Shown here: positions 1-64,000 of the stretch, in pieces | How positions within the stretch are numbered: position 1 is the stretch's first letter | How the letters are laid out: the number at the start of each line of letters is the position of its first letter | DNA from: Candidatus Latescibacterota bacterium | GTDB taxonomy: Bacteria; Latescibacterota; MWCZ01 | Assembly (NCBI GenBank): GCA_022706085.1 | Contig: JAKJDF010000007.1 | Location: 10,474 to 74,473 of the forward strand | DNA: 64,000 bases | Direction of reading: 5' to 3' | Notes under the pieces: model-generated | Seen by the model: the letters and a program-made list of their open reading frames with translations, nothing else | What the model was told of the DNA's origin: nothing | Databases searched by the model: none | Program-made: the position numbers and the translations under genes

Positions 1-281
1 CACGGCTCAGAAGACCTGATCCACCGCCGCGGTACCGATTGAAATGGAGTACGTCAATGTCATGGGAGAGGCAGATTGCATAACGTCTGCGGGAGGGAAA
101 AGCGGGAAATGCGCCTCGTTCAAAAAGAAAACGCGAGACGACGGGATCAAACGGCGCCCGTTGTTGCGACGCGAAGAATCGGAATCTTCCCAGACCATCC
201 AGGAAGAGTGGTTCGTATTCCTCCCGGCGGGTGAACACATCCCACAGGTACCCGTTTGCTCGCAGAGCGGCAGATACAGCC

Positions 282-611
282 TCATCCATCACTGCTCTCG
301 GGCGCCGAAGGATTTACCTTTGCGACCCGCTCCCAGTATTCACGGGCCTGATCGAAACTGTCTTTCATGATCGTGGTTCTGCCGATCTCATCAATAAGAG
401 CGCGGGCTTCCTTTGCACGTTCTTCCGGCACCACGCCAATTGCAAGTAACATCAACGCGTGGTGCACCAGGCCCGTCTCGAACAGCGCCCTGTTTGCGTC
501 ACCAACGGCGGCGGAGCCGCGCGTCGCGTCCAGATAGATCTCGTACAGGCGCGCCGTCGCCCCGGCCAGCGTGAACTCCGCCTTTGTCGCGTGGTACATG
601 CGCCACCTCAC
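282..611 (-). CDS. hypothetical protein (109 aa)
   Basis: Only ORF in this region with balanced, non-Arg/Pro-rich composition; no family recognised. Lies downstream of guaA on the same strand. Confidence 0.3.
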   Translation of the reverse strand: MRWRMYHATKAEFTLAGATARLYEIYLDATRGSAAVGDANRALFETGLVHHALMLLAIGVVPEERAKEARALIDEIGRTTIMKDSFDQAREYWERVAKVNPSAPESSDG

Positions 612-698
612 CTTCCTGCTCTTCCGACGGGACCGTGTCGCCGGCCGGCATCGGTCGGGATTGCCGGGCAGTCCTCCATCGGACCCTTGTGTCGCGCG

Positions 699-2555
699 TT
701 ACTCCCACTCCATGGTGGCCGGCGGCTTGTGGGTGATGTCATAGAACACCGCATCCACCGCGGAAAGCGCCGCAAGCCGCGAAACCAGCCGCCGCAACGA
801 AGGCTCCGGAAGAATCGCGAAACTCGCCGTCATCACGTCGGTGGATTCCAGCGGACGCAGCACCACCGATTCGCCCTCTTCACGCTCACCGAGAGGAATA
901 AGGATGGTCGGAAACTGGAAAAAATCCCCCGCAAGCCCATCCTCAACAAGGACACTCATCGCGGCGTGGTCGGCCAACCGCAGCAGATCCAGCCGGGGCC
1001 GGTCCAGAAACCGCGCGCGCAACTTCAGCCGCGGCAACCAACGCGGGTACACCAGTAACATCACGCGGTTCACTTCGGGAACGGTGTTCGTGATGCGCGT
1101 GGAAAGGCGTTCCAGTTCCTCCCAGTTCACCGCGCCGCCGTCCGGGCGCCACAGCGCCACCGGGTGCCGGTACGTCCGCTCATCCCCTTGAACACCAACA
1201 CTCCTGACCGGCAGGATTTCGCTCTCATACCCGAGGCTCCCCGCCAGCGCCCGAACCTTTTCCTTCGCCGACGCCGCAATCGGTTCCTCCACGCCGTCCG
1301 AACAGAGACACCGGACAGAAAGCCCCGGGCCCGGAAACGGGTGGCGCTCCACCAGCGCGTCGGGCAGACCGAGCTGCCGTCCTACCTGTCGCACTTCATC
1401 CTTGTACAACTGGTCCAGCGGCTCGATGATTTTGCCTTCCTCCAGCATCTGGCGAATGATCGCCACACGGTTATGGTGCGTCTTGATCACGGACGCGTGC
1501 CGGGTTCCCCCGGATTCAATAATGTCCGGATACAGCGTGCCCTGGCCCAGCATCCAGTGATCGGGGTCGAGGCCGATCCGCTCAAGCTCCTCCTGTTGCA
1601 CGCTGATGAACGTGTCGCCTACGATCTGCCGCTTCTGCTGGGGATCTGTCACCCCCTTTACCGCCGCGAGGAATTTCTCGCTCGCGTCCACCACGTGCAG
1701 GTTGTGGAACCCTGCCCGTTCGAGGGATTCCTTGACCAGCTCCGATTCATTCAGCCGCATGAAGCCGTTATCAATATGGAGACCGATGACACGGTGCTCC
1801 CCCAGTGCCCTGCTCAACAGCACAAACGCCACGGACGAATCCACCCCGCCCGATACAAGCATGAACACGTTCCTGTCGCCGGCCTGCCTTCTGATGCGCT
1901 CCTCCGCCTGCGTGATGAACTGTTCCATCGTCCAGGCGCGCGAACACCCGCACAGAGTAAGGAAATTGTCCAGCATCTTCTGCCCGTGCGGTGAATGCGT
2001 CACCTCCGGATGAAACTGGAATCCGAACATGCGCCTCCCCACGTCACCCATCGCAGCGATGGGGCAATCCGCCGTTCCACCCAGAACCACAAACCCGTCA
2101 GGGACGCGGGTTACCGAATCTCCGTGGCTCATCCAGACGCGCTCCACGGGATCAAGACCCTCGAAAATCGCGTCGGGGTCAGCGATGTGAAGCTCCGCAA
2201 TCCCGTACTCCTGGCGGTCGCCCCGCCGCACTTCCCCGCCAAGCTCCTTCGCCAGAAGCTGATGGCCGTAACAGAGGCCGAGCACCGGCAGTCCGGTGTG
2301 AAGCCAGCGGTTATCAAACGGGGGCTGGTCCGGGCTGTGAACCGACGAGGGCCCTCCGGAAAGGATGAGACCGCGCACACCTTCAAGATTCGCCGGCGGC
2401 TCGGAAGGGAGCATTATTTCGGAAAACACGCGGAGCCGCCGCACCCGGTTGGCGATGAGGTGTGCGTACTGCCCGCCAAAATCGAGAACAACGATTCTCT
2501 CCTGCACAGGAACGTTCATCCGGTATCTCGTGTCTACGGGATTCACCCGCGGCAA
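699..2555 (-). CDS. guaA: GMP synthase (glutamine-hydrolysing)
   Basis: N-terminal class-I glutamine amidotransferase motifs (VVLDFGGQY, GLCYGHQ), ATP-pyrophosphatase P-loop SGGVDSS, canonical C-terminus ...KPPATMEWE. True start probably M13 (coordinate 2519). Confidence 0.9.
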   Translation of the reverse strand: MPRVNPVDTRYRMNVPVQERIVVLDFGGQYAHLIANRVRRLRVFSEIMLPSEPPANLEGVRGLILSGGPSSVHSPDQPPFDNRWLHTGLPVLGLCYGHQLLAKELGGEVRRGDRQEYGIAELHIADPDAIFEGLDPVERVWMSHGDSVTRVPDGFVVLGGTADCPIAAMGDVGRRMFGFQFHPEVTHSPHGQKMLDNFLTLCGCSRAWTMEQFITQAEERIRRQAGDRNVFMLVSGGVDSSVAFVLLSRALGEHRVIGLHIDNGFMRLNESELVKESLERAGFHNLHVVDASEKFLAAVKGVTDPQQKRQIVGDTFISVQQEELERIGLDPDHWMLGQGTLYPDIIESGGTRHASVIKTHHNRVAIIRQMLEEGKIIEPLDQLYKDEVRQVGRQLGLPDALVERHPFPGPGLSVRCLCSDGVEEPIAASAKEKVRALAGSLGYESEILPVRSVGVQGDERTYRHPVALWRPDGGAVNWEELERLSTRITNTVPEVNRVMLLVYPRWLPRLKLRARFLDRPRLDLLRLADHAAMSVLVEDGLAGDFFQFPTILIPLGEREEGESVVLRPLESTDVMTASFAILPEPSLRRLVSRLAALSAVDAVFYDITHKPPATMEWE

Positions 2556-2747
2556 TCGTTCGCGGGCGGAAAAGGTGGGTTACAGACGCATAAAAAACGC
2601 CGCGTATGCCTACGTACGCTATAAAAAACCTCCCGAGCGGTCAACATCCCGCCCCGCGCGCCGCCAGGGCGATTTTGTCCTGAACGCGTCTGCACCGTTA
2701 TTTGCATCAGAACGGACGTTTGAACTCCGGCAAAAAGGGGTGGTTTC

Positions 2748-3368
2748 GTGCGGATGGAGATGAAACTCTTCGCGGTTCTCACGGGCGCGTCAATTGCCCT
2801 CGCAGCGGGCGTTCTTGCGTGGTGGAGCGCGGCGATTCTGTCAATTCTGAGATGGGTTCCCCTCACGGACTCCGCGATCGCATGGGTGGCGTGTTCGGGC
2901 CTTGTGGCGGGGCTTTTTCTTGCAGGAGTGTGGTACCGGAGAAACGCAGGCAGAGTGTTCTCGATTCCGATGGGCCAACTTGCGGTTCTGTACGTCATCT
3001 GGTCGGTGTTTTCCTTTGCGTTTTTCATGGGTTTTCCTTTTGGTGCGTTTCTTCTCGGGTGCCTTGCGGCGGTCTACGTGGGGCGTCGCGCCGCGTACGA
3101 GCACCGTGACGCGGGGTGCGGAGTCCGAAGGCGGGTGCGTTTCATCGGCGTTGTACTGGGCGTGGAGTGCCTTGCTGCGGGCTTTTTCGGTGCGCTGGGG
3201 GATCCGCACACGTGGCGCTTCGTTCTTTCTCTTTTTGGCGCGCAGATGCTGGCTGAAAGTGCGATTCTGAGCCTTTTGACGGTTATCGGCATGTGTGCGG
3301 TTCTCGTCTTCGTGCAGGTTGTTGTGGCGGGATGGATCGCCGGACGGGCCAGCCGGTGGGGGGCGTGA
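2748..3368 (+). CDS. hypothetical integral membrane protein
   Basis: 206-aa ORF with about six hydrophobic helices (e.g. LFAVLTGASIALAAGVLAWW, FGAFLLGCLAAVYVG); no recognisable family. Confidence 0.5.
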   Translation: MRMEMKLFAVLTGASIALAAGVLAWWSAAILSILRWVPLTDSAIAWVACSGLVAGLFLAGVWYRRNAGRVFSIPMGQLAVLYVIWSVFSFAFFMGFPFGAFLLGCLAAVYVGRRAAYEHRDAGCGVRRRVRFIGVVLGVECLAAGFFGALGDPHTWRFVLSLFGAQMLAESAILSLLTVIGMCAVLVFVQVVVAGWIAGRASRWGA

Positions 3369-3427
3369 GGGGGAGAGGTCGGGCTGGAGCTTGACAGGCC
3401 GGGTCGTGTTTTCGTATGCTAACTAAC

Positions 3428-3446
3428 CAGTCGGTTTAACCGACTG
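3428..3446. promoter_or_regulatory. palindromic operator candidate upstream of the TetR-efflux operon
   Basis: CAGTCGGTT-T-AACCGACTG, 9-bp arms perfectly inverted around one central base, about 30 bp upstream of the TetR start codon; typical TetR-family operator geometry. Confidence 0.4.
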
Positions 3447-3476
3447 ATTGGTTGAGCTGCGACAGGAGAAACTCCC

Positions 3477-4160
3477 ATGAACAGGGACTCAGATGCCCGC
3501 CAGCGGATACTCGATGCCGCAACCGAAGTGTTCGTCGACAAAGGGCTATCCGGAGCGCGCATGCAGGAGATCGCTGACCGGGCACAAATCAACAAGGCGA
3601 TGCTGCATTACTACTTCACCAGCAAGGAAAAACTGTACGAAACCGTCGTATCTACCGCCGTTCAGGGGATCATGGAACGCATACAGGGCGTTCTGAAGGG
3701 CAAAGACGTGCCGACGGAGAAGCGCTTCCTGTTGCTGGTTGACACGTACCTCGATTCGCTTTCGAAAAGCCCACATCTGCCGCGACTGGTTGTGATGGAC
3801 CTTCTCGCCGGCGGCGAGACCGTGATGAAAGCGTTTCAACAGGCTCAGGACAAAACCGGCTTCGTGGGGGCAAGGCCGGCGATTGCGCTGCTGCAAGCGG
3901 GAATACACGAGGGGGTGATCCACGAGCTTGACCCGAAACACACGCTGATTTCGACCATCGGGATGGTTGCGTTTTCCTTCCTCGCAGAGCCACTTCTGAG
4001 TTCCGTACTTCAGATTGAAGACCGAAAGGCCGGTCAGTTCTTTGCGGACCGGAGGCGAAACGTCATGGAGATCCTGCAACACGGCGTGCTGAAGGAGCAG
4101 GTTTCGACACGGGTGTCCACGATTCCAAGGGAAGACAAATGGGAAAAATGGCTTGGGTAG
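3477..4160 (+). CDS. TetR/AcrR family transcriptional regulator
   Basis: N-terminal HTH RQRILDAATEVFVDKGLSGARMQEIADRAQINKAMLHYYFTSKEKLY; 227 aa; stop overlaps the start of the downstream adaptor gene. Confidence 0.9.
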   Translation: MNRDSDARQRILDAATEVFVDKGLSGARMQEIADRAQINKAMLHYYFTSKEKLYETVVSTAVQGIMERIQGVLKGKDVPTEKRFLLLVDTYLDSLSKSPHLPRLVVMDLLAGGETVMKAFQQAQDKTGFVGARPAIALLQAGIHEGVIHELDPKHTLISTIGMVAFSFLAEPLLSSVLQIEDRKAGQFFADRRRNVMEILQHGVLKEQVSTRVSTIPREDKWEKWLG

Positions 4161-5125
4161 CTCCGGTGCTGGCGATCGGCCTGGGCGCGTGCTCGCGGGG
4201 TGCGTCTGACGGGGACATCACGGCGAGCGGAGTTATTGAGTGCACGGAGATCAACATCGCCACGAAAGTTCCGGGCATCCTTCGGGAGGTTCTGCCGCTG
4301 GAAGGGGACCTGCTGGATTCGGGGCAGGTTGTGGCGGTGATTGATCACTCGGACCTGGACTGGCAGAAATCGCAGGCGGAGGCACAACTCCGTATGGCGC
4401 GGGCGAACTTGCAGCTTGCGCTGAACGGTCCGCAACGGGAGGACATCGCGCAGGCCGAGGCCGCGGAGCAACAGGCTTCGGTTGCGCTGGAGGCGGCGAG
4501 GCTCGACCTGGAACGGGTGAGCCAGCTTGCCGCGGCGGGAACGGCACCCCAGAAACAGCTGGATGACGCACGGACGCGCGTTCGATCGGCCGAAGCGGCG
4601 CAGGCGATGGCCCGGGCGACACTGGCGAAACTTCGGGCGGGAACGCGTTTTGAGCAGATCGCGGCGGCGCGGGCGCAGGTGGAGCAGGCGGAAGCGGCAT
4701 TGAGTGCCGTATCTCAACGGATTGCTGACTGCATGGTGAGGTCGCCGGGAAAGGGGTATGTGACGCAGCGGATCGCGGAGCCGGGGGAGATGGTTCCCTC
4801 GGGCGGGACCATTGTGACGCTGTCGGAACTGGACCCGGTCTGGCTGAAGGTGTATCTGACGGAAGTTGAGCTGGCAAAGGTGCGGCTGGGCGGCACCGCG
4901 GAGGTGACGCTGGACGGCGAGCCTGATCACCCGCGCCGCGGTACCGTATCGTGGATATCCCCGAAGGCGGAGTTCACTCCGAAGAACGTGCAGACGAAGG
5001 AAGACCGGGTGAAGCTTGTGTTCGCCGTGAAGATTTCGCTTCAGAATCCGGACGGGTTCTTCAAACCGGGACTGCCGGCGGACGCGGTATTCAGAGCCGG
5101 CGACGGCACCGGTGAGCCGCAATGA
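4139..5125 (+). CDS. HlyD-family membrane fusion protein (periplasmic efflux adaptor)
   Basis: Lipoprotein-type signal (LAIGLGAC), Ala/Gln-rich coiled coil, C-terminal beta-barrel typical of HlyD/YbhG adaptors; ATGA overlap with next gene. Confidence 0.85.
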   Translation: MGKMAWVAPVLAIGLGACSRGASDGDITASGVIECTEINIATKVPGILREVLPLEGDLLDSGQVVAVIDHSDLDWQKSQAEAQLRMARANLQLALNGPQREDIAQAEAAEQQASVALEAARLDLERVSQLAAAGTAPQKQLDDARTRVRSAEAAQAMARATLAKLRAGTRFEQIAAARAQVEQAEAALSAVSQRIADCMVRSPGKGYVTQRIAEPGEMVPSGGTIVTLSELDPVWLKVYLTEVELAKVRLGGTAEVTLDGEPDHPRRGTVSWISPKAEFTPKNVQTKEDRVKLVFAVKISLQNPDGFFKPGLPADAVFRAGDGTGEPQ

Positions 5126-6111
5126 CGGAAGATGTTGAGCGGGCCGAAGGAACCACGCCCGTACCGGCGCTTGAAACCCGCGAACTGACGCGATTTTTCG
5201 GCACCACGCACGCGGTGAACGGCGTGAGTTTTTCCGTTGGTCGGGGCGAGATGCTTGCGCTGGTGGGCCCTGACGGAGCCGGCAAGACGACGACGATCCG
5301 GATGCTGACGGGTGTTCTGAGACCGACCTCGGGAACGGCGACGGTTCTGGGGCATGATCTCGTTCGCGAACGGGACGCAGTGAAGCGGAGTATCGGGTAT
5401 CTCTCTCAGGTGTTCAGTCTTTACGGGGATCTGACGGTTGACGAAAACATCGAGTTTTTCGCGCAGATTCACGGGGTTCGGCGATTTCAGAAGCGGCGGG
5501 AGGAGCTTCTCGCGTTTACGCGGCTGGCGCCGTTCAGGCGGCGTCTTGCGGGAAATCTTTCCGGCGGAATGAAACAGAAACTGGCGCTGGCGTGCACGCT
5601 GATTCATGCGCCAGCCCTGATTTTTCTCGATGAGCCGACGACGGGGGTGGATCCGGTTTCCCGGAGGGATTTCTGGATCATTCTCTCGGACCTTCTGCGG
5701 GAGGGGATCACGATTGTGCTGGCGACGCCGTATCTGGACGAGGCGGAACGGTGCCATACGGTGGCGCTGATGCACGAGGGCAGGATTATCAGAAGGGACA
5801 CGCCGACGGCGATTGTGGAGGCGTTTGGCAAGCGGTTGCTGGAGGTTGTATGCGAGGACGCCCGGGCGGCGTACCGCGCGATAAAACAGGCGCCGGAATG
5901 GGAGGAAGCGCAGATGTTCGGTTCACGCATCCATGTTCCGGTGGAGGATGTGGCTGCGGGTACGCAACGGCTTCAGCAGGCGCTGGAAGATATGCATTTC
6001 CACGTGGCGTCCATCCGTGAAATTCCCCCGTCGCTTGAGGACGCATTCATATCGGAGATACGGCATTCGGAAGGGCTGGTTGTTGGCTCCGAAGGAGGCA
6101 CCGCGGCATGA
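5122..6111 (+). CDS. ABC transporter ATP-binding protein (ABC-2 type)
   Basis: Walker A GPDGAGKTT, signature LSGGMKQK, Walker B IFLDEPT. Confidence 0.9.
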   Translation: MTEDVERAEGTTPVPALETRELTRFFGTTHAVNGVSFSVGRGEMLALVGPDGAGKTTTIRMLTGVLRPTSGTATVLGHDLVRERDAVKRSIGYLSQVFSLYGDLTVDENIEFFAQIHGVRRFQKRREELLAFTRLAPFRRRLAGNLSGGMKQKLALACTLIHAPALIFLDEPTTGVDPVSRRDFWIILSDLLREGITIVLATPYLDEAERCHTVALMHEGRIIRRDTPTAIVEAFGKRLLEVVCEDARAAYRAIKQAPEWEEAQMFGSRIHVPVEDVAAGTQRLQQALEDMHFHVASIREIPPSLEDAFISEIRHSEGLVVGSEGGTAA

Positions 6112-7511
6112 GAAGGACAGGGTGGTACGGCGCAAACCTCGCGGTTATCGGGAGCGGGTTGTTGTTCTGGAGTTCGGGTTCTGCTCAACCGGGGACGGCG
6201 GGAAACGGGCTCAGCCTGACGGTTGCGCGGGCGCGTGAGCTTGCGATGACCCAGAACGCCGGCATCAGAGCGTCCGCCCAATCGGTTGTTTCGGCAACGG
6301 CGCAGAGGAACGAGGCGCGGGCCGCGCGGTTGCCGGGTGTGTTGTTCAGCGCGCGGTACGCGCGGCTCAGCGATGTGCCGGACCCGGTGATCACGACGCC
6401 TTCCATGACGATCCCGACGGGTCCGGGAACCAGCATCACCACGCCTTCGACGCAGGTTTCTCTCGGGCCTTCCATTTTGAACTCGTACAACCTGACGGCG
6501 ACGGCGCAGGTGCCGCTGTTCACTGGTTTTCGTCTGGAGAACCGGGAGAAGGCGGCTGAATATGCGGCGAGGGCAGCCGGAGAGGAATATGCGGCGAGCC
6601 AGCGTGAGGTGGGGAACCGGGTGGAGCAGGTGTACTGGCGGTTGTATTCGGCGCGGGCGGCGGAGCGGGTGATTTCGGAATCGGTGAAGCTTGCGGAGGC
6701 CCATCTTGAGGATGTGCGCCGTTTGCACGCAGCCGGGATGGCGACGGCGGACGACATACTGGCGGTTGAAGTGCGTCTGTCGGAGGCGAGACTCCGGCAG
6801 ATACAGGCGGAGAATGCGTCCGAGCTGGTGCGAGCCACGCTGTGTAATCTGCTTTCGGTTCCGGTGAGCACGGAAATTGCGCTGGTTGACTCGCCGTCGG
6901 TGGTTGTACCGTCTGTTCCGGACCAGGACGCTCTGGTATCGGCGGCGCTTGCGAATCGGCCCGAGCTTCGTGCTCTGGCGTTCCGGAAACAGGCGATGGA
7001 GCGCGGGACCGCCGCTGTTGAGGGGGGAAAACTCCCTTCCGTGATGTTTCAGACGAATTACGAAGTTTCAAACCCCAATCAGCGCTACTTTCCGACCCGG
7101 GATGCCTGGCACGCCACGTGGAGTGCCGGGATGGGCGTGACGTGGACGGCCTGGGACTGGGGGATAGTGGGGCAACAGGCGGCGCGGGCGCGCGCCGAAG
7201 AGCGGCAGGTGGACGAACGATTGAACCAGTTGCGGGACGCCATCACGTTACAGGTGGTGCAGGCGCGTCTTGCGGCCATTGAGTCGAACCGCCGGGTGGC
7301 AGTTGCCGAGGAAGGGGTGCGAAGCGCGGAGGCATATCACCGGAGCATGCGGGCACGGTATTCCGCCGGGACGGCGACGAACACAGAGGTACTGGATGCG
7401 CAGATTCTGCTGGAACGGGCGCGGCTTGATCTGGTACAGGCACGGACGGACCAGAGGACGGCGGCGGCCAACCTCGCGTACGTGGTCGGCGACGAGCGGA
7501 CACAGGACTGA
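6108..7511 (+). CDS. TolC-family outer membrane efflux protein
   Basis: 467 aa, N-terminal signal peptide, internally duplicated alpha-helical/beta architecture typical of outer membrane efflux proteins; embedded in the efflux operon. Confidence 0.8.
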   Translation: MRRTGWYGANLAVIGSGLLFWSSGSAQPGTAGNGLSLTVARARELAMTQNAGIRASAQSVVSATAQRNEARAARLPGVLFSARYARLSDVPDPVITTPSMTIPTGPGTSITTPSTQVSLGPSILNSYNLTATAQVPLFTGFRLENREKAAEYAARAAGEEYAASQREVGNRVEQVYWRLYSARAAERVISESVKLAEAHLEDVRRLHAAGMATADDILAVEVRLSEARLRQIQAENASELVRATLCNLLSVPVSTEIALVDSPSVVVPSVPDQDALVSAALANRPELRALAFRKQAMERGTAAVEGGKLPSVMFQTNYEVSNPNQRYFPTRDAWHATWSAGMGVTWTAWDWGIVGQQAARARAEERQVDERLNQLRDAITLQVVQARLAAIESNRRVAVAEEGVRSAEAYHRSMRARYSAGTATNTEVLDAQILLERARLDLVQARTDQRTAAANLAYVVGDERTQD

Positions 7512-7525
7512 ACGCGGGAGCCAGG

Positions 7526-8497
7526 ATGGCTGAAGGGTCCGCGCCGATCATTGAAACGCGCGATCTCACGCGGAAATTCGGGCAATTTGTTGCGGTTGAC
7601 CGGGTGACGCTGCGCGTGAACAGGGGCGAGATATTCGGATTTCTGGGTCCGAACGGGGCGGGAAAGTCCACGACGATCCGGATGCTCTGCGGGATTCTTG
7701 CGCCCACTTCGGGGACGGCGCTGGTGGGCGGGTTCGACGTTGCGCGCGAGCCTGACCGGGTGAAGGAGCACATCGGCTACATGTCGCAGCGGTTTTCGCT
7801 CTACCCTGACCTGACGGTCGCGGAGAACATCCGTTTTTATGGAGGGATTTACGGGCTTTCCTCGCAGCAGTTGCGGGAGCGGGGGGCGTGGGCGGTGGAA
7901 ATGGCCGGTCTGAGGGGCCGGGAGGACCACCTGACGCGAGAGCTTGCAGGGGGGTGGAAGCAGCGTCTTGCGCTGGGATGCGCGATACTGCACGAGCCGC
8001 CGATTCTGTTTCTGGACGAGCCGACGTCGGGGGTGGACCCGATTTCCCGCCGCCGGTTCTGGGACCTGATTTACGAGCTTGCGGGGCACGGAACGACGGT
8101 GTTCGTGACGACCCACTTTCTTGATGAAGCGGAACATTGCGACCGTCTGGTGCTGATTTACCGCGGCCGCGTTATCGCGCTGGGAACGCCGGATGAACTG
8201 AGACACACGGCGATCCGGGGAACGATTCTTTCCGTGCGGTGCAGGGATGCGAACAACGCGGTGGAGCTTCTGCGGGAGGTGGACGGCGTGCGGCGGGTGG
8301 CATTGTTCGGGGCTTCGGTGCACGTGATTACTGACACGCCGAAGGAAACCTCGGCGGCGATCATTTCGCGGCTGGGTGAGGCGGGAAGCGGGATTGACGG
8401 GATTTCGGAGGTGCCGCCCTCGCTGGAGGATGTGTTTATCGCGCTTATCGAGCAGGCGGACGCGGAAGCTCCGGCGGCGGAGGTGCGCGGAAGATGA
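7526..8497 (+). CDS. ABC transporter ATP-binding protein (ABC-2 type), second copy
   Basis: Walker A GPNGAGKST, signature LAGGWKQR, Walker B LFLDEPT. Confidence 0.9.
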   Translation: MAEGSAPIIETRDLTRKFGQFVAVDRVTLRVNRGEIFGFLGPNGAGKSTTIRMLCGILAPTSGTALVGGFDVAREPDRVKEHIGYMSQRFSLYPDLTVAENIRFYGGIYGLSSQQLRERGAWAVEMAGLRGREDHLTRELAGGWKQRLALGCAILHEPPILFLDEPTSGVDPISRRRFWDLIYELAGHGTTVFVTTHFLDEAEHCDRLVLIYRGRVIALGTPDELRHTAIRGTILSVRCRDANNAVELLREVDGVRRVALFGASVHVITDTPKETSAAIISRLGEAGSGIDGISEVPPSLEDVFIALIEQADAEAPAAEVRGR

Positions 8498-9639
8498 ACC
8501 GGGCGCGGCTGTGGCGGCTTTACGGCGTTATCGTGAAGGAATTCCGTCAGATGCGGCGGGACATGATCAGTCTTTCGGTGCTGCTTCTGGTTCCCGCACT
8601 TCTTCTGGCGCTGTACGGGTATGCCCTGACGTTTGACGTGAAGCACATACGCGTGGTTGTTCTGAACCACGACAAGGGCGCATTCAGCAGGCAATTCACG
8701 GAGGGGCTTTTCCAGTCGGAGTACTTCGATTTCGCCGGGACGATTGACCGGGAGGCAGAAGCCACCCGTTGGCTGGACAGGGGCGACGCACTGGCGGTGC
8801 TGGTTTTTCCGCCGGATTTCGGGAAGGCGCTGCGGGACGGGCGAACCGCGACTGCTCAGGTGCTGATTGACGGTTCGAACGCGAACACCGCAAGCATTGC
8901 GCTCGCGTATTTCACGGCCAAAGCGCGGGAATTTTCTGCCGCGCAGTTGCAGGAGTTCACCCTTGCGAGGGGGATTACGCAACCGGCGGTGCCGGTGGTG
9001 ATCGAGCCACGCGTGTGGTACAACGCGGAACTGAAGAGCTCGCAGCTGCTGGTGCCCGGATTGATTGGCTACCTCCTGATGCTTGCGGGGACGGTGGCGA
9101 CTTCCCTTTCGGTGGTTCGAGAGAAGGAAAGGGGGACGATAGAGCAGGTGGTGGTAAGTCCTCTCGGATCGGGGGAGTTCATTCTGGGGAAGACGATTCC
9201 CTATCTCGCCGTATCGCTTCTGACAAGCGGTCTCGTCGTCGCCGCGGGGATGGTGCTGTTCGAGATGCCGTTGCGGGGGAGCATCGCGTGGCTGTTCGTG
9301 ACGACGTTCGTGTTTTTGCTGGGCGCGCTGGGTCTGGGGCTCTGGGTTTCGACGCTTGTGGACACGCAACAGCTTGCGTTGCAGATCAGCCTGATCATCA
9401 CGCTCCTTCCGGCGTTGTTGCTTTCCGGAATGGTGTTTCCGATCGCGAGCATGCCCCGGGCGCTTCAGTGGGCTTCGGCGATTGTGCCGCCGCGGCATTT
9501 TCTGGTGATCATGCGAAGTATCCTGCTCAAGGGAACGGGGCCGCAGGCGTGGCTTGCCGAACTGGGGTATCTGATTGCGTTCGCCGTGTTCATTCTGGGA
9601 ATCGCGGTGGTTCGCACCCGGCACCGGAGCGAGGCATGA
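8494..9639 (+). CDS. ABC-2 family transporter permease
   Basis: 381 aa, N-terminal TM helix, large periplasmic loop, then 5 TM helices; ATGA overlap with the preceding ATPase gene. Confidence 0.85.
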   Translation: MNRARLWRLYGVIVKEFRQMRRDMISLSVLLLVPALLLALYGYALTFDVKHIRVVVLNHDKGAFSRQFTEGLFQSEYFDFAGTIDREAEATRWLDRGDALAVLVFPPDFGKALRDGRTATAQVLIDGSNANTASIALAYFTAKAREFSAAQLQEFTLARGITQPAVPVVIEPRVWYNAELKSSQLLVPGLIGYLLMLAGTVATSLSVVREKERGTIEQVVVSPLGSGEFILGKTIPYLAVSLLTSGLVVAAGMVLFEMPLRGSIAWLFVTTFVFLLGALGLGLWVSTLVDTQQLALQISLIITLLPALLLSGMVFPIASMPRALQWASAIVPPRHFLVIMRSILLKGTGPQAWLAELGYLIAFAVFILGIAVVRTRHRSEA

Positions 9640-10760
9640 GACGCATCCTGGAAATCGTCCGGAAGGAATTTGCGCAACTGAGGCGGGACCGGCGGCTGCT
9701 GGGGATCCTCCTTGTGGCGCCGGTATTCCAGCTTTTCATCCTCGGGTACGCTGCGACGACGGATCTGCGGGAGGTTCCGGTTGCGGTGTGCGACATGGAC
9801 AGGTCGGCCTCCAGCAGGAGCCTTCTGGAGGCGGTGAGCGCCAGCGGGGATTTCCGCCTGCGGTATTTCGTGGACGCGCCGCAGGAACTGGATGCGTATC
9901 TCGATCGCAACAGGGCGGATCTCGCGCTTGTCATCCCGCGGGACTACGGACGAAGGGTTATCCGGGGAGAGGCCGCGACGGTGCAGGTGCTGGTGGATGG
10001 AACGCGGACGAACGCGGGGCTTGCGCTGAGCCAGCTTTCGGGTGCGGTCGGCCAGCACGCGCAGTTCATACTGCTTGACCGCCTGACGAAGCGCGGCATT
10101 TCCGGCGAGCGCCCGGAGGTTCAACTGGCTACCCGGGTCTGGTACAATCCGGAGTTGAAGAGCCGGAATTTCATGCTCCCGGGGGTGCTGGCGCTTGTAC
10201 TTCTGATTATTGCGACGGCGGCGACATCCATGGCGATAGTTCGGGAGAAGGAGAACGGGACGATTGAACAGATCATCGTGACGCCTATCCGTTCGCTGGA
10301 GTTGATCGCGGGGAAATTGATCCCGTTCGCAATTGTCGGCATGGTGGAGGTTCTGCTGGTGCTGTCGGTAGCGACGCTGTGGTTCCGGGTGCCGTTAAAG
10401 GGGAGCGGGGTGCTTCTGCTGGCGCTGACGTTCCTTTTCGTCATCACGACTCAGGGGATGGGGCTGTTCGTATCCACCGTATCGCGGACGCAGCAACAGG
10501 CGATGATGATCATCATCTTTTTCATCGCGCTGCCGATGATTCTGCTCTCCGGCTTCGTGTTTCCGATTGAGAACATGCCGAAGCCGATCCAGCCGATCAC
10601 GTATCTGATGCCGCTGCGGTATTTCCTCGTCATTGTGCGGGGGATATTCCTGAAGGGTGTGGGGATGGAGGTGCTGTGGCCGCGGGTGGTGGCGCTGGCC
10701 GTGTTCGCGTTCGGGATACTGGGGCTTGCGGTGGCACGATTCCAGAAGCGGGTGGGGTAG
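9636..10760 (+). CDS. ABC-2 family transporter permease (paralogue)
   Basis: Starts MRRILEIVRKEF at an ATG overlapping the stop of the previous permease (ATGA); same architecture. The listed ORF 9015..10760 is an upstream in-frame extension. Confidence 0.85.
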   Translation: MRRILEIVRKEFAQLRRDRRLLGILLVAPVFQLFILGYAATTDLREVPVAVCDMDRSASSRSLLEAVSASGDFRLRYFVDAPQELDAYLDRNRADLALVIPRDYGRRVIRGEAATVQVLVDGTRTNAGLALSQLSGAVGQHAQFILLDRLTKRGISGERPEVQLATRVWYNPELKSRNFMLPGVLALVLLIIATAATSMAIVREKENGTIEQIIVTPIRSLELIAGKLIPFAIVGMVEVLLVLSVATLWFRVPLKGSGVLLLALTFLFVITTQGMGLFVSTVSRTQQQAMMIIIFFIALPMILLSGFVFPIENMPKPIQPITYLMPLRYFLVIVRGIFLKGVGMEVLWPRVVALAVFAFGILGLAVARFQKRVG

Positions 10761-10910
10761 GACGAACGGTGGGTGGTCGGCGAGTTGGGGCCGCGGAGGT
10801 GGTGGAACATGAACGAATCTTCATTGTCGGTATAGCGCCTCTTCATTGTTCCTTCTTACTTTTTCCTCTCGTGATTGAGCGACCGGACTGAAGCCTTTCC
10901 GGAGGCGGGG

Positions 10911-11327
10911 ATGACCTTTGGAGCGCGCATGCTGGTTGCCGTTGTGGCGGTGTTTGCGGCGTGCGGGGTTCCGCACGCGGAACCGAACGCGGATTCCAGC
11001 CGTACTCGTCCGTGCAGCGCGCGGACCGCGTTTGCGCTCGGTTTGGTGGTGCCGGGGGGAGGGCAGTTCTACCTCGGCGACCGGGCGGGGGGGATTCAGG
11101 CCGTGATTACGGATGTGATTTTGTTTGAGGCGCTTCGGAGGAACGACGCCACGATTTCCGGGGTTGTTTTCTTCATCGGCGCCGTACACGTTGTTGAGGC
11201 GTTGTTTGCCGCGCGCGAGTGCAGACTCAGAAACGCCGCTTTGCAGCCCCGGATAACGAGTGCCTTCCCGGATCGGCGCGAAGCTCCGGTGATCGGGCTG
11301 GCGGTGGCGGTCCCGATTTCCCACTGA
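10911..11327 (+). CDS. hypothetical secreted protein / possible lipoprotein
   Basis: Start MTFGARMLVAVVAVFAACG preceded by GGAGG; signal-peptide-like N-terminus; no recognisable family. Confidence 0.3.
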   Translation: MTFGARMLVAVVAVFAACGVPHAEPNADSSRTRPCSARTAFALGLVVPGGGQFYLGDRAGGIQAVITDVILFEALRRNDATISGVVFFIGAVHVVEALFAARECRLRNAALQPRITSAFPDRREAPVIGLAVAVPISH

Positions 11328-11372
11328 CCGGCCTTCCGGCGCGCAAGCGCCGCGCAGAAAGAACCCGTAAGA

Positions 11373-12851
11373 ATGCAACGCAGACGAACGATATTGATCA
11401 TCGCGGACGGGACGCGCCCGGACGTGCTCGGGGAGTTGATCGCGGCGGGGGAACTTCCGGCGATTGCGCAGGCGTTCCCCGAGCCGGCAATGCGCCGCCC
11501 GGCGGTGAGCGTGTTTCCTTCGACGACGGGGCCGGCGTTTCTTCCGTTTCTGACGGGAATGTACCCGGGGGATTTGAACATGCCGGGCATCCGCTGGTTT
11601 GACCGCGGAGCGTGGGCCGGGAGGAGCGGTGATCCGCCGTTCCGGAGCTACGTTGGCATCGAAAGCTACCGGATGAACGCGGATTTCCGGCGGGACGTGC
11701 CGACGCTTTTCGATATTCTGCCTGATTCGGCGAGCATCTTCAGTTCGGTGAACCGGGGTGTTCCGTTCCGGGGGAACATGACTGGCCTCTCGCGGGCGTG
11801 GTGGTGGTTGTTCGCGCACTGGACCGACCGCTGGGATGTGGTTGGCGTGCGGGCACGGGCTCGGTTGCTCGCGTCGCTGGAGATGGATCCGGAATTCGTG
11901 TTCTGCCTGATTCCGGATGTGGACAACTATTCGCACCTTTCGCACTGCCGGTCGGAGCCGGCGATTGCGGCGTACCGGCGGCTGGATCAGACGATCGGGG
12001 AGCTTTTCCGGGAGCTGGAACGGAGACGCTGGCGCGAGGATACGCTGGTGGTGATGGTGGCCGACCACGGGCACTCGGCGGTTCATACGCATCTGGGGTT
12101 GCCGGAGTGGATGGCGGAGCGGGGGTTCATGCCGTTCTACTACCCGCGCATCTGGAATCGTTCGTTTGATTCGGCGGTGATGGTGTCGGGCAACGGGATG
12201 GCGCATATCCACCTGCGGCGGGGGGGTACCTGGACGGCTGGACCTGTGCCGGACGAGGAAGTTGTGCGGGTTTTCGGGGCGCTGTTGGGGGCGCTGTTGG
12301 AGCGGCGTGAGATCGGGATCATCGCCACGAAGCGGAGCGACGGCGCGGTGGTGGTGCGTTCGCGGTCGGGCACGGGCGTGGTGACGCCGCTCGGGGAGGG
12401 GCATTTCCAGTACTCGACACAGGGCGGCGACCCGTTCGGGTATCGCGGCCTCGAGGGGGTGTGGAATTCGGATGATCTGCTCGAGGAGACGCTGGCGACG
12501 CGGTACCCGGACGGGCCAGTGCAGCTGGAGCAGCTTTTCCACTCGCCGCGGACAGGGGACATCGTCGTGAGCGCGGAAGTCGGGTTCGATCTGCGCGACA
12601 AGCACGAGAATCCGGAGCATTTTTCCGGTCACGGGGCGCTTCACGCCGATCACATGGTGGTGCCGTGGTTTTCGACGGCGCCTCTCCCGGATGTGCCGTT
12701 GCGGACGGTGGACGTGTTTCCTACGATCCTGCACTGGATGGGAAAGCCGATTCCGCCGGGGGTGACGGGGAAGGATCGCCTTGCGCCCGCCGTTGAGCCG
12801 GAACAGGCGGAAATGACAGGCGCGCGGACAGTTGGGGCGAGCGCCTTCTGA
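11373..12851 (+). CDS. alkaline-phosphatase-superfamily enzyme (type I phosphodiesterase / nucleotide pyrophosphatase-like)
   Basis: N-terminal TILIIADGTRPD metal-site motif and distal MVADHGHS motif characteristic of the AlkP/NPP superfamily; 492 aa. Confidence 0.7.
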   Translation: MQRRRTILIIADGTRPDVLGELIAAGELPAIAQAFPEPAMRRPAVSVFPSTTGPAFLPFLTGMYPGDLNMPGIRWFDRGAWAGRSGDPPFRSYVGIESYRMNADFRRDVPTLFDILPDSASIFSSVNRGVPFRGNMTGLSRAWWWLFAHWTDRWDVVGVRARARLLASLEMDPEFVFCLIPDVDNYSHLSHCRSEPAIAAYRRLDQTIGELFRELERRRWREDTLVVMVADHGHSAVHTHLGLPEWMAERGFMPFYYPRIWNRSFDSAVMVSGNGMAHIHLRRGGTWTAGPVPDEEVVRVFGALLGALLERREIGIIATKRSDGAVVVRSRSGTGVVTPLGEGHFQYSTQGGDPFGYRGLEGVWNSDDLLEETLATRYPDGPVQLEQLFHSPRTGDIVVSAEVGFDLRDKHENPEHFSGHGALHADHMVVPWFSTAPLPDVPLRTVDVFPTILHWMGKPIPPGVTGKDRLAPAVEPEQAEMTGARTVGASAF

Positions 12852-12887
12852 CGGGCGCCGGTGCCGACCGATATACACGAGGACTTT

Positions 12888-13862
12888 ATGCCGCTTCCGA
12901 GGAAATATACGCTGGCGAACAAGTTTTTCACTGCTTCCCGGTACCCGTTTCGGCGGCTTGCGGGGTATCCGACACTTGTCAATCTGGAAGTGACGAAGAA
13001 GTGCAACGCGCGGTGCGATTTCTGTGATTACTGGAAGACTGAGTCGGAGGAGCGGCTCGGGGACTACGCTCCGGTAATCGCCAAGTTGAAACCAACGGTG
13101 GTGATGCTTACCGGTGGCGAGCCGTTGCTCCGGCGGGACCTGCAGGCGGTGATCGCCGGGATAAAGAAGCAATCGCCGGCGGTGTACCTCGGCCTGATCA
13201 CCCACGCGGCGATGCTGACGCCGGAACGGGGGCTGGCGCTCTGGGACGCGGGGCTGGATCAGCTTTCGATCAGTCTCGATTTTCTCGATGAGCGGCACGA
13301 CAGGGCGCGGGGGATACCGGGGCTGGCGAAGAAGGTGAAGGAGACGATTCCGCTTCTTGTTCGGGCAGGAATTGATAACCTTGCGTTGAACACGGTAATC
13401 AAGTCGGACAATCTGGACCAGATCGTGGCGATGGTGCGTCAGTGCGAGGAGTGGGGGATCGGGATCGCGTTCAGCGCGTATGCCGACGTGAAGGTCGGCA
13501 ACAAGGAACACAACATCGGTGACGCGCAGATGAAGGAGCTGCAACGGGTTATCGGTGAGTTGCTGCGGCTCAAAAGAGAGGGTGCGCCGATACTGTCGTC
13601 GTCGTACTACCTTTCCCGCGTGCCGGAGTTTTTCGCCACGGGACGCATCGGCGGGTGCGTTGCCGGGGACCGGTTTGTCACCGTAACGCCGAGCGGCCAC
13701 GTGAAGAGGTGCAGTGAGTTTGACGCGGAGGTGCATTTTTCCGAGTGGACTCCGAAGTCCATCGGAGCGACGGATTGTGACGTCTGCTGGTTCAGTTGCC
13801 GGGGGGAATCTCAGGCGCCGGTGATATCGGCAGAGCGGCTGAAAGACACTCTTTTCAGATAG
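12888..13862 (+). CDS. radical SAM protein with C-terminal Cys cluster (SPASM/twitch-like)
   Basis: CNARCDFC (Cx3Cx2C) motif, LTGGEPLL glycine-rich SAM motif, C-terminal CSEF...CDVCWFSC cysteines; start set at the ATG (MPLPRKY) preceded by GAGGA. Confidence 0.8.
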   Translation: MPLPRKYTLANKFFTASRYPFRRLAGYPTLVNLEVTKKCNARCDFCDYWKTESEERLGDYAPVIAKLKPTVVMLTGGEPLLRRDLQAVIAGIKKQSPAVYLGLITHAAMLTPERGLALWDAGLDQLSISLDFLDERHDRARGIPGLAKKVKETIPLLVRAGIDNLALNTVIKSDNLDQIVAMVRQCEEWGIGIAFSAYADVKVGNKEHNIGDAQMKELQRVIGELLRLKREGAPILSSSYYLSRVPEFFATGRIGGCVAGDRFVTVTPSGHVKRCSEFDAEVHFSEWTPKSIGATDCDVCWFSCRGESQAPVISAERLKDTLFR

Positions 13863-13988
13863 AGCATCCGCGCCGAAGACTGACTGCGGTTTTTTGCGCC
13901 CTTGCCCGGCTGTTTGCCCGTCCCTCCCCTTTCTCCGTTTATTTCCTTACCGCAAACGGTTCGCCACCTCATATCGTGCGAGGATTCG

Positions 13989-15104
13989 ATGACCCAGTAC
14001 GAACGCGTACGCGCGGCCCTTCTCGGAGGACCTACAGACCGTCCTCCCGTAATTGGCGGCTGGGTGTGTCAGGAAGACTTTCTTGTCACCATGAGCCACG
14101 TGACGCGGGATGAGTTCTGGGAGAACCCTTATGCGCACGCCACGACCGCGTACAAAAACGCGGGCGCGGATGCGCTGGTGCAGTTTGTGCTGCCGAAACG
14201 GGAGACCGAGGCGACCCAGGGTGAGTACGGGCGGCCCACCAACTTCGGGAAACAGGAGGAACGGGCTGAAGACCGATTTCCCACCCTTGAATCGGTGATT
14301 GAGTGGGTTCGGAAGCAACCCACCATTGACGAGGTGCGGCGCACATTTGACGCGAAGAAGGCGTATGACGGGTACCTTTCGGTGGTTCACGAGCGGGAGG
14401 ACATTGCGCCGATGGTGTGGATTCCCGGGCATGTGTGCGGATGTCCGCCATTCATGTGGTATTCGTATCTGGGATATGAGAACTATTTTGCCGGGATGAT
14501 GGAAGCGCCCGAGGTGTTTGAGCGATTTTTCGCGATGGAAGGGGAGCAGCGGCGGCTGCAGAACGCGGAGGTGGCACGGGCGATACGGGAGAACGGGTTA
14601 CTGCCGCTCCTGTATTTCGGGGAGGACATCTGCTACAGCAGCGGCCCGATGTGCAGCCCCAGGCTTCTGCGGGAGATTTACTTCCCGCACCTTGCGCGCG
14701 CGATGGAACCGCTTGTGGAGGCGGGGATCATTTCGGTGTGGCACTCAGACGGCAACATCATGCCGATCATAGATGACCTTATCAGATGCGGAGTAGACGG
14801 TTTTCAGGGACTTGAAGAAGACCACGGAATGAGTCTTGAAACGTTAGCGGGGATGACGAACTGGAACGGTGTGCCACTGGTGCTCTGGGGAAGTGTCAGC
14901 GTGACCTCGACGCTGCCTCACGGAAGCGTCGAGGATGTAAGGAAGGATGTCAAACGGTGCATTGACATCGGAGCACGGCGTGGTGGCAGGTTGTTTCTGG
15001 CGCCTTCCAGTTCTGTCGGCCCTGAAGTTCCCACGGAGAACATCGTGGAGTTTTTCCGCTTCGGGAGGGAGTACGGTCTGGAGGCGTACGGAGGCGGAAG
15101 GTGA
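13989..15104 (+). CDS. uroporphyrinogen decarboxylase (URO-D) family protein
   Basis: About 370 aa with URO-D/MtaA-like fold features; start at MTQYERVRAALLG preceded by GAGGA. Paralogous to the ORFs at 20996..22129 and 35012..36142. Confidence 0.7.
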   Translation: MTQYERVRAALLGGPTDRPPVIGGWVCQEDFLVTMSHVTRDEFWENPYAHATTAYKNAGADALVQFVLPKRETEATQGEYGRPTNFGKQEERAEDRFPTLESVIEWVRKQPTIDEVRRTFDAKKAYDGYLSVVHEREDIAPMVWIPGHVCGCPPFMWYSYLGYENYFAGMMEAPEVFERFFAMEGEQRRLQNAEVARAIRENGLLPLLYFGEDICYSSGPMCSPRLLREIYFPHLARAMEPLVEAGIISVWHSDGNIMPIIDDLIRCGVDGFQGLEEDHGMSLETLAGMTNWNGVPLVLWGSVSVTSTLPHGSVEDVRKDVKRCIDIGARRGGRLFLAPSSSVGPEVPTENIVEFFRFGREYGLEAYGGGR

Positions 15105-15239
15105 GGAGGCTGTTTCGGGGGAGAACGGGTCGGACGGGCGAACAAGCCGCCCGGGGAGGACCGGAGCAGACGGACTAGAGGGGAGGGGAGAGGAAAAGTG
15201 GCACGGGCGCGTTGACGCGCCACGACTATGTGGTGGGGG

Positions 15240-16199
15240 TCAGCCCAACAGGAGGTACTTGCTCCACACGTATTTCGCCTTTGCCGCCAGACTGAGGAAA
15301 AGGTAGGTGTTGCACGCGTACTGGAACGATGGATCCATGTAGCAGTTGATCGTGCACCCCTGGCAGTACACGTGCCTGCCATCCTCGCGTTTGTACGCCT
15401 TCACGAGCGAACCTGCCCGCACCTTTTCCAACTGGCCGTTTATCGGTATGCGTTCTCTCTGCCGATGGAAGCACGGAAGGAGCAGGTGATCGTCCGGTGA
15501 GATGACGATGACGGCTTCCACCGCGTGACAGACGGGGTGCGCCCGCTGATTGCCGCCAGCCCGAATGAGACGGTGAAACGCCCGGTTGACGTAGACATTC
15601 CGCTCACGGGCGAACCGTTCAAGGTAGGCCAGTTCCCGTTCTCCGACACCTTTGTTCCCCGCCCACGGAAACTCCGGATTCACGATGAGCATGGTATTGT
15701 ACGCCTGCGCGATGGCGGCGAGCGGCGCGATCTGTTCGAACGTCTCCTCCGTTGCCGTAAAAAGGATGTCGGGATGCTCGCCGAGAGCACGCGCGACATC
15801 CAGGCTCTCCATCACCCGGTCGAAACACGGCAGGCCACGGATGCGGTCGTGAGTGTCCTTTTCCGCGGCGTCGAGCGAGAAGTGGAGCAGGTCTACCTGG
15901 CCGGCGAGATCCTTTGCACGGGCGGGGTAACGCAGGCAGTTGGTGGTGACGCTGGTTCGGAATCCGAGCACCTTCGCCAGGCGAAGCGCGCGGGGCAGGT
16001 CGTGATAGAGGAGGGGTTCGCCGCCGGTGAAATCCACGAATCGAGTGCCCAGTTTCCGGGCGGCGGTGAGGTTGGAGGTCATCTGGTCCCAGGAAGGGGT
16101 GGCGCGGTGGTCCCATTTTGCGGGGTCCCAGATGGTGCAGAATGAGCACCGGGCGTTGCAGCGGTAGGTCACGTAATAGTGGAGGAGGAGCGGTTTCAT
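15240..16199 (-). CDS. radical SAM protein with C-terminal Cys cluster (paralogue of 12888..13862)
   Basis: YVTYRCNARCSFC (Cx3Cx2C), FTGGEPLL, C-terminal CQGCTINC cysteines; 319 aa. Confidence 0.8.
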   Translation of the reverse strand: MKPLLLHYYVTYRCNARCSFCTIWDPAKWDHRATPSWDQMTSNLTAARKLGTRFVDFTGGEPLLYHDLPRALRLAKVLGFRTSVTTNCLRYPARAKDLAGQVDLLHFSLDAAEKDTHDRIRGLPCFDRVMESLDVARALGEHPDILFTATEETFEQIAPLAAIAQAYNTMLIVNPEFPWAGNKGVGERELAYLERFARERNVYVNRAFHRLIRAGGNQRAHPVCHAVEAVIVISPDDHLLLPCFHRQRERIPINGQLEKVRAGSLVKAYKREDGRHVYCQGCTINCYMDPSFQYACNTYLFLSLAAKAKYVWSKYLLLG

Positions 16200-16287
16200 T
16201 TTGTGATGCTGAAATCACGGGGGAGGGAGCGCGATGAAGTGAGCAGGGCACGACGAAGCGTGCCCCTCCAGGATCGGGGAGCGGCGG

Positions 16288-17697
16288 TCATTTTTTGAAG
16301 CTCCCACGGAAGCTTTTTTTCGCGGGGAGCGGGAAATCGCGGCGCTTTGTCCATCCGGAGAACGGGTAAGGCAGGGAAGATACCCATCCCTCGCTTGAGA
16401 GCGGCAACATTCCCCAGCGGAGGGCCTTGCCTCCGAACCGATAAAGGAGCGGGGAGCGCATGGCAAGCGCCCAGAGGCGCATGCCGAGCCGTTCGAGGAC
16501 GTGGTTTTCCCCGTGTTCTGCCTGTTCGGCACGCATGGCAGTCAACATGTGCGGGATATTGATCTTCATCGGGCATGCCTGGTAACAGGCGCCGCACAGG
16601 GATGACGCGTGGGGAAGGCTGTTGAAGCGGCTTCGTCCTTCGTACAGTGGTGAAAGCACCGACCCGATGGGTCCGGGATAGACACTCCCGTACGTATGGC
16701 CGCCCACGTTCCGGTAAACGGGGCAGGTATTCAGGCAGGCGCCACACCGGATGCACCTCAAGGTCTGCCGGTACCCGGAGCCGAGAACAGTGGTGCGACC
16801 GTTGTCGATCAGTATTACGTGGAGTTCTCGCGGGCCGTCACCTTCGCCTTCCCTTCGAGGGCCTGTGATGAGGTTGGTGTAGACGGTCATGGGCTGTCCG
16901 GTGGCGCTGCGAGCAAGGAGTTTGAGGAAGACGGGGAGGTCTTCCAGCCGGGGGATGATTTTCTCGATCCCCATGAATACGACCTGGACGGGCGGCCACG
17001 TGGCGCAGAGGCGGCCATTGCCCTCATTGGTAACCTGAATGACCGTTCCGGTGTCAGCGGCGGCGAAGTTGGCGCCGGTGATGCCCATGTCGGCGTTCGC
17101 GAATTCCTCCCTCAGGCGGGCGCGTGCGAACTTTGTGATTTCCGCCGGCTCCGGGGGCAGAGACACGCCGAAGGAGGAGTTGAAAAGATCCGCGATTTCT
17201 TCCTTCGTGCGATGCACGGCCGGGACGACAATGTGCGAGGGGCGATCCCCGGCGACCTGGAGGATGTATTCGCCGAGGTCGGTTTCCATCACACAGAAAC
17301 CTTCGCGCTCCAGCGCCTCGTTCAGGTGCGTCTCTTCGCTCACCATTGTTTTGGCTTTCACGATGCGCTTCACGTTGCGCTCGCGCGCGATAGAGGCGAC
17401 CAGGGCGTTGGCATCGCCCGCGGTTCTGGCCCAGTGGACGACTCCGCCGGCTTTCTCCACCGAGTCGGCGAACTCTGCGAGGTAGCGATCGAGGTGCTGG
17501 AGGACGTCGTCTTTGATCTGGCGGGCTTTTTCGCGGAGCAGGTCGCTTTCGGGCAATGCGGCCATCAAGGCCCTGCGGCCGTCGTCGAATTTCGCGGTTG
17601 CGCGGAAGAGCGCTTTCGCCAGCGATTCATTGCGAAGGGACTGGCGGGTTGCGGCGCCGAAATCCCACCGAGGCAGCGGTCTGGTTTCGTGGTTCAT
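16288..17697 (-). CDS. lutB: lactate utilisation protein B-like iron-sulfur protein
   Basis: LUD-type domain plus CIRCGACLNTCPVY and CGACYQACP 4Fe-4S motifs; start MNHETRPLPRW overlaps the lutA stop (ATGA). Confidence 0.8.
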   Translation of the reverse strand: MNHETRPLPRWDFGAATRQSLRNESLAKALFRATAKFDDGRRALMAALPESDLLREKARQIKDDVLQHLDRYLAEFADSVEKAGGVVHWARTAGDANALVASIARERNVKRIVKAKTMVSEETHLNEALEREGFCVMETDLGEYILQVAGDRPSHIVVPAVHRTKEEIADLFNSSFGVSLPPEPAEITKFARARLREEFANADMGITGANFAAADTGTVIQVTNEGNGRLCATWPPVQVVFMGIEKIIPRLEDLPVFLKLLARSATGQPMTVYTNLITGPRREGEGDGPRELHVILIDNGRTTVLGSGYRQTLRCIRCGACLNTCPVYRNVGGHTYGSVYPGPIGSVLSPLYEGRSRFNSLPHASSLCGACYQACPMKINIPHMLTAMRAEQAEHGENHVLERLGMRLWALAMRSPLLYRFGGKALRWGMLPLSSEGWVSSLPYPFSGWTKRRDFPLPAKKSFRGSFKK

Positions 17698-18422
17698 GGC
17701 GCGGTCACCTCCCCCGAAAGGATTCGGGCGAGGTGGATGACCTTTACCGGTACCCCGCGCCGCTTCAGCGCCCCGGAGATGTTCATGATGCACCCCGTGT
17801 CGTTCACGACGACGGCCTCTGCGCCGGTTTCAATGATTCGTTCCGCTTTGTCGTTTGCCAGGTGGCCTGAGAGGTCCGGCATTTTGATGGAGAACGCGCC
17901 TCCAAAGCCACAACAGCGTTCTTTGCCATCGAGGGGAATGTACGTCACGCCCTGCAAGGATTTCACCAGATCCTCCGCTTCGGTGGTCATGCCGAGAGCG
18001 CGCTGGTGGCAGGTGTAATGGTAGGTCAGCCTGCCGTCGAACCTCGCGTCCGTTGATTTGATGTTCAGTACTTTGCCGAGGAATTCGATGAACTCGTAAG
18101 AGCGGGAGGCAAGTGCTTCGGAACGGGCAAGGAGAGCTTCGTCATTGACGAACAGGCGGGGAAATGCCTCGCGGATCATCGCGGTGCAGGACGCAGAAGG
18201 GGATACCACGTATTCCGACCCTTCGAACACATCCAGCATGCGGGCCGCGACGGAGCGGGCCTCGGCCCAGTTGCCGGTGTTGAACGCGGGCTGGCCACAA
18301 CAGGTCTGCCCGCGGGGGAATACCAGTTCTACTCCGTGTTTCCGCAGGATGCTCACCATCGCAAGCCCTATTTCCGGGTGGAACAGGTCGGCGAGGCAGG
18401 TGATGAAGAGCGACACGCGCAT
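17694..18422 (-). CDS. lutA: lactate utilisation protein A-like Fe-S oxidoreductase (CCG domains)
   Basis: MRVSLFITCLADLFHPEIG...GQTCCGQPAFNTG and second CCG repeat ERCCGFGG; start at the internal ATG (M74 of the listed ORF). Confidence 0.8.
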   Translation of the reverse strand: MRVSLFITCLADLFHPEIGLAMVSILRKHGVELVFPRGQTCCGQPAFNTGNWAEARSVAARMLDVFEGSEYVVSPSASCTAMIREAFPRLFVNDEALLARSEALASRSYEFIEFLGKVLNIKSTDARFDGRLTYHYTCHQRALGMTTEAEDLVKSLQGVTYIPLDGKERCCGFGGAFSIKMPDLSGHLANDKAERIIETGAEAVVVNDTGCIMNISGALKRRGVPVKVIHLARILSGEVTAP

Positions 18423-18654
18423 GGAGATTGCCTTTACGCGGAATGAGGTTCGCCACAGAGTGAAGAAGGATACCAAAAAGCCGCATCCCGGCCAAGAAGA
18501 AACCGGGCGGGGATGCTCGTGCCGAAGCAATGCGGCCTCCACGGACGGGGGGCCGCGGGAACCGGGATTGGCGGCCCCGGATCGAGTCCGGGAAGCGGCA
18601 CGGGAAGGACCTGCCGGAGCGGCGCGGAACGGCCGCGCCACTCCGGTTGCGAGG

Positions 18655-19662
18655 TCAGTCAGTAACGGGGGTTACCGGGATTTTCCGTCCTTCGCGCGCG
18701 GACTTGTAGATCATTTCGAGCATGTGGACGGTGCGTCGGCCCTCGCGGCCGTCAATGACCGGTCGCGCTCCGTGGCGTATCACGCGTATGGCGTCTTCCG
18801 CCACGTTTTTGACGGGGCTGGTTATCTCCTGCATGCGTTCCTGCACGCCTTCCTTGAGGAAGTAGCGTCCCACGCCGCCGAGGGCGTCGTCGAGGAGCAC
18901 ACCGCCTTCGGTGCCGTGGACCTCAAAGCTGTAGTACGGGCTTGCATCGGGGAATGTGGTGGTGGTAGTCATTGCGCCCTTGGCGCCGTTGGGGAAATCG
19001 AAGATGACCAGAGAGAGGTCTTCCGTCTCGATTTTGTGGCTCATGACGACGCTCTCGGCGTATACGGCGGAGGGTGTTCCCATTACCCAGAGCAAAAGAT
19101 CCAGGCCGTGCACGCCCTGGTTGGCGACGGAGCCGCCCCCGTCGAATTTCCACGTGCCGCGCCAGCCGCCGCGTTCGTCGTAGTAGGCCTGGGAGCGCCA
19201 CCATTTGAAACGGAACTCGGCGAGAAGAGGCCGCCCCAGCCACCCGTGTTGTACGGCATGGGCCAGCCGGACGTTGTTGTCGACGTAGCGGCTCTGGAAA
19301 TCCACCATGAGGTGGACGCCTTTGCGCTCACACGTCTTTATGAGACGGTTGCAGGCTTCGACCGAGACGTCCATGGGCTTTGTGGTGATGACGTGCTTGC
19401 CGGCTTCGGCGGCCTGACAACCGACCTCGGCGTGAAGTCCGCTTGGAGTCATCACGACGACGCATTCGATTTCGGGGAACCTGTTCAGGGCTTCGTCGAG
19501 GGAAAGCGTCCACGGAACATTCAGCTCCGTGCCGACATTACGGGCGCGTTCCTCGTCGATATCCACGACGGTCACGAGTTTCGCGCCTTCGGTGCCCGCG
19601 ATCACCCGAGAGCGATTGTGCCCCATGCCCAGGCCAACCACTGCGAATTTTACCGGTTCCAT
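18655..19662 (-). CDS. Gfo/Idh/MocA family oxidoreductase
   Basis: N-terminal Rossmann KFAVVGLGMGHNR, about 335 aa; GGGAGG ribosome-binding site upstream of MEPVKFAVVG. Confidence 0.85.
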   Translation of the reverse strand: MEPVKFAVVGLGMGHNRSRVIAGTEGAKLVTVVDIDEERARNVGTELNVPWTLSLDEALNRFPEIECVVVMTPSGLHAEVGCQAAEAGKHVITTKPMDVSVEACNRLIKTCERKGVHLMVDFQSRYVDNNVRLAHAVQHGWLGRPLLAEFRFKWWRSQAYYDERGGWRGTWKFDGGGSVANQGVHGLDLLLWVMGTPSAVYAESVVMSHKIETEDLSLVIFDFPNGAKGAMTTTTTFPDASPYYSFEVHGTEGGVLLDDALGGVGRYFLKEGVQERMQEITSPVKNVAEDAIRVIRHGARPVIDGREGRRTVHMLEMIYKSAREGRKIPVTPVTD

Positions 19663-19734
19663 CCCTACCTCCCAAGGCTGATGAGATGCTGTTCTGGTTG
19701 AGTTGGCGGACACGCACCGGACATGCCGGCAACG

Positions 19735-20952
19735 TCAGCTCCGCACGAAATCCTCCACCCACTGGACCGTTGCTGCTTTGCATTCGTCGGTGTGAATGTG
19801 GCCGACGGAGATGTCGTGCCGGATGGTTACGCTCGAAGACCGCAGACGGTTCAGTGCGGCGTAGTTGCCGACCGGCGGGCAGAGGTCGTCGAGAAAGGCC
19901 ATGCTCCAGAACGTCGGGCATGAAATGCGTGCCGCGAAATTCACCGCGTCTATGTATCGTGCAGTCGCGAGGTGCGCGGGGTCAGGTATGCCGCTCTCCA
20001 CGTTGACGATTTTCGGCCAGCCGGCTACCCTTCCGACCGCAGGGCCGGTGTGATCGCAATGGGTGCAGCACGAGATGACCACGCCGTTCACCTTCCGGTT
20101 CAACGCTGCCGCGGCGATGGCCTGCCCTCCGCCCTGGCTGTGCCCCTCCGCGATGAGGTGGGTGCCGTCCCACTCTGGCCGGGAGGCGAGGAAATCCACC
20201 GCGCGGGCGGCGCGGAGGAACATGGTTCGGAAATAGACTTGTTCGGGGTTTTCGCGGCCGCGGGTGCGGTAGTCCGCAAGGCCACCGTTTCGGAGTTCAA
20301 CGTAGAATTCGCGGTCGCGGTCGTTCGGGATGGGATGCGGGTTGATACTGAACACCATGATGCCGCGTGCGGTCCAGTCGAGCCCGTTTTCCGGTGGGAT
20401 GGCGTAGACGCCGGCACCGTGGTAGCGCGCGATCGCCGGGAAAGGCCCGTTGCCGTGAGGAATGAGCAGCCATCCGTAGATGGCGGTCCCATCGGGCATG
20501 GGTACCCGAACGTTGTGGATCGCGCCATCGGGGTGCACGGTGTGTGGAGACACCGTTGCGTCGAGCGGCAGATCCTTCTGCGCGGCGAGTTGCCGGGCCC
20601 AGTATGCGTCGAAATCCTCCGGCTCCGGCATGGACGGGAGGATGCGTTCGGGCGAAACCGCGGCGGCGGCCTGAGGTGGCTCGGAGGATTCGTCCGACCC
20701 GCCCCAGCGCAGGCGACACCGGAGGAAGCCCGGTTGTTCCGCGCGCACCGTAATCGTCTGCGGCGACGCGCCGATTTTCACCTGTTCTGTATGAACGACG
20801 GCATCGCCATTCCACGTGACGGTTACGGTGACTTCGTCCGGGGGGTTTTCGCCGGCTTTTTCAGCAAGGAAGGAAACCGTCTCGCCGACGCGGTACATGG
20901 CGTCTGCGCGGTCGCACGACACGCGTACGGGGGACGGGGCAACGTCTGGCAT
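19735..20952 (-). CDS. acetyl xylan esterase / cephalosporin-C deacetylase family (CE7-like) with N-terminal beta-sandwich extension
   Basis: Catalytic nucleophile motif GHSQGG, alpha/beta-hydrolase core, 405 aa. Confidence 0.75.
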   Translation of the reverse strand: MPDVAPSPVRVSCDRADAMYRVGETVSFLAEKAGENPPDEVTVTVTWNGDAVVHTEQVKIGASPQTITVRAEQPGFLRCRLRWGGSDESSEPPQAAAAVSPERILPSMPEPEDFDAYWARQLAAQKDLPLDATVSPHTVHPDGAIHNVRVPMPDGTAIYGWLLIPHGNGPFPAIARYHGAGVYAIPPENGLDWTARGIMVFSINPHPIPNDRDREFYVELRNGGLADYRTRGRENPEQVYFRTMFLRAARAVDFLASRPEWDGTHLIAEGHSQGGGQAIAAAALNRKVNGVVISCCTHCDHTGPAVGRVAGWPKIVNVESGIPDPAHLATARYIDAVNFAARISCPTFWSMAFLDDLCPPVGNYAALNRLRSSSVTIRHDISVGHIHTDECKAATVQWVEDFVRS

Positions 20953-20995
20953 TTCCGTGAGCTTCCTTTCGTCGAGACGAACACGGAATCAGGAT

Positions 20996-22129
20996 TTAAA
21001 GCCAACCGGTCATCTGCGCGAGGAGGCGCGCGTACTCGATGAAATTCGGCCACGAGATGTCGTGTGGAACGCCGTGATCGCAGCCGGGGATGAAGCCGCC
21101 GGTTTTGAGCATGGGTGGGACCACCCGTTCGAGCTCGCCGCGCATTGTCTCGCCTCCGGCGGCGATGGCGCGTTTATCAATGCCGCCTTTGTACGCCATG
21201 CGGTTGCCGAAGCGGGCGCGGAATTCGTTGATGTCGTTGCCTGCGGCGACTTCGATGGGGTCGCAGACGTTAATTCCGGACTCTATCCAGATCGGGATGA
21301 GTTCTCCGATGAAGCCGTCTGAGTCCATGTCGATGATGGGGCATCCGCTTTTCCGGATTTCTGGAACCCATGCGTCGTATGCGGGTTTGAGGAAGCGGCG
21401 GACCATTGCGGGGGAGATCATGCTGAAGCTTTTGTAGGCCATGTCCTCTGACATGCCGACAGAGTCCAGCCGGACGCGTTGCAAGATGGGGCGCATGGTT
21501 TCGAGGACGAAGTTGGTCCAGAATTCGGCCATTTCTTCCACGAATTCCGGGTCGTCGACCATGAGGGTGCAGAGGCCTTCGAATCCGCACCATTCGCGCA
21601 GCTGCCAGAAAGGCGCGTTGAAGTGGATGGCGGCGATGGTGTCGCGGTCACGGTTTTTCTCGCATCGCTCCTCGAAATCCGGGGGGAAGCGTCCGGGAGC
21701 CTTCGGATCGTACCGCCATTTGATTTTTTCCTCGAAATCCTGGCGGTTCTGGACGGGAAAACGGTGCCATTTGCGGGTGACGAAATCGCGTGCGGCGCGG
21801 ATGTATGTATAGTCGTATTCGTCGGAGATTTCGGTGATGGCGCCCATCCAGTCCTGCACGATATAATGCCCGTTTTTGTGTTCGAGTACTTTTTCTTCGA
21901 ACTGGGGTATCATCCGGAAATCAACACCGAGGCCCGGCGCCGGTTTTTCGGCGGGTTCTGGATGGAAGCCGAGAATGTCGTAGAGGGCATCCATGTAGTT
22001 GACGTTTTCGGGAAGGCCTTCGGCGTGCCAGCGTTTGAGTGTTTTTTCGCGCGGGCCTCCGGGGCTGAAGGGGATTTTGTCCGGATTGCCGAAGGTGAGG
22101 GCCTGAACGTAGCGTTCACGATGCGTCAT
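20996..22129 (-). CDS. uroporphyrinogen decarboxylase (URO-D) family protein
   Basis: Start MTHRERYVQALTFGNPDKIPF typical of URO-D-like proteins; the Thr/Ser/Ala-rich 161-aa extension in the listed ORF 20996..22612 is discounted. Confidence 0.7.
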   Translation of the reverse strand: MTHRERYVQALTFGNPDKIPFSPGGPREKTLKRWHAEGLPENVNYMDALYDILGFHPEPAEKPAPGLGVDFRMIPQFEEKVLEHKNGHYIVQDWMGAITEISDEYDYTYIRAARDFVTRKWHRFPVQNRQDFEEKIKWRYDPKAPGRFPPDFEERCEKNRDRDTIAAIHFNAPFWQLREWCGFEGLCTLMVDDPEFVEEMAEFWTNFVLETMRPILQRVRLDSVGMSEDMAYKSFSMISPAMVRRFLKPAYDAWVPEIRKSGCPIIDMDSDGFIGELIPIWIESGINVCDPIEVAAGNDINEFRARFGNRMAYKGGIDKRAIAAGGETMRGELERVVPPMLKTGGFIPGCDHGVPHDISWPNFIEYARLLAQMTGWL

Positions 22130-22157
22130 GTGGTCAGCCTTTCGGTTTGCAGGTGTG

Positions 22158-22898
22158 TCAGAGATCCTGCCAGCGGGCGTATATTGCCTGCTCTTTGCCT
22201 TCGGTGTTTGCGGCGACGGCGATTGTGCCGTCGCGCCGGATGAATCGTGTTCCGCCCAGCTGGAAATGGTAGTAGGAGAAGCCGACGCGGTTGGTGCAGA
22301 CCATCGGGCGGTTGATTTCGCGGCAGAAATCCGGGTTGCGGGCTTCGTCGACGTTTCCGCGGTTGTTCTGATAAAAGACGATGTCCGGTGGTTCCTTCCG
22401 GAAGGGTTCCCACGCTTTGGGATTGTTTCCGTCGGCGCAGATGAGGGAGCCGATGAGAAGGTCCCCGACACGGATGTTGCGGGGCCCGTCTCCGTGGCCG
22501 AGGATGCCGAGTTCCTGCCGGTAGCCGTGGATGTAGCCGATGTAGTCGTCGCGGTCGGGAAGGGACCAGAGGTAGCTTTTGCGGTACACGTCAATGACGC
22601 CGTTGCCGTCAAGGTAGACGCATGAGATGTAAGGGGCGCCTTTGTAGACCTCGTTCAGCCCGAGCGCGACAAACCCGCCGTAGCGCTTCGCGAGCATGGC
22701 GAAGCCGAAGACTTCGACGCTTTCCAGCGCGCGACCGTACTTCACAGGGTCGGGAGCGTAATCGGCAGTCAGCCCCTCATGGAGAAACACGTATTTCGCG
22801 CCGTTTTCGAACGCGGTTTGTGTCCAGTGAAGGGCCTTGTGGACGTTCGCGTTGACCTCCATGGCAACGGTATCGAGCTGGATCGCAGCGAGTATCAT
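22158..22898 (-). CDS. carbon-nitrogen hydrolase (nitrilase superfamily)
   Basis: Catalytic E-K-C triad contexts FLHEG, YRKSYLW, GSLICADG; start MILAAIQLD. Confidence 0.8.
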   Translation of the reverse strand: MILAAIQLDTVAMEVNANVHKALHWTQTAFENGAKYVFLHEGLTADYAPDPVKYGRALESVEVFGFAMLAKRYGGFVALGLNEVYKGAPYISCVYLDGNGVIDVYRKSYLWSLPDRDDYIGYIHGYRQELGILGHGDGPRNIRVGDLLIGSLICADGNNPKAWEPFRKEPPDIVFYQNNRGNVDEARNPDFCREINRPMVCTNRVGFSYYHFQLGGTRFIRRDGTIAVAANTEGKEQAIYARWQDL

Positions 22899-23061
22899 GA
22901 TGCGTCTCCCGGATGTTTCCGCGCAGGCGTGTCTTGAGGAATATCCATTCGCGTAAACGGGGGGAACAAGGGCGGGGCGCGGTGTAAGGCGGCGCCCCGC
23001 CAGAGAAGGTGCCGGCGTTCGCGGTAGCCCGACGCAACGGGCAACGCAGGTGCCGGGAGCG

Positions 23062-25497
23062 TCAGCCGAGGACGGTTGACTCCACCAGCGTGGCCACGTC
23101 ATCCCACACGAGTGCGACCGCTTCAGGCGTTGCGTCGGTTTCCTCAAACAGAACGATCGTGTTTGAATCCGCCAGCCAGCACTCCGGCACGTAGTAATCG
23201 GTGTGGCCGTTGATGTTCCAGTAGCGGCCGATGTGGTGGCCGTTTACCCAGATGCACCCCTTGTTGAGGCCCGTGACCCTCACCCAGAGAGGCCGTTTGA
23301 CACGGGTATCCATGGTGAACGAGGCGCGGTACCAGGACACGGGCGAGGGTTGATGCTGCGACCCCCACGGTGCGCTGGCACCGGGGCGGTACCATTCTTC
23401 GTGTTCGCCCAGGAGCTTCGCGTGCATTTCCCATTCCAGCACTTCGTCCGCATCCACCCAGACGCGGCCAAGGATGCCCTTGAGGTCGTCGCGCATGGTG
23501 GGGCTGCCGCGTTTGCCCACCTCCCCAATCTGCCAGTCGCCCTTCACGTGCCCGAGATTGTCCACGAGAATTGCGATCACGTTCTCCCCTGCTTTCAGTT
23601 CCACCGGAACGGTAACGCTCGGTTGGAAACGCCGGTCTTCGACCGGTTCGATTGAGGTGCACACGTGTCCGCCGTTGACGAACACCAGGGCACGATCACT
23701 GACTGCTTCGACATGGAGGAGCGCGGTCCGCGCTTCCCGCGAATGAAAGGCCGCACGGTACCACCCGTAGCCTTCGTGGTCGCCGACAAGGTCTCGCGGA
23801 ACCGGCCGGAGACTGCCCACCCACCCGTTTGGTTCCGAACGCGGGTTCTTACACGGGAGATGGGCATTCTCTATGCAACTATCCCATGGACTGAGCGCCG
23901 GAGGGGCGGGGAGACGGGGAGCCCGGGACGGAACATGCGTCACCGCGTTTTCGGTGACCGTCCACGCGCCAGTGGAGACGGTTGTTGCAGTGTGCTGTAT
24001 TTCCACGCCGTCGGGCACGGCGCGGGCGTAGCTCGCGCCAATCACGAGTCTGTCACCCGCGCACCAGACACGTCCGCAGAAAGAAACAGGGATAACGACG
24101 ACGCGAACGCGTTCTCCGTCCGTCCACTCTCCCGCGATCGCCGGCTCTTCGCTGGAGATCGTGTGTTCAAAGGTCCGGCGCGAAGCCCCGCGGGAGAGGG
24201 TGCAGGAAATGGCGCGGCTTTTTTCGCCCATCAGGACTATGACACGGCAGTCGCCGATCCGGTAGATTCCGTGCAGATGCGAGGCAGTGAAGAGCCGCAG
24301 GTCGGAATCGGGCGCGATCGTTGCGCCCGCAACCACCGGTGCGACGCTTTCGGGAGGAAGGCTCAGCGGTTCGCCCGGGACGCCTTCTTCTGCATACGCC
24401 TGAATCGTTACCGTACGAGCCGCCGGGTTTTTGTAGAAAAGCAAGGTGCCACAGGTGTTTGCGCGTTTCCAGACCTCGATGCCGCCGGGGAGTTTCTGGC
24501 ACGAGGCGTCTGAATCGGCGAGAATGTGAGCGAACGCCTGAGCGAAATGCGCGACAGGAATGGTCAACCGGCCACGCCTGCCGATTCCTCCGGCCTCGCT
24601 GAGCGGAGCATCGTAGTCGTAACTGGTTGTCTGGAGGTACATGGTGGTATAGGCGAAGTTGGTGCCGCCATACCACATGTAGTAGTTGTACCCCGAACCT
24701 CCTTCGGCCAGCACCCGCCAGGTGTGGTAGGCCAGGTGTTCCGGAGAGCGGTTTACCCAGCGGCGGTCGCGATGCCAGGTGAGATACCATGCGGTCCAGA
24801 ATTCGGTGCAGTGGATGGGCATGTTCGGTTGCCGGGAACGGAATTCGGGGAACTGGTCGGCAGGTTCATGGCTGTTGACGGCTTCGATTGCCCCTTCCGC
24901 GGAGCCGGCACATGTTATGAGCGGGACTTCGATTCCGAGGTTGCGCACGAGATCGCGCAGGTGGGACATATAGGCATCGGCATCTTTCTTTTCGGGTACG
25001 ACGTTGCCCAGTTCGTTCTCGATCTGGACGAGGATGACACAGCCGCCGCGGGAGACCTGATGGCGCGCGATTACGGGTATCAGCTTTTCGAACCAGCGGT
25101 CGACGTACCGGAGGTAGACGGGGTCGTGGTGCCTCAGGGTGAGACCGCGTTTTGTCAGCAACCACGCAGGGAATCCGCCGAAATCCCATTCGGCGCAGAT
25201 GTACGGACCGGGCCGCGCGACCACAAAGAGGCCGAACTCCTCGCAGAGTTGAAGGAAGTGCTCGAAATCGTGATCACCGGCGAAATCGAACGCCCCTTCC
25301 TGCGGTTCGTGCCAGTTCCATGCGACGTAGGTCTGGATGGTGTTCAGACCCGCGGCCTTCGCCTTTTCCAGCCGATCCCGCCAGAGGGCGCGGGGAACGC
25401 GGAAATAGTGAATGGAACCTGAAGTGAGAAACTCACGTTTTCCGTTGATGATGAAACTGTGGGCGTCGTAGTGCACTGACGAATTCGGCGCTGGCAT
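23062..25497 (-). CDS. beta-galactosidase, glycoside hydrolase family 35
   Basis: GH35 N-terminal TIM barrel (FIINGKREFLTSGSIHYFR...IQTYVAWNWHEP...GPYICAEWDFGGFPAWL, IENELG) plus C-terminal beta-sandwich domains; GGAGGG ribosome-binding site before MPAPNSS. Confidence 0.85.
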   Translation of the reverse strand: MPAPNSSVHYDAHSFIINGKREFLTSGSIHYFRVPRALWRDRLEKAKAAGLNTIQTYVAWNWHEPQEGAFDFAGDHDFEHFLQLCEEFGLFVVARPGPYICAEWDFGGFPAWLLTKRGLTLRHHDPVYLRYVDRWFEKLIPVIARHQVSRGGCVILVQIENELGNVVPEKKDADAYMSHLRDLVRNLGIEVPLITCAGSAEGAIEAVNSHEPADQFPEFRSRQPNMPIHCTEFWTAWYLTWHRDRRWVNRSPEHLAYHTWRVLAEGGSGYNYYMWYGGTNFAYTTMYLQTTSYDYDAPLSEAGGIGRRGRLTIPVAHFAQAFAHILADSDASCQKLPGGIEVWKRANTCGTLLFYKNPAARTVTIQAYAEEGVPGEPLSLPPESVAPVVAGATIAPDSDLRLFTASHLHGIYRIGDCRVIVLMGEKSRAISCTLSRGASRRTFEHTISSEEPAIAGEWTDGERVRVVVIPVSFCGRVWCAGDRLVIGASYARAVPDGVEIQHTATTVSTGAWTVTENAVTHVPSRAPRLPAPPALSPWDSCIENAHLPCKNPRSEPNGWVGSLRPVPRDLVGDHEGYGWYRAAFHSREARTALLHVEAVSDRALVFVNGGHVCTSIEPVEDRRFQPSVTVPVELKAGENVIAILVDNLGHVKGDWQIGEVGKRGSPTMRDDLKGILGRVWVDADEVLEWEMHAKLLGEHEEWYRPGASAPWGSQHQPSPVSWYRASFTMDTRVKRPLWVRVTGLNKGCIWVNGHHIGRYWNINGHTDYYVPECWLADSNTIVLFEETDATPEAVALVWDDVATLVESTVLG

Positions 25498-25599
25498 GGA
25501 GTTCCCTCCGGGACGGCACGGGTTGGCGAACGTGGACAGGAGTCGCACTGTCGGTACCTACTGAAAAGTACGCGCTCCCGTCTGAAAGGAGAAACTGCG

Positions 25600-26346
25600 A
25601 TGTACGATGAGCTTTCCGCGCTGTACGACCTGTTTGTGGACTGGCCTTCGCGGCTCGGGAACGAAATGCCGCTTCTGGAGAAGCTTGGCGTGGGAGTACC
25701 GGGCCAGCGCATCGTTGACGTGGCGTGCGGTACGGGACACCACGCTCTGGCTTGGGCGGAGAAAGGGTGTACGGTGCGGGCATTTGATGCATCACGCGAG
25801 ATGGTGGAGCGGGCGCGCATGCGGGACCGGGCGGGCCTGGTGAACTGGGGGGTGGCCGGGTTCGAGGATATCCCGAAGGACGGGTGGGCGGACGCTCTGG
25901 TGTGCCTTGGAACCTCGCTGCCGCACGCGGAATCAGAGGCGGCTCATCGCGCCGCACTTGCCGCATTTGCGGGAGCGCTCAAACCGGGTGGAGTACTGGT
26001 CGTACACAGCCGCAACCTTCCGCGCACCGCCGGCGGAGGAGAAGCGGAGCGATTTCTTCCACCTCTGCCGAGGAAACGTGACGGGAGGAATGTTCTGTTC
26101 TGGCGGTTCTACGACGTTCTGTCACCTTCACTTCTGGATTTCCACCTCGTTATTCTGGAGGAAACGCCCGAAAAGTGGACGCACCGGGTGCTCACTTCCC
26201 GACTGTGGGTGGTTCGCGCGGAGCAACTGGTGGCGATGGCCGAGGAAGCTGAGTTTCGCGAACTCCGCGTGCTCGGAGGCCTGGATGGCAGACCGTATGA
26301 CCGCGTTAATTCCCCGGATCTCGTTCTGACCGCGAAACGCACGTGA
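25600..26346 (+). CDS. class I SAM-dependent methyltransferase
   Basis: Motif I VVDVACGTGHHA, Rossmann-like fold; AAGGAG ribosome-binding site. Confidence 0.75.
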   Translation: MYDELSALYDLFVDWPSRLGNEMPLLEKLGVGVPGQRIVDVACGTGHHALAWAEKGCTVRAFDASREMVERARMRDRAGLVNWGVAGFEDIPKDGWADALVCLGTSLPHAESEAAHRAALAAFAGALKPGGVLVVHSRNLPRTAGGGEAERFLPPLPRKRDGRNVLFWRFYDVLSPSLLDFHLVILEETPEKWTHRVLTSRLWVVRAEQLVAMAEEAEFRELRVLGGLDGRPYDRVNSPDLVLTAKRT

Positions 26347-26442
26347 CCCGAAAACCGGGGCTGTTCCGCCGGTGTCGGTTGGCCGTATTTTTCAGACGAT
26401 CTTGTCCCCCCGCCGACCGTTTTCACGCTGAAGGAGCAACAG

Positions 26443-27528
26443 ATGCCGAAGGGGCAGAGATGGAACGCTGAATGGTCAACAGAGGCTGACCGGACCACCG
26501 GTTTCGAGGTACGCCGACTGACGAACAACCCACCCTCTTCCAACCGCCATTTCTACTTTCATCAGATAAGCTGGACTCCTGACAGCTCTCACGTGATTTT
26601 CGTGTCAGACCGGGGGGGAGGTTCCCAGCTTTGCAGCATTGCCATGGCGAACGGGGAGATCACGCAGCTGACTCAAGACGGGATGGCACATGACGCCACG
26701 ATGAGCCTTCATGCGCCGGTTGCGTATTACTACACGGGCAACGAGTTCCGGGCAGTGAATGTTCTGACGCTGGAGGAGCATACGGTCGGCGTGTTGCCCG
26801 AGAGGATGAAGTGCTACTCCGGCCCGTCGGAAAACGCGGACGGCACGTTACTGGTGTTCGCGGCGCAAATCGGGGGCGAGAGGTGCATGGCGAAGACGGA
26901 GATCGGCCCGGGAGCGACATCGGTGATTCTCGAGACGAGCACCGTCCTGAGCCACGTCAACTGCTCGCTTACGGACCCGGAATGGATCATGCACTGCGAT
27001 TCCACACGGGGTGACGACAAGCCGAAGCAACGCGTGTGGGTGCTTTCCACTGACGGCCTCCGCCACTGGCACCCGTACACGCAGACGCCGCAGGAATGGC
27101 TTACGCACGAGTCGTGGCTGGGAATGACCGGGAAACTGCTCATCTGTTACTGGCCGACCGGGATCATGGAAATCAACGTGGACGGCAGCGGAGCACGCCT
27201 CATTGCGGCGGTGAATGCCTGGCATGCGGCCGCCAGCCGCGACGGGCGTTACTGCGTGGTGGACACCAACTGGCCTGACCGCGGCATCCACCTGATCGAG
27301 CGGGACACAGGCCGCATGTGCAAGGTGTGCGAATCGGATTCGGGCGCGGGTGACGCACGCGCGGGAAGTGAGGTACACCCCCACCCGTCGTTCAGCCCGG
27401 ACGGGAAGTACATCCTGTTTGGCTCGCAGAAGACCGGGAGACCGGAGGTGTACGTGGTGGAGACTGAGCAGGTGATCGCGCGGCAGGATTTGTGGTGGAA
27501 GCCGGAGTACCACTGGCACCGATGGTAG
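26443..27528 (+). CDS. oligogalacturonate lyase-like beta-propeller protein
   Basis: C-terminal HPHPSFSPDGKYILFGSQKTGRPEVYVVE resembles oligogalacturonide lyase / TolB-like propellers; AAGGAG ribosome-binding site. Family assignment is tentative. Confidence 0.5.
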   Translation: MPKGQRWNAEWSTEADRTTGFEVRRLTNNPPSSNRHFYFHQISWTPDSSHVIFVSDRGGGSQLCSIAMANGEITQLTQDGMAHDATMSLHAPVAYYYTGNEFRAVNVLTLEEHTVGVLPERMKCYSGPSENADGTLLVFAAQIGGERCMAKTEIGPGATSVILETSTVLSHVNCSLTDPEWIMHCDSTRGDDKPKQRVWVLSTDGLRHWHPYTQTPQEWLTHESWLGMTGKLLICYWPTGIMEINVDGSGARLIAAVNAWHAAASRDGRYCVVDTNWPDRGIHLIERDTGRMCKVCESDSGAGDARAGSEVHPHPSFSPDGKYILFGSQKTGRPEVYVVETEQVIARQDLWWKPEYHWHRW

Positions 27529-28484
27529 GAGAGCGGCGGGTGACGGTTGAGCCGCTCTCGGAGACGCATTCCCGCGCGGCGGGAGAGCTTATCCGAACGG
27601 TGCTTCAAGAGGAATTCGGCGCCGCGACCGGGGCGTGCGAAGATTCGGATCTCGAGGACCTTTTCACCGCGTACGCAGGTCCGGGGAGCGCCGCGTGGGT
27701 AGCGCACTGCGACGGCGGGGTGTGCGGCGTGGCTGCTGTGCGCGAGTCCGAGAACGGCGCACTGGAACTCAAACGATTCTACGTGCGTGCTGACTACCGC
27801 GGGAGGGGTATCGGCGGCGCACTCCTGCGAGAGGTGGAGCGCCGCGCGGCAGAGGAGGGGTACCAGCAGATCGTGCTGACGACGACACATCTCATGGCGC
27901 GGGCGCAGGAGGTGTACCGGGACTTCGGGTACCAACTGGACAGCACGGAACGCAAGGGCGCGGTGACGCTTCATACGTACCGGAAGCAGCTGGCGCGGGC
28001 GGCACTCGGGGCACGAAGAGCGGCCGGACCTTTGCCGAAAACGGGCGGGGGTGAGATTGCGGTGGTGGTGGAACGCCCCCGCGGGTCATGTGAAGGGTGG
28101 CACTGGGAACGTCAGACGCACACGCTGGTTCTTACGGAGTATTACGACAGACCGGTTCCCGTGAACTACGGGCTGGCCCCGGAGTGGGTGAACCCCGCGG
28201 ACCAGGATGCACTGGACGTGATTCTGCTGGACGACCGCCGGATGCATCCGGGGGAAACGCTTGTTGCAGTTCCGGCAGGAGTGCTTCTCCGCCCGGACGG
28301 CGACGACAAGCTGCTGGCGGTTCCGGCGGGGGGCGCAGTGCGTCCTGTTGGCCCTGATGAACGGTCGCGGGCACGTGTTTCCGCGTGGTGGGACGACGCC
28401 CATCAGCCTGTCGGATGGGAAGGTGAGGAAGGCGTCGAACGCCTTTTGGCGCGATGCCTGCGGCAAGGAGCAAAGGATGGGTAA
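27492..28484 (+). CDS. GNAT N-acetyltransferase fused to inorganic pyrophosphatase domain
   Basis: N-terminal GNAT motif (LELKRFYVRADYRGRGIGGALL); C-terminal family-I pyrophosphatase motifs (VVVERPRGS..., YPVNYGLAPEW, DQDALDVILLDD). Confidence 0.65.
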   Translation: MVEAGVPLAPMVGERRVTVEPLSETHSRAAGELIRTVLQEEFGAATGACEDSDLEDLFTAYAGPGSAAWVAHCDGGVCGVAAVRESENGALELKRFYVRADYRGRGIGGALLREVERRAAEEGYQQIVLTTTHLMARAQEVYRDFGYQLDSTERKGAVTLHTYRKQLARAALGARRAAGPLPKTGGGEIAVVVERPRGSCEGWHWERQTHTLVLTEYYDRPVPVNYGLAPEWVNPADQDALDVILLDDRRMHPGETLVAVPAGVLLRPDGDDKLLAVPAGGAVRPVGPDERSRARVSAWWDDAHQPVGWEGEEGVERLLARCLRQGAKDG

Positions 28485-28674
28485 GCGGACGCCGAAACCC
28501 GAATGGTTCGTGTGCGAAACCTGCGGGAAACAGACGCGGGCATTGCGTCGTGATGTGCTGGACGAGCACTACAATGCCCTCGGGAAGACTCCTCTCTGGA
28601 ACTGCGAAGAATGCTACCAACAGAAGAGGCGGGAGCGCCTCAGTCAGCCCGACTCACCCGACCCGTCGTCCTGA
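28477..28674 (+). CDS. small zinc-ribbon protein (65 aa), tentative
   Basis: AGGAGCAAAGG ribosome-binding site then ATG; two CxxC pairs (CETC...CEEC); overlaps the annotated aroK start by 64 bp, so one of the two start calls may be wrong. Confidence 0.3.
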   Translation: MGKRTPKPEWFVCETCGKQTRALRRDVLDEHYNALGKTPLWNCEECYQQKRRERLSQPDSPDPSS

Positions 28675-29210
28675 TCGGCTTCATGGGCGCCGGTAAGACG
28701 AAGGTGGGGAAAATCGCCGCGCAGTATATCGGGTGCGATTTCGTGGACACTGACCACATCGTGGAGCGCTCCGCCGGCAAGTCTATCTCCGAGTTGTTCG
28801 CGGAGGTCGGGGAGGAGCGGTTTCGCGAGCTTGAAACGGAGGCCATCGAGTGGGCGCTGAACACGCGCGGCGGCATTATCGCGCTGGGCGGCGGCGCCGC
28901 AACGCGTGAGGAGAACTGGCAGTTGCTGCGCAGGTCAGGAGCGATGACGATCTACCTGCAGGCGTCGCCGAGAACACTGCTCGCACGGGTTGCGGACAAG
29001 GGTACGCGGCCGCTTCTGGCCGGCCTCGACCGCCCGCAGATGCTGGAAAAGATCACGTCCCTTCTGGAACAGCGCGAACCGTGGTACCTCCGGGCAGACA
29101 TTACCCTTGCCACCGATAACTCGCTTGACAAGTATGGCATGGCGGATGCACTGGTCGCGCGCCTCAAAGAAGCCGGCATCAGCGCGGCTGAATTGCACCG
29201 GACGTCATGA
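28611..29210 (+). CDS. aroK: shikimate kinase
   Basis: P-loop VVLIGFMGAGKTKVGK, core length about 170 aa plus short N-terminal extension. Confidence 0.8.
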   Translation: MLPTEEAGAPQSARLTRPVVLIGFMGAGKTKVGKIAAQYIGCDFVDTDHIVERSAGKSISELFAEVGEERFRELETEAIEWALNTRGGIIALGGGAATREENWQLLRRSGAMTIYLQASPRTLLARVADKGTRPLLAGLDRPQMLEKITSLLEQREPWYLRADITLATDNSLDKYGMADALVARLKEAGISAAELHRTS

Positions 29211-30034
29211 ACGGGCGGCACAGAACCACACTGTGGCGGGAACATGTTGCGCTCTGGCGAGACGCCTGGCGGCGGGTGGTATCACACCGCCGGCAGGTCG
29301 TGCTGATCACTTTGTTGCTGTGGGTGCCGTGGCGGTTTGTGGTTCCTCTGGTTGATCGCCAGCTCGGTTTCGGGGCATTCGCCGGATTTCCGCTGGAATG
29401 GATTGCCGACGCACTATATGACCCGCTGTACGGGGCCACCATCCTTGCGGTGCTGGCAGAGATGTACCCGATTTCCGTTCGGAGCGCCCTCCTGAGGGGT
29501 TTCTGGCTCGTTCCCCGTCTGTGGCTGATCGAGATCAAAGTAGCGATCTGGGGGCTGGCCGTGCCCTACCTGATCCTCCATCTCGGGGCGGCGACCGTGT
29601 TGACTCTGTGGCCGAGCTACGGGGCCGCCCGCGCGCTCTTCGCGGTGACGATCGTCAGCATGGCATGGGTGCTGATTGTGGTGGTTCGGTACATGCTGGC
29701 AGCCGCGGTGATGGTTGCGGAAACGCAGGGGCACACCTGGAACGGGGAGCAGGCGCCTTCCACCGGGTGGGCGCTTTCGGCGGCGCGGCAGTTGATCCAG
29801 GGGAACGCAGGGCAAGCGGTTCTCGTGATGGCCGTGGGGCAGGGAGTTATCTCGCTCATCGTGTCGCTCCTTCCTTCGGGCGATACCGTGCCGGCGCAGG
29901 TTCTAAACGCGGCGGGCATGGTGGTTACGGCGCTCTGGTGGGCGCTTTTGTGGAGCTTTTGCCAGCTCTGTCTCAACAGGGCGCGCGGGGTGACCGCACA
30001 GGAGGCAACGCATGGACGTCAGAAAGCTCGTTGA
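29207..30034 (+). CDS. hypothetical integral membrane protein
   Basis: 275 aa, multiple hydrophobic helices (VVLITLLLWVPW, IWGLAVPYLILHLGAATVL, VTALWWALLWSF); ATGA overlap with aroK stop. Confidence 0.5.
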   Translation: MNGRHRTTLWREHVALWRDAWRRVVSHRRQVVLITLLLWVPWRFVVPLVDRQLGFGAFAGFPLEWIADALYDPLYGATILAVLAEMYPISVRSALLRGFWLVPRLWLIEIKVAIWGLAVPYLILHLGAATVLTLWPSYGAARALFAVTIVSMAWVLIVVVRYMLAAAVMVAETQGHTWNGEQAPSTGWALSAARQLIQGNAGQAVLVMAVGQGVISLIVSLLPSGDTVPAQVLNAAGMVVTALWWALLWSFCQLCLNRARGVTAQEATHGRQKAR

Positions 30035-30377
30035 TCATCTCGACCGCAGCCGCATGGTGCTGTGCCACAGTGGGACGATCTATTCGCAGGCGTTGTTCGG
30101 TGAGTTACGCCCGGATGAGGTGTGCCCGGGCGTGTTCGCCTATGCGCCGGGATGGGGCGTGCTGGACCCGGGGATGACCATGGAGGCGCACGAACATCCG
30201 GTCGCTGAGTTTTACGTGTTCGCGAGCGGAAAGGGACGGATGCGGCTGGGCGACACGTGGTTCGATGTCGAGCCGAATATGTCCGTGAATATCCCACCCG
30301 GGGTGGAACATGAGCTGGCGAATGATGCCGCGTCGCCTCTCCCACTCGTGTTTGTTTCGGTCGGCCTGAGGATCTGA
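30012..30377 (+). CDS. cupin domain protein
   Basis: 121 aa, metal-binding-like HEHPVAEFYVF...G...NIPPGVEHE two-motif cupin pattern. Confidence 0.6.
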   Translation: MDVRKLVDHLDRSRMVLCHSGTIYSQALFGELRPDEVCPGVFAYAPGWGVLDPGMTMEAHEHPVAEFYVFASGKGRMRLGDTWFDVEPNMSVNIPPGVEHELANDAASPLPLVFVSVGLRI

Positions 30378-30434
30378 CGCTCGCGCCGGCTCCTTCCGGA
30401 ATGAGTCTGCGTTCCTGATTCCGCCCTTCGTCTC

Positions 30435-30463
30435 TTGACAATTCAGCCTGCTTGGAGTATCCT
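30435..30463 (+). promoter_or_regulatory. sigma70-type promoter candidate for the DUF134 operon
   Basis: TTGACA (30435-30440), 17-bp spacer, TATCCT (30458-30463), about 40 bp upstream of the DUF134 start. Confidence 0.4.
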
Positions 30464-30465
30464 CA

Positions 30466-30485
30466 TTATGAACATATGCTCATAA
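30466..30485. promoter_or_regulatory. 20-bp palindromic operator candidate
   Basis: TTATGAACATATGCTCATAA, 18/20 positions self-complementary around CATATG, immediately downstream of the -10 element and upstream of the CAGGAG ribosome-binding site. Confidence 0.35.
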
Positions 30486-30503
30486 CTCAGGAGACCACAC
30501 TGT

Positions 30504-30932
30504 ATGCCAAGACCACGGAATCCCCGGCAGGTGCGATGTATGCCGTGCACGGATTACTTCAAACCGCGGGGCATCCCGCTGCGGGCGCTGGAAGAGGTGA
30601 CGCTGGCGGTGGAAGAACTGGAAGCGTTGCGGCTGGCTGATCTGGAAGGGATGGAGCAGATGGCGGGCGCGGAGCAGATGGAGGTATCGCGCCCCACGTT
30701 TGCACGGGTGCTCGCCTCCGCGCGGAAGAAGGTGGCGGATGCGCTGGTGAACGGGAAAGCGCTCCGGATTGAAGGCGGGGTGTTCCGGATGGCGGAGGGC
30801 GTCCCGTTCTGGGGACGGCACGGACACGGGTGGGGACGGGGCCGCGGCGGAGGATGCGGGCGGCGATTCCGGGGAGGACGTGAGTTTGGCCGGGGCGAGA
30901 CGCCCCCTGAACCGATGCCTGATTCCGAATAA
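30504..30932 (+). CDS. DUF134 (UPF0251) family predicted DNA-binding protein with Gly/Arg-rich C-terminal tail
   Basis: MPRPRNPRQVRCMPCTDYFKPRGIPLRALEEVTLAVEELEALRLADLEGMEQ...VSRPTFARVLASARKKVADALVNGKALRIEGG matches the DUF134 signature; tail GHGWGRGRGGGCGRRFRGGREFGRG. Confidence 0.8.
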   Translation: MPRPRNPRQVRCMPCTDYFKPRGIPLRALEEVTLAVEELEALRLADLEGMEQMAGAEQMEVSRPTFARVLASARKKVADALVNGKALRIEGGVFRMAEGVPFWGRHGHGWGRGRGGGCGRRFRGGREFGRGETPPEPMPDSE

Positions 30933-30945
30933 GAGGTAACAGCGA

Positions 30946-31302
30946 ATGTATACGATCAATTATGATCTTTGCACACGATGCTTTGCCTGCGTGAAAGCCT
31001 GCAAGAGACCGGGGGCACTGGAAATCCGAGAGGGAAAACCGAAGATCAATTTCGTGTTGTGCACCGAGTGCGGCCTGTGCGCGGAAGCGTGTCAGCACGG
31101 GGCGATAACGAAATGGGAGGCACGCGAGGAGGATGCCCAACCGCCGGAGGTCCCGGTTGCGAGTTCGCCGCCGCCTGTTTCCGCTCCCGCTGGGAATCCG
31201 CTTTCCCGGGGGTTTGCGCGATGCGGGGCATGGATCCGTTCGGCATGTGGGCGGCGGGGCGCACCTCGAGGTTACCGGAGGGGTGGACGCTGGAGGGTTT
31301 GA
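30946..31302 (+). CDS. 2x[4Fe-4S] ferredoxin
   Basis: Two Cx2Cx2Cx3C motifs (CTRCFACVKAC, CTECGLCAEAC) in the first 55 aa; low-complexity C-terminal extension. Confidence 0.75.
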   Translation: MYTINYDLCTRCFACVKACKRPGALEIREGKPKINFVLCTECGLCAEACQHGAITKWEAREEDAQPPEVPVASSPPPVSAPAGNPLSRGFARCGAWIRSACGRRGAPRGYRRGGRWRV

Positions 31303-31353
31303 TATCCGAGGAGTGTTCTGGTTGGAAACTATTCACAGAAAGGGAAGGACGCC

Positions 31354-31710
31354 ATGAAGATCGCGGTTCCAGTAGACACGAACGAGGGCCTCAGAAGTAT
31401 CGTTGCCGGCCATTTCGGGCATGCACCGCACTATGCGTTCGTCGATGGAAAGACGAAGCAATGCGCCGTTGTTCCAAACGCGAGTTCGCACAATGGCGGG
31501 GACAAGCTGCCCCCGGAATGGTTGTTTGATGAAGGCGTGAATGTCCTCATCTGCAACGGGCTGGGCGCGCGTGCCATCGGCCTGTGCACACAACTGGGAA
31601 TCGAGGTCTATATCACGGAGGAGCAAACAGTGGCGGAGTCCATTGGCGCGTTTGAAGCGGGAATGCTGCCCAGGGCGGGTTCCGATGATGCGTGCGCTCA
31701 CAAGCATTAG
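31354..31710 (+). CDS. NifX/NafY-like protein (dinitrogenase FeMo-cofactor biosynthesis domain family)
   Basis: MKIAVPVDTNEGLRSIVAGHFGHAPHYAFVD...VNVLICNGLGARAIGLCTQLGIEVY, typical of this domain; AAGGGAAGGA ribosome-binding site. Confidence 0.75.
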   Translation: MKIAVPVDTNEGLRSIVAGHFGHAPHYAFVDGKTKQCAVVPNASSHNGGDKLPPEWLFDEGVNVLICNGLGARAIGLCTQLGIEVYITEEQTVAESIGAFEAGMLPRAGSDDACAHKH

Positions 31711-31739
31711 ATTCCACAACACGACGAAAGGTGAGACCG

Positions 31740-32270
31740 ATGAAGATCGCAGTAAGCAGTTCCGGTCAGGAGCTCGACTCGCCGGTAGATCCGCGATTCG
31801 GACGATGCACTCATTTCGTAATCGTGGACTCCGACACTGACGACTACGACGCCATTGAAAATGCAGCAAGTGAAGCGGGAAGTGGCGCGGGAATCGCGGC
31901 GGCAAGCGCACTGGCGAAGGCGGGCGCGGAGGTTGTTTTGACGGGGAACCTCGGGCCCAATGCCGCGCGCACTCTCTCCACGCTCGGCATCAAGGCGTAC
32001 CGCGCAGAGGGCGACACGGTGGGAGAATCGGTGACCGCTTTCATTGATGGGCAACGGTTCGAAATCACGTCGCCGACTGTCACCGCGAAATCGGGCCTGA
32101 ATCCGCCTGCCGCGGTATTCCCCTCTCGTCCGTTGGGCGGCAGCACTGGCGGAGGAATGGGACGCGGTATGGGCGGCGGCGGAGGTATCGGCGGGGGTGG
32201 CGGCAGAGGCGCCGGTGGAGACCGTGGTGCTGGCGGCGGCAGAGGGGCCGGTGGCGGACGCGGAAGATGA
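31740..32270 (+). CDS. NifX/NafY-like protein with Gly/Arg-rich C-terminal tail
   Basis: MKIAVSSSGQELDSPVDPRFGRCTHFVIVD...AEVVLTGNLGPNAARTLSTLGIKAY, then tail GGGMGRGMGGGGGIGGGGGRGAGGDRGAGGGRGAGGGRGR; AAAGGTGAG ribosome-binding site. Confidence 0.7.
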   Translation: MKIAVSSSGQELDSPVDPRFGRCTHFVIVDSDTDDYDAIENAASEAGSGAGIAAASALAKAGAEVVLTGNLGPNAARTLSTLGIKAYRAEGDTVGESVTAFIDGQRFEITSPTVTAKSGLNPPAAVFPSRPLGGSTGGGMGRGMGGGGGIGGGGGRGAGGDRGAGGGRGAGGGRGR

Positions 32271-33121
32271 TAGTAAGCGTTGCAAGCGGGAAAGGCGGAA
32301 CCGGCAAGACCACGGTTGCGGTTGCGCTGGCGCAGGTAGCTCCGAACAGCGCCTACGTGGATTGCGACACCGAAGCGCCTAACGGGCACCTGTTTTTGCG
32401 CCCGAATATTTCACACCGCAAACCGGTCAATCGCAAAGTAGCCTCGATCAATGTGAACATGTGCACGTGGTGCGGTGAATGCATGGAAAAATGCGCCTAC
32501 CACGCGATCGTGATCGCACACGCGACGAAGAAGGCCGTCGTATTCGAGGACCTGTGCATGGGATGCGGCGTCTGTTCACTCGTGTGCCCGGCTCGCGCGA
32601 TTACAGAGGAAGACCGGCACGCGGGAATCGTTTCGAACGGCCACAGTGGCAGGATTCGCACGCGGGAGGGCCGAATGGCGGTTGAGGCTCCTCACGCGCA
32701 CCCTGTGCTGAATGAGACGTTGAAGGAGCTTCCCGATGCGCCTCACACGATTCTCGACGCGGAGCCGGGTGTCACGGGGCGTGTAGTAACAACGGTGAGG
32801 GCAAGCGATGTGTGTGTTCTAGTCACTGAGCCAACACCGTTCGGGCTGCACGATCTGGAGCTGGCCGTGACGATGACGCAGCATGTCGGGGTTCCGGTCG
32901 GCGTCATCATCAATCGTTCAACGATAGGCGACAACGCCGTGCGCGACTTTTGTCGGGTTCGGACCATACCCGTTCTGCTGGAGATTCCGTTTGACCGACG
33001 CATTGCAGCGGGGTACGCGGTGGGAAAGACGCTTGTTGAGATTCTGCCGGACATGAAAAGCCAATTTGCGGAGGTTCTCAGGCATATCGAGCGGATCGTC
33101 ACTGAGAGGGGGCGATCATGA
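32267..33121 (+). CDS. MinD/ParA-type P-loop ATPase with embedded 4Fe-4S ferredoxin domain
   Basis: Deviant Walker A SGKGGTGKTT; ferredoxin insert CTWCGECMEKC...CMGCGVCSLVCP; ATGA overlap with upstream gene. Confidence 0.8.
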   Translation: MIVSVASGKGGTGKTTVAVALAQVAPNSAYVDCDTEAPNGHLFLRPNISHRKPVNRKVASINVNMCTWCGECMEKCAYHAIVIAHATKKAVVFEDLCMGCGVCSLVCPARAITEEDRHAGIVSNGHSGRIRTREGRMAVEAPHAHPVLNETLKELPDAPHTILDAEPGVTGRVVTTVRASDVCVLVTEPTPFGLHDLELAVTMTQHVGVPVGVIINRSTIGDNAVRDFCRVRTIPVLLEIPFDRRIAAGYAVGKTLVEILPDMKSQFAEVLRHIERIVTERGRS

Positions 33122-34035
33122 CTCCGCAGATTACGGTGGTAAGCGGGAAAGGCGGTACCGGAAAGACAACGCTTACTGCTCTGTGGGGCAGCATGGCAGA
33201 CAGGCCGGTGCTTGTAGACGCGGATGTGGACGCGTCGAACCTTCCGCTGGCGTACCCCCACGAGACGCGGGAGCAGCATCCGTTCGTTGGACGGGATGTG
33301 GCCGTAGTGAACGAGCCGTTGTGCAAGAATTGCGGTGTGTGCGCGAGGGCGTGCAGGTTTGATGCGTTTGTGCAGGTTGAAGGCCAGTTCCGGGTGGACC
33401 CGCTTGCGTGCGAAGGATGCACGCTGTGCACGCTGGTGTGCCCGCTCGATGCGATCACCATGAAACCGCACGTCTCCGGAACGTGGTCTGTGAGCGAAAC
33501 CGGGTTCGGACCTCTCGTCCATGCTCAACTGGGAATTGCGGAGGGGAATTCCGGCAAACTGGTGACGCAGGTGCGCCGGGCGGGGGAGAAGCTGGCAGAG
33601 GAGCGGGTGGCGGCAGTGATTCTGGTTGACGGCCCTCCGGGGATCGGCTGCCAGACAACGGCGGCGATGGCGGGAGCCTCTCTGGTGGTGCTGGTAACTG
33701 AACCGTCGGCGTCAGGGCGGCACGACATGGAGCGGTTGCTTTCGGTAACGAATCGGCTGGGTGTTCCGGCGCTTGTTGTTCTCAACAAGGTTGACCTTGC
33801 ACCCGCTGAAGAGGCGTTGATTCGGAACGCGGTATCGCGCATGGGCGCGGAGTATGCGGAGTATATAGGGTCCGTCCCGTTCATTCAGGAGGTCCCCGGG
33901 CTGCTTGCTTCGGGAACCCTGCTCAGCGAGTGCCCGCGCCCGCTGAGGGAAGCGGCGGAAGGACTGTGGAAGGTAATTCTGGAACGCGCACTGGTGGCGG
34001 AGCGCGTCCAGCAGGGAGAACCTGCGCACGGATAA
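33118..34035 (+). CDS. MinD/ParA-type P-loop ATPase with embedded 4Fe-4S ferredoxin domain (paralogue)
   Basis: SGKGGTGKTT; CKNCGVCARAC...CEGCTLCTLVCP; ATGA overlap with upstream paralogue. Confidence 0.8.
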   Translation: MTPQITVVSGKGGTGKTTLTALWGSMADRPVLVDADVDASNLPLAYPHETREQHPFVGRDVAVVNEPLCKNCGVCARACRFDAFVQVEGQFRVDPLACEGCTLCTLVCPLDAITMKPHVSGTWSVSETGFGPLVHAQLGIAEGNSGKLVTQVRRAGEKLAEERVAAVILVDGPPGIGCQTTAAMAGASLVVLVTEPSASGRHDMERLLSVTNRLGVPALVVLNKVDLAPAEEALIRNAVSRMGAEYAEYIGSVPFIQEVPGLLASGTLLSECPRPLREAAEGLWKVILERALVAERVQQGEPAHG

Positions 34036-34061
34036 CGCACCGGAAAGGATGGGTAAGGAAA

Positions 34062-34247
34062 ATGCCTCTGGGTGACGGAAAGGGGCCCCCGGAAGGGACT
34101 GGCCCGATGACGGGGAGGAAGCGCCTCGCGGCAAGCTGCCCATCGAAGAAACCTGAAAAAGCAAGCGGGTGGTCTCTTCTAGGACTTATCGTTGTGGCGT
34201 TACTCGCGCTTGGGGTGTGGTTTGTCTCGCACAACACAGACGATTGA
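34062..34247 (+). CDS. small membrane-anchored protein with DUF5320-like N-terminus (61 aa), tentative
   Basis: AAGGAAA ribosome-binding site then ATG; MPLGDGKGPPEGTGPMTGRK shares the GxGPMTGR motif with the downstream DUF5320-like protein; C-terminal TM helix LLGLIVVALLALGVWFV. Confidence 0.4.
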   Translation: MPLGDGKGPPEGTGPMTGRKRLAASCPSKKPEKASGWSLLGLIVVALLALGVWFVSHNTDD

Positions 34248-34593
34248 GATTGCACCACGAGAAGGAGATCCACATGCCAGGAGTACGGGGAATGAGGCCG
34301 ATGGGAAGGCGGTGTACTGCGCTTGGTCCCGGTCGGGGCGGATACGCGGTGCGGCCGACCTCCTTTGCGGGGGGATATCGCCTCATTCGTTGCGGCCGAG
34401 GATGCCGTGGGCGGGGGTTCCGCGAGCGGTGGTCCCATCGAGCCTTTTTTGCGCCCGGATTTGCGTGGAGACAGCCCTTCGCAGCGCCTGTTGGCGCGCC
34501 GTGGAGGGTTTAGTTCATAATCGCGCCCAGGGTGATGGTCAGCATCATAAGGGCGCATGTATATCAACACACTTGCGATAAGGAGGCAGAACA

Positions 34594-34920
34594 ATGCCAG
34601 CAGGAGATGGCACTGGTCCCATGGGAATGGGACCGATGACGGGTCGGCGCGCGGGATTTTGCGCCGGATTCGGCGTTCCGGGATACATGAACCCGGGAGC
34701 GGGTTTCTGGTGCGGCGGTGGCCGCGGGCGGGGATTCCGCAATCGGTACTGGGCAACAGGAATACCCGGATGGGCGTGGTGGCAGGGCGTTCCGGGAACC
34801 GTCCCCGCGCCGATGACCGAAGAGGCCGAAGCGGAAGCACTGCGTCAGCAGGCGGCGGCTCTCCAGCGGTCGCTGGATGCGATCAACCAGAGGCTTGCGA
34901 GCCTGACCTCAGAGAAATAG
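34594..34920 (+). CDS. DUF5320-like small protein (108 aa)
   Basis: MPAGDGTGPMGMGPMTGRRAGFCAGFG..., Gly/Arg/Trp-rich middle, C-terminal coiled coil (EAEAEALRQQAAALQRSLDAINQRLASL); GGAGG ribosome-binding site. Confidence 0.55.
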   Translation: MPAGDGTGPMGMGPMTGRRAGFCAGFGVPGYMNPGAGFWCGGGRGRGFRNRYWATGIPGWAWWQGVPGTVPAPMTEEAEAEALRQQAAALQRSLDAINQRLASLTSEK

Positions 34921-35011
34921 GCTTCCGGAAAAGTCCGCCTGTGCGGAGCCGGGATGCTCCCAAGGGGCAGGACAGCGGGGGAGTCCGCAAGGACTCTCCC
35001 GCTGTGTGCGC

Positions 35012-36142
35012 TTACGCCGGCCAGTGATCCCAGAATCTTTTCCTGCCACGTTCGCTGACGTAACCGGCGAGAGCTCTTCGGGGGCATCCCTCATCGAGGA
35101 GACGCTTCACTTCTTTCGCCGCGCGAATGAACGCGTGGATTTTCGGGATGTTCTCCCCATTGCATGAATTTGCTTCCAGAATCGTGAATACTCTGGAGGC
35201 CCCGTCCGCAGCCGACTGAAAGACGAAATCCTCCACGTCCTGCGCGTCCAGCACCGTTAGATGGATTCCCCCGAGGCGCCAGCCAAAGGGTACGCGGCAC
35301 TCGTCCGCGATGATACGGGGGTTCAGGTGGTGGGAGATGGACGGGTCGTAGTAAGACAGCCCGATCTGTTCCAGGAAGGGCAGGTGAGCAGGTTTCAGGT
35401 CTTCCACGTGCGCATGAACATCACCCGTGGTGCGGCGGCGGAAGAGATCGCTCCAGAACGGGACGACGAATTCATTCCAGAGCCGTGGGGGAATCATTGC
35501 GGCGATGTCGTCGCACAGGCTTGCGCCGCTTTCGTTGAACACCGTTGCGCCGGTAACGCCGAGGCGGAACTGCTCGAACGCGAGGATACTGTCGTTGATC
35601 CGGCCCAGGAGCTCCTTTGTTTTCGCCGGTTCCTCCATCACGTCGACGAAAAAGGCATCGCCCCGCAATTCGTAGGCTGTGGTGCAGGGACCTTCCACTC
35701 CGAAGGAGAAGCCGACCGATTCGCCGGGAAACGCCCGCATCATCTGTTCGCGGAAGTCCAGATAGAACGGGGCCATCCCTCTGCTGGCGAAATCGACCGG
35801 CCGCGCGAGAGCTTCCATCGCTTCCGCCATCGAGTGCGCGAAGCAGTGCTCGACCGCGACCTCGCCTCCTTCGGGGAAAAACAATCTCGCGCCCAGGGCG
35901 CTGGCGTGGCCGTAACTTACTGGCGGCGTGGCGGGAGAGGGCAAGGAAACGTCGTGCGGGTCGAACAGCTGCCTTTGCTTTTCCCGTCCGACGCGATACG
36001 CCTCGATACAGGCTTCTGGTTTGAGAAAGAAATCGCGGAACGGTACCCCGGACAGCGCAAGGCAGGAGAGATAGCTACCTGACACGCTCCATGAGAACTC
36101 CTTCGGATTGCGCGCGGATGTGTAGTCGGGTTTGCGGTACAT
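35012..36142 (-). CDS. uroporphyrinogen decarboxylase (URO-D) family protein
   Basis: Start MYRKPDYTSARNPKEF preceded by AGGAGG; about 376 aa; third URO-D-like paralogue in the window. Confidence 0.7.
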   Translation of the reverse strand: MYRKPDYTSARNPKEFSWSVSGSYLSCLALSGVPFRDFFLKPEACIEAYRVGREKQRQLFDPHDVSLPSPATPPVSYGHASALGARLFFPEGGEVAVEHCFAHSMAEAMEALARPVDFASRGMAPFYLDFREQMMRAFPGESVGFSFGVEGPCTTAYELRGDAFFVDVMEEPAKTKELLGRINDSILAFEQFRLGVTGATVFNESGASLCDDIAAMIPPRLWNEFVVPFWSDLFRRRTTGDVHAHVEDLKPAHLPFLEQIGLSYYDPSISHHLNPRIIADECRVPFGWRLGGIHLTVLDAQDVEDFVFQSAADGASRVFTILEANSCNGENIPKIHAFIRAAKEVKRLLDEGCPRRALAGYVSERGRKRFWDHWPA

Positions 36143-36389
36143 GATGGCCTCCTGATACCAATGAATCGGGAAAAGTGCCCACGGGAGCAAGCTGGCGCCT
36201 GAACGGAGTGTCACGAGGGAACTTGGTGCCGGGGCCGCGTCGCGCTATTGTACTTGACGAATCCGGGAAACTGCTATCCCGGTGTCAGTGACTGTGTTCC
36301 CACAGGTTGCGTCCTCCTGAATGCCCTCATGCAGGGCGGCGAGCGTCTTCCTCAGGGTGTTTTTCGACTCCACGGAAAGGAATCCGAGC

Positions 36390-39300
36390 ATGAGTTGCCC
36401 GAAACTACGCGCACTGGCAAGAAACGTTCTGGTGGCTCTGGCAGCCGCCTTTTCTTTTTCACCGGCGGTTGCGGCCGGAATCGAGCAGATCTGGGTAGCC
36501 GACGCCCACATGGTGATGGAAGGGGCGCCGATGGTGGTTGATCTGGACGGAGATGGCGACGCGGAAATCCTGACCGCGGCGTACGAGCACATCATCGTGG
36601 TGGACGGTTCCGGCTCGGAACTCTGGAGGTACGACGGGCGGGGACGATACTCGACGTGTCCCGCGATTCTCGAACGCGTGGGAGACACCCCGCTCATCTT
36701 CGCCGGGGACAACACGGGGGAATTCACCTGCCTCGACGGGCGGGGCAACGTGGTGTGGAAGAGGGATCTGCCTTCGATCTTCTGCGCGTCGCCGGCGGTA
36801 GCCGATCTGGATGCAAACGGCACGTTCGAGGTGGTTCAGGGGGACAAAACCGGCAAAATTCACGTCATGGATGCTCTGTCGGGTGCTGTTGTGTGGACGG
36901 CACAACTTGACGGGGAGTGCGCCAGCCCGGCCGTCGGCGATTTGAATTCCGACGGGAAGCCGGAAATATGCATTGCCACCGGTGCCGGGAAGGTATACGC
37001 CCTCAGCGCCACGGGCGTGGTGCTCTGGAGCGTTGATCTCGGTTCGCCTTCGCCGGACTGGTCGACCAGTTCGCCGGTGATTTTCACGGGGTCCGATGGG
37101 AACGAGTACGTAGCGGCCGGTGCGCGTTCGGGGCGCTTTGTCTGCCTCAACGCGCGTGGTGAAGTGGGCTGGGAACGCAACCTGCGGGGCGCCATCGCCT
37201 CAACGATTTCGGTGAGCGACTTCGATTCCGACGGGATCGCCGACATCTTTGTCGTGACCCAGCTTGGCGTGCTGTACCGTTTTGACGAAACGGGCAACGT
37301 GATCTGGGATATTGACACGCAGGGGAGGAGCCTTGCATCGGGGGCAATTGTTGACGTGGACGGTGATTCTGCGCTCGAGTACGTGCTGTGCACCCAGAAC
37401 GGGAATCTGATGGTATTCAACCAGGCGGGAGAGATCACGTTCAACCATCAATTCCCGAACCGCACCATCAATGTGACGGCGGCGTTCGGTGACATCGTGA
37501 AGGCCCGGCCCGGTCTGGAGTTCGCCATCACGGGCGGCGAATCGGGGAAGGTGTACTGTTTTGGCACCGCGGCGCCTTTGAGTACTGCCGCCCCGTGGCG
37601 CACGTATCGGGGAGACAACCGGCTGACGGGTTGCTCGTCGGGTTCCAGTGCCGGAGCGGGTGCCCGAATGGCACCGGTGAATCTCGCGTGGGATCGTCTT
37701 CTCACGGGGGAGGCGGTTGTGTTCAGGGTTTCCCTTCCGGAGCCGGCGGGTCTGGCGAAGGCAGAGGCGACGTGCACGAGTCCGGACGGTTCGCGTCAGG
37801 CTTCGGTAGGCGCCGTGGCCGGTCAACGGGGTGTGCTTCAGATGCCCGTGGTGATCACGGCGCCGGGGGTGTACCGGTTCGAGTGGGCCGTCAGGGACGG
37901 CTCAGGGGAGAGGCTTGCGGGTGGTTCGCGCGAGTTGACACTGCGACCGTATCAGAACGATCGGGCGTTCGTGCAGAGAGCCTTGCGCGAGTTGCGTTCG
38001 GCACTGGGTCAGGCTCCGGTGGCGCGGACGGAACGTGGAATCCGCGGGGTGTTGCAGAGGGAGATGCGTGAGATCGAGCGCGAAGCGGTGGAACTGGCGG
38101 GGATTCAGGATGCAGTTCCCGGGGCGGCGCGTGAACTTGCTGAAGAAGCGAATGCCCGGACGATTGCGCTGAACGAGCGAACCAAACGCGCTCAGGCATT
38201 GACCCGGGTTGCGCGTGCGTTGCCGTCGGGCAGCGCCTCGCCGCGGGTGATTGCGTTCGAAGGGACGACGTGGGAAAACCGTGAAATCAATCGCCAGCTT
38301 CCCGCGGAGGTAGCGATCCCGCTGAGGATATCCCGGCGCGCGGTGACCGGGGAACATGAGCCGGTGTCTATCAAGTTGTGGAACGTGACGCTGGACACGG
38401 TGCGCGTGGAGGTTCGGGCAGAGCCCGGCAATGCGGGGATTCGGGTGACGCCGATGGAAGCGAAGGCGGTTCCCACGAACCTGAACACGATCGGATGGGA
38501 TGCGCTGCCGAGACTTGGAAACCGCCCGGTGGCGGTTCCGCCGCTGGAGACGAGCGAGGTGTGGCTCGACATTGATCTGGCCAACACGCCGCCGGGCAGG
38601 CACACGGTGACAGCGTTTTTCGGGGCAGGCAGCGCGGCCGCCCGCGCCATCGTCACGCTGGATGTGCTGCCGTTTGAAATGGCAGGGTATCGCGACCTGC
38701 GGTTGTGCAACTGGGCAGTGTATAACGGCGATGCCGTGCAGGACCTGCTTGCCCACGGGAACACGGTATTCATCACGGGAATGCCTCACGCCACCATCAG
38801 CCCCGAGAATCCGGGGCGAGTTTCCGTTGATTTCACCCGGCTCGATGCGTTCGTTGAGCCATTCCGTGGGCACGATGTGTTCCTGTTGCTGAGCGGTGTG
38901 CCGAGCCTCGGTGTTCCGGTGAGCAGCGACACGTTCGTCGTCCGGTTCGGCGATTACATCCGTCAGGTGCTCGGTCGCCTTGCACAGCGCGGGATACCGG
39001 AGACGAATGTGGCGCTGTATCCGTATGACGAACCGGGAGGCAGCGGCTGGAACACGGTGAATAGTTATATCGAGTTCGCGCGGCAGGCCTTGAAGGCGCA
39101 TCCCGGGCTCCTGTTCTACGTGAACGGCGGGGGCGATCTTCCCATGTTCCAGGCGTTCAACGAAGTGGCGGGGATCTGGTGCCCCGGCTACTACATGCTG
39201 CCGGACAGCTCCGCCGAGATGAACTTCATCCGAGCAAGCGGGAAGACGCTGTGGTCGTACGACTGCGGAATCGGGTATGCACGGCCGATTGGCTGGCACA

Positions 39301-39743
39301 CGAAGACGATCAACGTTGCCGGGCAGTACCGCATGTCGCCGGTATTCACGGTTGCCTTCGGCGCGACGGGGCTGGGGTACTGGTGTTACAACCACGGGCC
39401 ATCCATGTGGGGTGTCGTGGAGGCAGAGTTTCCGCTCGTGTACGTCAACCCTGACACCACTCACACTGCTTCGCGGAGGTGGGAGGCAGTCCGTGAAGGG
39501 ATCGAAGACGCCCGAATCATGCTGGCCTTGCGAGAGAAGCTTTCGGATGAGCGCCTGAATGAGGCGGCGAAGCAGAAAATCCGTCACCTGCTCGAAGTGA
39601 CGGCGCCTGATTTCGCCCGCCACTCGCTGGAAGAGGTTCGGCTGGGCGTGGCGCGCTACGCTCTCGATGCGACGAACAATGACGACACGGTGGGTGCATT
39701 CCGGCAGGAACTGCTGGACTGCGTTGCCGCAACGGTCGAGTAG
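36390..39743 (+). CDS. large secreted protein: N-terminal FG-GAP/PQQ-like beta-propeller repeats plus C-terminal glycoside-hydrolase-like domain
   Basis: Signal peptide (MSCPKLRALARNVLVALAAAFSFSPAVAAG); repeated DLDGDGDAEIL / DLDANGTFEVV / DLNSDGKPEI / DFDSDGIADIF / DVDGDSALEYV motifs; about 450-aa C-terminal domain of TIM-barrel-like composition; 1117 aa. Confidence 0.7.
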   Translation: MSCPKLRALARNVLVALAAAFSFSPAVAAGIEQIWVADAHMVMEGAPMVVDLDGDGDAEILTAAYEHIIVVDGSGSELWRYDGRGRYSTCPAILERVGDTPLIFAGDNTGEFTCLDGRGNVVWKRDLPSIFCASPAVADLDANGTFEVVQGDKTGKIHVMDALSGAVVWTAQLDGECASPAVGDLNSDGKPEICIATGAGKVYALSATGVVLWSVDLGSPSPDWSTSSPVIFTGSDGNEYVAAGARSGRFVCLNARGEVGWERNLRGAIASTISVSDFDSDGIADIFVVTQLGVLYRFDETGNVIWDIDTQGRSLASGAIVDVDGDSALEYVLCTQNGNLMVFNQAGEITFNHQFPNRTINVTAAFGDIVKARPGLEFAITGGESGKVYCFGTAAPLSTAAPWRTYRGDNRLTGCSSGSSAGAGARMAPVNLAWDRLLTGEAVVFRVSLPEPAGLAKAEATCTSPDGSRQASVGAVAGQRGVLQMPVVITAPGVYRFEWAVRDGSGERLAGGSRELTLRPYQNDRAFVQRALRELRSALGQAPVARTERGIRGVLQREMREIEREAVELAGIQDAVPGAARELAEEANARTIALNERTKRAQALTRVARALPSGSASPRVIAFEGTTWENREINRQLPAEVAIPLRISRRAVTGEHEPVSIKLWNVTLDTVRVEVRAEPGNAGIRVTPMEAKAVPTNLNTIGWDALPRLGNRPVAVPPLETSEVWLDIDLANTPPGRHTVTAFFGAGSAAARAIVTLDVLPFEMAGYRDLRLCNWAVYNGDAVQDLLAHGNTVFITGMPHATISPENPGRVSVDFTRLDAFVEPFRGHDVFLLLSGVPSLGVPVSSDTFVVRFGDYIRQVLGRLAQRGIPETNVALYPYDEPGGSGWNTVNSYIEFARQALKAHPGLLFYVNGGGDLPMFQAFNEVAGIWCPGYYMLPDSSAEMNFIRASGKTLWSYDCGIGYARPIGWHTKTINVAGQYRMSPVFTVAFGATGLGYWCYNHGPSMWGVVEAEFPLVYVNPDTTHTASRRWEAVREGIEDARIMLALREKLSDERLNEAAKQKIRHLLEVTAPDFARHSLEEVRLGVARYALDATNNDDTVGAFRQELLDCVAATVE

Positions 39744-39766
39744 CCTGCACCGATTCGGGGTGCAAG

Positions 39767-39805
39767 AGGCCGGCAGGGGTGTTGCGCCCCCTGCCGGCCT
39801 TTTTT
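39767..39805 (+). terminator. Rho-independent terminator
   Basis: Perfect 12-bp GC-rich stem GGCCGGCAGGGG / CCCCTGCCGGCC with 8-nt loop, followed by TTTTTTT. Confidence 0.75.
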
Positions 39806-39875
39806 TGTGCCGCGTGGAGTACGTTCGTCTTTCCGCCGTGTTGTTCTTCAGTGAGCTATTGCGAAAGGAACCGGA

Positions 39876-42326
39876 ATGACACAGGGATCCACTGCCCGGA
39901 CAACGTTACCGATTTCGGGCATGAGTTGCGCCGCGTGCGCGGCGCGCATTGAGCGGAAGCTGCGAGCGTTGGAAGGCGTTTCGGACGCGCAGGTGAATCT
40001 GGCGGCGCACACGGCATTGATTACCCATGACGCCGCCACGGCACCGGTACCGCGAATCGTTGACGCCGTCCGCGAGGCGGGATATGACGTGCCGTCGGAA
40101 ACGTTGCACATCCCGGTGGAGGGGATGAGCTGTGCGTCGTGCGTGTTCCGAGTGGAGCGCGCGGTGAAGGGCGTGGAAGGCGTGCTGGACGCCCAGGTGA
40201 ACCTTGCGACAGGGGAGGCAACCGTTCGTACGGTTTTGGCGGACGATTCCGTTACGCGCGCGATTGCCGCGGCGGTGGAGAAGGCCGGGTACGGCGTCAG
40301 GTCTGTGGAGCGTTCGGATCGGTCGACGGTAGATCCGGTGGCGCGTTCGGAAGAGGAATTCAGGAGTCTGAAGCGACGGTTTGCGATTGCCGCGGTGTTT
40401 GCGATCCCGGTGTTTCTGATCAGCATGGGCCTGGTGCCGGGTGTGGCGCGCCTGCCCTTCCAGACCACCGCAATTCTTCTGCTGGGGCTTACGCTCCCCG
40501 TTCAGTTCTGGGCGGGATGGCAGTTCCACCGGGGCGCGTGGCAGCAGTTGCGCCATGCGTCCGCCGACATGAACACGCTGATTTCGGTGGGAACAAACGC
40601 CGCGTTCCTCTTCAGTCTGGTTTTGACGTTCCATCCGGCCGCCTTCCGGAGTACCGGGGTACACCACGCGGTCTATTACGAAACGTCGGCGGTAATCATC
40701 ACGCTGGTTCTGTTCGGGCGGATGCTGGAGGCGCGGGCGAAAGCCAGGACCACGCAGGCGATGAGCGCCCTTCTCGCGCTTCGGCCGGTAGCCGCCCATG
40801 TGGAGCGGGACGGGCAGATTGCGGACGTTGACCCGGCGGATGTGGTGGCGGGCGATGTTCTTGTGGTGCGACCGGGCGAGCGGCTGCCGGTGGACGGAGT
40901 GGTACTGGATGGTTATTCGTCGGTGGATGAGAGCCTGCTGACGGGCGAGAGTCTGCCGGTGGACAAGAAACAGGATGACACGGTGACGGGTGGGACGCTG
41001 AACGTGTCGGGGAGTTTCCGTTACCGCGCGACGCGGGTGGGGAATGAGACGACGCTGGCCCAGATTATCCGGCTGGTGGAGCGCGCTCAGGGTTCCAAGG
41101 CACCCGTGCAGCGGCTGGTTGACTGGATTTCCGCGGTGTTCGTTCCGACGGTGATCGCGATTTCGGCGGTGACGTTTTTCGTGTGGTGGGCTTTCGGGCC
41201 GGACCCGGCGCTCCATTTTGCGGTGCTGAACGCCGTCGCGGTGCTGATCGTCACGTGTCCGTGCGCGCTTGGCCTTGCCACCCCGACGGCGATCATGGTG
41301 GGGACGGGGCGAGGGGCGGAGATGGGCATCTTCATCAGAAGTGGTGAAACGCTGGAACGAGTTGGCAGGCTGACGACGGTTGTGTTCGACAAGACGGGAA
41401 CGCTGACGCGAGGGGAACCTGTTGTGACGGGGGTACATGCAGTTGGTACCACGCCGGCGGAGGAGGTACTCGTTCTTGCGGCGTCGGCTGAGGCCCGGTC
41501 TGAGCACCCTCTGGGGGCTGCCATCGTCAGGAACGCAGCGGAGCGGTCGCTTCCGCTTCTTTCGTGCGACGAGTTCTCGGCTGAACCGGGCCACGGACTG
41601 CGGGCAACGATTGGCAACCGGGTGGTTCTGATTGGCAATGCCGCCCTGATGCATGAGCAGGGCGTGCGCCTGGATGCGGGGAAAAGCGTTGCGGAAGAGA
41701 TTCAGGCAAAGGGAGCCACCGCGGTGTTCGTGGCGCTCGATGGCCTGCTGGAGGCGGTGTTCGAGATCGCGGATACGCCGAAACCGCATGCCGCCGAGGT
41801 GATCGCGGCGCTGAAACGCGACGGTTTGAGGGTAATCATCCTGACAGGGGATTCGCGACGGACGGCCGAAGCAATTGCATCACAACTCGGCGCGGATGAG
41901 GTGATTGCGGAGGTGAGGCCGGGCGCGAAAGCGGATTATGTGGCGGCTCTGCAGAGGAACGGGGCGGTTGTCGCGATGGTGGGTGACGGCGTGAACGATG
42001 CGCCGGCTCTGGCCCAGGCGGATATCGGCATTGCGCTCGGGACGGGAAGCGACGCGGCGATGGAGACCGCCGGAATCACCCTTATCGGGGGCGACCTACG
42101 CAGCGTGCGGAAAGCGATTGCGCTTTCCCGCGCCACGTTGCGGACGATACGGCAGAACCTCTTCTGGGCATTCATCTACAACGTGGCGGGCATTCCGATC
42201 GCGGCGGGCGTTCTCTACCCGGTGAACGGCATGTTGCTCGACCCGATGCTGGCAAGCGCCGCGATGGCGATGAGCAGCGTCAGCGTGGTGACGAACAGCC
42301 TGCGGTTGCGGCGCTGGAACGCGTGA
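39876..42326 (+). CDS. copA: copper-translocating P1B-type ATPase
   Basis: Two N-terminal HMA domains ([24 protein letters not shown]), CPC motif VTCPCALG, phosphorylation motif FDKTGTLT, hinge GDGVNDAP. Confidence 0.9.
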
Positions 42327-42368
42327 TCGCGGGAGTGGAGCGAACGGGAACCCCTGCGCGTGCTCCGA

Positions 42369-43133
42369 TCATCCATCCCTCCTTACGGGTGCCGTGCGAT
42401 GCGCTACGGAAACGCGGATAAGCACTCGCGGGGCGTACGGGGTTTTGAGGCCGTCGGGCAGGCCGGCACGCGGCGCCACGAAGGTATGGCCGCTGATCCA
42501 CGCGGTGCTGCTTACGTCGAGGCCGACCTCCAGACCGGTGTACGTGCTTGAGATACCTTGGTCCAGCGCACTTTCGGGCGGGCCTCCCCACCCGACGAAG
42601 TACCCCGCAACCGCTCCCACGGGTACCCCGTGCGAGGAGACTGAAGTCCACGCCACGTGGTATTCGCGGCTTCCCGTGTGCTCCATTCGCATGTACCCGC
42701 CGTACCAACCGACGAACGGAGACAGGAGGTGTTTCGAGGTCTGCCGGAAACCGAGCCATCGCCGGCAGGGCTCATATCGCGCACCCAGCGTGATCGCGGT
42801 TACGGAGAAGCTGTTCTTGAAAGCCGTTGTTTCCGGGGGCGAGGTGTAGGTTTTGACGAGCGCCAATCCCGCCAGTTTTTCCGTTCGTTCGAACCGCGTG
42901 GAGAGCCGTTCGACGTTGAAATGAGTGGACCACCAGCCAAAGCTCCGCGATGGAGTCATCTGGTCCACACCGAACAGGAATCCCGCGACGCGCCCCCACT
43001 CGCCTGCGGTTCCGCCCGCGGCGGCACCTGCACGAACGGTGTACTGCGCGTGCGCCAAGGGGACCGACAGGAAGAGGACCGCGAAGGCCGCCGTGAGGCT
43101 CATGAGCGCACGAAGCTTCGAGGACGAATTCAT
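42369..43133 (-). CDS. hypothetical secreted protein (possible outer-membrane beta-rich protein)
   Basis: Signal peptide MNSSSKLRALMSLTAAFAVLFLSVPLAHAQ; Gly/Trp/Tyr-rich beta-like composition; start overlaps stop of upstream gene. Confidence 0.45.
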   Translation of the reverse strand: MNSSSKLRALMSLTAAFAVLFLSVPLAHAQYTVRAGAAAGGTAGEWGRVAGFLFGVDQMTPSRSFGWWSTHFNVERLSTRFERTEKLAGLALVKTYTSPPETTAFKNSFSVTAITLGARYEPCRRWLGFRQTSKHLLSPFVGWYGGYMRMEHTGSREYHVAWTSVSSHGVPVGAVAGYFVGWGGPPESALDQGISSTYTGLEVGLDVSSTAWISGHTFVAPRAGLPDGLKTPYAPRVLIRVSVAHRTAPVRRDG

Positions 43134-43762
43134 CACAGGTTGAAACCGATCAGGGTAATTGCACCGATTGCCAGACCGAGCCCGGCCTCGGCGGCGATCA
43201 CTTTCCACACCGCCAGCCGGTGCGCATCAGAGAGGCAGAGTATTTCGATCAGCAGAGACCAGACGGTGAGCCCGAACTGGACGGCGTAATCAACGGTGAG
43301 GACGAGGGCCCGGGGGTCGTCCGACCCGGATATACGCGACGGGGTAAGGGCTGAGTAGCCATAACCGGCCACCATGATTGCCCAGAGCACCAGACTCGGA
43401 ACACCCGGGGCCAGGGCCCACGCGACGGCCGTCCTTGTCGCCGTCCACGATCCCGAACCACCGATCCGCCGGAGCACCCAGTGCAAAACCCGGGCAATGA
43501 CAAAGACCATGAGCGCACCGGCCATGACGCCTGACACGAGAATCAGGAGCGTCAGTGCCGCGGGTTCGAGTTCAGTCAGGGACGGGAGGAGTGCAATCCG
43601 CTCCACGATCCGGCTTGCGCCGCCGGCGAGGATGAGGAGCCACAGCCACCGCCCCGGGGCGTAGAGAGTCATGGCGGCGACGGTCTGGCGCGGGTGCGTC
43701 CAGATGGTTCGCCACGGGCGCAGGTCCGCGGTTGCATCGTCCTGTGTTGACGGAAACGCCAT
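43133..43762 (-). CDS. hypothetical membrane protein (Yip1-like topology)
   Basis: 209 aa, five hydrophobic helices; GAGG ribosome-binding site; forms a two-gene unit with 42369..43133. Confidence 0.45.
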   Translation of the reverse strand: MAFPSTQDDATADLRPWRTIWTHPRQTVAAMTLYAPGRWLWLLILAGGASRIVERIALLPSLTELEPAALTLLILVSGVMAGALMVFVIARVLHWVLRRIGGSGSWTATRTAVAWALAPGVPSLVLWAIMVAGYGYSALTPSRISGSDDPRALVLTVDYAVQFGLTVWSLLIEILCLSDAHRLAVWKVIAAEAGLGLAIGAITLIGFNL

Positions 43763-44052
43763 CGTACCTCACATGATTTTTTCGGGGCGAATGAACCATC
43801 CATTCCGGCTGCTGATAAAGGTACCCACCGAGGCCGGGTTTCGCCGAGGGTCAACGCCTTGCCGGACCAATCTGCGAGGAAAGAGCGTGCTGACGAAATG
43901 GCGATGTATGCCACTATGGCATTGGCCATTGCGCCATTACGGCATAAATCAAAGAAAAACAGCCCTCCGCGAACCACACGGCACAGGTATTGCGTTTCTC
44001 CATGCCCCGAAGGTTTCGATCAATCGTCGGGCAGATGTTCGCCGGCTGAGAT

Positions 44053-44078
44053 TTGAAGTCAGGCAGTAACGTCCATTT
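44053..44078 (+). promoter_or_regulatory. sigma32-like heat-shock promoter candidate
   Basis: TTGAAG, 14-nt spacer, CCATTTCA, resembling TTGAAA-N13-15-CCCCATNT; located just upstream of grpE. Confidence 0.3.
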
Positions 44079-44097
44079 CATCGCTCAGGAGACGCGT

Positions 44098-44793
44098 GTG
44101 AAGGTTACAATTCGTGAAGAAAAGCCGAAGGACAAGAACGAGGAAAAGGGCACGGTAACCGAGAAAACTGTTGAGGCGCAATCTCCCGCCGACGGAGGCG
44201 CGGAAAGCGCCGGTCCGGAAGTGGAGACCCGGGAGGAACCGGCCCTGAAGGTTGAGGAAGAGGCTCAAAAAGAAGCACTGGAGCAGCAGCTTGCCGGGGC
44301 GCAGCGCGAAGCCGCGGAGAACAGGGACAAGTACCTGCGCGCGGTGGCGGAACTGGAGAATTTCCGCCGGCGCACCGCCCGGGAATTTGCTGACATGAGC
44401 CTGCGGGCCGGTGAGCGGATTCTCACCGCGCTTCTGGACCCGGCAGACAATCTGGCACGTGCTCTGGACGCGGCGAGGAAGATGGAGGCCGAACAAGCGG
44501 GAGACACGTTGACCAGCTTCATCGGCGGGGTGGAGATGATCTACCAGCAACTGGTCTCGATTCTTGAGAAGGAGCAGGTCAGGCCGATGGAGACCGTCGG
44601 CACCGTGTTTGATCCGAACCTTCATGACGCGCTTGTTGCGGTGGAACGGTCGGATGTTCCACCGAACACCGTTGTGGAAGAAGTGCAACGGGGATACCGG
44701 CTGGGCGACCGCGTGTTGAGGCACGCGAAGGTGGTGGTCAGCAGGGCACCGGTTGCAGAGGAAAAACCGAACGAGAACGAGAATACTCAATAA
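44098..44793 (+). CDS. grpE: nucleotide exchange factor GrpE
   Basis: Acidic N-terminus, long paired helix, conserved C-terminal beta-domain (VFDPNLHDALV...GYRLGDRVLRHAKVVV); GTG start after AGGAG. Confidence 0.85.
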   Translation: MKVTIREEKPKDKNEEKGTVTEKTVEAQSPADGGAESAGPEVETREEPALKVEEEAQKEALEQQLAGAQREAAENRDKYLRAVAELENFRRRTAREFADMSLRAGERILTALLDPADNLARALDAARKMEAEQAGDTLTSFIGGVEMIYQQLVSILEKEQVRPMETVGTVFDPNLHDALVAVERSDVPPNTVVEEVQRGYRLGDRVLRHAKVVVSRAPVAEEKPNENENTQ

Positions 44794-44831
44794 ATCTCTG
44801 AGCCGCCTGATTCGGCGGAAGAAAGGCTTGA

Positions 44832-46760
<1,929 letters not shown>

Positions 46761-46799
46761 GTCCCGGTCGGAGCAGCACATAGCGATTCCTTCGGCAGA

Positions 46800-46843
46800 G
46801 GGGCGGTTCTGTGATCACGTACTGACGTGCTCAGAACAGCCCC
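46800..46843 (+). terminator. intergenic stem-loop between dnaK and dnaJ (possible attenuator)
   Basis: GGGGCGGTTCTG ... CAGAACAGCCCC (11/12 pairs, 20-nt loop) followed by TTTGCC; no strong U-tract. Confidence 0.3.
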
Positions 46844-46964
46844 TTTGCCCGTTGCTTCGGAGCCTTTTCCGGAGGATACCGCAGGGAACCCGGGAGGAAA
46901 CGGCGGGTGGACGGAGTTATCTTTTTTGAGACACTGGAGACACGGAGACGACGAAGGACGATAG

Positions 46965-48137
46965 ATGGCACAGAAGCGTGATTACTACGAAGTACTCGGC
47001 ATCGAGCGAACCGCGAACGACGATGCCGTGAAGAAGGCGTATCGGAAGCTGGCTCTGAAGTACCATCCCGATCGTAACCCTGGCGACAAAGCGGCTGAAG
47101 AGAAATTCAAAGAGCTTGCGGAAGCGTACGAGGTGCTGAGCGACCCTGAGAAGCGACAGCGGTATGACAGATTCGGCCATCAGGGGGTTCAGGATCAGTT
47201 TGGTCAGGGCGGCTTCCAGTGGCAGAACTTTTCGCACGCGAGCGAATTCGAGGATATTTTCTCCTCGTTTTTCGGAAGCAGAGGATTTGAGGACCTTTTC
47301 GGCGGCGGAGGCACGCGCACGAGCCGGCGCCGGGGGGCGCAACAGGGTTCCGATGTGCGCGTATCGCTCAGTCTTCCGCTGGAAGAGATCGCCACAGGGG
47401 TGGAGAAGCGCATCAGGCTCAAGCGTGTGCAGGTGCGTTGTCCCACGTGCAACGGCACCGGCGGCAGGGAGGGATCGAAACCGACCACGTGCGTCGCGTG
47501 CGGCGGTTCCGGGCAGGTGCGCCGGATGCAGGGGGGATTCTTCAACCTTGTGACCGTGGTAACCTGTGACCGGTGCAACGGTTCAGGACAGGTGGTGACG
47601 GACCCGTGTCCCACGTGCCGGGGAACCGGGCTTACTGGCGACGAACGCACTGTTTCGGTGCGCATCCCCGCGGGGGTTGCGAACGGCAACACGATGCGCC
47701 TGCGGGGACAGGGGAACGCGGGGCCCCACGGGGGGCCTGCGGGCGACCTGCTTATCGACATTCACGAGGAAGAGCACCCGTTGTTCCAGCGGCAGGATGA
47801 CGATGTGGTGTATGAGCTTCCGATCAGCTTCAGCCAGGCGGCGCTGGGAGCGGATGTGGAGGTGCCGACGCTGGACGGGAAGGTGCGGATGAAGGTTCCG
47901 CCGGGGACGCAATCCGGCAAGGTGCTGCGGTTGCGGGGGAAGGGCATTCCGCACATGAACGGTTATGGCAACGGCGACATGCTCGTGCGTCTGCACGTCT
48001 GGACGCCGGTGAAGTTGAATTCGCAGGAACGGAAGGTGTTCGAGGAGCTCGCCCGCCTGGAGAAAAACTCCGAATCGGGGACTCCCGCCGGCGGGCGGAG
48101 TTTCTTCGACAAGGTGCGTGACGCGTTCAGGGAATGA
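46965..48137 (+). CDS. dnaJ: molecular chaperone DnaJ
   Basis: J-domain HPD motif ([10 protein letters not shown]), G/F-rich linker, four CxxCxGxG zinc-finger repeats ([32 protein letters not shown]). Confidence 0.95.
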
Positions 48138-48146
48138 GCCGAACGA

Positions 48147-49838
48147 TCAGTCCTCGGTTTCCGCGGTGAAGCGCACACGCTCAACGGGATAGCCGTCGCG
48201 GTCGGTGACGCGGAAGGCAAAACGCCAGGATTCCTTCCCGCAAATCACCGTTACCGCGAGGCGAGTTTTCCCGCGCGGAACAGTCACCCGAACCAACTCC
48301 TCGAACTGATACCGGTCCCGGAAAAAGCCCCGGTGGGGCACCGCGGGTAGTTCCGGTTTATCCAGTACCACTGCGTCACCCACGCGCACTATTACTCCGT
48401 CGTTGTGGCCCACGTTGAGAACCACTTCCCGCTCGCGGTCGCTGTGCAGCCACGCGACGATGTGCATGCTCATGTCGTCAGCGGCGAGGAAATCGAATAC
48501 GGAGCGCGTGTTTACGATGCCGCGGGGATCGTGCGAGAACCAGGTGAACCAGCGCACCGCGCCGTCGCGCCCGCAGAAGATGCGGTTTGCTTTGATGGGC
48601 TGGCCGAGGGCTTCGTCTGCGGTTCGCCGTGGGCTGGTGTGCGGGGTGCTCAACGGGCCGAGCACCAACCAGCGACCCGGAGTTCCGAAGGCGTCGCAGA
48701 GTTCTTCGGGGGTGGTTTCTCCCGAGCGGAAGGCGCGAACGGCCTCAAAAAGGCGCAGCATGCGCGGATCCGCCTCGGGCAGTTCATCGTAGCGGGTCTT
48801 GTCACGCAGAATCCCGTGCCAGAGGGGAATCGCGTGTTCGGCACCGTCGAAATCAGGGAAGCGCACACCGGGGATGCGGCGGGTTGCTTCGCTCGGCGTG
48901 AACCATGCCGCATACGACGAGTACGACCACATGTACCGCGGCGAGAGAGACCGCAGGATGCGCATCTGCTGGCGGCGTTCGGCCATTTCATCCGCCCATG
49001 GCCGGACGGGGTAGTCTGGTTCCTCGCTTTCGGCCATGTGAAATGCCCAGACGCCCGGAGCGACGGAACCGCGCCGCTTCCACCAGACGATGGTCGCCTC
49101 GGACACGAAGTTGCCCATGCGGCATTCGTCAAACACAGGAACTGACGCAGCGGTGACCGGATCATGCATGCGGTACGAGTATTCTGACGCAAGATGGCAG
49201 CCGCCGGGGGCGTCGCGTTCGGCCATTTCGTCCATGAAACCCAGAATCATTTGAACTTCGAGGGGACGCGTGCGGATGCCGCCGGGAAGAAGAAAGACGA
49301 CCGCTTCAGGGAACTCGTCGAGCAGGGCAGCCATGCAGGCGCGCCCCTGACGGTACGCGGCGGCCTTCAGATCGCCCGGTGTGTAAGTGTCGTACACGTA
49401 CTGCGGGTGATCGAGTTCGTAGCGGGGATAGGGGTATTCGAGGTCTATGGAAACGCCTCGGAAGCCGCATTCCCGGGCCGCTTTGCCGAGTGCCTGGAAG
49501 TGCCGGCCCATCTTCTCGGTGAACGCATCGGAGAGGAGGGTTTCCGGCGACGGCCACGGGTCGCCCGACCCGAATGCCACGGCGAGCAGGTTTTCGGTGA
49601 TGCCGTTGTGCGTCAGGGCGGCGACGTTCTGCCGGGCAAGTGCAAGCCATTCCGGATTGGTGGCGGGCTCACCCGGGAGGCCGATATTGGCGGCGACGCC
49701 CTGATCCCACGTGCCGCACTGGAAGTAGAAGCCGTCGTAAAGCCCTTGGATCTCAGCGGCGTGGGCGTTCAGATAATCGTTTGGGAGCACTGAATAGCAG
49801 AGCATTTTCGGAGGATCGGGACGCTGACGGTTCTCCAT
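48147..49838 (-). CDS. hypothetical protein, putative glycoside-hydrolase-like (family unassigned)
   Basis: 563 aa from MENRQRPDPP (GGGAG ribosome-binding site); TIM-barrel-like N-terminal region and C-terminal beta-sandwich; no signature recognised. Confidence 0.5.
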   Translation of the reverse strand: MENRQRPDPPKMLCYSVLPNDYLNAHAAEIQGLYDGFYFQCGTWDQGVAANIGLPGEPATNPEWLALARQNVAALTHNGITENLLAVAFGSGDPWPSPETLLSDAFTEKMGRHFQALGKAARECGFRGVSIDLEYPYPRYELDHPQYVYDTYTPGDLKAAAYRQGRACMAALLDEFPEAVVFLLPGGIRTRPLEVQMILGFMDEMAERDAPGGCHLASEYSYRMHDPVTAASVPVFDECRMGNFVSEATIVWWKRRGSVAPGVWAFHMAESEEPDYPVRPWADEMAERRQQMRILRSLSPRYMWSYSSYAAWFTPSEATRRIPGVRFPDFDGAEHAIPLWHGILRDKTRYDELPEADPRMLRLFEAVRAFRSGETTPEELCDAFGTPGRWLVLGPLSTPHTSPRRTADEALGQPIKANRIFCGRDGAVRWFTWFSHDPRGIVNTRSVFDFLAADDMSMHIVAWLHSDREREVVLNVGHNDGVIVRVGDAVVLDKPELPAVPHRGFFRDRYQFEELVRVTVPRGKTRLAVTVICGKESWRFAFRVTDRDGYPVERVRFTAETED

Positions 49839-49997
49839 CTGGCAACTCCCTGTCTGGTGGCAACGCAGTATCGGCTTCAGGAAAGAGCCATGAATGTAGG
49901 GAGCGAGCGAGGAGGTGACAACGGGAGGCGAACGCCATTTGCCCGGATGTAACGGGTTGGTATTCTTAGCGTATCGAACGATCCGGGGGGTCGTCTG

Positions 49998-50765
49998 GTG
50001 GACGCAATGTTCGATCACGGCACGAACGGCACCTCTTTGCCCGGCCTTCACGCGGCGCTTCAACCGCTCCTGAGCGCAAGGGCGGTCACGAAGGTGTATC
50101 CGACGGGCGCTGCGACGGAGGTCCGTGCGCTTAACGGGGTGAACATTGATCTGTACGAAAGGGAGCTTGTTGTCCTTCTGGGGCCGTCGGGAAGCGGCAA
50201 GTCAACCCTCCTCAACATCCTTGGAGGGCTCGATACTCCCACCAGCGGAACCGTCCGATTTCGCGACACGGACCTGACGGAAGCCGACGATCGGATGCTC
50301 ACCCGGTACAGGCGGGAAACCGTAGGGTTCATCTTCCAGTTTTTCAACCTGATCCCCAGTCTCACCGCCCGGGAAAACGTCGAGCTCATCACGGATATCG
50401 CAACCGATCCCATCGCACCCGAGGAGGCTCTGGGCCTTGTCGGTCTCGGGGACAGGATGGACCACTTCCCTTCCGAGCTTTCCGGTGGCGAACAGCAACG
50501 GGTGGCGATTGCACGGGCGATTGCAAAACGTCCTGAGGTACTCCTGTGCGACGAACCAACGGGTGCGCTGGACGTAAAGACCGGGATGTTGGTGCTGGAT
50601 GCGATTGGCCGCGTGAATCGCGAGCTGGGCGCGCTGGTGGTCGTCATCACCCACAATGCCGTCATTGCCGAGATCGCTGATCGCGTGGTCAGTCTTTCTG
50701 ACGGACGAATCGCCGGGGTTCGCACAAACACGATCCGCAGGCCGATCTCCGAGCTTTCGTGGTAG
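49998..50765 (+). CDS. ABC transporter ATP-binding protein (MacB/LolD-type)
   Basis: Walker [10 protein letters not shown], signature LSGGEQQR, Walker B LLCDEPT; listed start is GTG, ATG at 50007 is an alternative. Confidence 0.85.
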
Positions 50766-50770
50766 GAGCC

Positions 50771-53134
50771 ATGAGCCCTCTCGACAAGAAGCTGTTTCGG
50801 GACCTCGGGCGCATGAAGGGGCAGATGGCCGCGGTGGTCGTCGTGATGGCGTGCGGCCTGATGGTGATGGTGATGGAGCGCGGGCTGGTGTGCTCCCTTG
50901 AGCATTCCAAAAGCGAGTACTACGCGCGCCACAGGCTTGCCGATGTATTCTGTGAACTCCGGCGAGCGCCAAATTCCCTGCGAACCACGTTGAGCCACAT
51001 CTCAGGCACAGCGGCAGTTGAAACACGTGTTCTCGGGGTTGCGACCCTGGATATCCCGGGCATGGAGGAGCCTGCGCAGGCAACCCTTGTATCCATCCCC
51101 GATGATCGGCCTCCCCGGCTGAATCTGCTCTACCTTCGATCGGGGCGGCTTCCCTTGGCAGGAAGGCGGGGTGAAGCAGTCTTGAGTGACGCGTTTGCAC
51201 AGGAACACGGATTCCGCCCCGGCGACACAATTGACGCGACGATTCTGGGCGCGCGTGTGCGCCTTCAGATCGTGGCGACCGCTCTTTCGCCAGAGTTCGT
51301 GTATGAACTGCCGCCCGGCGGCATCATGCCGGACAACCGCCGCTTCGGGATTCTCTGGATGGGAGAGCGGGAGCTGGCCGCCGCTCTGGGTCTCAAAGGC
51401 GGGTTCAACAGCGTGGTGGTGGACGTTTCCCCGTATGGCGACATCCGCACCGTCAGATCGGAACTCGAGCGCATTCTTGCTCCGTATGGCGCGCGCATTG
51501 CGTACGGGCGTCGTGAACACCCCTCCGTGAACATGGTGGATGAGGAAATAAGAGGGCTGCGCGCGACCGCAGTGGCGTTCCCGCTGGTTTTTCTAAGCAT
51601 TGCAGCATTCATGACCAGCGCCGCCCTCACCAGACTCGTTCGCCTCCAACGCGAACAGATCGGACAACTGAAAGCGCTGGGGTATTCCTCGCGAGAGATC
51701 GGCTGGCACTACACCAAGTTCGCCTTGGTGGCTGTTGTGCTGGGGACCGGCATCGGCGGTGCTCTCGGGCTGTGGGCGGGAAGCAGACTGGTCTTGCTCT
51801 ATCATCCGTTTTTCCGGTTTCCCTCGCTGACATTCCACCCCGAGTGGCCATCACTGTTTTTCGGTCTGGTCGCGAGTACCGCAACTTCTCTCGCAGGAGT
51901 GGCCACGGGAGTGCGTCGTGCAGTGGCCCTTTCGCCCGCAACCGCCATGCGCCCCGAACCGCCCGGCGAGTTCCGGCGCCCGGCGGTAAGGTTTCCGCAA
52001 CTCCAGAACCTTGCCCCTCCTTCGTTCCGGATGGCGGTACGCAACCTGCGCCGCAAGCCATGGCAGGCTGCGTTCACCGGGCTGGGTCTCGCCTTTGCGA
52101 CGGCCATTCCCGTTGTATCAGTAGCGATGGATGACGGGATAAGATACATGATGGATTTCCAATGGCGGCTCGCGCAACGGCAGGACGTGACGGTATCTCT
52201 TGTCGAACCGGGATCGTACCGGGCAATGACAGAACTGGCGGCCCTGCCGGGCGTTCTGTACGCCGAGCCGTTTCGTGCGGTGCCGGCGCGGATTGTGGCG
52301 GGGCATCGTGAGCGCCAACTCGCCATCACAGGATTGACTCGGGCGGCGCGGTTGAGCCGTCTGCTGGACGAAGAAGCCAATCCGATCGGACTTCCCCGCG
52401 GGGGACTGGCGCTTTCTGAGCAACTGGCGAAGACGCTCCGTATCGGACCGGGGGACACGCTGCGCATCGAGGTTCAGGAGGGGAAACGACCGGTTTTCAC
52501 GGTTGTGGTGGCAGCGTTGCTGACGGACTTCGCCGGGGTGGGGGCTTACATGGATATTGAAGCTCTCCGCCGGAGGATGGGAGAGGGCAGCACCATCAGC
52601 GGGGCACATCTGGAAGTGGACGGCAACCGATGGAGCGGGTTTTTCGCGGCGGTGAAACGATCACCGCGTATCGCCGCGGTGGCAACCACGCGCTCCGTCC
52701 GCGAGACCTACGACAGGATGATGGGAGACATGATGGATATCACGAAAGTCATTATGTCCCTGTTTGCGGTTGTGCTCTCGTTCAGTGTGATTTACAACGG
52801 CGCACGGATCGCGCTTTCGGAACGGACGCGGGATCTTGCGGCCTTGCGGGTGCTCGGGTTCACGCGGAATGAAGTGGCCGCGGTTCTCGTTGGCGAACTT
52901 GCGATTCTGACGTTTGTCGCGTTGATACCGGGGCTGTTCCTCGGAAATCAGCTTACCCGCCTGATTCTGGCATCGACGGTGACAGAAACGATGCGTATTC
53001 CCGTTCTCGTAACGAGCCGGGCCTACGCCACGGCCGCGACGGTGGTGCTGGTTTCCTCGTTCGTGTCCTTCGGAGTGGTCAGTCGCCGAATTATCAGGCT
53101 GGATCTACTCGGAGTTCTCAAAGCGAGGGAGTGA
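50771..53134 (+). CDS. ABC transporter permease, FtsX/MacB-like (two 4-TM modules)
   Basis: About 788 aa with duplicated FtsX-type architecture (TM helix, large periplasmic domain, three C-terminal TM helices, repeated twice). Confidence 0.85.
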   Translation: MSPLDKKLFRDLGRMKGQMAAVVVVMACGLMVMVMERGLVCSLEHSKSEYYARHRLADVFCELRRAPNSLRTTLSHISGTAAVETRVLGVATLDIPGMEEPAQATLVSIPDDRPPRLNLLYLRSGRLPLAGRRGEAVLSDAFAQEHGFRPGDTIDATILGARVRLQIVATALSPEFVYELPPGGIMPDNRRFGILWMGERELAAALGLKGGFNSVVVDVSPYGDIRTVRSELERILAPYGARIAYGRREHPSVNMVDEEIRGLRATAVAFPLVFLSIAAFMTSAALTRLVRLQREQIGQLKALGYSSREIGWHYTKFALVAVVLGTGIGGALGLWAGSRLVLLYHPFFRFPSLTFHPEWPSLFFGLVASTATSLAGVATGVRRAVALSPATAMRPEPPGEFRRPAVRFPQLQNLAPPSFRMAVRNLRRKPWQAAFTGLGLAFATAIPVVSVAMDDGIRYMMDFQWRLAQRQDVTVSLVEPGSYRAMTELAALPGVLYAEPFRAVPARIVAGHRERQLAITGLTRAARLSRLLDEEANPIGLPRGGLALSEQLAKTLRIGPGDTLRIEVQEGKRPVFTVVVAALLTDFAGVGAYMDIEALRRRMGEGSTISGAHLEVDGNRWSGFFAAVKRSPRIAAVATTRSVRETYDRMMGDMMDITKVIMSLFAVVLSFSVIYNGARIALSERTRDLAALRVLGFTRNEVAAVLVGELAILTFVALIPGLFLGNQLTRLILASTVTETMRIPVLVTSRAYATAATVVLVSSFVSFGVVSRRIIRLDLLGVLKARE

Positions 53135-54408
53135 TGGACAACGCAGGCAACCCTGAAGCAGGGCGAATGCCTTCGCAGGCAAGGCGGAACGCGAAGGGTA
53201 CGGCCCGACGGCGAAGGTGGGTGATGTACGGGACCGGCGTTGCGGTACTGGCATCGTTGATTGCGGCGTTCTGGCCCAGACCCGTTCCCGTCGAAACTGC
53301 GCTCGTCACCCGGGGCCCCCTCGCCACGCACGTGGTGGAAGAGGGCAGGACCAGAATCAGAAATCGGTATGTGATAGCCGCTCCGGTCAGCGGATACCTG
53401 AACCGCGTGGAACTGTCAACCGGCGGGAAGGTGCACGCGGGAAAGACAACTCTCGCAACCATCCAGGCTCCTCCGTCGGGATTGCTGGATCCGCGGACGA
53501 GAGCCGAGGCGGAAGCCCGTGTCGAAGTAACCGAGGCCGTCAAGCGACAACGGGAGTCGGATCTGGGCAGGGCGAGAGCAACGCTCCAGTTCGCGCAGAG
53601 GGAGTTCGCCCGCATCGACGTGCTGGAGCGGCAAGGCGGAGTGCCACGGCGGGAATGGGAAGATGCGGAGACCCGCGTGCGCGTTCTGGAGAAAGAGGTA
53701 GTATCGGCGGAGCAGGCGTTGCGGGCATCCGAGTTTGAGGTCCGCCAGGCTCGCGCGACTCTTGCACAGGTTTCGAGCACGGAACCAACGGGTGCGACGG
53801 TTCTGCGTATCACGGCTCCGATTGACGGGGTCGTGTTGAATGTGTTTGAGGAGAGCGCGCGGGTAGTGACCGCGGGAACGCCGATTATGGAAATTGGTGA
53901 CACCCGGGACCTCGAGGTGGAGGTTGACCTTCTCTCCAGCGACGCTGCTGCGGTGGCTCCGGGCGCCGAGGTTTCCGTTGAGCACTGGGGGGGCACGGTG
54001 CCGCTCCGCGGTCGCGTGCGCCTCGTCGAACCCGGCGGATTTACCAAGGTGTCGGCGTTAGGGGTGGAGGAGCAGCGAGTCACGGTTCACATCGCGATCA
54101 TGGACTCCGTGCCGCCCGGTAACACTCTCGGGGACCGATTCCGCGTGGAAACCCGCATTGCGACGTGGCGCGGTGAGAACGTCCTTCAGGTGCCGGTCGG
54201 AGCTCTTTTCCGGCGTGGCGACGACTGGATGGTGTTCGCGGTGGACGGTGGAAGAGCGCGCCTGGCGAGGGTGGAAACAGGGCACGGAAACGGAGTTTTC
54301 GCAGAAGTGCTTTCGGGCCTCAAAGAACGCGACAGCGTCATCTTGTATCCACCCGATTCCGTCACGGATGGGATCAGGGTGTCACCGCGGCCGGGCGAGG
54401 TCCGTTGA
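53134..54408 (+). CDS. efflux periplasmic adaptor (HlyD/MacA family membrane fusion protein)
   Basis: Single N-terminal TM helix, coiled-coil hairpin, lipoyl/beta-barrel motifs (ITAPIDGVVLNV, GENVLQVPVGALF). Confidence 0.8.
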   Translation: MDNAGNPEAGRMPSQARRNAKGTARRRRWVMYGTGVAVLASLIAAFWPRPVPVETALVTRGPLATHVVEEGRTRIRNRYVIAAPVSGYLNRVELSTGGKVHAGKTTLATIQAPPSGLLDPRTRAEAEARVEVTEAVKRQRESDLGRARATLQFAQREFARIDVLERQGGVPRREWEDAETRVRVLEKEVVSAEQALRASEFEVRQARATLAQVSSTEPTGATVLRITAPIDGVVLNVFEESARVVTAGTPIMEIGDTRDLEVEVDLLSSDAAAVAPGAEVSVEHWGGTVPLRGRVRLVEPGGFTKVSALGVEEQRVTVHIAIMDSVPPGNTLGDRFRVETRIATWRGENVLQVPVGALFRRGDDWMVFAVDGGRARLARVETGHGNGVFAEVLSGLKERDSVILYPPDSVTDGIRVSPRPGEVR

Positions 54409-54477
54409 GGCTGTTCGACTGGAGTCCGGCGGCGTGCTCCAAGCCCCGAGCCGCTTGCAGCGCCTTGCCCGGAGGAA

Positions 54478-54506
54478 TTGACGGCACACCCGGAAGGAAG
54501 TATAAT
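54478..54506 (+). promoter_or_regulatory. near-consensus sigma70 promoter of tRNA-Asn
   Basis: TTGACG, 17-bp spacer, TATAAT; ends about 30 bp upstream of the tRNA 5' end. Confidence 0.55.
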
Positions 54507-54537
54507 TTAACATTCGACATTTGCTGTCAGTCTGTGA

Positions 54538-54613
54538 TCGGGCGTAGCTCAATCGGCAGAGCGGGTGGCTGTTAACCACTAGGTTACAGGTTCAAGTCCT
54601 GTCGCCCGAGCCA
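54538..54613 (+). tRNA. tRNA-Asn (anticodon GUU)
   Basis: Manual cloverleaf: 7-bp acceptor stem (U1-A72), D-arm GCUC/GAGC, anticodon stem GGUGG/CCACU with loop CUGUUAA (GUU), T-arm ACAGG-UUCAAGU-CCUGU, discriminator G, encoded CCA; 76 nt. Confidence 0.85.
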
Positions 54614-54663
54614 TCATCCACAACCGCGGACCCTGCAGGGCTCAGCGGTTTGAAACTGAGAGC

Positions 54664-54705
54664 AGGGGAAGCGGTCGGAAAACGGCTGCTTCCCCTTTCG
54701 TTTTT
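54664..54705 (+). terminator. Rho-independent terminator downstream of tRNA-Asn
   Basis: AGGGGAAGC ... GCTTCCCCT (9-bp stem) followed by TTCGTTTTT. Confidence 0.5.
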
Positions 54706-54732
54706 CGGGGCGAATATCTGCGGAGAGGCTGT

Positions 54733-54759
54733 CTCACGCGAAGACGCGAAGAACGCGAA
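54733..54759 (+). repeat. CGCGAAGA-repeat element, copy A
   Basis: CTCACGCGAAGACGCGAAGAACGCGAA; three imperfect tandem CGCGAAGA units; member of a five-copy family. Confidence 0.6.
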
Positions 54760-54794
54760 TGGAAGAGCGTGAGGCAAACCGCAGGAGGGATACC

Positions 54795-55001
54795 ATGGCG
54801 GTGTTTGACTGGGCACTTGCACGTGCGCGAACGTTCACCGTGTGGGACTGGGGCGCGCTAAAACTGTGCCTCTTCTCGGCGGGATTGCTTGTGGCAAAGC
54901 TGGTGCCGGGCGTACTGGGGCTTGCCTGGTACTGGTACGCGCTGGTGTTCGCGATCACGTACGTCTGGGTGATGGTGCGGATGTTCGGGAAAAACGCGTG
55001 A
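54795..55001 (+). CDS. hypothetical small membrane protein (68 aa)
   Basis: GGAGGG ribosome-binding site then ATG; two predicted TM helices; flanked on both sides by copies of the CGCGAAGA-repeat element. Confidence 0.35.
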   Translation: MAVFDWALARARTFTVWDWGALKLCLFSAGLLVAKLVPGVLGLAWYWYALVFAITYVWVMVRMFGKNA

Positions 55002-55012
55002 GCAGAGCCCGC

Positions 55013-55041
55013 ATCACACGAAGACGCGAAGAACGCGAAGG
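55013..55041 (+). repeat. CGCGAAGA-repeat element, copy B
   Basis: ATCACACGAAGACGCGAAGAACGCGAAGG. Confidence 0.6.
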
Positions 55042-55125
55042 AACCGGTGCCACGTGCATTGTTCGTTCGCTGATCCGACGCTTACGTCGCAATTCACTTC
55101 TTCCCACCCGGGCGAGGACATTTTG

Positions 55126-56748
55126 TCAAACGGCGTCTTCCCCGCGCACGTGGAGTTCAAGTTTTCTTTCCTCGCTTTCCCGGTAACCAATCCTTATCGA
55201 CTTGCATCGCAGAACGTGGTCTCCCGGCTCAATGCGCAAGGGTTCGGTGTAGAGCAACCAGCGGGGTGCGTTTCCCGTCTCGAACGTGTATGCGATTGAC
55301 GCGCCCTGTGTTGCGCAATGCAACTGGATCAGCGCGGGGGCGTTGAGCGTGCATTGCTCCCACGCCTGCTGCGTTCCCGGAATCTCCCGGCAGATGGGAA
55401 TGAACGTGGGCGGCGCGGTTACCGGTTGGACGCCGTCCGGGTACCACCGCCGCACCATCTCGCTTTCGGAAAGCTCCCCCAAATCACCGACTTCGTGCAG
55501 CCAGTCATCCAGTGCTGCCCTGAGCCGGCCGAGCTCCGCCTCGTGCGTCGCGTCACCGGCAAGGTTATGGATTTCATACGGGTCGGTTTCCGTGTCGTAC
55601 AACTCTTCTGTCGGGCGGGGATACCGAAACATCAGTGATTGGGCTTCGTTCAGTTCGCCGGCGAGATGGAGGCGCCACATCTCCTGCATGATCGGGTGGC
55701 GGTTCAGGTAAGGTATCCAGAGCTGGTACGGAAGCTCCGGACGGCAGTTGCGGATGTATTTGAAGCGGTGATCCCGCACGGCCCGCACCATGTCGTATGA
55801 TTCGTCGTACCTGTCGCGCGTGGCGAACACGTACTCGCGGGGTGGTTTTGCCCCGGGCCCCAGAAACGCCTGCCCCTGCAGGTGGTAAGGTACTTCCAAT
55901 CCCGCGAGCGAGAGCACGGTTGGGCCGAGGTCTACGGTGCTCACGAGGTCGCCACTCACCTTTCCCGGTTCGATGCCGGGTCCCCGGCAGATGAGCGGCA
56001 CGTGGATTCCGGAGTCATACGGCCAGCGTTTGCCGCGCGGCAGTGGCCCGTGGTCGCTCCAGTGGAAGACATACGTGTTTTCCGCCAGCCCGTCTTCTTC
56101 CAGTTGTGCGAGGAGCTGACCGAGTTCCGTATCGCTCTCCTCGATGTGCGTGTACATCCGCGCCATGGCCTCGCGCACCTTCGGCGTATCGGGGAAACAG
56201 GGCGGGAGTTGCATGTCGGCGGGGTCGAACCTGAGTTCGCGGCAGTTTTCGGGCCACATGCCGCTTTCGTGGGTGCGCGTAGGGTTGAACACGGCGAAGA
56301 ACGGCTGGTCGGGGTTGGGCCGGTTGCGCCAGTGGGCCTGCGTACCGCATTCATCCCAGGCGGTGACGGGCGGATCGAACTGGTAGTCGGTTTTGGCGTT
56401 GTTCGTGCAGAAATAGCCCGCGGCGCGCAGATATTCGGTGAAGCATTTCACGTAATGCGGCACTACGGCGGAATAGGGCGTGGGCAACTCAGGCGTTCCC
56501 GGGTTCGTGTGCGACGTGCGCATGTGGTGCGTGCCGATGGAGATCGGATACATGCCGGTGATAACGGCGGAGCGGGCGGGGGCGCAGACGGGCGCGGTGG
56601 AGAAGCAGTGCGTCCACCGGCAGCCCTGCGCGGCCAGCCGGTCGAGGTTCGGCGTGCGGGCTACCGGGTCACCGTAACAGCCGTAGAACGGGTTGGTGTC
56701 CTCGAAGGATATCCAGAGGAAGCTGGGTCTGCGTTTTGCACCGGGCAT
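55126..56748 (-). CDS. sulfatase (Cys-type arylsulfatase family)
   Basis: Formylglycine motif CAPARSAVITGMYP (C-x-P-x-R), sulfatase core, C-terminal extension; start MPGAKRRPSFLWISFED. Confidence 0.85.
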   Translation of the reverse strand: MPGAKRRPSFLWISFEDTNPFYGCYGDPVARTPNLDRLAAQGCRWTHCFSTAPVCAPARSAVITGMYPISIGTHHMRTSHTNPGTPELPTPYSAVVPHYVKCFTEYLRAAGYFCTNNAKTDYQFDPPVTAWDECGTQAHWRNRPNPDQPFFAVFNPTRTHESGMWPENCRELRFDPADMQLPPCFPDTPKVREAMARMYTHIEESDTELGQLLAQLEEDGLAENTYVFHWSDHGPLPRGKRWPYDSGIHVPLICRGPGIEPGKVSGDLVSTVDLGPTVLSLAGLEVPYHLQGQAFLGPGAKPPREYVFATRDRYDESYDMVRAVRDHRFKYIRNCRPELPYQLWIPYLNRHPIMQEMWRLHLAGELNEAQSLMFRYPRPTEELYDTETDPYEIHNLAGDATHEAELGRLRAALDDWLHEVGDLGELSESEMVRRWYPDGVQPVTAPPTFIPICREIPGTQQAWEQCTLNAPALIQLHCATQGASIAYTFETGNAPRWLLYTEPLRIEPGDHVLRCKSIRIGYRESEERKLELHVRGEDAV

Positions 56749-56785
56749 GTCAGTGCCTTTCCTGCTGACGCAACAATACAAGAGG

Positions 56786-56807
56786 CTCACGCGAAGACAC
56801 GAAGCAG
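56786..56807 (+). repeat. CGCGAAGA-repeat element, copy C (shorter)
   Basis: CTCACGCGAAGACACGAAGCAG, 40-60 bp upstream of the sulfatase start on the opposite strand. Confidence 0.5.
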
Positions 56808-56859
56808 TTCGTGGACGTTGTGGACTTGTTGGACAGGATCAGCGGTACTGCGCCTCCGT

Positions 56860-58566
56860 TCAGGAATCCGCCTCACGGCTCACCGGAAGAATGAGCGATG
56901 AAGGGTATTTCGGGCTATGGAAAACCTTCTGCTCGGCGATCACCGTCTCTGCATCGAGAAGGTCATCTCTCCCTGTACCGTGGTTGCGATCATGATTGGG
57001 AAAGTCGCTGCTGCATATATCGAGTCGAATGCGGTGCCCCTTGCGGAAGCAGCACGAGGTAATTCCCATGCGAACGTGAAATCGGGTCACTTCACCGGGA
57101 ATCAGGAGGTCTTCCGAATCGAGTCCGTTGCGGTGCCGTGCGCGGACCATCCCGTAACACACCTCCATCGCTGCTCCACCGGGATCATCGTCCACGAGCC
57201 GGACAAAGAAATCAGTATCAACCGCAGAAGACGACGCGTACAGCACGACTTCCGGGTTTCCCACCACCTCGACGTCCTCTTCGAGTGGCGCGGTGCGGTA
57301 GCGCAGGATATCGTTCCGATAATCGAGGCGGCGGCGGTCGGACACGTTGTAGAAGTACGCCGTGTCCCACGGCGTCGGGACAGGATCAAACGGGTCGTGC
57401 GTGAACGTGTCGGGAGGCTCGTTTGTCCGGGGTTCGGCCAGCAAAGCTCCGGAACCTTCCGGAAGATGGGCGTCTCCCTCGCCTGCGAGGTAAAAGGTCG
57501 TGAGGTGGACGTTCGGCGGCGGCCACGTCTCCGCCGATTTCCACGTTCCCGATCCCATGACAAAGTAACGCACTGCCGGCTCTCGCGCTGTGCCATTGTC
57601 AATGCCCTTCAGCCAGTAGTCGAACCAGCGAATCTGCATCAGCTGGATGTTCACTTCAGCATCCTAGCCAAAATCCAACTCGCCCTGTCTGCGTCGCCCG
57701 AGGCTTACGTGATTCCAGGGCCCGATGATGACTTTTGTCTGATTGCGCGCTTTCTCAGACCGTGCATTCCTCCGCATGCCGATGAAATGCTCGATGCTGC
57801 AGCAGTGATCAAACCAGCCGGTGAAGTCGAGGTTGGGCACGTCAATGTCCCTGTGGGCCTCGTCAAATCTCCAGGGGCGCCGGGCAGGATGACGCAACCA
57901 GTCGGCCACCTGCTCTGCGAGCGGGGAAGGTAGATACCGGGCGACGTGGACCCACGGCAACAGCCCGAGCATTCTGCCCTGTTCGAGTTCATCCCATATC
58001 TTCGCTGCCTCCGCGGGTGTGTGAGGCGGAGGAAGGCCCTTCCGGCGCCGGAGATCCGGAGCGATGGTAGTCACCCACCATTTGGCGCGACGCGCCGGCT
58101 TGAACGCGCCGGGCCAGTCTATATCCGTCAATTCCGTCGGGATTGAGACGGCGCTCATCGCCACCAGATGTGGCGGCCGGAGCCGGGCAAGCTGGTACTG
58201 CATCCAGGCGTTGTACGAAACGCCGAATGTGCCGACCTTCCCGTTGCACCAGGGCTGAAATGCAGCCCATTCCACAGTGTCGTAGCCGTCCTCGGCGTCA
58301 CCCGTGTTCTCCTCAGAGAACACCTTGAATTCGCCCTCAGACGCGTAGCGACCGCGGGTATCCTGGGTGACGACCACGTACCCCGCACGGACAAAGTCCT
58401 CGAACCCGCCCTGAGCCTTGCCGTACGGCGTCCTCTGCACAAGCGCGGGGAAACGGCCTGATGAATCCGGACGGAACACGTTGGCGCGCAACGTGATGCC
58501 GTCCCGCATTGGCACGGGGACGTCACGTTCGACGATGATGCCCAACGCACCGGTCTCTTGCTCCAT
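56860..58566 (-). pseudogene. CocE/NonD-family hydrolase (S15 peptidase / alpha-beta hydrolase) interrupted by one in-frame TAG
   Basis: ORFs 57664..58566 and 56860..57654 are in the same frame, separated only by TAG (plus-strand CTA at 57664-57666); together 568 aa, matching the N-terminal hydrolase domain (VPMRDGITLRANVFRP...) plus C-terminal beta-sandwich. Confidence 0.65.
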
Positions 58567-58683
58567 GGCGTGGTCTCCTCCATATGCTAATTCGGATGCA
58601 GGCGGCGTAAGGTGTTCCCGGCGGCGCTCCTCTGATGGCGTGTTCGTTGCAAGAAGGCCGAACGGGGCCGCGATTGCCCTCGG

Positions 58684-60141
58684 CTATTTCAACACGACGT
58701 TCTCCGCGAATTCCCCTATGTACACGTTCGCTTTCTCAAGCGTCTTCATCCGGACGCCGTTGCGGTACAGGCCTTCGATTGTCACGTTTTCCACCCGGTG
58801 GTGCGCGTCGTATCCGCGAAATGACGATGGCGGCATCCGGTCCGAACGCACGTGGATGTTCCGATACGTGATGTCGGAAATGCGACCCCGCTCCTTCCTG
58901 CCTTCGCTGTATTCCGGGTGTTCGGTGATGCTGCAGCCCATCAACGTAGGCAACCACGGGGAGTGCGGATCCACCGGGAAGGTCTCCGCGTCGTCTCTCT
59001 GGATGCGCGGCCGCTGGTACACCGGGTCCATTTCCACCCGAATATTCTCGAACAGCACGTCGTGAACGTGGCCGTAATCCACATTGCCGATGTTCAGGGC
59101 GATATCCAGACTCCGGATCACGTCCATGTTACGGAAAGTCAGGTTGCGCATATGGTCCGCGCAACACTCCGCGCCGATTTCGAGGCAGTGGTCCCAATCG
59201 CACCAGACGACGCAGTTCTCCACCAGTATGTCCTCGCACACCTGCTGGTAGCCGAGGTGCCCTTTGAAGCAGATGGAATCATCGAAGGTGCGGACGAAGC
59301 AATCGGTGACGTGGCATCGGCGGCAGTTGTGAAAATCGATGCCGTCCGTGTTGAAGCGCCAGCTCCCGATGATCTTCAGATTCCTGATTTCGACATCGTC
59401 GCACCCCCACAGGCCGACGTTGTAGACCAGTGAATCACGAATCGTGAACCCGTCCAGAACCACGTCCTGACAGCGGATCAGCTGGATGGTGTGCTCTCGT
59501 TTCGCGTTACGGACGTCGAACATGCCATCGCCGAGTTTTTCCATCGGGAACAGGATGGTCTCCACGTTTTTGCTGTTATCCAGCACTCCCCGGCCGAGGA
59601 TGCGGATGCCCCGGCAGTCGGTGGCGTGGATGCAACCGTAAACGACAGCGCCTTCGTCAATGAACACGGTCTGGCCGTCTTTGAGCTCAAGGATTCCGAC
59701 GTCGTGGCAGCCCGGACCGAAGTAGATGGTCGCGGGGCCGTGCGGATCGACCGCGTAGTTCGCGGGCGGATCCGCGAACAGGTGCAGGTTATGGTGGTAG
59801 CCATCCATCTCGAGCGAGTAACCGCCCGGCGACGGGAGAATGAAGGTGATGACGCCGTTCTCGACCTGCGGGTGCACGTTCTTCGACAGCGGCCGCACCA
59901 CGACGTCCTTGAAGGCGCGCCCAGGCCGCACCTGAACGGTTACCGGCTCGGTCATCTCCAACGAGGTGAAGTACGCGATCTCGGATTGCTCGATCTGCCG
60001 CTGATGCCCCGGCCATCGGCGATTGAACGGCACGGCGGATACGCGGCAGAGCTGCACCGGGGCTTTCTGGCCGTCAAGCAGGCAGAGGATGTCGTCGGCG
60101 ACCGGTATTTCCCCGGGTACGCGATATGTGCGAGCGGGCAT
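58684..60141 (-). CDS. glycoside hydrolase family 28 (polygalacturonase-like, right-handed beta-helix)
   Basis: GH28 motifs NTDGIDF, FDDSICFKG and RN...; start MPARTYRVPGE after AGGAG. Confidence 0.8.
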   Translation of the reverse strand: MPARTYRVPGEIPVADDILCLLDGQKAPVQLCRVSAVPFNRRWPGHQRQIEQSEIAYFTSLEMTEPVTVQVRPGRAFKDVVVRPLSKNVHPQVENGVITFILPSPGGYSLEMDGYHHNLHLFADPPANYAVDPHGPATIYFGPGCHDVGILELKDGQTVFIDEGAVVYGCIHATDCRGIRILGRGVLDNSKNVETILFPMEKLGDGMFDVRNAKREHTIQLIRCQDVVLDGFTIRDSLVYNVGLWGCDDVEIRNLKIIGSWRFNTDGIDFHNCRRCHVTDCFVRTFDDSICFKGHLGYQQVCEDILVENCVVWCDWDHCLEIGAECCADHMRNLTFRNMDVIRSLDIALNIGNVDYGHVHDVLFENIRVEMDPVYQRPRIQRDDAETFPVDPHSPWLPTLMGCSITEHPEYSEGRKERGRISDITYRNIHVRSDRMPPSSFRGYDAHHRVENVTIEGLYRNGVRMKTLEKANVYIGEFAENVVLK

Positions 60142-60192
60142 TCGGGGGCTCCTTTGAGTGGAGGCAATCCTGGTCTTCAAACCAAAAAAAAG

Positions 60193-60222
60193 CTCACGCG
60201 AAGACACGAAGACGCGAAGGGG
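60193..60222 (+). repeat. CGCGAAGA-repeat element, copy D
   Basis: CTCACGCGAAGACACGAAGACGCGAAGGGG, about 50-80 bp upstream of the GH28 start on the opposite strand. Confidence 0.6.
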
Positions 60223-60264
60223 TGTGGCGTTTTTCGGGCCTACCCCGGCGGATCGTCTTTCTCG

Positions 60265-60615
60265 CTACGGGACGTGCAGCGCGTGCGAAGCGACGAGTAT
60301 CACGAACGCGGAAACGCCCAGAACGCTGATGAGCAATTCCCGTTTGAACTTCGTGTACTCTCCGGCCTTCGCCGTCACGTAATGTACGAGAGCCTTCCAG
60401 TTCATGATGACATGTGCGACTGCGGCAACGAGAAACAGTAACGAGGCGGAGTTGTGAAGCGTCATGAACAGGTGGCTCCACCGGGTGTTGCCCTCATGCG
60501 AAGCGAGGTGGAGCGCGATGCCGGAGGGGACCAGCCACAGGCCGGCACAGAACAGGGCCACGGATGCAAGGGGGCGCACGCTGATGGCCGGTTTATCAGA
60601 CGATGCATCGTTCAT
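60265..60615 (-). CDS. hypothetical membrane protein
   Basis: About 116 aa from MNDASSDKP (GGAAAGG ribosome-binding site); 3-4 hydrophobic helices. Confidence 0.45.
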   Translation of the reverse strand: MNDASSDKPAISVRPLASVALFCAGLWLVPSGIALHLASHEGNTRWSHLFMTLHNSASLLFLVAAVAHVIMNWKALVHYVTAKAGEYTKFKRELLISVLGVSAFVILVASHALHVP

Positions 60616-60641
60616 GGCCAGAACCTTTCCGGCAAGAATAA

Positions 60642-60674
60642 CGCACGCGAAGACGCGAAGAGCGCGAAGGGGTG
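60642..60674 (+). repeat. CGCGAAGA-repeat element, copy E
   Basis: CGCACGCGAAGACGCGAAGAGCGCGAAGGGGTG, about 27 bp upstream of the membrane-protein start on the opposite strand, at the edge of the low-GC R-M island. Confidence 0.6.
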
Positions 60675-60736
60675 GATGGAGGGGGTGGAAAGGGCGCGTG
60701 GGAAGGCATTCAAACGGCATCCTTTTCGGTACCCGG

Positions 60737-61279
60737 TTACACCTCCTTCACGGGTAAACCGAACCAGGCAAGGGGGACTTCATTGAACTTGTAATGGCAA
60801 TTCACGCTTTGGATATAATCCAGCACATCCTTGTATTCTGGTTTCTTGAACCAATCGTTCAGGACGTAGACGTATTCGACCCGTAATCCCAAGGGACTGA
60901 CCAGTTTCAGATACTGTTTCCGTTTGAAATCGCAGGTTTGCAGTTTCTCGTCCACCGACCCTGCTACCTGTTGATATTTGACTTCGATGATGAACAAAGT
61001 TTCCCGCACAATGACCAAGAGCGCATCGTCCGGAAGCAGTTTCTTACTGATCTTGCTCTGCCAATCGATTCCGCGCTCGCGAAGAAACCGGTAAAAATCA
61101 TGCTTCCTGAAGCACCTGGCAACCAGCTTGCCTTCGAATAAAACATCCACGCCGGCCTTGCCATCGACTTGGACAATGTCATAACCAGGGATTTCCCGCA
61201 GAATCGTTGCCAGATCAACTCTGCTTTCGAAGCGCAACCCCGTGCGCGTGTTCGCTCCACCTGACCCACCGGATTTCAT
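60737..61279 (-). CDS. putative Type II restriction endonuclease (PD-(D/E)xK fold)
   Basis: 180 aa; candidate catalytic motif LLPDD...LFIIEVKYQ (PD...E-V-K); start ATG overlaps the methyltransferase stop (ATGA); local GC clearly below the window average. Confidence 0.55.
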   Translation of the reverse strand: MKSGGSGGANTRTGLRFESRVDLATILREIPGYDIVQVDGKAGVDVLFEGKLVARCFRKHDFYRFLRERGIDWQSKISKKLLPDDALLVIVRETLFIIEVKYQQVAGSVDEKLQTCDFKRKQYLKLVSPLGLRVEYVYVLNDWFKKPEYKDVLDYIQSVNCHYKFNEVPLAWFGLPVKEV

Positions 61280-62124
61280 GTTGATACCTGTGCGAAATTC
61301 AGCGAAGATAGTCTTTGATTGATGGCGTTCCCCAGTCGCTGCATCGACAATTTGACGAACTCGGCTTCCAGTTCGCAGCCAACGAATCTGCGGTTTAGGA
61401 GAACACACGCGACTCCGGTCGTCGAGCTACCGGAAAACGGGTCAAACACCACGTCACTTTCAACTGTGCTCGCCAGAATAATCCTCTCCAAAAGAGCCAC
61501 TGGTTTCTGGGTGGGATGTTTTCCGAACTCCTTTTCGGCGCCATTTGGGGCAGGAATGCTCCAAACAGACTTCATTTGCCTGCCGGCATTGAGTTCACGC
61601 ATTTTGTCGTAATTGAAACGATGTCGAGACTTACCACTCCTCGCAGCCCATATCACCGTTTCCGTCGAATGCGTGAAGTAACGACAAGACAAGTTGGGCG
61701 GAGGGTTTGGTTTTTCCCAAGTTATGTCGTTCAGGATTTTCATCCCCAGTTGCTGCATCGCATAACCGACAGAGTAAATCACGTGGTGAGTTCCCGAGAC
61801 CCAAATTGTGCCATCCGGCTTCAGCAGCTTTTGGCATCTTGAAAGCCATGTCCTGTTGAACTGATGATTCGTTTCCGCTCCATTGGACCTGTCCCACTGT
61901 CCCTTGTCAACTTTCACCATCCTTCCAGCGTGACAAGTAATACCGCCGTTAGAGAGGAAATAGGGCGGGTCCGCGAAGATCATGTCAAACCTGCCATCGG
62001 GGTATTTTCCGATGAGCATGTCCATGAACTCAATGCAGTCTGCTTGATAGAGCCACACACCGAACTCGTCATTGCGGAACACACATTGATTCGGCGCGAA
62101 TTCCGAGCTTTCCATCATTACCAT
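61276..62124 (-). CDS. DNA methyltransferase, beta-class amino-methyltransferase (probably N6-adenine)
   Basis: Motif IV DPPY (IFADPPYF) precedes motif I FDPFSGSSTTGVA, the order diagnostic of beta-class N6A/N4C methyltransferases; low-GC region. Confidence 0.85.
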   Translation of the reverse strand: MVMMESSEFAPNQCVFRNDEFGVWLYQADCIEFMDMLIGKYPDGRFDMIFADPPYFLSNGGITCHAGRMVKVDKGQWDRSNGAETNHQFNRTWLSRCQKLLKPDGTIWVSGTHHVIYSVGYAMQQLGMKILNDITWEKPNPPPNLSCRYFTHSTETVIWAARSGKSRHRFNYDKMRELNAGRQMKSVWSIPAPNGAEKEFGKHPTQKPVALLERIILASTVESDVVFDPFSGSSTTGVACVLLNRRFVGCELEAEFVKLSMQRLGNAINQRLSSLNFAQVST

Positions 62125-62363
62125 CGGGAAGTCTTCTTTCTCCCCGATCCCACCGTATCCTTCCAAAGCGGACTCCCGATATTTGTCATACCGTTCGTGC
62201 CCTGTGTTTGTTGCACACGCCCCTTATCGAGGAGGCAACTGGGCATTTGCAAAACGCGAGGCAACAACTGAAAAACCCTTGAAACCGGGCGGATGAGCGT
62301 CCTCAACCTGATTACAGGCGCGCTCTGTTCGTGGAGTTATGTAACGCAACAACCCTGGACAAG

Positions 62364-63215
62364 TCAACCCCAAAGCCGCGAGTGCTTTCTCGCGTTATCC
62401 CACCCCGGTGGCTTGAGAAGCCTCGCTGCGCGCTTCTTCGCCTCTGACAGGAAAACCGCGCGATCCGTGAAGCGTGAGTTGCCGATGTCGGTTTCCAACA
62501 GGAGGTTGCCACGGTAGTCGAATGAATGGAACAGCTGCCGGAAGCGTTCCCAGTCGGTGGTGCCCTCCCACGGGAGAACGTGGGCGTCCCTCGAGCCGTC
62601 ATTGTCGTGGATATGGACAGTGAAGAGGCGGTGCCCGAAGCGCTCGAGCGTGGCGAAACTGCCGTCTTTCACGTGCTCGTGCCCGGAATCGTAGCAGAGG
62701 CCGACGTGCGGATCGGTGAATTCGTTCAGGAACGCGGTCAGCACGTCGTCGTATTCCTGTTTCTGGCCGTTTTCCATCGCCAATCTGACGCCGGTTTTGC
62801 CCGCGTAGTCCGCGAGCGCGCCGACGCTGCGGCGCCCCCGTTCGATCATCCGGTTCCGGGTGTCGCCTTCCGGGATGCCGTACGGCTGGATGAGGTGGAT
62901 GACGACGGTGCGGCTTTCCAGTTCTGATGCGGCGTCCATGACGAGCTGGCAGAGCCGGACGGATTCCGCGCGCTCGGCGTCATCAAGCGAGAAGAGCCGG
63001 TCGCCTTCGGGGAACGGTGCGTGGACGGAATCAACCGTCAGGCCGTGTTCTTCCATCAGTCTGCGGATCCCGGCTCTCCCCTCGGTGGTGGCATACCCCG
63101 AGTGCCCCGGCCGGCCGCCCAGCGCGACGACCTCGAACCCTGCCGCGGCGATCAACGCGACAGCTTCCGGGAACGGCAGGTTGTAGTCAAATGACGTGCA
63201 GATAGCAGGTTTCAT
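62364..63215 (-). CDS. sugar phosphate isomerase/epimerase (xylose-isomerase-like TIM barrel)
   Basis: 283 aa with conserved acidic/His metal ligands in TIM-barrel pattern (VHAPF, HLIQP, ENGQ, HIHDND, ETD); ATGA overlap with upstream gene. Confidence 0.75.
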   Translation of the reverse strand: MKPAICTSFDYNLPFPEAVALIAAAGFEVVALGGRPGHSGYATTEGRAGIRRLMEEHGLTVDSVHAPFPEGDRLFSLDDAERAESVRLCQLVMDAASELESRTVVIHLIQPYGIPEGDTRNRMIERGRRSVGALADYAGKTGVRLAMENGQKQEYDDVLTAFLNEFTDPHVGLCYDSGHEHVKDGSFATLERFGHRLFTVHIHDNDGSRDAHVLPWEGTTDWERFRQLFHSFDYRGNLLLETDIGNSRFTDRAVFLSEAKKRAARLLKPPGWDNARKHSRLWG

Positions 63216-64000
63216 GCGGATGTCCGTGACCGGTGCACGCTGTCCGCGCCTATCCGTCGTTGCAGTACCACGGCGGCAAAGCCAAAAGGCGGCAACGTTG
63301 AGAGCTCCATCACCTTACCGCGCAACTGGCCGGAGCACCGGATGAATTGCGCGCTTTCGTACTCGTCGCAAAGACGGATCTCCGGGGCGAGTATCTCGTC
63401 AACACAGAAGTTCCATAGCCCGATGGAAAGCGAGTTCTCGTCCTTCTTGCACTGAATGTAGAGGTCGGGGTTGCCAAGACAGACCACGTCCATCGGCCTG
63501 CGCCTGACATACTCGATGCCGGCGGCAAGCTGACGCATGCGGCAATAGCAGCGGAACGCGCGGTCGTGGTGACGGGTTTCATAGGCATTAAACGGGTACA
63601 CCAGAAATCTCACACCTTCGCCGTTCTCATACTCGAACACTCCGCCCGCTGCGCCTTCCCCCTTCAGGTGCGTGACGAACCGCACGCGCGAATCTACTTC
63701 GAGGTTGAAGTAAGTCCCGCCTACAGGCACGGTTTCGCCGTCGGCAGGGTAATACTCGGCGCGGACGCTGGCTTGCCCGAGAACTTTCCGGAGTCCGACG
63801 TCGAACCCGCGCTGCGTCAAGATCTCCGCTGCCGGGGCATCCAGAATTGCCCCGTACTGCAGCGTTTCCGCGCTGGCGTACCGCGCGTTCTCGCCAAACA
63901 CGATGGTGACATCAGGGGTGTCGTACTGCATGGGCACGGAGTTATCACAGAGGAACTCAATCGACGCGGAGATGAACGTTTCCTGAACGTAACCGGCGCC
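63212..64000 (-). CDS. hypothetical protein, 5'-truncated by window edge
   Basis: Reading frame stays open from 63937 to the window end, so the true start lies beyond 64000; no family recognised. Confidence 0.45.
   Translation of the reverse strand, partial: GAGYVQETFISASIEFLCDNSVPMQYDTPDVTIVFGENARYASAETLQYGAILDAPAAEILTQRGFDVGLRKVLGQASVRAEYYPADGETVPVGGTYFNLEVDSRVRFVTHLKGEGAAGGVFEYENGEGVRFLVYPFNAYETRHHDRAFRCYCRMRQLAAGIEYVRRRPMDVVCLGNPDLYIQCKKDENSLSIGLWNFCVDEILAPEIRLCDEYESAQFIRCSGQLRGKVMELSTLPPFGFAAVVLQRRIGADSVHRSRTSA

Follow-up and report, generated by a model that had tools for sequence, protein, structure and literature searches.

The tRNA-Asn locus of the window (the whole 64-kb stretch of DNA that was analysed) is probably best explained as a tRNA unit, an empty integration site, a resident gene and dispersed repeats that are possibly under constraint. 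Junction sequences from relatives show that the last six nucleotides of tRNA-Asn coincide with the attachment core of a putative serine-recombinase defence island. This island is found in related strains and is absent here, so that the window would represent the empty site. The two near-identical repeats downstream of the tRNA, termed copies A and B, are two of five copies of a dispersed intergenic repeat and are not att sites. For the locus flagged by the initial annotation, this chiefly clarifies matters: there is nothing unusual about the tRNA or the small gene, and the repeats were not left behind as scars of integration. Of everything at the locus, the repeat family holds the greatest interest.

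The tRNA-Asn transcription unit

The tRNA and its flanking elements are arranged as follows:
54478-54506, + strand: sigma-70-like promoter of tRNA-Asn, TTGACG-17 nt-TATAAT (11/12 matches)
54538-54613, + strand: tRNA-Asn (GTT), CCA encoded (ARAGORN; Rfam tRNA, 70.4 bits)
54622-54650, + strand: trailer hairpin 1, AACCGCGG...CAGCGGTT (folding; conserved in relatives)
54664-54706, + strand: intrinsic-terminator-like hairpin and T-rich tail (fold; conservation in relatives)

Both ARAGORN and Rfam call tRNA-Asn(GTT) on the + strand as the sole tRNA of the 64-kb window, and the Rfam search of the window returned no family besides tRNA. The promoter-like site is separated from the tRNA start by a gap of 31 nt and is conserved in the relatives L240 and L250; two such sites were observed in the region, compared to 0.3 expected from shuffles. 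Two hairpins form in the fold of the 100-nt tRNA trailer (-47.7 kcal/mol, z = -3.6), and both are kept in three related sequences. The first hairpin features one compensatory pair, C-G to U-A, across four sequences. The terminator-like hairpin (54664-54696) begins 50 nt 3' of tRNA-Asn and consists of 14 pairs, 9 of them G-C, followed by TTTCGTTTTTC. Taken together, the locus is an ordinary tRNA-Asn unit with promoter, tRNA, structured trailer and intrinsic terminator. The initial annotation, which had described a tRNA-Asn with a near-consensus promoter and its own terminator, was correct on both elements.

An empty attachment site at the 3' end of tRNA-Asn

The attachment core lies within the tRNA gene itself:
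54608-54613, + strand: GAGCCA core of attB, attL and attR; the site is unoccupied in the window

Homology to the window, as judged from the ends of BLAST alignments, starts at 54608 in L158, L160 and L161 and ends at 54613 in L250, L251, L254 and L256. Identity with the window amounts to 96-98% for L158 and 85% for L160/L161. Beyond 54608, L158 and L160/L161 continue into foreign DNA of lower GC content, the first ~60 nt of which are homologous between both lineages. Three junction types were recovered (a slash marks the junction). The empty junction, ...GTCGCCCGAGCCA/TCATCCA, is found at seven loci (L001-L003, L240, L010, L159 and L153). The attL junction, ...GAGCCA/AAATTCAATCC, is found with an intact tRNA-Asn at four loci (L250, L251, L254 and L256), and the attR junction, ...GGTTGCACATGGG/GAGCCATCATCC, at three (L158, L160 and L161). 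Aligned on the core, the sites read:
attB: GTCGCCC-GAGCCA-TCATCC
attL: GTCGCCC-GAGCCA-AAATTC
attR: CACATGGG-GAGCCA-TCATCC
Longer attB: GTCGCCCGAGCCATCATCCACAACC
Putative attP: GGTTGCACATGGGGAGCCAAAATTCAATCC

GAGCCA is present at all 14 junctions (7 empty, 4 attL and 3 attR). On the attL side, a DUF2924 match (E = 1.3e-46) is followed by a Resolvase-domain ORF (28.4 bits, cut-off 23.3). In L250, the match to the Resolvase N-terminal domain spans 12811-13071, with DUF2924 just upstream; the contig end cuts this recombinase ORF, of which the first 87 residues were recovered. The cargo next to attR is a RAMP protein or an OLD-family nuclease, accompanied in the longer contigs by DUF2188, DUF87, NurA (NurA/HerA-like), DruA and DUF499/HEPN. 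L254 (attL) and L160 (attR) stem from the same metagenome. The island is known as two junctions on separate contigs, none of which spans attL to attR. The window contains neither a second copy of the tRNA 3' end nor a recombinase gene.

The suspicion that the 3' flank of this tRNA is an integration hot spot is borne out at its last 6 nt, in related strains, where both junctions were recovered. A search for an island at the same tRNA in other strains, as proposed in the initial annotation, returned the recombinase-bearing island described here. The window provides the empty attB for what would be a Latescibacterota serine-recombinase defence island at the last 6 nt of tRNA-Asn, and the recovery of all three junction types from metagenomes yields a ready, albeit putative, attB/attP pair.

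A resident small membrane-protein gene

The tRNA unit is followed by a short coding sequence:
54795-55001, + strand: 68-aa small membrane-protein gene (OQB41056.1, BWY06_00959), assessed by dN/dS and 248 homologous clusters

The ORF begins with an ATG start codon preceded by a GGAGGG Shine-Dalgarno sequence 7 nt upstream. An identical 68-aa protein, OQB41056.1, is on record for Candidatus Latescibacteria bacterium ADurb.Bin168, which the genomic context also matches. By hydropathy, the protein is continuously hydrophobic between about residues 19 and 62. An invariant K-L-x-P motif breaks this stretch, which, so divided, fits two transmembrane segments. The 68-codon, two-transmembrane ORF described previously is confirmed at these coordinates, and hydropathy is compatible with its proposed topology.

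With a threshold of E <= 1e-3, an exhaustive profile search recovered 248 representatives of homologous clusters, most of them 62-75 aa long, and a Pfam search with the ORF returned 0 families at E <= 0.01. The protein is a member of an unnamed family. A distant homolog (P0003, 39% identical) resides in an AT-rich genome, in another context and with no repeat nearby, which indicates that the gene family is not tied to the repeat.

Compared to L008, the closest other lineage, the protein is 88% identical, and the 35 nucleotide differences between the two genes are distributed 8/5/22 over the three codon positions. This corresponds to a dN/dS of 0.10 at a dS of 0.77, with ~48% of synonymous sites different. 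The ORF shows no compositional anomaly. It is a real resident gene under purifying selection.

Repeat copies in the window

The 68-aa gene is flanked by repeats that recur further downstream, where a second small gene is flanked in the same way:
54735-54761, + strand: repeat copy A, three tandem units CACGCGAAG / ACGCGAAG / AACGCGAAT
55015-55041, + strand: repeat copy B, beginning 13 nt past the stop codon of the 68-aa ORF
56786-56806, + strand: repeat copy C, with only two units in this strain
60193-60221, + strand: repeat copy D, spacing 8, 8; between the DUF4405 gene stop and the GH28 gene start
60268-60615, - strand: second small membrane-protein gene, DUF4405, 116 aa, bracketed by copies D and E
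60642-60671, + strand: repeat copy E, ~30 nt upstream of the DUF4405 start

Copies A and B, described earlier as near-identical direct repeats on both sides of the ORF, are indeed identical at 25 of 27 nt, with a start-to-start spacing of 280 nt; a match between them with three or fewer mismatches has an expectation of 0.01 in shuffles. They have an exact 20-mer in common, GAAGACGCGAAGAACGCGAA (54740-54759 and 55020-55039), and the exact shared core of copy A ends 35 nt before the ATG of the 68-aa ORF. The repeats are composed of tandem units of 8-9 nt following RCRCGAAG, spelled CACGCGAAG / ACGCGAAG / AACGCGAAG. Their consensus is (A/T)(A/C)CC(A/G)CGAAG-(A/G)C(A/G)CGAAG-(A/G)(A/G)C(A/G)CGAAGG, with two to four tandem units per copy.

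All five copies in the window are solo, lie on the + strand and are confined to 54.7-60.7 kb, that is, five in 6 kb and none in the remaining 58 kb; the first 54 kb hold no three-unit copy. Copies C, D and E had not been mentioned in the initial annotation. Copy C is located ~40 nt upstream of the start of a sulfatase gene on the opposite strand. In strain L158, copies occupy five consecutive gene boundaries, from the tRNA to the insertion point of a restriction-modification (R-M) module. A single copy possesses no inverted arms or self-complementarity. Copy A is enclosed by a 10-bp inverted repeat (54730-54739 / 54767-54776), which was discounted because L008 does not conserve it.

A repeat family found in many phyla

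A scan of 185,579 genomes, one per GTDB species, with the pattern GAAGRCRCGAARRRCRCGAAGG identified at least 120 stretches with the motif, compared to about 4 expected by chance. Among the matches listed, carriers belong to more than 10 phyla and include a methanogen. The listed cyanobacterial carriers are Microcoleus, Tychonema, Nostoc, Stigonema and Dolichospermum. Other listed carriers belong to Planctomycetota, Verrucomicrobiota, Lentisphaerota, Kiritimatiellia, Acidobacteriota, Gemmatimonadota, Chloroflexota, Nitrospirota, the delta-, gamma- and betaproteobacteria, and Methanoculleus, including Methanoculleus formosensis. A scan of viral contigs produced only 16 motif matches; phages are not the main carriers of the repeat.

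The first unit, a C-R-C just upstream and outside the search pattern, is present in 122 of the 130 listed instances, whose consensus is ttNACC(A/G)CGAAG(A/G)C(A/G)CGAAG(A/G)(A/G)C(A/G)CGAAGG. Units within one element are mostly of one type, the A/G positions reading AAA in 53 elements, GGG in 45 and mixed in 24. Copies occur as solos, convergent pairs, tandem arrays or inside palindromic elements of ~250 nt. Pairs within 200 nt of each other among the listed loci are convergent in 28 cases and divergent in 2, and the convergent pairs represent potential long hairpins. The motif is embedded in ~250-nt palindromic elements in L129, and in L110 and L129 it provides the terminal inverted repeats of units 60-250 nt long. 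Paralogous elements with the cores CACAGAG, CGCAAAG and CGCCAAG adopt the same three-unit layout at the same loci, with 0 found in shuffles. Neither Rfam nor the searchable literature, queried with sequence variants of the motif, mentions this triple-octamer repeat.

Among 144 ORFs flanking repeat copies, which matched 228 Pfam families, no gene family was enriched; the largest counts were 4 (ABC_tran and AAA domains) and 3 (including PDDEXK_3). We observed no preference in orientation or distance relative to neighbouring genes over 130 instances (24 same/same and 26 opposite/opposite arrangements), as judged with a crude greedy ORF caller that placed 46 of the 130 copies inside likely spurious ORFs. 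Solo copies displayed no clean insertion polymorphism, no target-site duplication and no associated transposase. Two candidates were rejected: the ORFs between a + copy and a - copy in L048 are housekeeping enzymes and not a transposase, and a tandem duplication in L031, considered as a cassette, turned out to be segmental and to cover part of an FTR1 gene.

The bracketed gene stays in place while neighbouring DNA varies

The initial annotation had proposed that the 68-aa gene with its two repeats, hereafter the A-ORF-B unit, could be a mobile unit of small size, or else a scar that integration or excision had left beside the tRNA. Such a unit would move by recombination between A and B, and there are features that speak for it: the direct repeats bracket the gene with 25/27 identity, the DUF4405 small membrane gene is bracketed likewise by copies D and E, and neighbouring segments vary between strains. 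Moreover, there is one clean case of a mobile cassette bracketed in this manner: Nostoc sp. JL33 carries a VapBC-like pair between two ~95-nt direct repeats containing the motif, and Nostoc sp. P12569, 92% identical to JL33, has one repeat and no cassette at the orthologous site.

The comparison with relatives points in the other direction. As loci L001-L010 had been found via the 68-aa ORF and are possibly biased towards carrying it, additional loci, including L158-L161, were sampled via the convergent sulfatase neighbour. Where the sulfatase is at least 90% identical (four loci), the ORF and its repeats are always present; where it is at most 82% identical (76 loci), no ORF, tRNA-Asn or repeat occurs. 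For the HlyD-type neighbour, the next relatives below 91% are at most 62% identical and lie in unrelated contexts. The A-ORF-B unit is present in all seven same-species contigs, in L008-L010 and in L158-L161, and we recovered no relative lacking it among the loci with a sulfatase of at least 90% identity when the presence or absence of the segment was compared as initially suggested. Within the unit, four diverged alleles (window, L008, L010/L161 and L159) place copy A ~32-35 nt ahead of the ATG, and in all of them copy B begins 13-14 nt past the stop codon, even though their spacers are ~55-60% identical or interrupted by large indels. The same start and stop distances are kept in every relative found, including the sulfatase-selected loci.

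Further observations weigh against mobility. The gene evolves under the low dN/dS given above and has an unremarkable composition, and its distant homolog is free of nearby repeats. The 3'-terminal 25-mer of the tRNA, searched against the window with up to three mismatches, occurs once and is unrelated in sequence to the repeats, which belong to a family dispersed elsewhere; the true att core is located at 54608-54613. No recombinase family was found among the ORFs within ~9 kb of the segment, and the gene calls of L001 agree, in line with the initial remark that no integrase is present. Since the A-ORF-B unit occurs in every relative with a neighbouring sulfatase of at least 90% identity, it does not qualify as a mobile cassette on the timescale covered by the sampling. 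The proposal of a mobile unit or scar is largely refuted, and we regard it as highly improbable. The segment is syntenic in the relatives sampled independently of the ORF, and its repeats occur elsewhere irrespective of tRNA context, a combination that the initial annotation had itself named as speaking against its proposal.

The DNA around the resident unit is less stable. Besides the 3' end of the tRNA, three further places hold variable DNA. Upstream of copy A, the spacer that follows the tRNA terminator is empty or holds either an MNT+HepT pair or a gene for a 286-aa MBL-fold protein, depending on the strain, and these toxin-antitoxin (TA) and MBL insertions end at copy A. A 1.88-kb segment is absent from L158, with its left breakpoint at copy C. 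A low-GC R-M module (PD-(D/E)XK nuclease and N6/N4 methylase, 60.7-62.4 kb) is likewise absent from L158, and this insertion sets in ~19 nt past copy E. In none of the sampled relatives is the A-ORF-B unit itself the part that varies.

Together, the Nostoc cassette and the strain breakpoints at repeat copies suggest a role as recombination seams, which is no more than plausible. The dispersed identical copies of 25-30 nt may be seams where strain-specific segments come or go, and the 68-aa gene would then lie between two seams, itself never exchanged in the sampled relatives. The coincidence of breakpoints and repeats is statistically uncompelling, since short intergenic spacers are the only places in which either occurs. 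In L010, replacement extends past the repeat up to the ATG, so that the repeat is not the crossover point there. Among the at least 120 loci listed, direct pairs bracketing cassettes are not over-represented compared to inverted pairs (11 direct and 8 inverted pairs at distances of 200-3000 nt).

Possible roles of the repeats

Orthologous copies are strikingly static. Copy B differs between the window and L008 by one mismatch over ~30 aligned columns, against ~48% difference at synonymous sites. Copy C is kept before the sulfatase although its adjoining flank is unalignable, with three units in L161 and L158 and two in L159 and the window. Across orthologous copies, the CGAAG cores are invariant, and only the A/G positions and the number of units change. 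Invariant cores next to such synonymous divergence imply either sequence-specific constraint or homogenisation among copies. We tentatively favour the former, while placing the probability that the copies are kept by a sequence-specific constraint somewhat short of even. That changes are restricted to A/G switches and unit number speaks more for a recognition array than for an RNA structure, and the most likely form of such a constraint would be that the copies serve as recognition arrays for a putative DNA-binding factor. The lack of an enriched gene family beside the copies was counted against binding arrays. Gene conversion among copies, rather than selection, could also account for their conservation in place.

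A function at the RNA level, with the repeats as UTR motifs for translation, stability or termination, is very improbable. It would agree with the position of copy A on the sense strand ~35 nt before the ATG in four alleles, with that of copy B 13-14 nt after the stop codon, and with the purine-rich, Shine-Dalgarno-like (GAAGG) character of the units. However, the orientation of copies C, D and E is antisense relative to the genes in front of which they stand, the 130 instances divide evenly between sense and antisense (24 same/same, 26 opposite/opposite), and a single copy has neither an Rfam match nor self-complementarity.

The repeats might instead be selfish micro-elements, MITE-like or SDR-like, which have no host function, spread by some copy mechanism and expand or contract their units by slippage. 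This is possible, if on the unlikely side. The absence of an orientation preference and the local clustering fit a selfish or neutral repeat equally well as constrained arrays, and the absence of an enriched neighbour family and the five copies within 6 kb add to this. The same holds for the variety of arrangements, comprising solos, 28 convergent and 2 divergent pairs, tandem arrays and ~250-nt palindromic elements, for the paralogs with CACAGAG, CGCAAAG and CGCCAAG cores in the same three-unit architecture, and for the unit number, which differs between close strains. Selfish elements would hardly be expected to remain nearly unchanged at orthologous positions while flanks and synonymous sites diverge, unless they are homogenised, and no clean solo insertion polymorphism, target-site duplication or transposase was seen among the copies.

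The triple-octamer repeat and its paralogs may represent an undescribed class of cis-element that marks the boundaries of exchangeable modules and is recognised by a putative common factor, a proposal that we consider decidedly unlikely at present. Such a class would extend over bacteria and archaea, its modules would be toxin-antitoxin pairs, R-M systems and small membrane genes, and exchange would be cassette-like and proceed without an integron integrase, with the A-ORF-B unit as one resident module. A near-identical triple octamer of ~26 nt across phyla calls for a common recognition factor or copying mechanism, and Nostoc, Microcoleus and Methanoculleus formosensis are cultivable carriers.

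Comparison with known systems

The putative island of the relatives resembles genomic islands at tRNA 3' ends in that it carries its recombinase and its defence cargo at opposite ends, restores the tRNA at attL and has a short core common to both junctions. It differs from them in carrying a serine (Resolvase-domain) recombinase with DUF2924 rather than a tyrosine integrase, and in a shared core of only 6 nt; copies A and B are no part of the site.

The locus is like integron arrays and CALINs in that short repeats of one orientation separate small genes, toxin-antitoxin pairs among them, within a region that varies between strains. In contrast to integron attC sites, the repeats possess neither an imperfect-palindrome structure nor R'/R'' (GTTRRRY) or L''/L' boxes, and no IntI accompanies them. 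Gene orientations are mixed here, unlike in integron arrays, and the bracketed gene is not variable.

REP/REPIN sequences, 20-40 nt long, populate intergenic regions in many copies, with inverted pairs forming long hairpins and singlets being common; they carry a GTAG or CGTC tag and belong to largely species- or genus-specific families (PMC3116915, PMC3733652). The present repeat is likewise short, intergenic and multicopy, often in inverted pairs and with no obvious coding function. Unlike REPs, a single copy consists of three direct units, is not palindromic and bears no GTAG/CGTC tag; the same repeat sequence is common to many phyla, and no RAYT was seen.

The 60-250-nt units of L110 and L129, in which the motif forms the terminal inverted repeats, resemble MITEs, exemplified by Correia and BOX/RUP (PMC3184786). 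The majority of copies, among them the five of the window, are instead solo and point in the same direction, and the repeat shows no target-site duplications, nor was a parent transposon found.

The SDRs of Nostoc, attributed to Elhai et al. in 2008, are reportedly dispersed intergenic repeats of 21-27 nt in filamentous cyanobacteria, with eight published families that differ in sequence while sharing a common architecture. SDRs are not known to have been described outside cyanobacteria. Judged by description only, the present repeat is like them in being found in Nostoc, Dolichospermum, Stigonema and Microcoleus with similar size and placement, and unlike them, on the same descriptive basis, in that the triple-octamer motif extends over more than 10 phyla.

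Ends and cargo of the tRNA-Asn island

The defence island carried by relatives of the window at tRNA-Asn has homologous ends, yet its cargo depends on the lineage. In locus L242 (318-9924), the cargo comprises DUF499/HEPN_Swt1, DruA, NurA, DUF87, DUF2188 and an OLD nuclease, whereas in L158 (6402-7394) a RAMP-superfamily protein is accompanied by three unassigned ORFs. Two small features lie close to the recombination sites.

54622-54650 (window), tRNA-Asn trailer hairpin AACCGCGG...CAGCGGTT, conserved with one compensatory change
5070-5130 (L158), GTCGCAA(A/G) in four closely spaced copies, within the island at about 150 nt from its attR end

The hairpin lies 9 nt past the att core, the last six nucleotides of the tRNA gene, and may form part of the attB site of the island's serine recombinase or have a role in tRNA 3' processing. 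The GTCGCAA(A/G) repeats could serve as accessory sites at which the recombinase, or a directionality factor, binds. Many short-read contigs of the lineage end within or beside the tRNA-Asn gene or shortly past repeat B (L001, L153-L155, L239, L241 and others). These breaks fit assemblies confused by a mixture of occupied and empty forms, or by the repeat copies.

Apparent gain and loss of segments

Within the window, two further segments differ from the related locus L158.

56805-58685, 1.88-kb segment, present in the window and L161, deleted in L158
56860-57654, minus strand, 264-aa ORF inside this segment, matching the C-terminal PepX_C domain only
60690-62451, low-GC module (GC 0.47-0.53 vs 0.62)
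60740-61408, minus strand, PD-(D/E)XK nuclease-like protein within the module
61276-62166, minus strand, N6/N4 DNA methylase within the module

The left end of the 1.88-kb deletion coincides with repeat copy C, and the PepX_C ORF may represent only part of a gene, or a pseudogene. Because strain L158, 96-98% identical to the window, lacks the low-GC module, the latter looks like a recent restriction-modification insertion.

Variant forms of the repeat

Paralogous three-unit elements from various phyla (L036, L028, L103, L112, L065, L129) carry other cores, namely CACAGAG, CGCAAAG, CGCCAAG, CACGGAG and CACGGATT, and are often preceded by an ACC(A/G)C start, as in the main motif. The differing cores in one three-unit layout suggest a superfamily set by architecture rather than by sequence.

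5800-6100 and 7540-7840 (L129, Gemmatimonadales MAG), two palindromic MITE-like elements of about 250 nt
1180-2232 (L121, Nostoc sp.), VapBC-like pair of a 102-aa ORF and a PIN-domain toxin

Each inverted arm of the palindromic elements holds four motif units, and their internal regions are oppositely oriented between the two copies. Separately, the dnaK-dnaJ spacer of the window (46925-46965) contains a degenerate tandem-octamer-like stretch, GACACTGGAGACACGGAGACGACGAAGGACG, immediately 5' of the dnaJ start codon and including its Shine-Dalgarno-like GAAGGA; at the corresponding place in L250, the two-unit motif pattern is matched.

The Nostoc VapBC-like pair is flanked on both sides by direct repeats of about 95 nt, each made up of a polypyrimidine tract and the motif plus 37 additional nt. 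At the orthologous site of a 92%-identical Nostoc genome (L122), a single repeat is found and the cassette is absent.

Follow-up and report, generated by a model that had tools for sequence, protein, structure and literature searches.

Tandem-octamer arms in a strain-variable island beside the tRNA-Asn of a Latescibacterota bacterium: probable remnants of a mobile repeat family associated with GxxExxY genes

The window analysed here, 64,000 nucleotides of a contig (JAKJDF010000007.1) from a Candidatus Latescibacterota bacterium, contains a strain-variable island at 54614-62450, which runs from the tRNA-Asn (54538-54613) to the AP_endonuc_2 gene and was delimited by comparison with five related metagenome contigs (L243, L249, L247, L248 and L265). 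According to the Pfam assignments, the island carries a small ORF, a sulfatase, a PepX pseudogene, a GH28 gene, a DUF4405 gene and a low-GC restriction-modification (R-M) pair, and the GC content falls to approximately 50% at 60.7-62.2 kb. At the junctions between these gene modules lie five copies of a short repeat, referred to here as arms e1 to e5, all of which are intergenic and on the forward strand, as an earlier note on this DNA had recorded.

In the window copies, a head, (C/T)TCA, precedes three C-R-C-G-A-A-G-R units, or two in e3, so the three units per copy described in the earlier note hold for four of the five. The mutual similarity of the copies ends with the element of approximately 30 nt, and their flanks do not align. 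Arm e1 (54733-54761; CTCACGCGAAGACGCGAAGAACGCGAATG), with the head CTCA and the units CGCGAAGA, CGCGAAGA and A-CGCGAATG, begins 37 nt after the terminator of the tRNA-Asn and precedes the ATG of the small ORF by 33 nt, while e2 (55013-55041; ATCACACGAAGACGCGAAGAACGCGAAGG), composed of the head ATCA and the units CACGAAGA, CGCGAAGA and A-CGCGAAGG, is flanked by two gene ends, the stop of the small ORF at 55001 and that of the sulfatase at 55126. These two arms thus bracket an ORF of 68 aa (54795-55001) downstream of the tRNA, in agreement with the earlier note. Arm e3 (56786-56804; CTCACGCGAAGACACGAAG; head CTCA) is located 36 nt upstream of the ATG of the sulfatase (56749, minus strand), and is shorter by exactly one 8-nt unit than its orthologues in L247 and L243. 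Arm e4 (60193-60220, with GGTG/GGGTG extending to 60225) has the head CTCA and the units CGCGAAGA, CACGAAGA and CGCGAAGG before the GGTG, and is found between the stop of the DUF4405 gene (60265) and the ATG of the GH28 gene (60141, minus strand), 51 nt upstream of the latter. Finally, e5 (60642-60670, with GGTG/GGGTG to 60674) joins the head CGCA to the units CGCGAAGA, CGCGAAGA and G-CGCGAAGG, followed by GGTG, and precedes the DUF4405 ATG (60616, minus strand) by 25 nt.

Arrays of two units occur five times in the window, always on the forward strand and never on the reverse, against 0.003 expected per simulated 64 kb, and the octamer CGCGAAGA is present 13 times, against 4.8 expected. When the window was searched with a profile based on 234 arms taken from other genomes, the five best matches were e1 to e5, all on the forward strand, with E-values from 1e-4 to 0.2 (4.5e-4 for e1 and 1.2e-4, the best of the window, for e4). 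The next match, which is weak (46936-46958, forward strand, E 0.46), corresponds to a possible sixth, degenerate arm at 46931-46960 (+), composed of CACTGGAGA, CACGGAGA and CGACGAAGG and situated directly upstream of the ATG of dnaJ (46965). The confinement of the family to a 6-kb segment is therefore nearly right, with this weak match falling outside it.

The window copies are members of a family found in other genomes. A search of 185,579 species genomes for CRCGAAGACRCGAAGA yielded at least 120 loci, with full three-unit arrays in 82 and at least 15 phyla represented among the matches listed, including Acidobacteria, Chloroflexi, Planctomycetes, Verrucomicrobia, Lentisphaerae, Proteobacteria, Cyanobacteria, Bacteroidetes, Firmicutes and others. 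In this family, the arm has approximately 30 nt and consists of a head (TTCAC, TTAAC, or (C/T)TCA before CGC-type units) and three tandem C-R-C-R-R-A-G-R units with a period of 8-9 nt; there are exactly three units in 118 of 130 arrays, the 5' flank of the arrays is T-T-[AC]-A-C, and the extra base mostly falls between units 2 and 3. The arrays are intergenic in 117 of 139 cases (~84%), although 84% of the surrounding DNA is coding. The orientation of the arms relative to the genes follows no strong rule, and both orientations occur, with a mild bias in solo arms (21:10, tail toward the upstream gene end), while paired arms favour convergent gene ends by 14:4. Many genomes have two arms that face each other, heads outward, across a spacer of 10-130 bp (head-out inverted pairs outnumber head-in ones by 26 to 7), and the L093 and Anaerolineae loci have elements of approximately 100-130 bp with conserved cores. 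Stems of 24-32 bp may be formed by paired arms, but the two arms of one pair often differ in the unit variant and would pair poorly. The arms matched no Rfam family, and neither Rfam nor the searchable literature yielded a description of this repeat family.

Among the loci listed, the neighbours of the arms are unrelated genes, and PF13366 is the sole recurrent one. This family, GxxExxY (TIGR04256), comprises PD-(D/E)XK nucleases of approximately 125 aa with a restriction-endonuclease-like fold, and has been recorded as of unknown function, with multiple inter-division transfers (PMC3424549). The arms are linked to these genes. Inverted arms flank each GxxExxY gene found through its adjoining arms (L033, L060, L105 and the Sphingomonas replicon L277, where the unit is inserted between fabD and fabG), and when loci were chosen by the protein only, without regard to the arms, both inverted arms were present in all seven distinct loci sampled from this clade (L278, L283, L284, L287, L288, L291 and L300), several of which are inserted between hutI and hutG. 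One arm ends approximately 20 nt before the ATG and the other starts 3-10 nt after the stop. More distant GxxExxY genes have other tandem-repeat arms, such as CGCAGATAA in three copies and AT-rich 13-mers. No target-site duplication or clean pair of empty and filled sites was obtained, the one empty fabD-fabG site being too diverged to be informative, and the 64-kb window and the related contigs contain no GxxExxY gene, which leaves the linkage unproven in this genome.

In the island, the window arms behave as break-and-join points, and modules are gained or lost between related strains at their edges, including PepX, the R-M pair, a toxin-antitoxin pair, a fucosidase-like gene and extra arms. 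Given that the island is made up mostly of genes, the ends of indels are forced into the short intergenic spacers in any case, and the informative part is therefore the exact coincidence with the arm edges, which was found for five indel or replacement breakpoints. The head of e1 is the exact point at which homology with L247 resumes, and the tail of e2 is the start of an extra 165 nt in L247 that contain two more arms; three successive arms with no gene among them are present in that contig. The tail of e3 marks the end of the PepX deletion in L243, while its head is the start of a replaced 5'UTR in L247. Immediately after the ...CGCGAAGG that forms the tail of e5, the R-M segment of the window gives way to approximately 130 bp in L243 and L249. 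L265 has an additional module, formed by the fucosidase-like gene and an arm, between two arms; its DUF4405-GH28 spacer, which is diverged and unalignable, has no recognisable counterpart of e4, and in L247 and L248 the whole stretch preceding the GH28 ATG has been replaced. Comparison of the window with L247 shows less divergence in the orthologous arms than in the intergenic DNA around them.

The units are short tandem repeats and the difference between e3 and its orthologues amounts to exactly one of them, as would suit chance low-complexity matches or local slippage with no common origin, but this possibility, practically nil, is refuted by the excess of arrays, by the recovery of e1 to e5 with the profile, and by a fixed architecture in which the head, the three-unit count and unit-specific features are common to hundreds of copies elsewhere. 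The earlier note proposed, as one candidate role of the arms, direct-repeat operators of the response-regulator style that define a small regulon, and a repressor of the ribbon-helix-helix type might equally be imagined to control the sulfatase, GH28 and DUF4405 genes through them. This reading draws on the three copies 25-51 nt upstream of minus-strand start codons, on the persistence of orthologous arms while their flanks diverged, and on the MetJ-type repressors, whose known operators are tandem 8-bp boxes. It is not supported, and is very unlikely, because the element stands beside unrelated genes in at least 15 phyla among the matches listed, is often found where two genes converge (e2 itself sits between two gene ends), keeps neither a set distance from gene starts nor a set orientation to them, and has a period of 8-9 bp rather than ~10.5 bp. 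As the window arms keep the same absolute orientation upstream of genes on both strands, they point one way relative to the small ORF (+) and the other way relative to the minus-strand genes. Two further carbohydrate-active genes of the window, AXE1 (19735-20952) and GH35 (23062-25548), have no arm, and PepX has no preceding arm. A textbook sigma-70-like promoter serves the neighbouring tRNA, but none was found near the arms.

The shared orientation of the island arms, the presence of one after nearly every gene, the strain-specific modules with junctions at arm edges, the extra gene-and-arm unit of L265 and the successive gene-less arms of L247 would all be expected if the arms were integron-like sites of site-specific recombination, with each gene and its 3' arm forming a cassette in an array beside the tRNA-Asn. 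This is improbable, however, as no integrase or recombinase was found in the Pfam-scanned ORFs of the window (~28 of roughly 55) or in the few scanned ORFs of L247 and L265, the replaced segments do not have the form of simple cassettes with one arm (the R-M segment corresponds to an unrelated 130 bp), and the copies of the family elsewhere are dispersed as single arms or inverted pairs rather than arrays. Folding of the window copies gave no significant structure, with z-scores near 0, which argues against an attC-like fold and also against arms that act as RNA. In the latter case, C/U-rich or purine-rich unstructured tracts, or long stems when the arms are paired, would serve in Rho loading, RNase III processing or insulation between genes, and would be maintained by host selection. 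The conservation of the arms relative to their flanks, the stems available to pairs, the GxxExxY units inside operons with no obvious polarity problems and the mild bias of the solo arms are consistent with such a role, but the poor pairing expected of unlike variants, the occurrence of arms in both orientations relative to transcription, the lack of an Rfam match and a cross-phylum conservation of sequence, not structure, which is unexpected for a mere stem or unstructured tract, make it improbable.

Given this, the reading preferred here, which is reasonably probable, is that the window arms are recombination hot spots left behind by a mobile repeat family associated with GxxExxY, and are themselves non-autonomous. 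The unit of two inverted arms and a GxxExxY gene would be the autonomous form, and the gene-less pairs and solo arms would be its non-autonomous derivatives or targets, as REP/REPIN elements are to the RAYT gene. A GxxExxY nuclease, either encoded elsewhere in the genome or active in the past, would recognise or cut the arms, which may have led to their spread and made them recombinogenic; mobilisation by this nuclease is inferred. The window arms would then be remnants in a variable island next to the tRNA-Asn, not operators, and any influence on the expression of neighbouring genes would be incidental. On the other hand, the arms could be pre-existing targets for the homing of the GxxExxY gene and not the termini of an element, and their conservation above that of the flanks, as judged from the sequence comparison, could reflect a host function instead of selfish persistence. 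The mobile-element model does not by itself predict arms such as those of the window, which share a single orientation and have no inverted partner. The interpretation in the earlier note is, overall, partly supported, since its second proposal, a short repetitive extragenic element, stands and is made much more specific by the cross-phylum family.

Among known systems, this mobile repeat family resembles the REP/REPIN sequences of Proteobacteria and their RAYT (TnpA_REP) genes, which are also short (20-40 nt), high-copy repeats confined to intergenic DNA, with frequent inverted doublets or clusters enriched at convergent gene ends, and with a small nuclease-type gene between two inverted repeats that presumably mobilises the copies without a gene; in both, repeat sequence and gene appear to co-vary. 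REPs, however, are individually palindromic, with a GTAG or CGTC tag, and form species-specific families, whereas the arms are non-palindromic, with three direct octamers, and their sequence is common to many phyla; the associated gene is a PD-(D/E)XK nuclease (PF13366) rather than the Y1 HUH transposase of the RAYTs. MITEs share the terminal inverted arms, the short, variable, non-coding core and the many copies per genome, but no target-site duplication was seen and no relative of a DDE transposase was found for the arms, the two arms of one element often differ in the unit variant, and solo arms are common.

The same-orientation arms that separate single genes in a strain-variable array recall integron cassettes and CALINs (attC clusters without an integrase), which differ in that the arms lack an attC-like hairpin, no IntI was seen with them, their recognition would be by sequence while that of attC is by structure, and outside the window island they are scattered. 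The tandem direct repeats near promoters of OmpR/PhoB-type operators and MetJ met-boxes are similar in form, but the distribution, orientation, position and gene content of the arms are unlike those of an operator. Free-standing homing endonuclease genes, some of which encode enzymes with a PD-(D/E)XK fold, such as I-Ssp6803I, and the ORFs of the 23S rRNA "intervening sequences" (four-helix-bundle protein, TIGR02436) are likewise small, selfish ORFs that are bounded by inverted repeats and have entered conserved genes or operons or the spaces between them, with the difference that the putative homing target of GxxExxY would itself be a dispersed repeat.

Five copies of a repeat of approximately 30 nt, here termed arms and numbered e1 to e5, occur at positions 54733, 55013, 56786, 60193 and 60642 of the window, and a direct reading of the region confirmed the earlier note in placing all of them on the + strand, in one orientation, and in intergenic DNA. 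In e1, e2, e4 and e5, a short head is followed by three C[AG]CGAAG[AG] units, with one additional base between units 2 and 3 in e1, e2 and e5. The description of three units per copy holds for these four arms and not for e3, which has two, exactly one 8-nt unit having been lost in comparison with its orthologues. The heads, which precede CGC or CAC units, are CTCA (e1, e3 and e4), ATCA (e2) and CGCA (e5), and when the copies are aligned together with their flanks, the likeness among them ends at the borders of the element. The motif CGCGAAGA was seen 13 times in the window against 4.8 expected, and arrays of at least two units were found five times on the + strand and never on the − strand, with 0.003 expected per simulated window. 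The confinement to 6 kb is likewise valid for the five copies, with one possible degenerate sixth upstream of dnaJ. This arm-like sequence (46931-46960, +), CACTGGAGA CACGGAGA CGACGAAGG, follows a T-run in the dnaK-dnaJ spacer, 4 nt upstream of the dnaJ ATG, and is the sole candidate outside the island, i.e., the strain-variable stretch between tRNA-Asn and the AP_endonuc_2 gene. The secondary structure of the window copies was not significant on either strand (z of -0.4 to +1.1 for four copies), with e1 alone marginal, through an inverted repeat of 7 nt that flanks it, and none of the window copies has a GTAG tag.

These copies had been read as operators of a small regulon, a reading that fails on distribution, spacing, position and orientation. 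The family is found in many phyla beside unrelated genes and with no fixed orientation, which argues against a signal of a local regulon, and the supposed link to carbohydrate-active genes is contradicted by the AXE1 and GH35 genes of the window, neither of which has an arm. A direct-repeat operator of the response-regulator type is expected to have half-sites some 10-11 bp apart, and was rejected given the arm period of 8 or 9 bp, while any operator of fixed position and orientation was rejected given that e2 lies between gene ends and that the arm direction is opposite for the small ORF and for the minus-strand genes. A scan for sigma-70 promoters and terminators returned nothing at the window arms. 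The organism does use canonical signals, given that its tRNA-Asn gene (54538-54613, +) carries a near-consensus promoter and a strong terminator, and none are present at the arms; within 54478-54706 (+), these signals are a sigma-70 promoter, TTGACG-17-TATAAT, and an intrinsic terminator with a 14-bp stem. A number of other candidates, such as the likeness of the head to a DnaA box or a parS half-site, an ECF or sigma-54 promoter, an Xer/dif site, IS91 GTTC targets, Hfq or CsrA sites, and a link to the adjacent restriction-modification (R-M) system through Type IIS sites (GAAGAC, GACGC), were dropped on sequence grounds, either because they fit a subset of the heads only or because the features were missing.

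The window copies belong to an arm family that crosses phyla, and an nhmmer profile made of foreign copies only returned the five of them as its top five matches (E of 1.2e-4 to 0.2). The scan for this family, which used the query CRCGAAGACRCGAAGA on the GTDB collection with one genome per species, gave at least 120 loci, and the matches were judged by their surroundings, given that chance alone would provide on the order of a thousand matches to this query in 596 Gb. Among the matches listed, full arrays (three or more units) were present in 82 of the 120 loci, and 118 of 130 arrays had exactly three units. The array is directly preceded by T-T-[A/C]-A-C, or by TCA in the case of CGC-type units, and the units are direct repeats of C-R-C-R-R-A-G-R, the last of which usually ends in G. 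The period is 8 bp in 192 cases and 9 bp in 63, with the first almost always being 8 nt and the second 8 or 9. Unit variants (CGCAGAGA, CGCGGAGG, CGCCAAGA and CACAAAGA) occur at the same loci while the layout of a head and three units is unchanged, and the units inside one array tend to be alike.

The taxa among the matches listed include Acidobacteria, Planctomycetes, Verrucomicrobia, Gemmatimonadetes, Nitrospirota, Cyanobacteria and Bacteroidetes, together with Chloroflexi (Anaerolineae, Chloroploca and Thermomicrobiales), Lentisphaerae (Oligosphaera ethanolica DSM 24202), Firmicutes (Pelosinus and Heliobacteriaceae) and alpha-, beta-, gamma-, delta- and zetaproteobacteria. Viral and proviral contigs also contain the element, and no copy was found in E. 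coli genomes. Among species that can be cultivated, Sphingomonas parapaucimobilis, Methylobacter tundripaludum and O. ethanolica DSM 24202 are rich in arms. When genes were called with a crude caller at loci of at least 60% GC, where this caller is reliable, 117 of 139 arrays were intergenic even though 84% of the DNA is coding, and this multi-copy, intergenic distribution in other genomes bears out the alternative that had been offered, a short repetitive extragenic element. Taken over all arrays, there is no fixed direction relative to genes (34 vs 30); solo arms, i.e., those with no inverted partner, are somewhat more common in the orientation seen in the window (21 vs 10), and paired arms favour convergent gene ends (14 vs 4). 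Pairs have their heads outward more often than inward (26 vs 7), with spacers of 10 to ~130 bp, and a perfect hairpin is not the constraint, given that the two arms of a pair often carry different unit variants. The genes beside the arms are housekeeping and accessory genes with no relation to one another.

Dense arm clusters, which resemble the BIME clusters of E. coli, were seen at L077 (367-636), L291 (300-1384) and L093 (1822-4248). In the first of these, from Parvibaculum, three forward arrays of three unit variants are followed by three inverted partners in roughly mirrored order, and in L093, from Thioalkalivibrio, there are four ~110-bp elements, two of them with a common conserved internal core of ~58 nt. 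Rfam, searched with the window region at E<=1 and with 18 hairpin-type loci at gathering thresholds, returned tRNAs only. No description of the arm sequence was found in the searchable literature, although one may exist beyond it; a paper on intrastrand triplexes and another on GTAG/CGTC REPs were set aside, as both deal with other motifs, and a literature search with the accession of the source organism gave no paper.

The arm family is physically linked to GxxExxY genes, a family of small nuclease-like proteins (PF13366/TIGR04256, PD-(D/E)XK). All-against-all BLASTP, together with Pfam searches of 150 adjacent small ORFs, returned only generic histidine kinases and PF13366 (PDDEXK_3) as recurrent neighbours, the latter being the sole small gene family that recurs beside arms, in three unrelated genomes. 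A BLAST search of plasmid records with the consensus arm also gave a match beside a gene annotated as ‘GxxExxY protein’, which in this case is inserted between fabD and fabG of Sphingomonas parapaucimobilis. At these arm-adjacent loci, the gene is enclosed by two arms with their heads outward. Apart from this, convergent arms that are widely spaced have ordinary genes between them (phage gp49-like, MerR, BMC and pterin dehydratase), so that GxxExxY is the only recurrent cargo, and an autonomous transposon between such arms was rejected for the same reason.

The GxxExxY family was then sampled by protein alone. Among viral contigs, L278 has both arms, of the same class as the window family, and at six further distinct loci drawn from a search that gave at least 8000 clusters (L283, L284, L287, L288, L291 and L300), the upstream arm ends ~20 nt before the ATG and the downstream inverted arm begins 3-10 nt past the stop codon in every case. 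Three of these six loci are placed between hutI and a gene of the hutG type, and two have further gene-less pairs around them. More distant, AT-rich loci among the viral contigs (L279-L282) carry other flanking arrays, each of three or four short tandem repeats, such as a TTCC head with CGCAGATAA x3, ATTATAAATAAAA xN and TGGTATTTAGAAT x3; the flanking repeats of L282 seem to be direct rather than inverted. All of the sampled arm-flanked proteins match TIGR04256, and E27, D67, E77 and K79, which are the expected PD-(D/E)XK active-site residues, are invariant in 30 GxxExxY sequences. A sequence search of the PDB gave no match, and no literature was found on GxxExxY, PF13366 or TIGR04256 that describes the arm element; the one survey found to list the family gives its function as unknown and has it transferred multiple times between bacterial divisions and archaea (PMC3424549).

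At 10 units that contain the gene, no target-site duplication could be made out. In the related S. paeninsulae, the fabD|fabG spacer is empty (L310, ~870-905) and contains GTTCAGAA, and the filled site of L277 (2480-2946) reads ...GGTTCA[arm-gene-arm]TGAAAAA.... In this single case, with empty and filled sites that are too diverged for a decision, the TTCA/TGAA heads could stem from the target, if that is palindromic, and not from the element; one candidate for such a target is a TTCnGAA-like palindrome.

No GxxExxY gene is present in the 64-kb window or in the short related contigs. The 68-aa ORF between e1 and e2 (54795-55001, +), which differs from its counterpart in the relative L247 by 18 synonymous and nine non-synonymous codon changes, is, judged from its sequence, a real gene. 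It is the sole + strand gene of the island and the sole gene there with a directly oriented arm on either side, has two predicted hydrophobic segments and no match in Pfam or NCBIfam, and is under purifying selection in both L247 and L243, where it is conserved. The sulfatase gene (55126-56749, −) is followed by that of an S15/PepX peptidase (56860-58566, −), which is interrupted by an in-frame TAG at ~57655-57663 (...ELDFG*DAEV...). The L247 orthologue is intact (564 aa), and L243 has no PepX gene. In GCA_002070295.1, where the window segment is identical, PepX is split into the same two ORFs, and given this, the window copy is probably a true pseudogene. Next come the GH28 gene (58684-60141, −), a DUF4405 membrane protein gene (60265-60616, −) and the R-M pair (60737-62166, −), made up of a PD-(D/E)XK protein and an N6_N4 methylase. 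This pair, of ~50% GC against a background of 62% GC, looks like a recent acquisition, given that it has no counterpart in the 99%-identical L243 and L249; in L265, a diverged copy of the R-M nuclease-like gene adjoins an arm.

The comparison with relatives retrieved through the GH28 protein (L243 and L249 at 99-100% identity, L247 and L248 at 90%, and L265 at 85%) revealed that the stretch from tRNA-Asn to AP_endonuc_2 varies by strain, with differences that start or stop at arm edges, so that the arms coincide with recombination junctions in the island. At the tail of e5, directly past ...CGCGAAGG, a 1.8-kb stretch of the window that includes the R-M pair gives way to 130 bp of unrelated sequence in L243 and L249, while the tail of e3 is the end of the deletion that removed PepX from L243. 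Between the e3 head and the sulfatase ATG, the window and L247 cannot be aligned, both flanks being homologous. Placed between the tRNA terminator and e1, L247 also carries an MNT/HepT toxin-antitoxin pair of 739 bp, beyond which homology resumes exactly at the e1 head, and, from the e2 tail on, it has an additional 165 nt with two more arms in the same orientation. L265 has no e4, and between DUF4405 and the arm on the R-M side it carries an additional module, made up of a fucosidase-like gene and a second arm. At 13324-15455 of L247, only the last few bases of tRNA-Asn precede the conserved terminator, and these bases are adjoined by an OLD-family nuclease gene (AAA_15 + TOPRIM); the arrangement resembles a defence island that has integrated at the 3' end of the tRNA, GAGCCATCATCCA being an att-like remnant.

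The evidence agrees with a situation like that of REP/RAYT but made of other parts, namely a nuclease gene that inverted arms enclose, numerous arms that are solo or in pairs with no gene, and wide horizontal spread. The window itself has solo arms only, all pointing one way, in an island whose gene modules are swapped at the arms. From this architecture and the analogy, we infer that the nuclease may cut or move arms. Our proposal, which is tentative and to which we give somewhat less than an even chance, is that GxxExxY proteins are the nucleases of unrecognised pan-bacterial miniature elements, the ends or targets of which would be short tandem repeats in arrays of three. The pairs that lack the gene, and likewise the solo arms, between the genes of many phyla would be the non-autonomous progeny, and arms that are cut and repaired would become seams for the exchange of accessory genes in islands such as that beside tRNA-Asn.

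The uniform orientation of the arms in the island is not explained by this element model, and is the main point in favour of a rival in which the arms are cassette sites exchanged by site-specific recombination. An integron cassette array likewise has sites in the same orientation between single ORFs and a content that varies by strain, as in the island. The attC site itself was rejected, given that it forms an imperfect hairpin (R''-L''/L'-R') and that the arms, as direct repeats with no internal complementarity, have no fold of this type; no recombinase domain was found with Pfam among 28 of the ~55 window ORFs or the few L247 and L265 ORFs searched. GxxExxY genes may instead do no more than home into arm pairs that were already there, or arms may be maintained for a host function, given their better conservation in comparison with their flanks.

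If the miniature-element proposal is true, it provides a role for the very large, uncharacterised PF13366/TIGR04256 family, accounts for a ~30-nt sequence common to the intergenic DNA of Chloroflexi, Planctomycetes, Cyanobacteria and Proteobacteria, and suggests that where genes are gained or lost in accessory islands, the breakpoints are fixed by repeats of this kind. In annotation, arms should be labelled neither as operators nor as small ORFs, and contigs may be broken at arms during assembly, which the typical 1-2 kb of GxxExxY metagenome contigs would fit. What merits follow-up is the cross-phylum family, rather than the regulon as first framed.

Finally, systems that combine short extragenic repeats with a nuclease gene are of an already known kind. 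A MITE has terminal inverted repeats and a target-site duplication; inverted arms are seen here, with no duplication evident at the gene-containing units and an empty site that is too diverged to judge. Like REP/REPIN-RAYT systems, the arms of other genomes are extragenic, multi-copy and frequently in inverted doublets, while the window copies are solo. On the other hand, a REP is an imperfect palindrome with a GTAG/CGTC tag, the window arms having no significant stem-loop and no GTAG tag, and the gene flanked by the repeats is a Y1 HUH transposase (PF01797) in RAYT, in place of PF13366/TIGR04256. The non-palindromic arms of three octamers, the PD-(D/E)XK partner and the sequence identity across phyla set this family apart; it has no entry in Rfam and no description in the searchable literature, and, if the proposal is true, would make up a second pairing of a nuclease gene with a miniature repeat population, mechanistically different from REP/RAYT.

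What the first reader, a model, noticed from the sequence alone, without database searches (positions are those of the whole stretch)
60737..62330. Low-GC Type II restriction-modification island
A beta-class amino-methyltransferase (DPPY before FxGxG motif) is followed by a 180-aa ORF with a PD...EVK nuclease-like motif, overlapping by ATGA. The roughly 1.6-kb segment has visibly lower GC (about 50%) than the 65% surroundings, which indicates horizontal acquisition. The nuclease is short and not obviously similar to well-known enzymes, so its specificity is unknown and may be new.
Basis: partly seen in the sequence, partly recalled or inferred. Interest (0 to 1): 0.6.

Follow-up and report, generated by a model that had tools for sequence, protein, structure and literature searches.

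The report
GATC-type restriction-modification island, compact nuclease
This is a real, horizontally acquired two-gene restriction-modification cassette, but it most likely targets the very common site GATC rather than a new one; its small nuclease belongs to a very widespread family that Pfam, NCBIfam and PADLOC do not name as a restriction enzyme.

Summary
On the minus strand, a 296-aa beta-class DNA methyltransferase (61276-62166) and a 180-aa PD-(D/E)XK nuclease (60737-61279) overlap by ATGA. They sit in the lowest-GC stretch of the window (50.6% against 61.7%). Near-identical relatives have an empty site: window 60690-62451 is replaced there by about 103 nt. A more distant relative carries a decayed copy at the same place.

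The idea of an unknown, possibly new specificity is not supported. Close homologs of the nuclease (62-79% identity, 80 genomes from many phyla) sit next to the same beta methyltransferase, next to a Dam/DpnM-family methyltransferase alone, or next to both. When both are present, the gene orders are those of the DpnII and MboI cassettes. The methyltransferase is 55% identical to M.LlaDCHIB (GATC) and about 42-43% identical to the rhizobial and Azospirillum hits presumed to be CcrM-type. REBASE assigns its Neisseria ortholog to GATC.

A weak but above-control profile match aligns the nuclease with the catalytic half of DpnII-family enzymes. The best reading is therefore a DpnII/MboI-like GATC system with a compact restriction enzyme. 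The nuclease family is large (at least 822 clusters at 50% identity) yet is not assigned to any family by Pfam, NCBIfam or PADLOC.

The parts
61276..62166 (-). Beta-class N6-adenine DNA methyltransferase gene, DpnA/MboIC/LlaDCHIB-like. 296 aa from TTG 62166; alternative ATG at 62124 gives 282 aa.
   Evidence: PF01555 198 bits. 55% identity to M.LlaDCHIB of pSRQ700. Best PADLOC model MTase_II PDLC03371, 306 bits. Homolog N-termini support the long form. NCBI names it 'Modification methylase DpnIIB'.
61960..61971 (-). Motif IV, DPPY (catalytic), residues 66-69
   Evidence: Read from the sequence; invariant in alignment A2.
61414..61446 (-). Motif I, FDPFSGSSTTG (AdoMet binding), residues 241-251. 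It lies downstream of motif IV, which is the beta-class order.
   Evidence: Sequence; invariant D242 P243 F244 G246 S247 T249 T250 G251 in A2.
61276..61279 (-). ATGA overlap: nuclease start codon ATG (61279-61277) overlaps the methyltransferase stop TGA (61278-61276). Translational coupling is inferred.
   Evidence: Sequence. The same 4-nt overlap is called in L001-L003 and L005-L008.
60737..61279 (-). 180-aa PD-(D/E)XK nuclease gene, the putative restriction endonuclease
60977..61030 (-). Catalytic core: D84 (61028-61030), E99 (60983-60985), K101 (60977-60979). The conserved upstream acidic residue E18 is at 61226-61228.
   Evidence: D84 is invariant; E18, P83, E99 and K101 are at least 90% conserved in 74 diverse family members. 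In the model, D84 precedes strand 87-91 and E99/K101 lie in strand 94-101.
62167..62363 (-). Upstream non-coding part of the island (presumed promoter/5' region). No controller-protein gene.
   Evidence: No ORF of note. No sigma-70 consensus hit on the minus strand. The region lies within the segment absent from the empty-site relative.
60690..62451 (.). Full extent of the inserted or deleted segment (1762 nt), including the last ~30 codons of the neighbouring AP_endonuc_2-family gene
   Evidence: blastn against L127/L131: homology 63400->62452 (93-96%) and 60689->59800 (99.3%), with about 103 nt in between in L127.

Best explanation
This is a two-gene Type IIP restriction-modification cassette of the DpnII/MboI/LlaDCHI kind. 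The beta-class methyltransferase most likely methylates the adenine of GATC (N6). The 180-aa PD-(D/E)XK nuclease, probably a homodimer, most likely cuts unmethylated GATC in incoming DNA, using E18/D84/E99/K101 and a divalent metal. The nuclease gene starts inside the methyltransferase stop codon (ATGA), so nuclease synthesis is coupled to and follows methyltransferase synthesis. No controller protein is encoded. The cassette is mobile: it lies in a 1.76-kb low-GC segment that is present, absent or decayed at the same chromosomal site in related Latescibacteria. The nuclease appears to be a compact, very divergent relative of the catalytic C-terminal half of DpnII-family enzymes, without their N-terminal ~140 residues. 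Shown here: gene anatomy, motifs, fold class, conserved linkage, partner methyltransferase types, island polymorphism. Inferred: GATC specificity, cleavage, dimer state, coupling.
For: Anatomy and motifs.

Linkage in 80 genomes with nuclease homologs at 62-79% identity:
- 49 loci: beta-MTase then R.
- 7 loci: Dam-like then beta-MTase then R (DpnII order).
- 4 loci: Dam-like then R then beta-MTase (MboI order).
- 9 loci: Dam-like then R then a third MTase type.
- 3 loci: Dam-like then R only.
- 4 loci: R first.

The window nuclease is as similar to nucleases with Dam-like partners (L012 79%, L017 78%) as to those with beta-only partners.

The five Dam-like partners tested pass TIGR00571 'dam' (272-295 bits, cutoff 115). 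Three of them were also searched against PDB: the nearest solved proteins are DpnM for L004 (1e-49) and E. coli Dam for L067 and L078 (1e-77, 3e-71).

More distant homologs (29-61%) on Lactobacillales plasmids and viral contigs also sit beside Dam-like MTases.

The MTase is 55% identical to M.LlaDCHIB of pSRQ700, against about 42-43% for the Sinorhizobium/Azospirillum hits presumed to be CcrM-type. It fails the CcrM equivalog model (241 against 830 bits).

In Neisseria, leuS-dam-betaMTase-R is intact in strain GT4A_CT1. It is 94.6-94.9% identical to the gonococcal NgoAXI locus, where the GmATC-specific Drg replaces dam and both the beta-MTase and R are broken (PMC4269198, PMC6789123). Neisserial Dam gives 6mA-GATC by PacBio, and REBASE assigns GATC to the beta-MTase ortholog (PMC7046676, PMC6789123).

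hhalign of the nuclease family against the DpnII family scores 28.7 (E 0.002). The conserved residues of both families coincide, and none of 300 shuffles reaches that score.

Mobility.
Against: There is no biochemical or methylome evidence for this cassette or for any member of the 180-aa family. GATC is inferred from partners and relatives. The nearest solved MTase is CcrM (GANTC), 3e-58, though no DpnA-type GATC methyltransferase structure was returned for comparison. The hhalign probability is only 13.6%, and the window nuclease itself has no Pfam DpnII hit. GATC in the window is only mildly under-represented (0.78 of the Markov expectation), which is uninformative. No promoter was detected. 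The dimer state and cleavage position are unknown.
Confidence: 0.7

Rival explanations
1. It is a functional Type II restriction-modification system, but with a specificity other than GATC: for example GANTC like HinfI/CcrM relatives, or a new site.
For: The best solved-structure and NCBIfam matches of the methyltransferase are CcrM. In 49 of 80 loci the only partner is the beta methyltransferase, so the Dam-like neighbours elsewhere could belong to separate systems. Specificity has not been measured for any member.
Against: In 9 + 4 loci the nuclease lies between the Dam-like gene and a second MTase gene, and in 3 loci a Dam-like MTase is the only partner. Nucleases from those loci are as close to the window protein (up to 79%) as any others. 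The MTase is nearer to GATC-specific M.LlaDCHIB than to the presumed CcrM-type hits. It lacks CcrM's C-terminal part: the match ends at profile position 253 of 350 and scores 241 against a cutoff of 830.
Confidence: 0.13
2. The 180-aa protein is not a restriction enzyme. It would be a methylation-directed repair or nicking nuclease (a MutH-like partner of GATC methylation) or another housekeeping nuclease, and the methyltransferase would act as an orphan or regulatory enzyme.
For: MutH is also a small PD-(D/E)XK nuclease that reads GATC methylation. The family pairs with Dam-family enzymes. No restriction phenotype has been shown.
Against: The pair behaves like a selfish mobile module. Its GC is lower than its flanks in 92% of 73 loci. 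It is 75-80% identical across unrelated phyla. It is present, absent or decayed at one site in close relatives. It occurs on plasmids and viral contigs. It occupies the position of the DpnII-family nuclease in DpnII- and MboI-type cassettes. In the gonococcal and L128 remnants both genes are damaged: the MTase is frameshifted or truncated, and the nuclease carries a stop or invariant-site changes. MutH is absent from the fold and Pfam hits.
Confidence: 0.05
3. The cassette is intact in sequence but silent or inactive in this organism: a remnant on the way to loss.
For: No promoter-like site was found upstream. Relatives have lost the island (L127, L131) or carry a decayed copy (L128, L136). 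The methyltransferase would start at a TTG codon.
Against: All family-wide conserved residues of both proteins are intact. The same sequence recurs unchanged in several metagenomes (L001-L003, L134). The promoter scan covers only sigma-70 consensus and is not informative for this phylum.
Confidence: 0.07

Closest known systems
DpnII system of Streptococcus pneumoniae (dpnM-dpnA-dpnB) and LlaDCHI of Lactococcus plasmid pSRQ700 (GATC)
   Same: The beta-class methyltransferase is 55% identical to M.LlaDCHIB. In 7 genomes, including Neisseria and Cardiobacterium, the 180-aa nuclease occupies the third position of a Dam-like / DpnA-like / R cassette. The nuclease core aligns collinearly with the C-terminal half of DpnII-family enzymes.
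   Different: The window cassette has no Dam-like first methyltransferase. The nuclease is 180 aa rather than about 285-305 aa, lacks the N-terminal region, has E-x-K where the DpnII family has E-x-N, and does not reach the Pfam PF04556 or PADLOC REase models.
MboI system of Moraxella bovis (mboA-mboB-mboC, GATC)
   Same: The order Dam-like MTase / nuclease / second MTase is found with close homologs of this nuclease in 13 of 80 loci. The MboI gene order itself is from my own knowledge of the literature (Ueno et al. 1993), not checked here.
   Different: The window has only the beta methyltransferase, and it lies upstream of the nuclease. R.MboI belongs to the DpnII family.
Neisserial leuS/dam/drg locus ('NgoAXI', NEIS0327 dam / NEIS0328 dpnIIB)
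   Same: It contains orthologs of both window genes (MTase about 57-58% identical, nuclease about 65%) with the same ATGA-type junction. The literature assigns GATC there (PMC7046676, PMC6789123).
   Different: In the gonococcus the pair is broken and sits beside Drg, a GmATC-dependent enzyme. The papers read describe the MTase as DpnIIB-like and do not mention the third gene, the nuclease (PMC4269198, PMC6789123).
CcrM / M.HinfI (GANTC) beta-class methyltransferases
   Same: Same fold and motif order. CcrM is the best solved-structure hit (3e-58).
   Different: The window MTase scores 241 bits against the equivalog cutoff of 830, and the match covers only profile positions 7-253 of 350, so the C-terminal part is missing. 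Identity is lower than to LlaDCHIB.
Pfam PF20472 (PDDEXK_11)
   Same: 69 of 74 family members touch this model around the E-x-K / G-S-x-D-E-K segment.
   Different: The window protein scores 23.5 against a cutoff of 23.7 and matches only 21 residues (profile positions 61-81 of 145). This is a superfamily-level resemblance only.

Membership tests
Type II (IIP-like) restriction-modification system with separate M and R genes | Adjacent, co-oriented methyltransferase and nuclease genes, with linkage conserved across genomes | tested here: met
   ATGA overlap in the window. An MTase gene is adjacent in 76 of 80 related loci; 3 of the other 4 are cut by a contig end on the upstream side.
Type II (IIP-like) restriction-modification system with separate M and R genes | Nuclease with an intact catalytic site of a known restriction-enzyme fold | tested here: met
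Type II (IIP-like) restriction-modification system with separate M and R genes | Site-specific cleavage that is blocked by the cognate methylation | not testable with these tools
   This needs enzyme assays or a methylome plus a restriction phenotype.
Beta-class N6A/N4C DNA methyltransferases (PF01555), DpnA/MboIC/LlaDCHIB (GATC) subgroup | PF01555 above threshold and motif IV (DPPY) before motif I (FxGxG) | tested here: met
   198 bits against 26.7; motif positions read.
Beta-class N6A/N4C DNA methyltransferases (PF01555), DpnA/MboIC/LlaDCHIB (GATC) subgroup | Closer to characterised GATC members than to enzymes of other specificity | tested here: met
   55% identity to M.LlaDCHIB, against about 42-43% to the alphaproteobacterial hits presumed CcrM-type. 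The top PADLOC model is a 260-position MTase_II profile (306 bits), ahead of the 364- and 376-position models. The source record names it DpnIIB.
Beta-class N6A/N4C DNA methyltransferases (PF01555), DpnA/MboIC/LlaDCHIB (GATC) subgroup | Methylates the adenine of GATC | not testable with these tools
   Inferred only. REBASE predicts GATC for the Neisseria ortholog (PMC7046676).
CcrM / HinfI-type GANTC methyltransferases | Reaches the NCBIfam CcrM equivalog score and has the C-terminal domain | tested here: not met
   240.7 bits against a cutoff of 830; the match ends at profile position 253 of 350.
DpnII/MboI restriction endonuclease family (Pfam PF04556) | Significant match to PF04556 and a full-length (~280-300 aa) architecture | tested here: not met
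   No PF04556 hit for the window protein at E<=1. One of 74 relatives hits at E 1e-3. The protein is 180 aa. R.LlaDCHI, used as a control, scores 289 bits.
DpnII/MboI restriction endonuclease family (Pfam PF04556) | Remote homology of the catalytic core (profile-profile) | tested here: inconclusive
   hhalign score 28.7, E 0.002, probability 13.6%. Conserved residues are aligned, and no shuffle out of 300 reaches the score.
DpnII/MboI restriction endonuclease family (Pfam PF04556) | Occupies the R position in Dam-like / DpnA-like cassettes | tested here: met
   Architectures C and D; compare with pSRQ700 and the S. aureus plasmid cassettes.
Pfam PF20472 PDDEXK_11 | Score at or above the gathering threshold over most of the domain | tested here: not met
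   23.5 against 23.7 bits, with 21 residues matched.
MutH-type methyl-directed nicking endonuclease | Sequence or fold similarity to MutH | tested here: not met

The most novel reading that the evidence does not exclude
The 180-aa proteins would be a not-yet-characterised, minimal (~20 kDa) lineage of GATC-specific restriction enzymes: a stripped-down DpnII-type catalytic core that recognises its site without the N-terminal half of DpnII/MboI. The family is one of the more widespread restriction-enzyme families that Pfam, NCBIfam and PADLOC do not recognise. As a result, its partner methyltransferases, including the neisserial 'dpnIIB' gene, are read as orphan or as partners of other nucleases.
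Probability: 0.45. Interest if true: 0.45.

Novelty: new member of a known kind. Interest (0 to 1): 0.3.

Why it matters
For this window the result is mostly a clarification. The island is a real, mobile restriction-modification cassette, but it very likely targets GATC, one of the commonest specificities, so it is not a source of a new enzyme specificity.

The wider point is about annotation. The nuclease family has at least 6000 sequences, falls into 822 clusters at 50% identity, and was found in more than 577 species genomes. Public records call it 'hypothetical', and it is missed by Pfam, NCBIfam and PADLOC. Automated censuses of defence systems will therefore undercount these systems and call their methyltransferases orphans. 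The neisserial dam/drg locus is one example: the third gene is not discussed in the papers read here.

If the compact enzyme really cuts GATC, it would also be a small model for how a DpnII-type core reads its site.

Tried and rejected
- Sequence search of the nuclease, and of its family profile, against PDB gave nothing meaningful.
- NCBIfam and PADLOC gave no hit for the nuclease.
- A protein search of the phage collection gave no match.
- The Foldseek afdb50 library, which might have held DpnII/MboI models, was not available.
- Literature searches for PF20472/PDDEXK_11 found nothing. A search for NlaII/NmeCI/NEIS0328 was swamped by NlaIII papers, and one search failed on syntax. PMC516771 said nothing about genes downstream of dam. 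PMC7248222 gave no sequence information on R.CviAI.
- No flanking direct or inverted repeats suggest a transposase- or integrase-type insertion. No tRNA gene is next to the island; the nearest is tRNA-Asn at 54538.
- No sigma-70-like promoter or convincing terminator was found for the operon.
- GATC avoidance in the window (0.78 of expectation) is too weak to use either way.
- GANTC specificity was considered because of the CcrM hits and rejected as the leading reading for the reasons given under the rival explanations.
Full report
**What is there.** The two ORFs are real and lie on the minus strand.

The upstream gene, 61276-62166, encodes a 296-aa protein if it starts at the TTG that NCBI also uses. 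An ATG at 62124 would give 282 aa. Homologs begin 'MKY..FPLMVMESSEY', which aligns with the long form. The protein matches Pfam PF01555 (N6_N4_Mtase) at 198 bits against a cutoff of 26.7.

The downstream gene runs from ATG 61279 to the stop at 60737 and encodes 180 aa. Its ATG overlaps the methyltransferase TGA as ATGA (61276-61279). It carries P83-D84 ... E99-V-K101.

GC of 60737-62330 is 50.6%, against 61.7% for the whole window. This is the lowest-GC 1.6-kb stretch of the 64 kb, about 5 SD below the mean. GC3 of the two genes is 0.59-0.61, against 0.73-0.80 for their neighbours.

The source is Candidatus Latescibacteria bacterium ADurb.Bin168. There the methyltransferase is named 'Modification methylase DpnIIB' and the nuclease 'hypothetical protein'.

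**Is the small protein a nuclease?** It has no significant match in NCBIfam, PADLOC or the PDB sequences. It only grazes Pfam PF20472 (PDDEXK_11): 23.5 bits against 23.7, over 21 residues.

It nevertheless belongs to a large family:
- 6004 hits in the 90%-clustered collection, the best 120 all about 180 aa and 75-80% identical, from many phyla.
- 822 clusters at 50% identity.
- More than 577 loci among species-representative genomes.

Across 74 diverse members, D84 is invariant. G14, E18, S78, P83, E99, K101, Q103, G107, S108, D110, E111, K112, K119, Y138, W143, F144, Y149 and D151 are at least 90% conserved. All of these are intact in the window protein.

**Linkage and partners.** I examined the 80 best genomic loci (nuclease 62-79% identical to the window protein) for neighbouring methyltransferases.

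| Arrangement | Loci |
|---|---|
| Window-type beta MTase, then nuclease | 49 |
| Dam-like (D12-class) MTase, beta MTase, nuclease (the DpnII gene order) | 7 |
| Dam-like MTase, nuclease, beta MTase (the MboI order) | 4 |
| Dam-like MTase, nuclease, then a third, permuted MTase type | 9 |
| Dam-like MTase and nuclease only | 3 |
| Nuclease first | 4 |
| No MTase seen | 4 |

The seven DpnII-order loci include Neisseria, Cardiobacterium, Moraxellaceae and Burkholderiales. The three Dam-like-only loci include Alysiella crassa. In three of the four loci with no MTase, the upstream side is cut off by a contig end.

The window nuclease is as close to nucleases with Dam-like partners (L012 79%, L017 78%) as to those with beta-only partners. 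The architectures therefore do not define separate nuclease subfamilies.

I tested five of the Dam-like partners, and all pass TIGR00571 'dam' (272-295 bits, cutoff 115). Three of them were also searched against PDB. The nearest solved protein is DpnM for L004 (1e-49) and E. coli Dam for L067 and L078 (1e-77, 3e-71). All of these are GATC enzymes.

More distant homologs of the nuclease (29-61%) on Lactobacillales plasmids and on viral contigs also sit beside Dam-like and/or beta methyltransferases.

**The methyltransferase.** Its best solved relative is CcrM (GANTC, 3e-58), and CcrM is also the best NCBIfam model. However, it scores 241 bits against an equivalog cutoff of 830, and the match ends at profile position 253 of 350, so the CcrM C-terminal part is missing.

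Against annotated plasmids, the best hits after the two Neisseria records were:
- M.LlaDCHIB of Lactococcus plasmid pSRQ700, the second methyltransferase of a DpnII-type GATC system: 55% identity.
- Equivalent genes in staphylococcal Dam / beta-MTase / DpnII-family nuclease cassettes.
- Rhizobial and Azospirillum hits, presumed to be CcrM-type: about 42-43%.

The top PADLOC model is a 260-position MTase_II profile (306 bits). It ranks ahead of a 364-position MTase_II model and a 376-position orphan-MTase model.

**The Neisseria link.** The only hits of 60% identity or more among the annotated records were two N. gonorrhoeae chromosomes filed as plasmids. There the order is:
1. leuS.
2. drg, the 'dam-replacing gene', a DpnI-like enzyme specific for GmATC.
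3. A frameshifted beta methyltransferase.
4. A nuclease homolog with a premature stop, again joined ATGA-fashion.

The literature calls this locus NgoAXI and the methyltransferase 'DpnIIB-like'. In two gonococcal strains dam sits in place of drg, and GATC is then 6mA-methylated (PMC4269198, PMC6789123). In N. meningitidis, NEIS0327 (dam) gives GATC by PacBio, and REBASE assigns GATC to NEIS0328 (dpnIIB) (PMC7046676).

Neisseria sp. GT4A_CT1 has leuS-dam-betaMTase-nuclease with all genes intact. It is 94.6-94.9% identical at the nucleotide level to the gonococcal flanks. The neisserial locus is therefore a three-gene DpnII-type cassette whose nuclease is a member of the window's family. The breakage of the beta methyltransferase where a GmATC-dependent enzyme has moved in is what one expects if that methyltransferase makes GmATC. 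The papers I read do not mention the third gene.

**Relation to DpnII-family enzymes.** BLASTP of the window nuclease against R.LlaDCHI (304 aa; PF04556 at 289 bits) is not significant (E 0.47). It does, however, line up D...IEVKYQQVAGS..KL with D...IETNYYGGGGSKL.

I then ran a profile-profile comparison between the 74-member family alignment and a 9-member DpnII-family alignment. It gives a score of 28.7, E 0.002 and probability 13.6%. With a relaxed alignment threshold, the whole 180-aa protein aligns collinearly to columns 144-305 of the DpnII family. The conserved residues of both families fall on each other:

| 180-aa family | DpnII family |
|---|---|
| G14 / E18 | G161 / E165 |
| D84 | D210 |
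| E99 | E225 |
| K101 | N227 |
| G107-S108 | G233-S234 |
| W143 | W268 |

None of 150 column shuffles or 150 block shuffles reached the score (means 14-15, SD 2.5, maxima 25.7 and 26.6). The reversed alignment scored 15.3. One family member also touches PF04556 at E 1e-3.

I read this as suggestive but unproven evidence that the family is a compact, very divergent relative of the DpnII catalytic half.

**Mobility.** The module's GC is lower than its flanks in 92% of 73 loci, by 8.8 points on average. Both proteins are 75-81% identical between Latescibacteria, Omnitrophota, Planctomycetota, Syntrophobacterales and others.

A metagenome scan with the neighbouring AP_endonuc_2-family protein found several variants of this locus:
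- **Empty site (L127 and L131).** The flanks are 93-96% and 99.3% identical, and window 60690-62451 (1762 nt) is replaced by about 103 nt. The last ~30 codons of the neighbouring gene differ between the two forms.
- **Identical island (L134).**
- **Decayed island at the same site (L128 and L136),** in more distant relatives with about 82% flank identity. There the methyltransferase is cut after about residue 85 by an inserted 257-aa ORF. The nuclease has changes at conserved positions (K101R, S108W, D110F, E111R).

Because the decayed copy shares the 5' junction at flank-like divergence, the island may be older than the window lineage, and the 'empty' genomes may be deletions. Either way, it is a gain/loss polymorphism.

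I found no flanking repeats, integrase or adjacent tRNA gene.

**Conclusion and confidence.** The best-supported reading is a DpnII/MboI-like Type IIP system. The beta methyltransferase makes G6mATC, the compact PD-(D/E)XK enzyme cuts unmethylated GATC, and nuclease expression is coupled to the methyltransferase through the ATGA overlap.

I put about 0.85 on 'functional-type R-M pair' and about 0.8 on GATC given that, or roughly 0.7 jointly. The alternatives are:
- Another specificity (0.13).
- A silent remnant (0.07).
- A non-restriction role such as a MutH-like nickase (0.05).

Nothing here is biochemical. The decisive tests are DpnI/DpnII digestion or a methylome of DNA from a dam-negative host expressing the methyltransferase, digestion of methylated and unmethylated DNA by the nuclease, and a REBASE look-up.

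The finding is an ordinary kind of system and is very unlikely to offer a new specificity. Its modest interest lies in a very widespread restriction-enzyme family that general annotation and defence-system tools do not recognise.

Noticed in passing
window 56860-58566 (- strand); stop codon at 57664-57666: A Peptidase_S15 / PepX_C (CocE/NonD-type) hydrolase is split into two ORFs of 300 aa and 264 aa by a single in-frame TAG ('...GELDFG*DAEVNIQLMQ...'). It is called as two genes in the NCBI record too. This could be a pseudogene, an assembly error or read-through.
   Followed up: partly
L128 2374-3147 (also L136), at the site equivalent to window ~61911: In a related genome the methyltransferase gene of the same island is interrupted after about residue 85 by a 257-aa ORF. 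That ORF has a weak HARE-HTH match and a PADLOC REase_II match (9.5e-8). The downstream nuclease there has lost conserved residues.
   Followed up: partly
L004 6575-7393, and the equivalent gene in L012, L016-L019, L021, L025, L032, L033: A third methyltransferase type follows the nuclease in nine Dam-like / nuclease / MTase cassettes. Its motif I precedes its motif IV, it gives split PF01555 hits, and its nearest PDB relative is TTHA0409-like 2zie. Its role and specificity were not examined.
   Followed up: partly
L009 4001-4456 (N. gonorrhoeae NZ_CP119140, record position ~10933-11479): The gonococcal 'NgoAXI' locus carries an unannotated, truncated homolog of the 180-aa nuclease right after the frameshifted DpnIIB-like methyltransferase. 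Neisseria sp. GT4A_CT1 (L067) has the intact dam / beta-MTase / nuclease triad. The papers read do not mention this gene.
   Followed up: yes
L092-L115 (IMG/VR contigs): 24 viral or proviral contigs encode homologs of the nuclease (38-61% identity), several next to Dam-like and/or beta methyltransferases. Phages or prophages may therefore be one vehicle for the family.
   Followed up: partly
whole window: CTAG (5 observed, 18 expected) and TTAA (9 observed, 23 expected) are strongly under-represented relative to a Markov expectation. GATC (0.78) and GGCC (0.75) are mildly so.
   Followed up: no
window 62364-62451 compared with L127 4764-4813: The last ~30 codons of the AP_endonuc_2-family gene next to the island differ between island-bearing and island-free relatives. 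The insertion or deletion therefore remodelled the neighbouring gene's C-terminus.
   Followed up: partly
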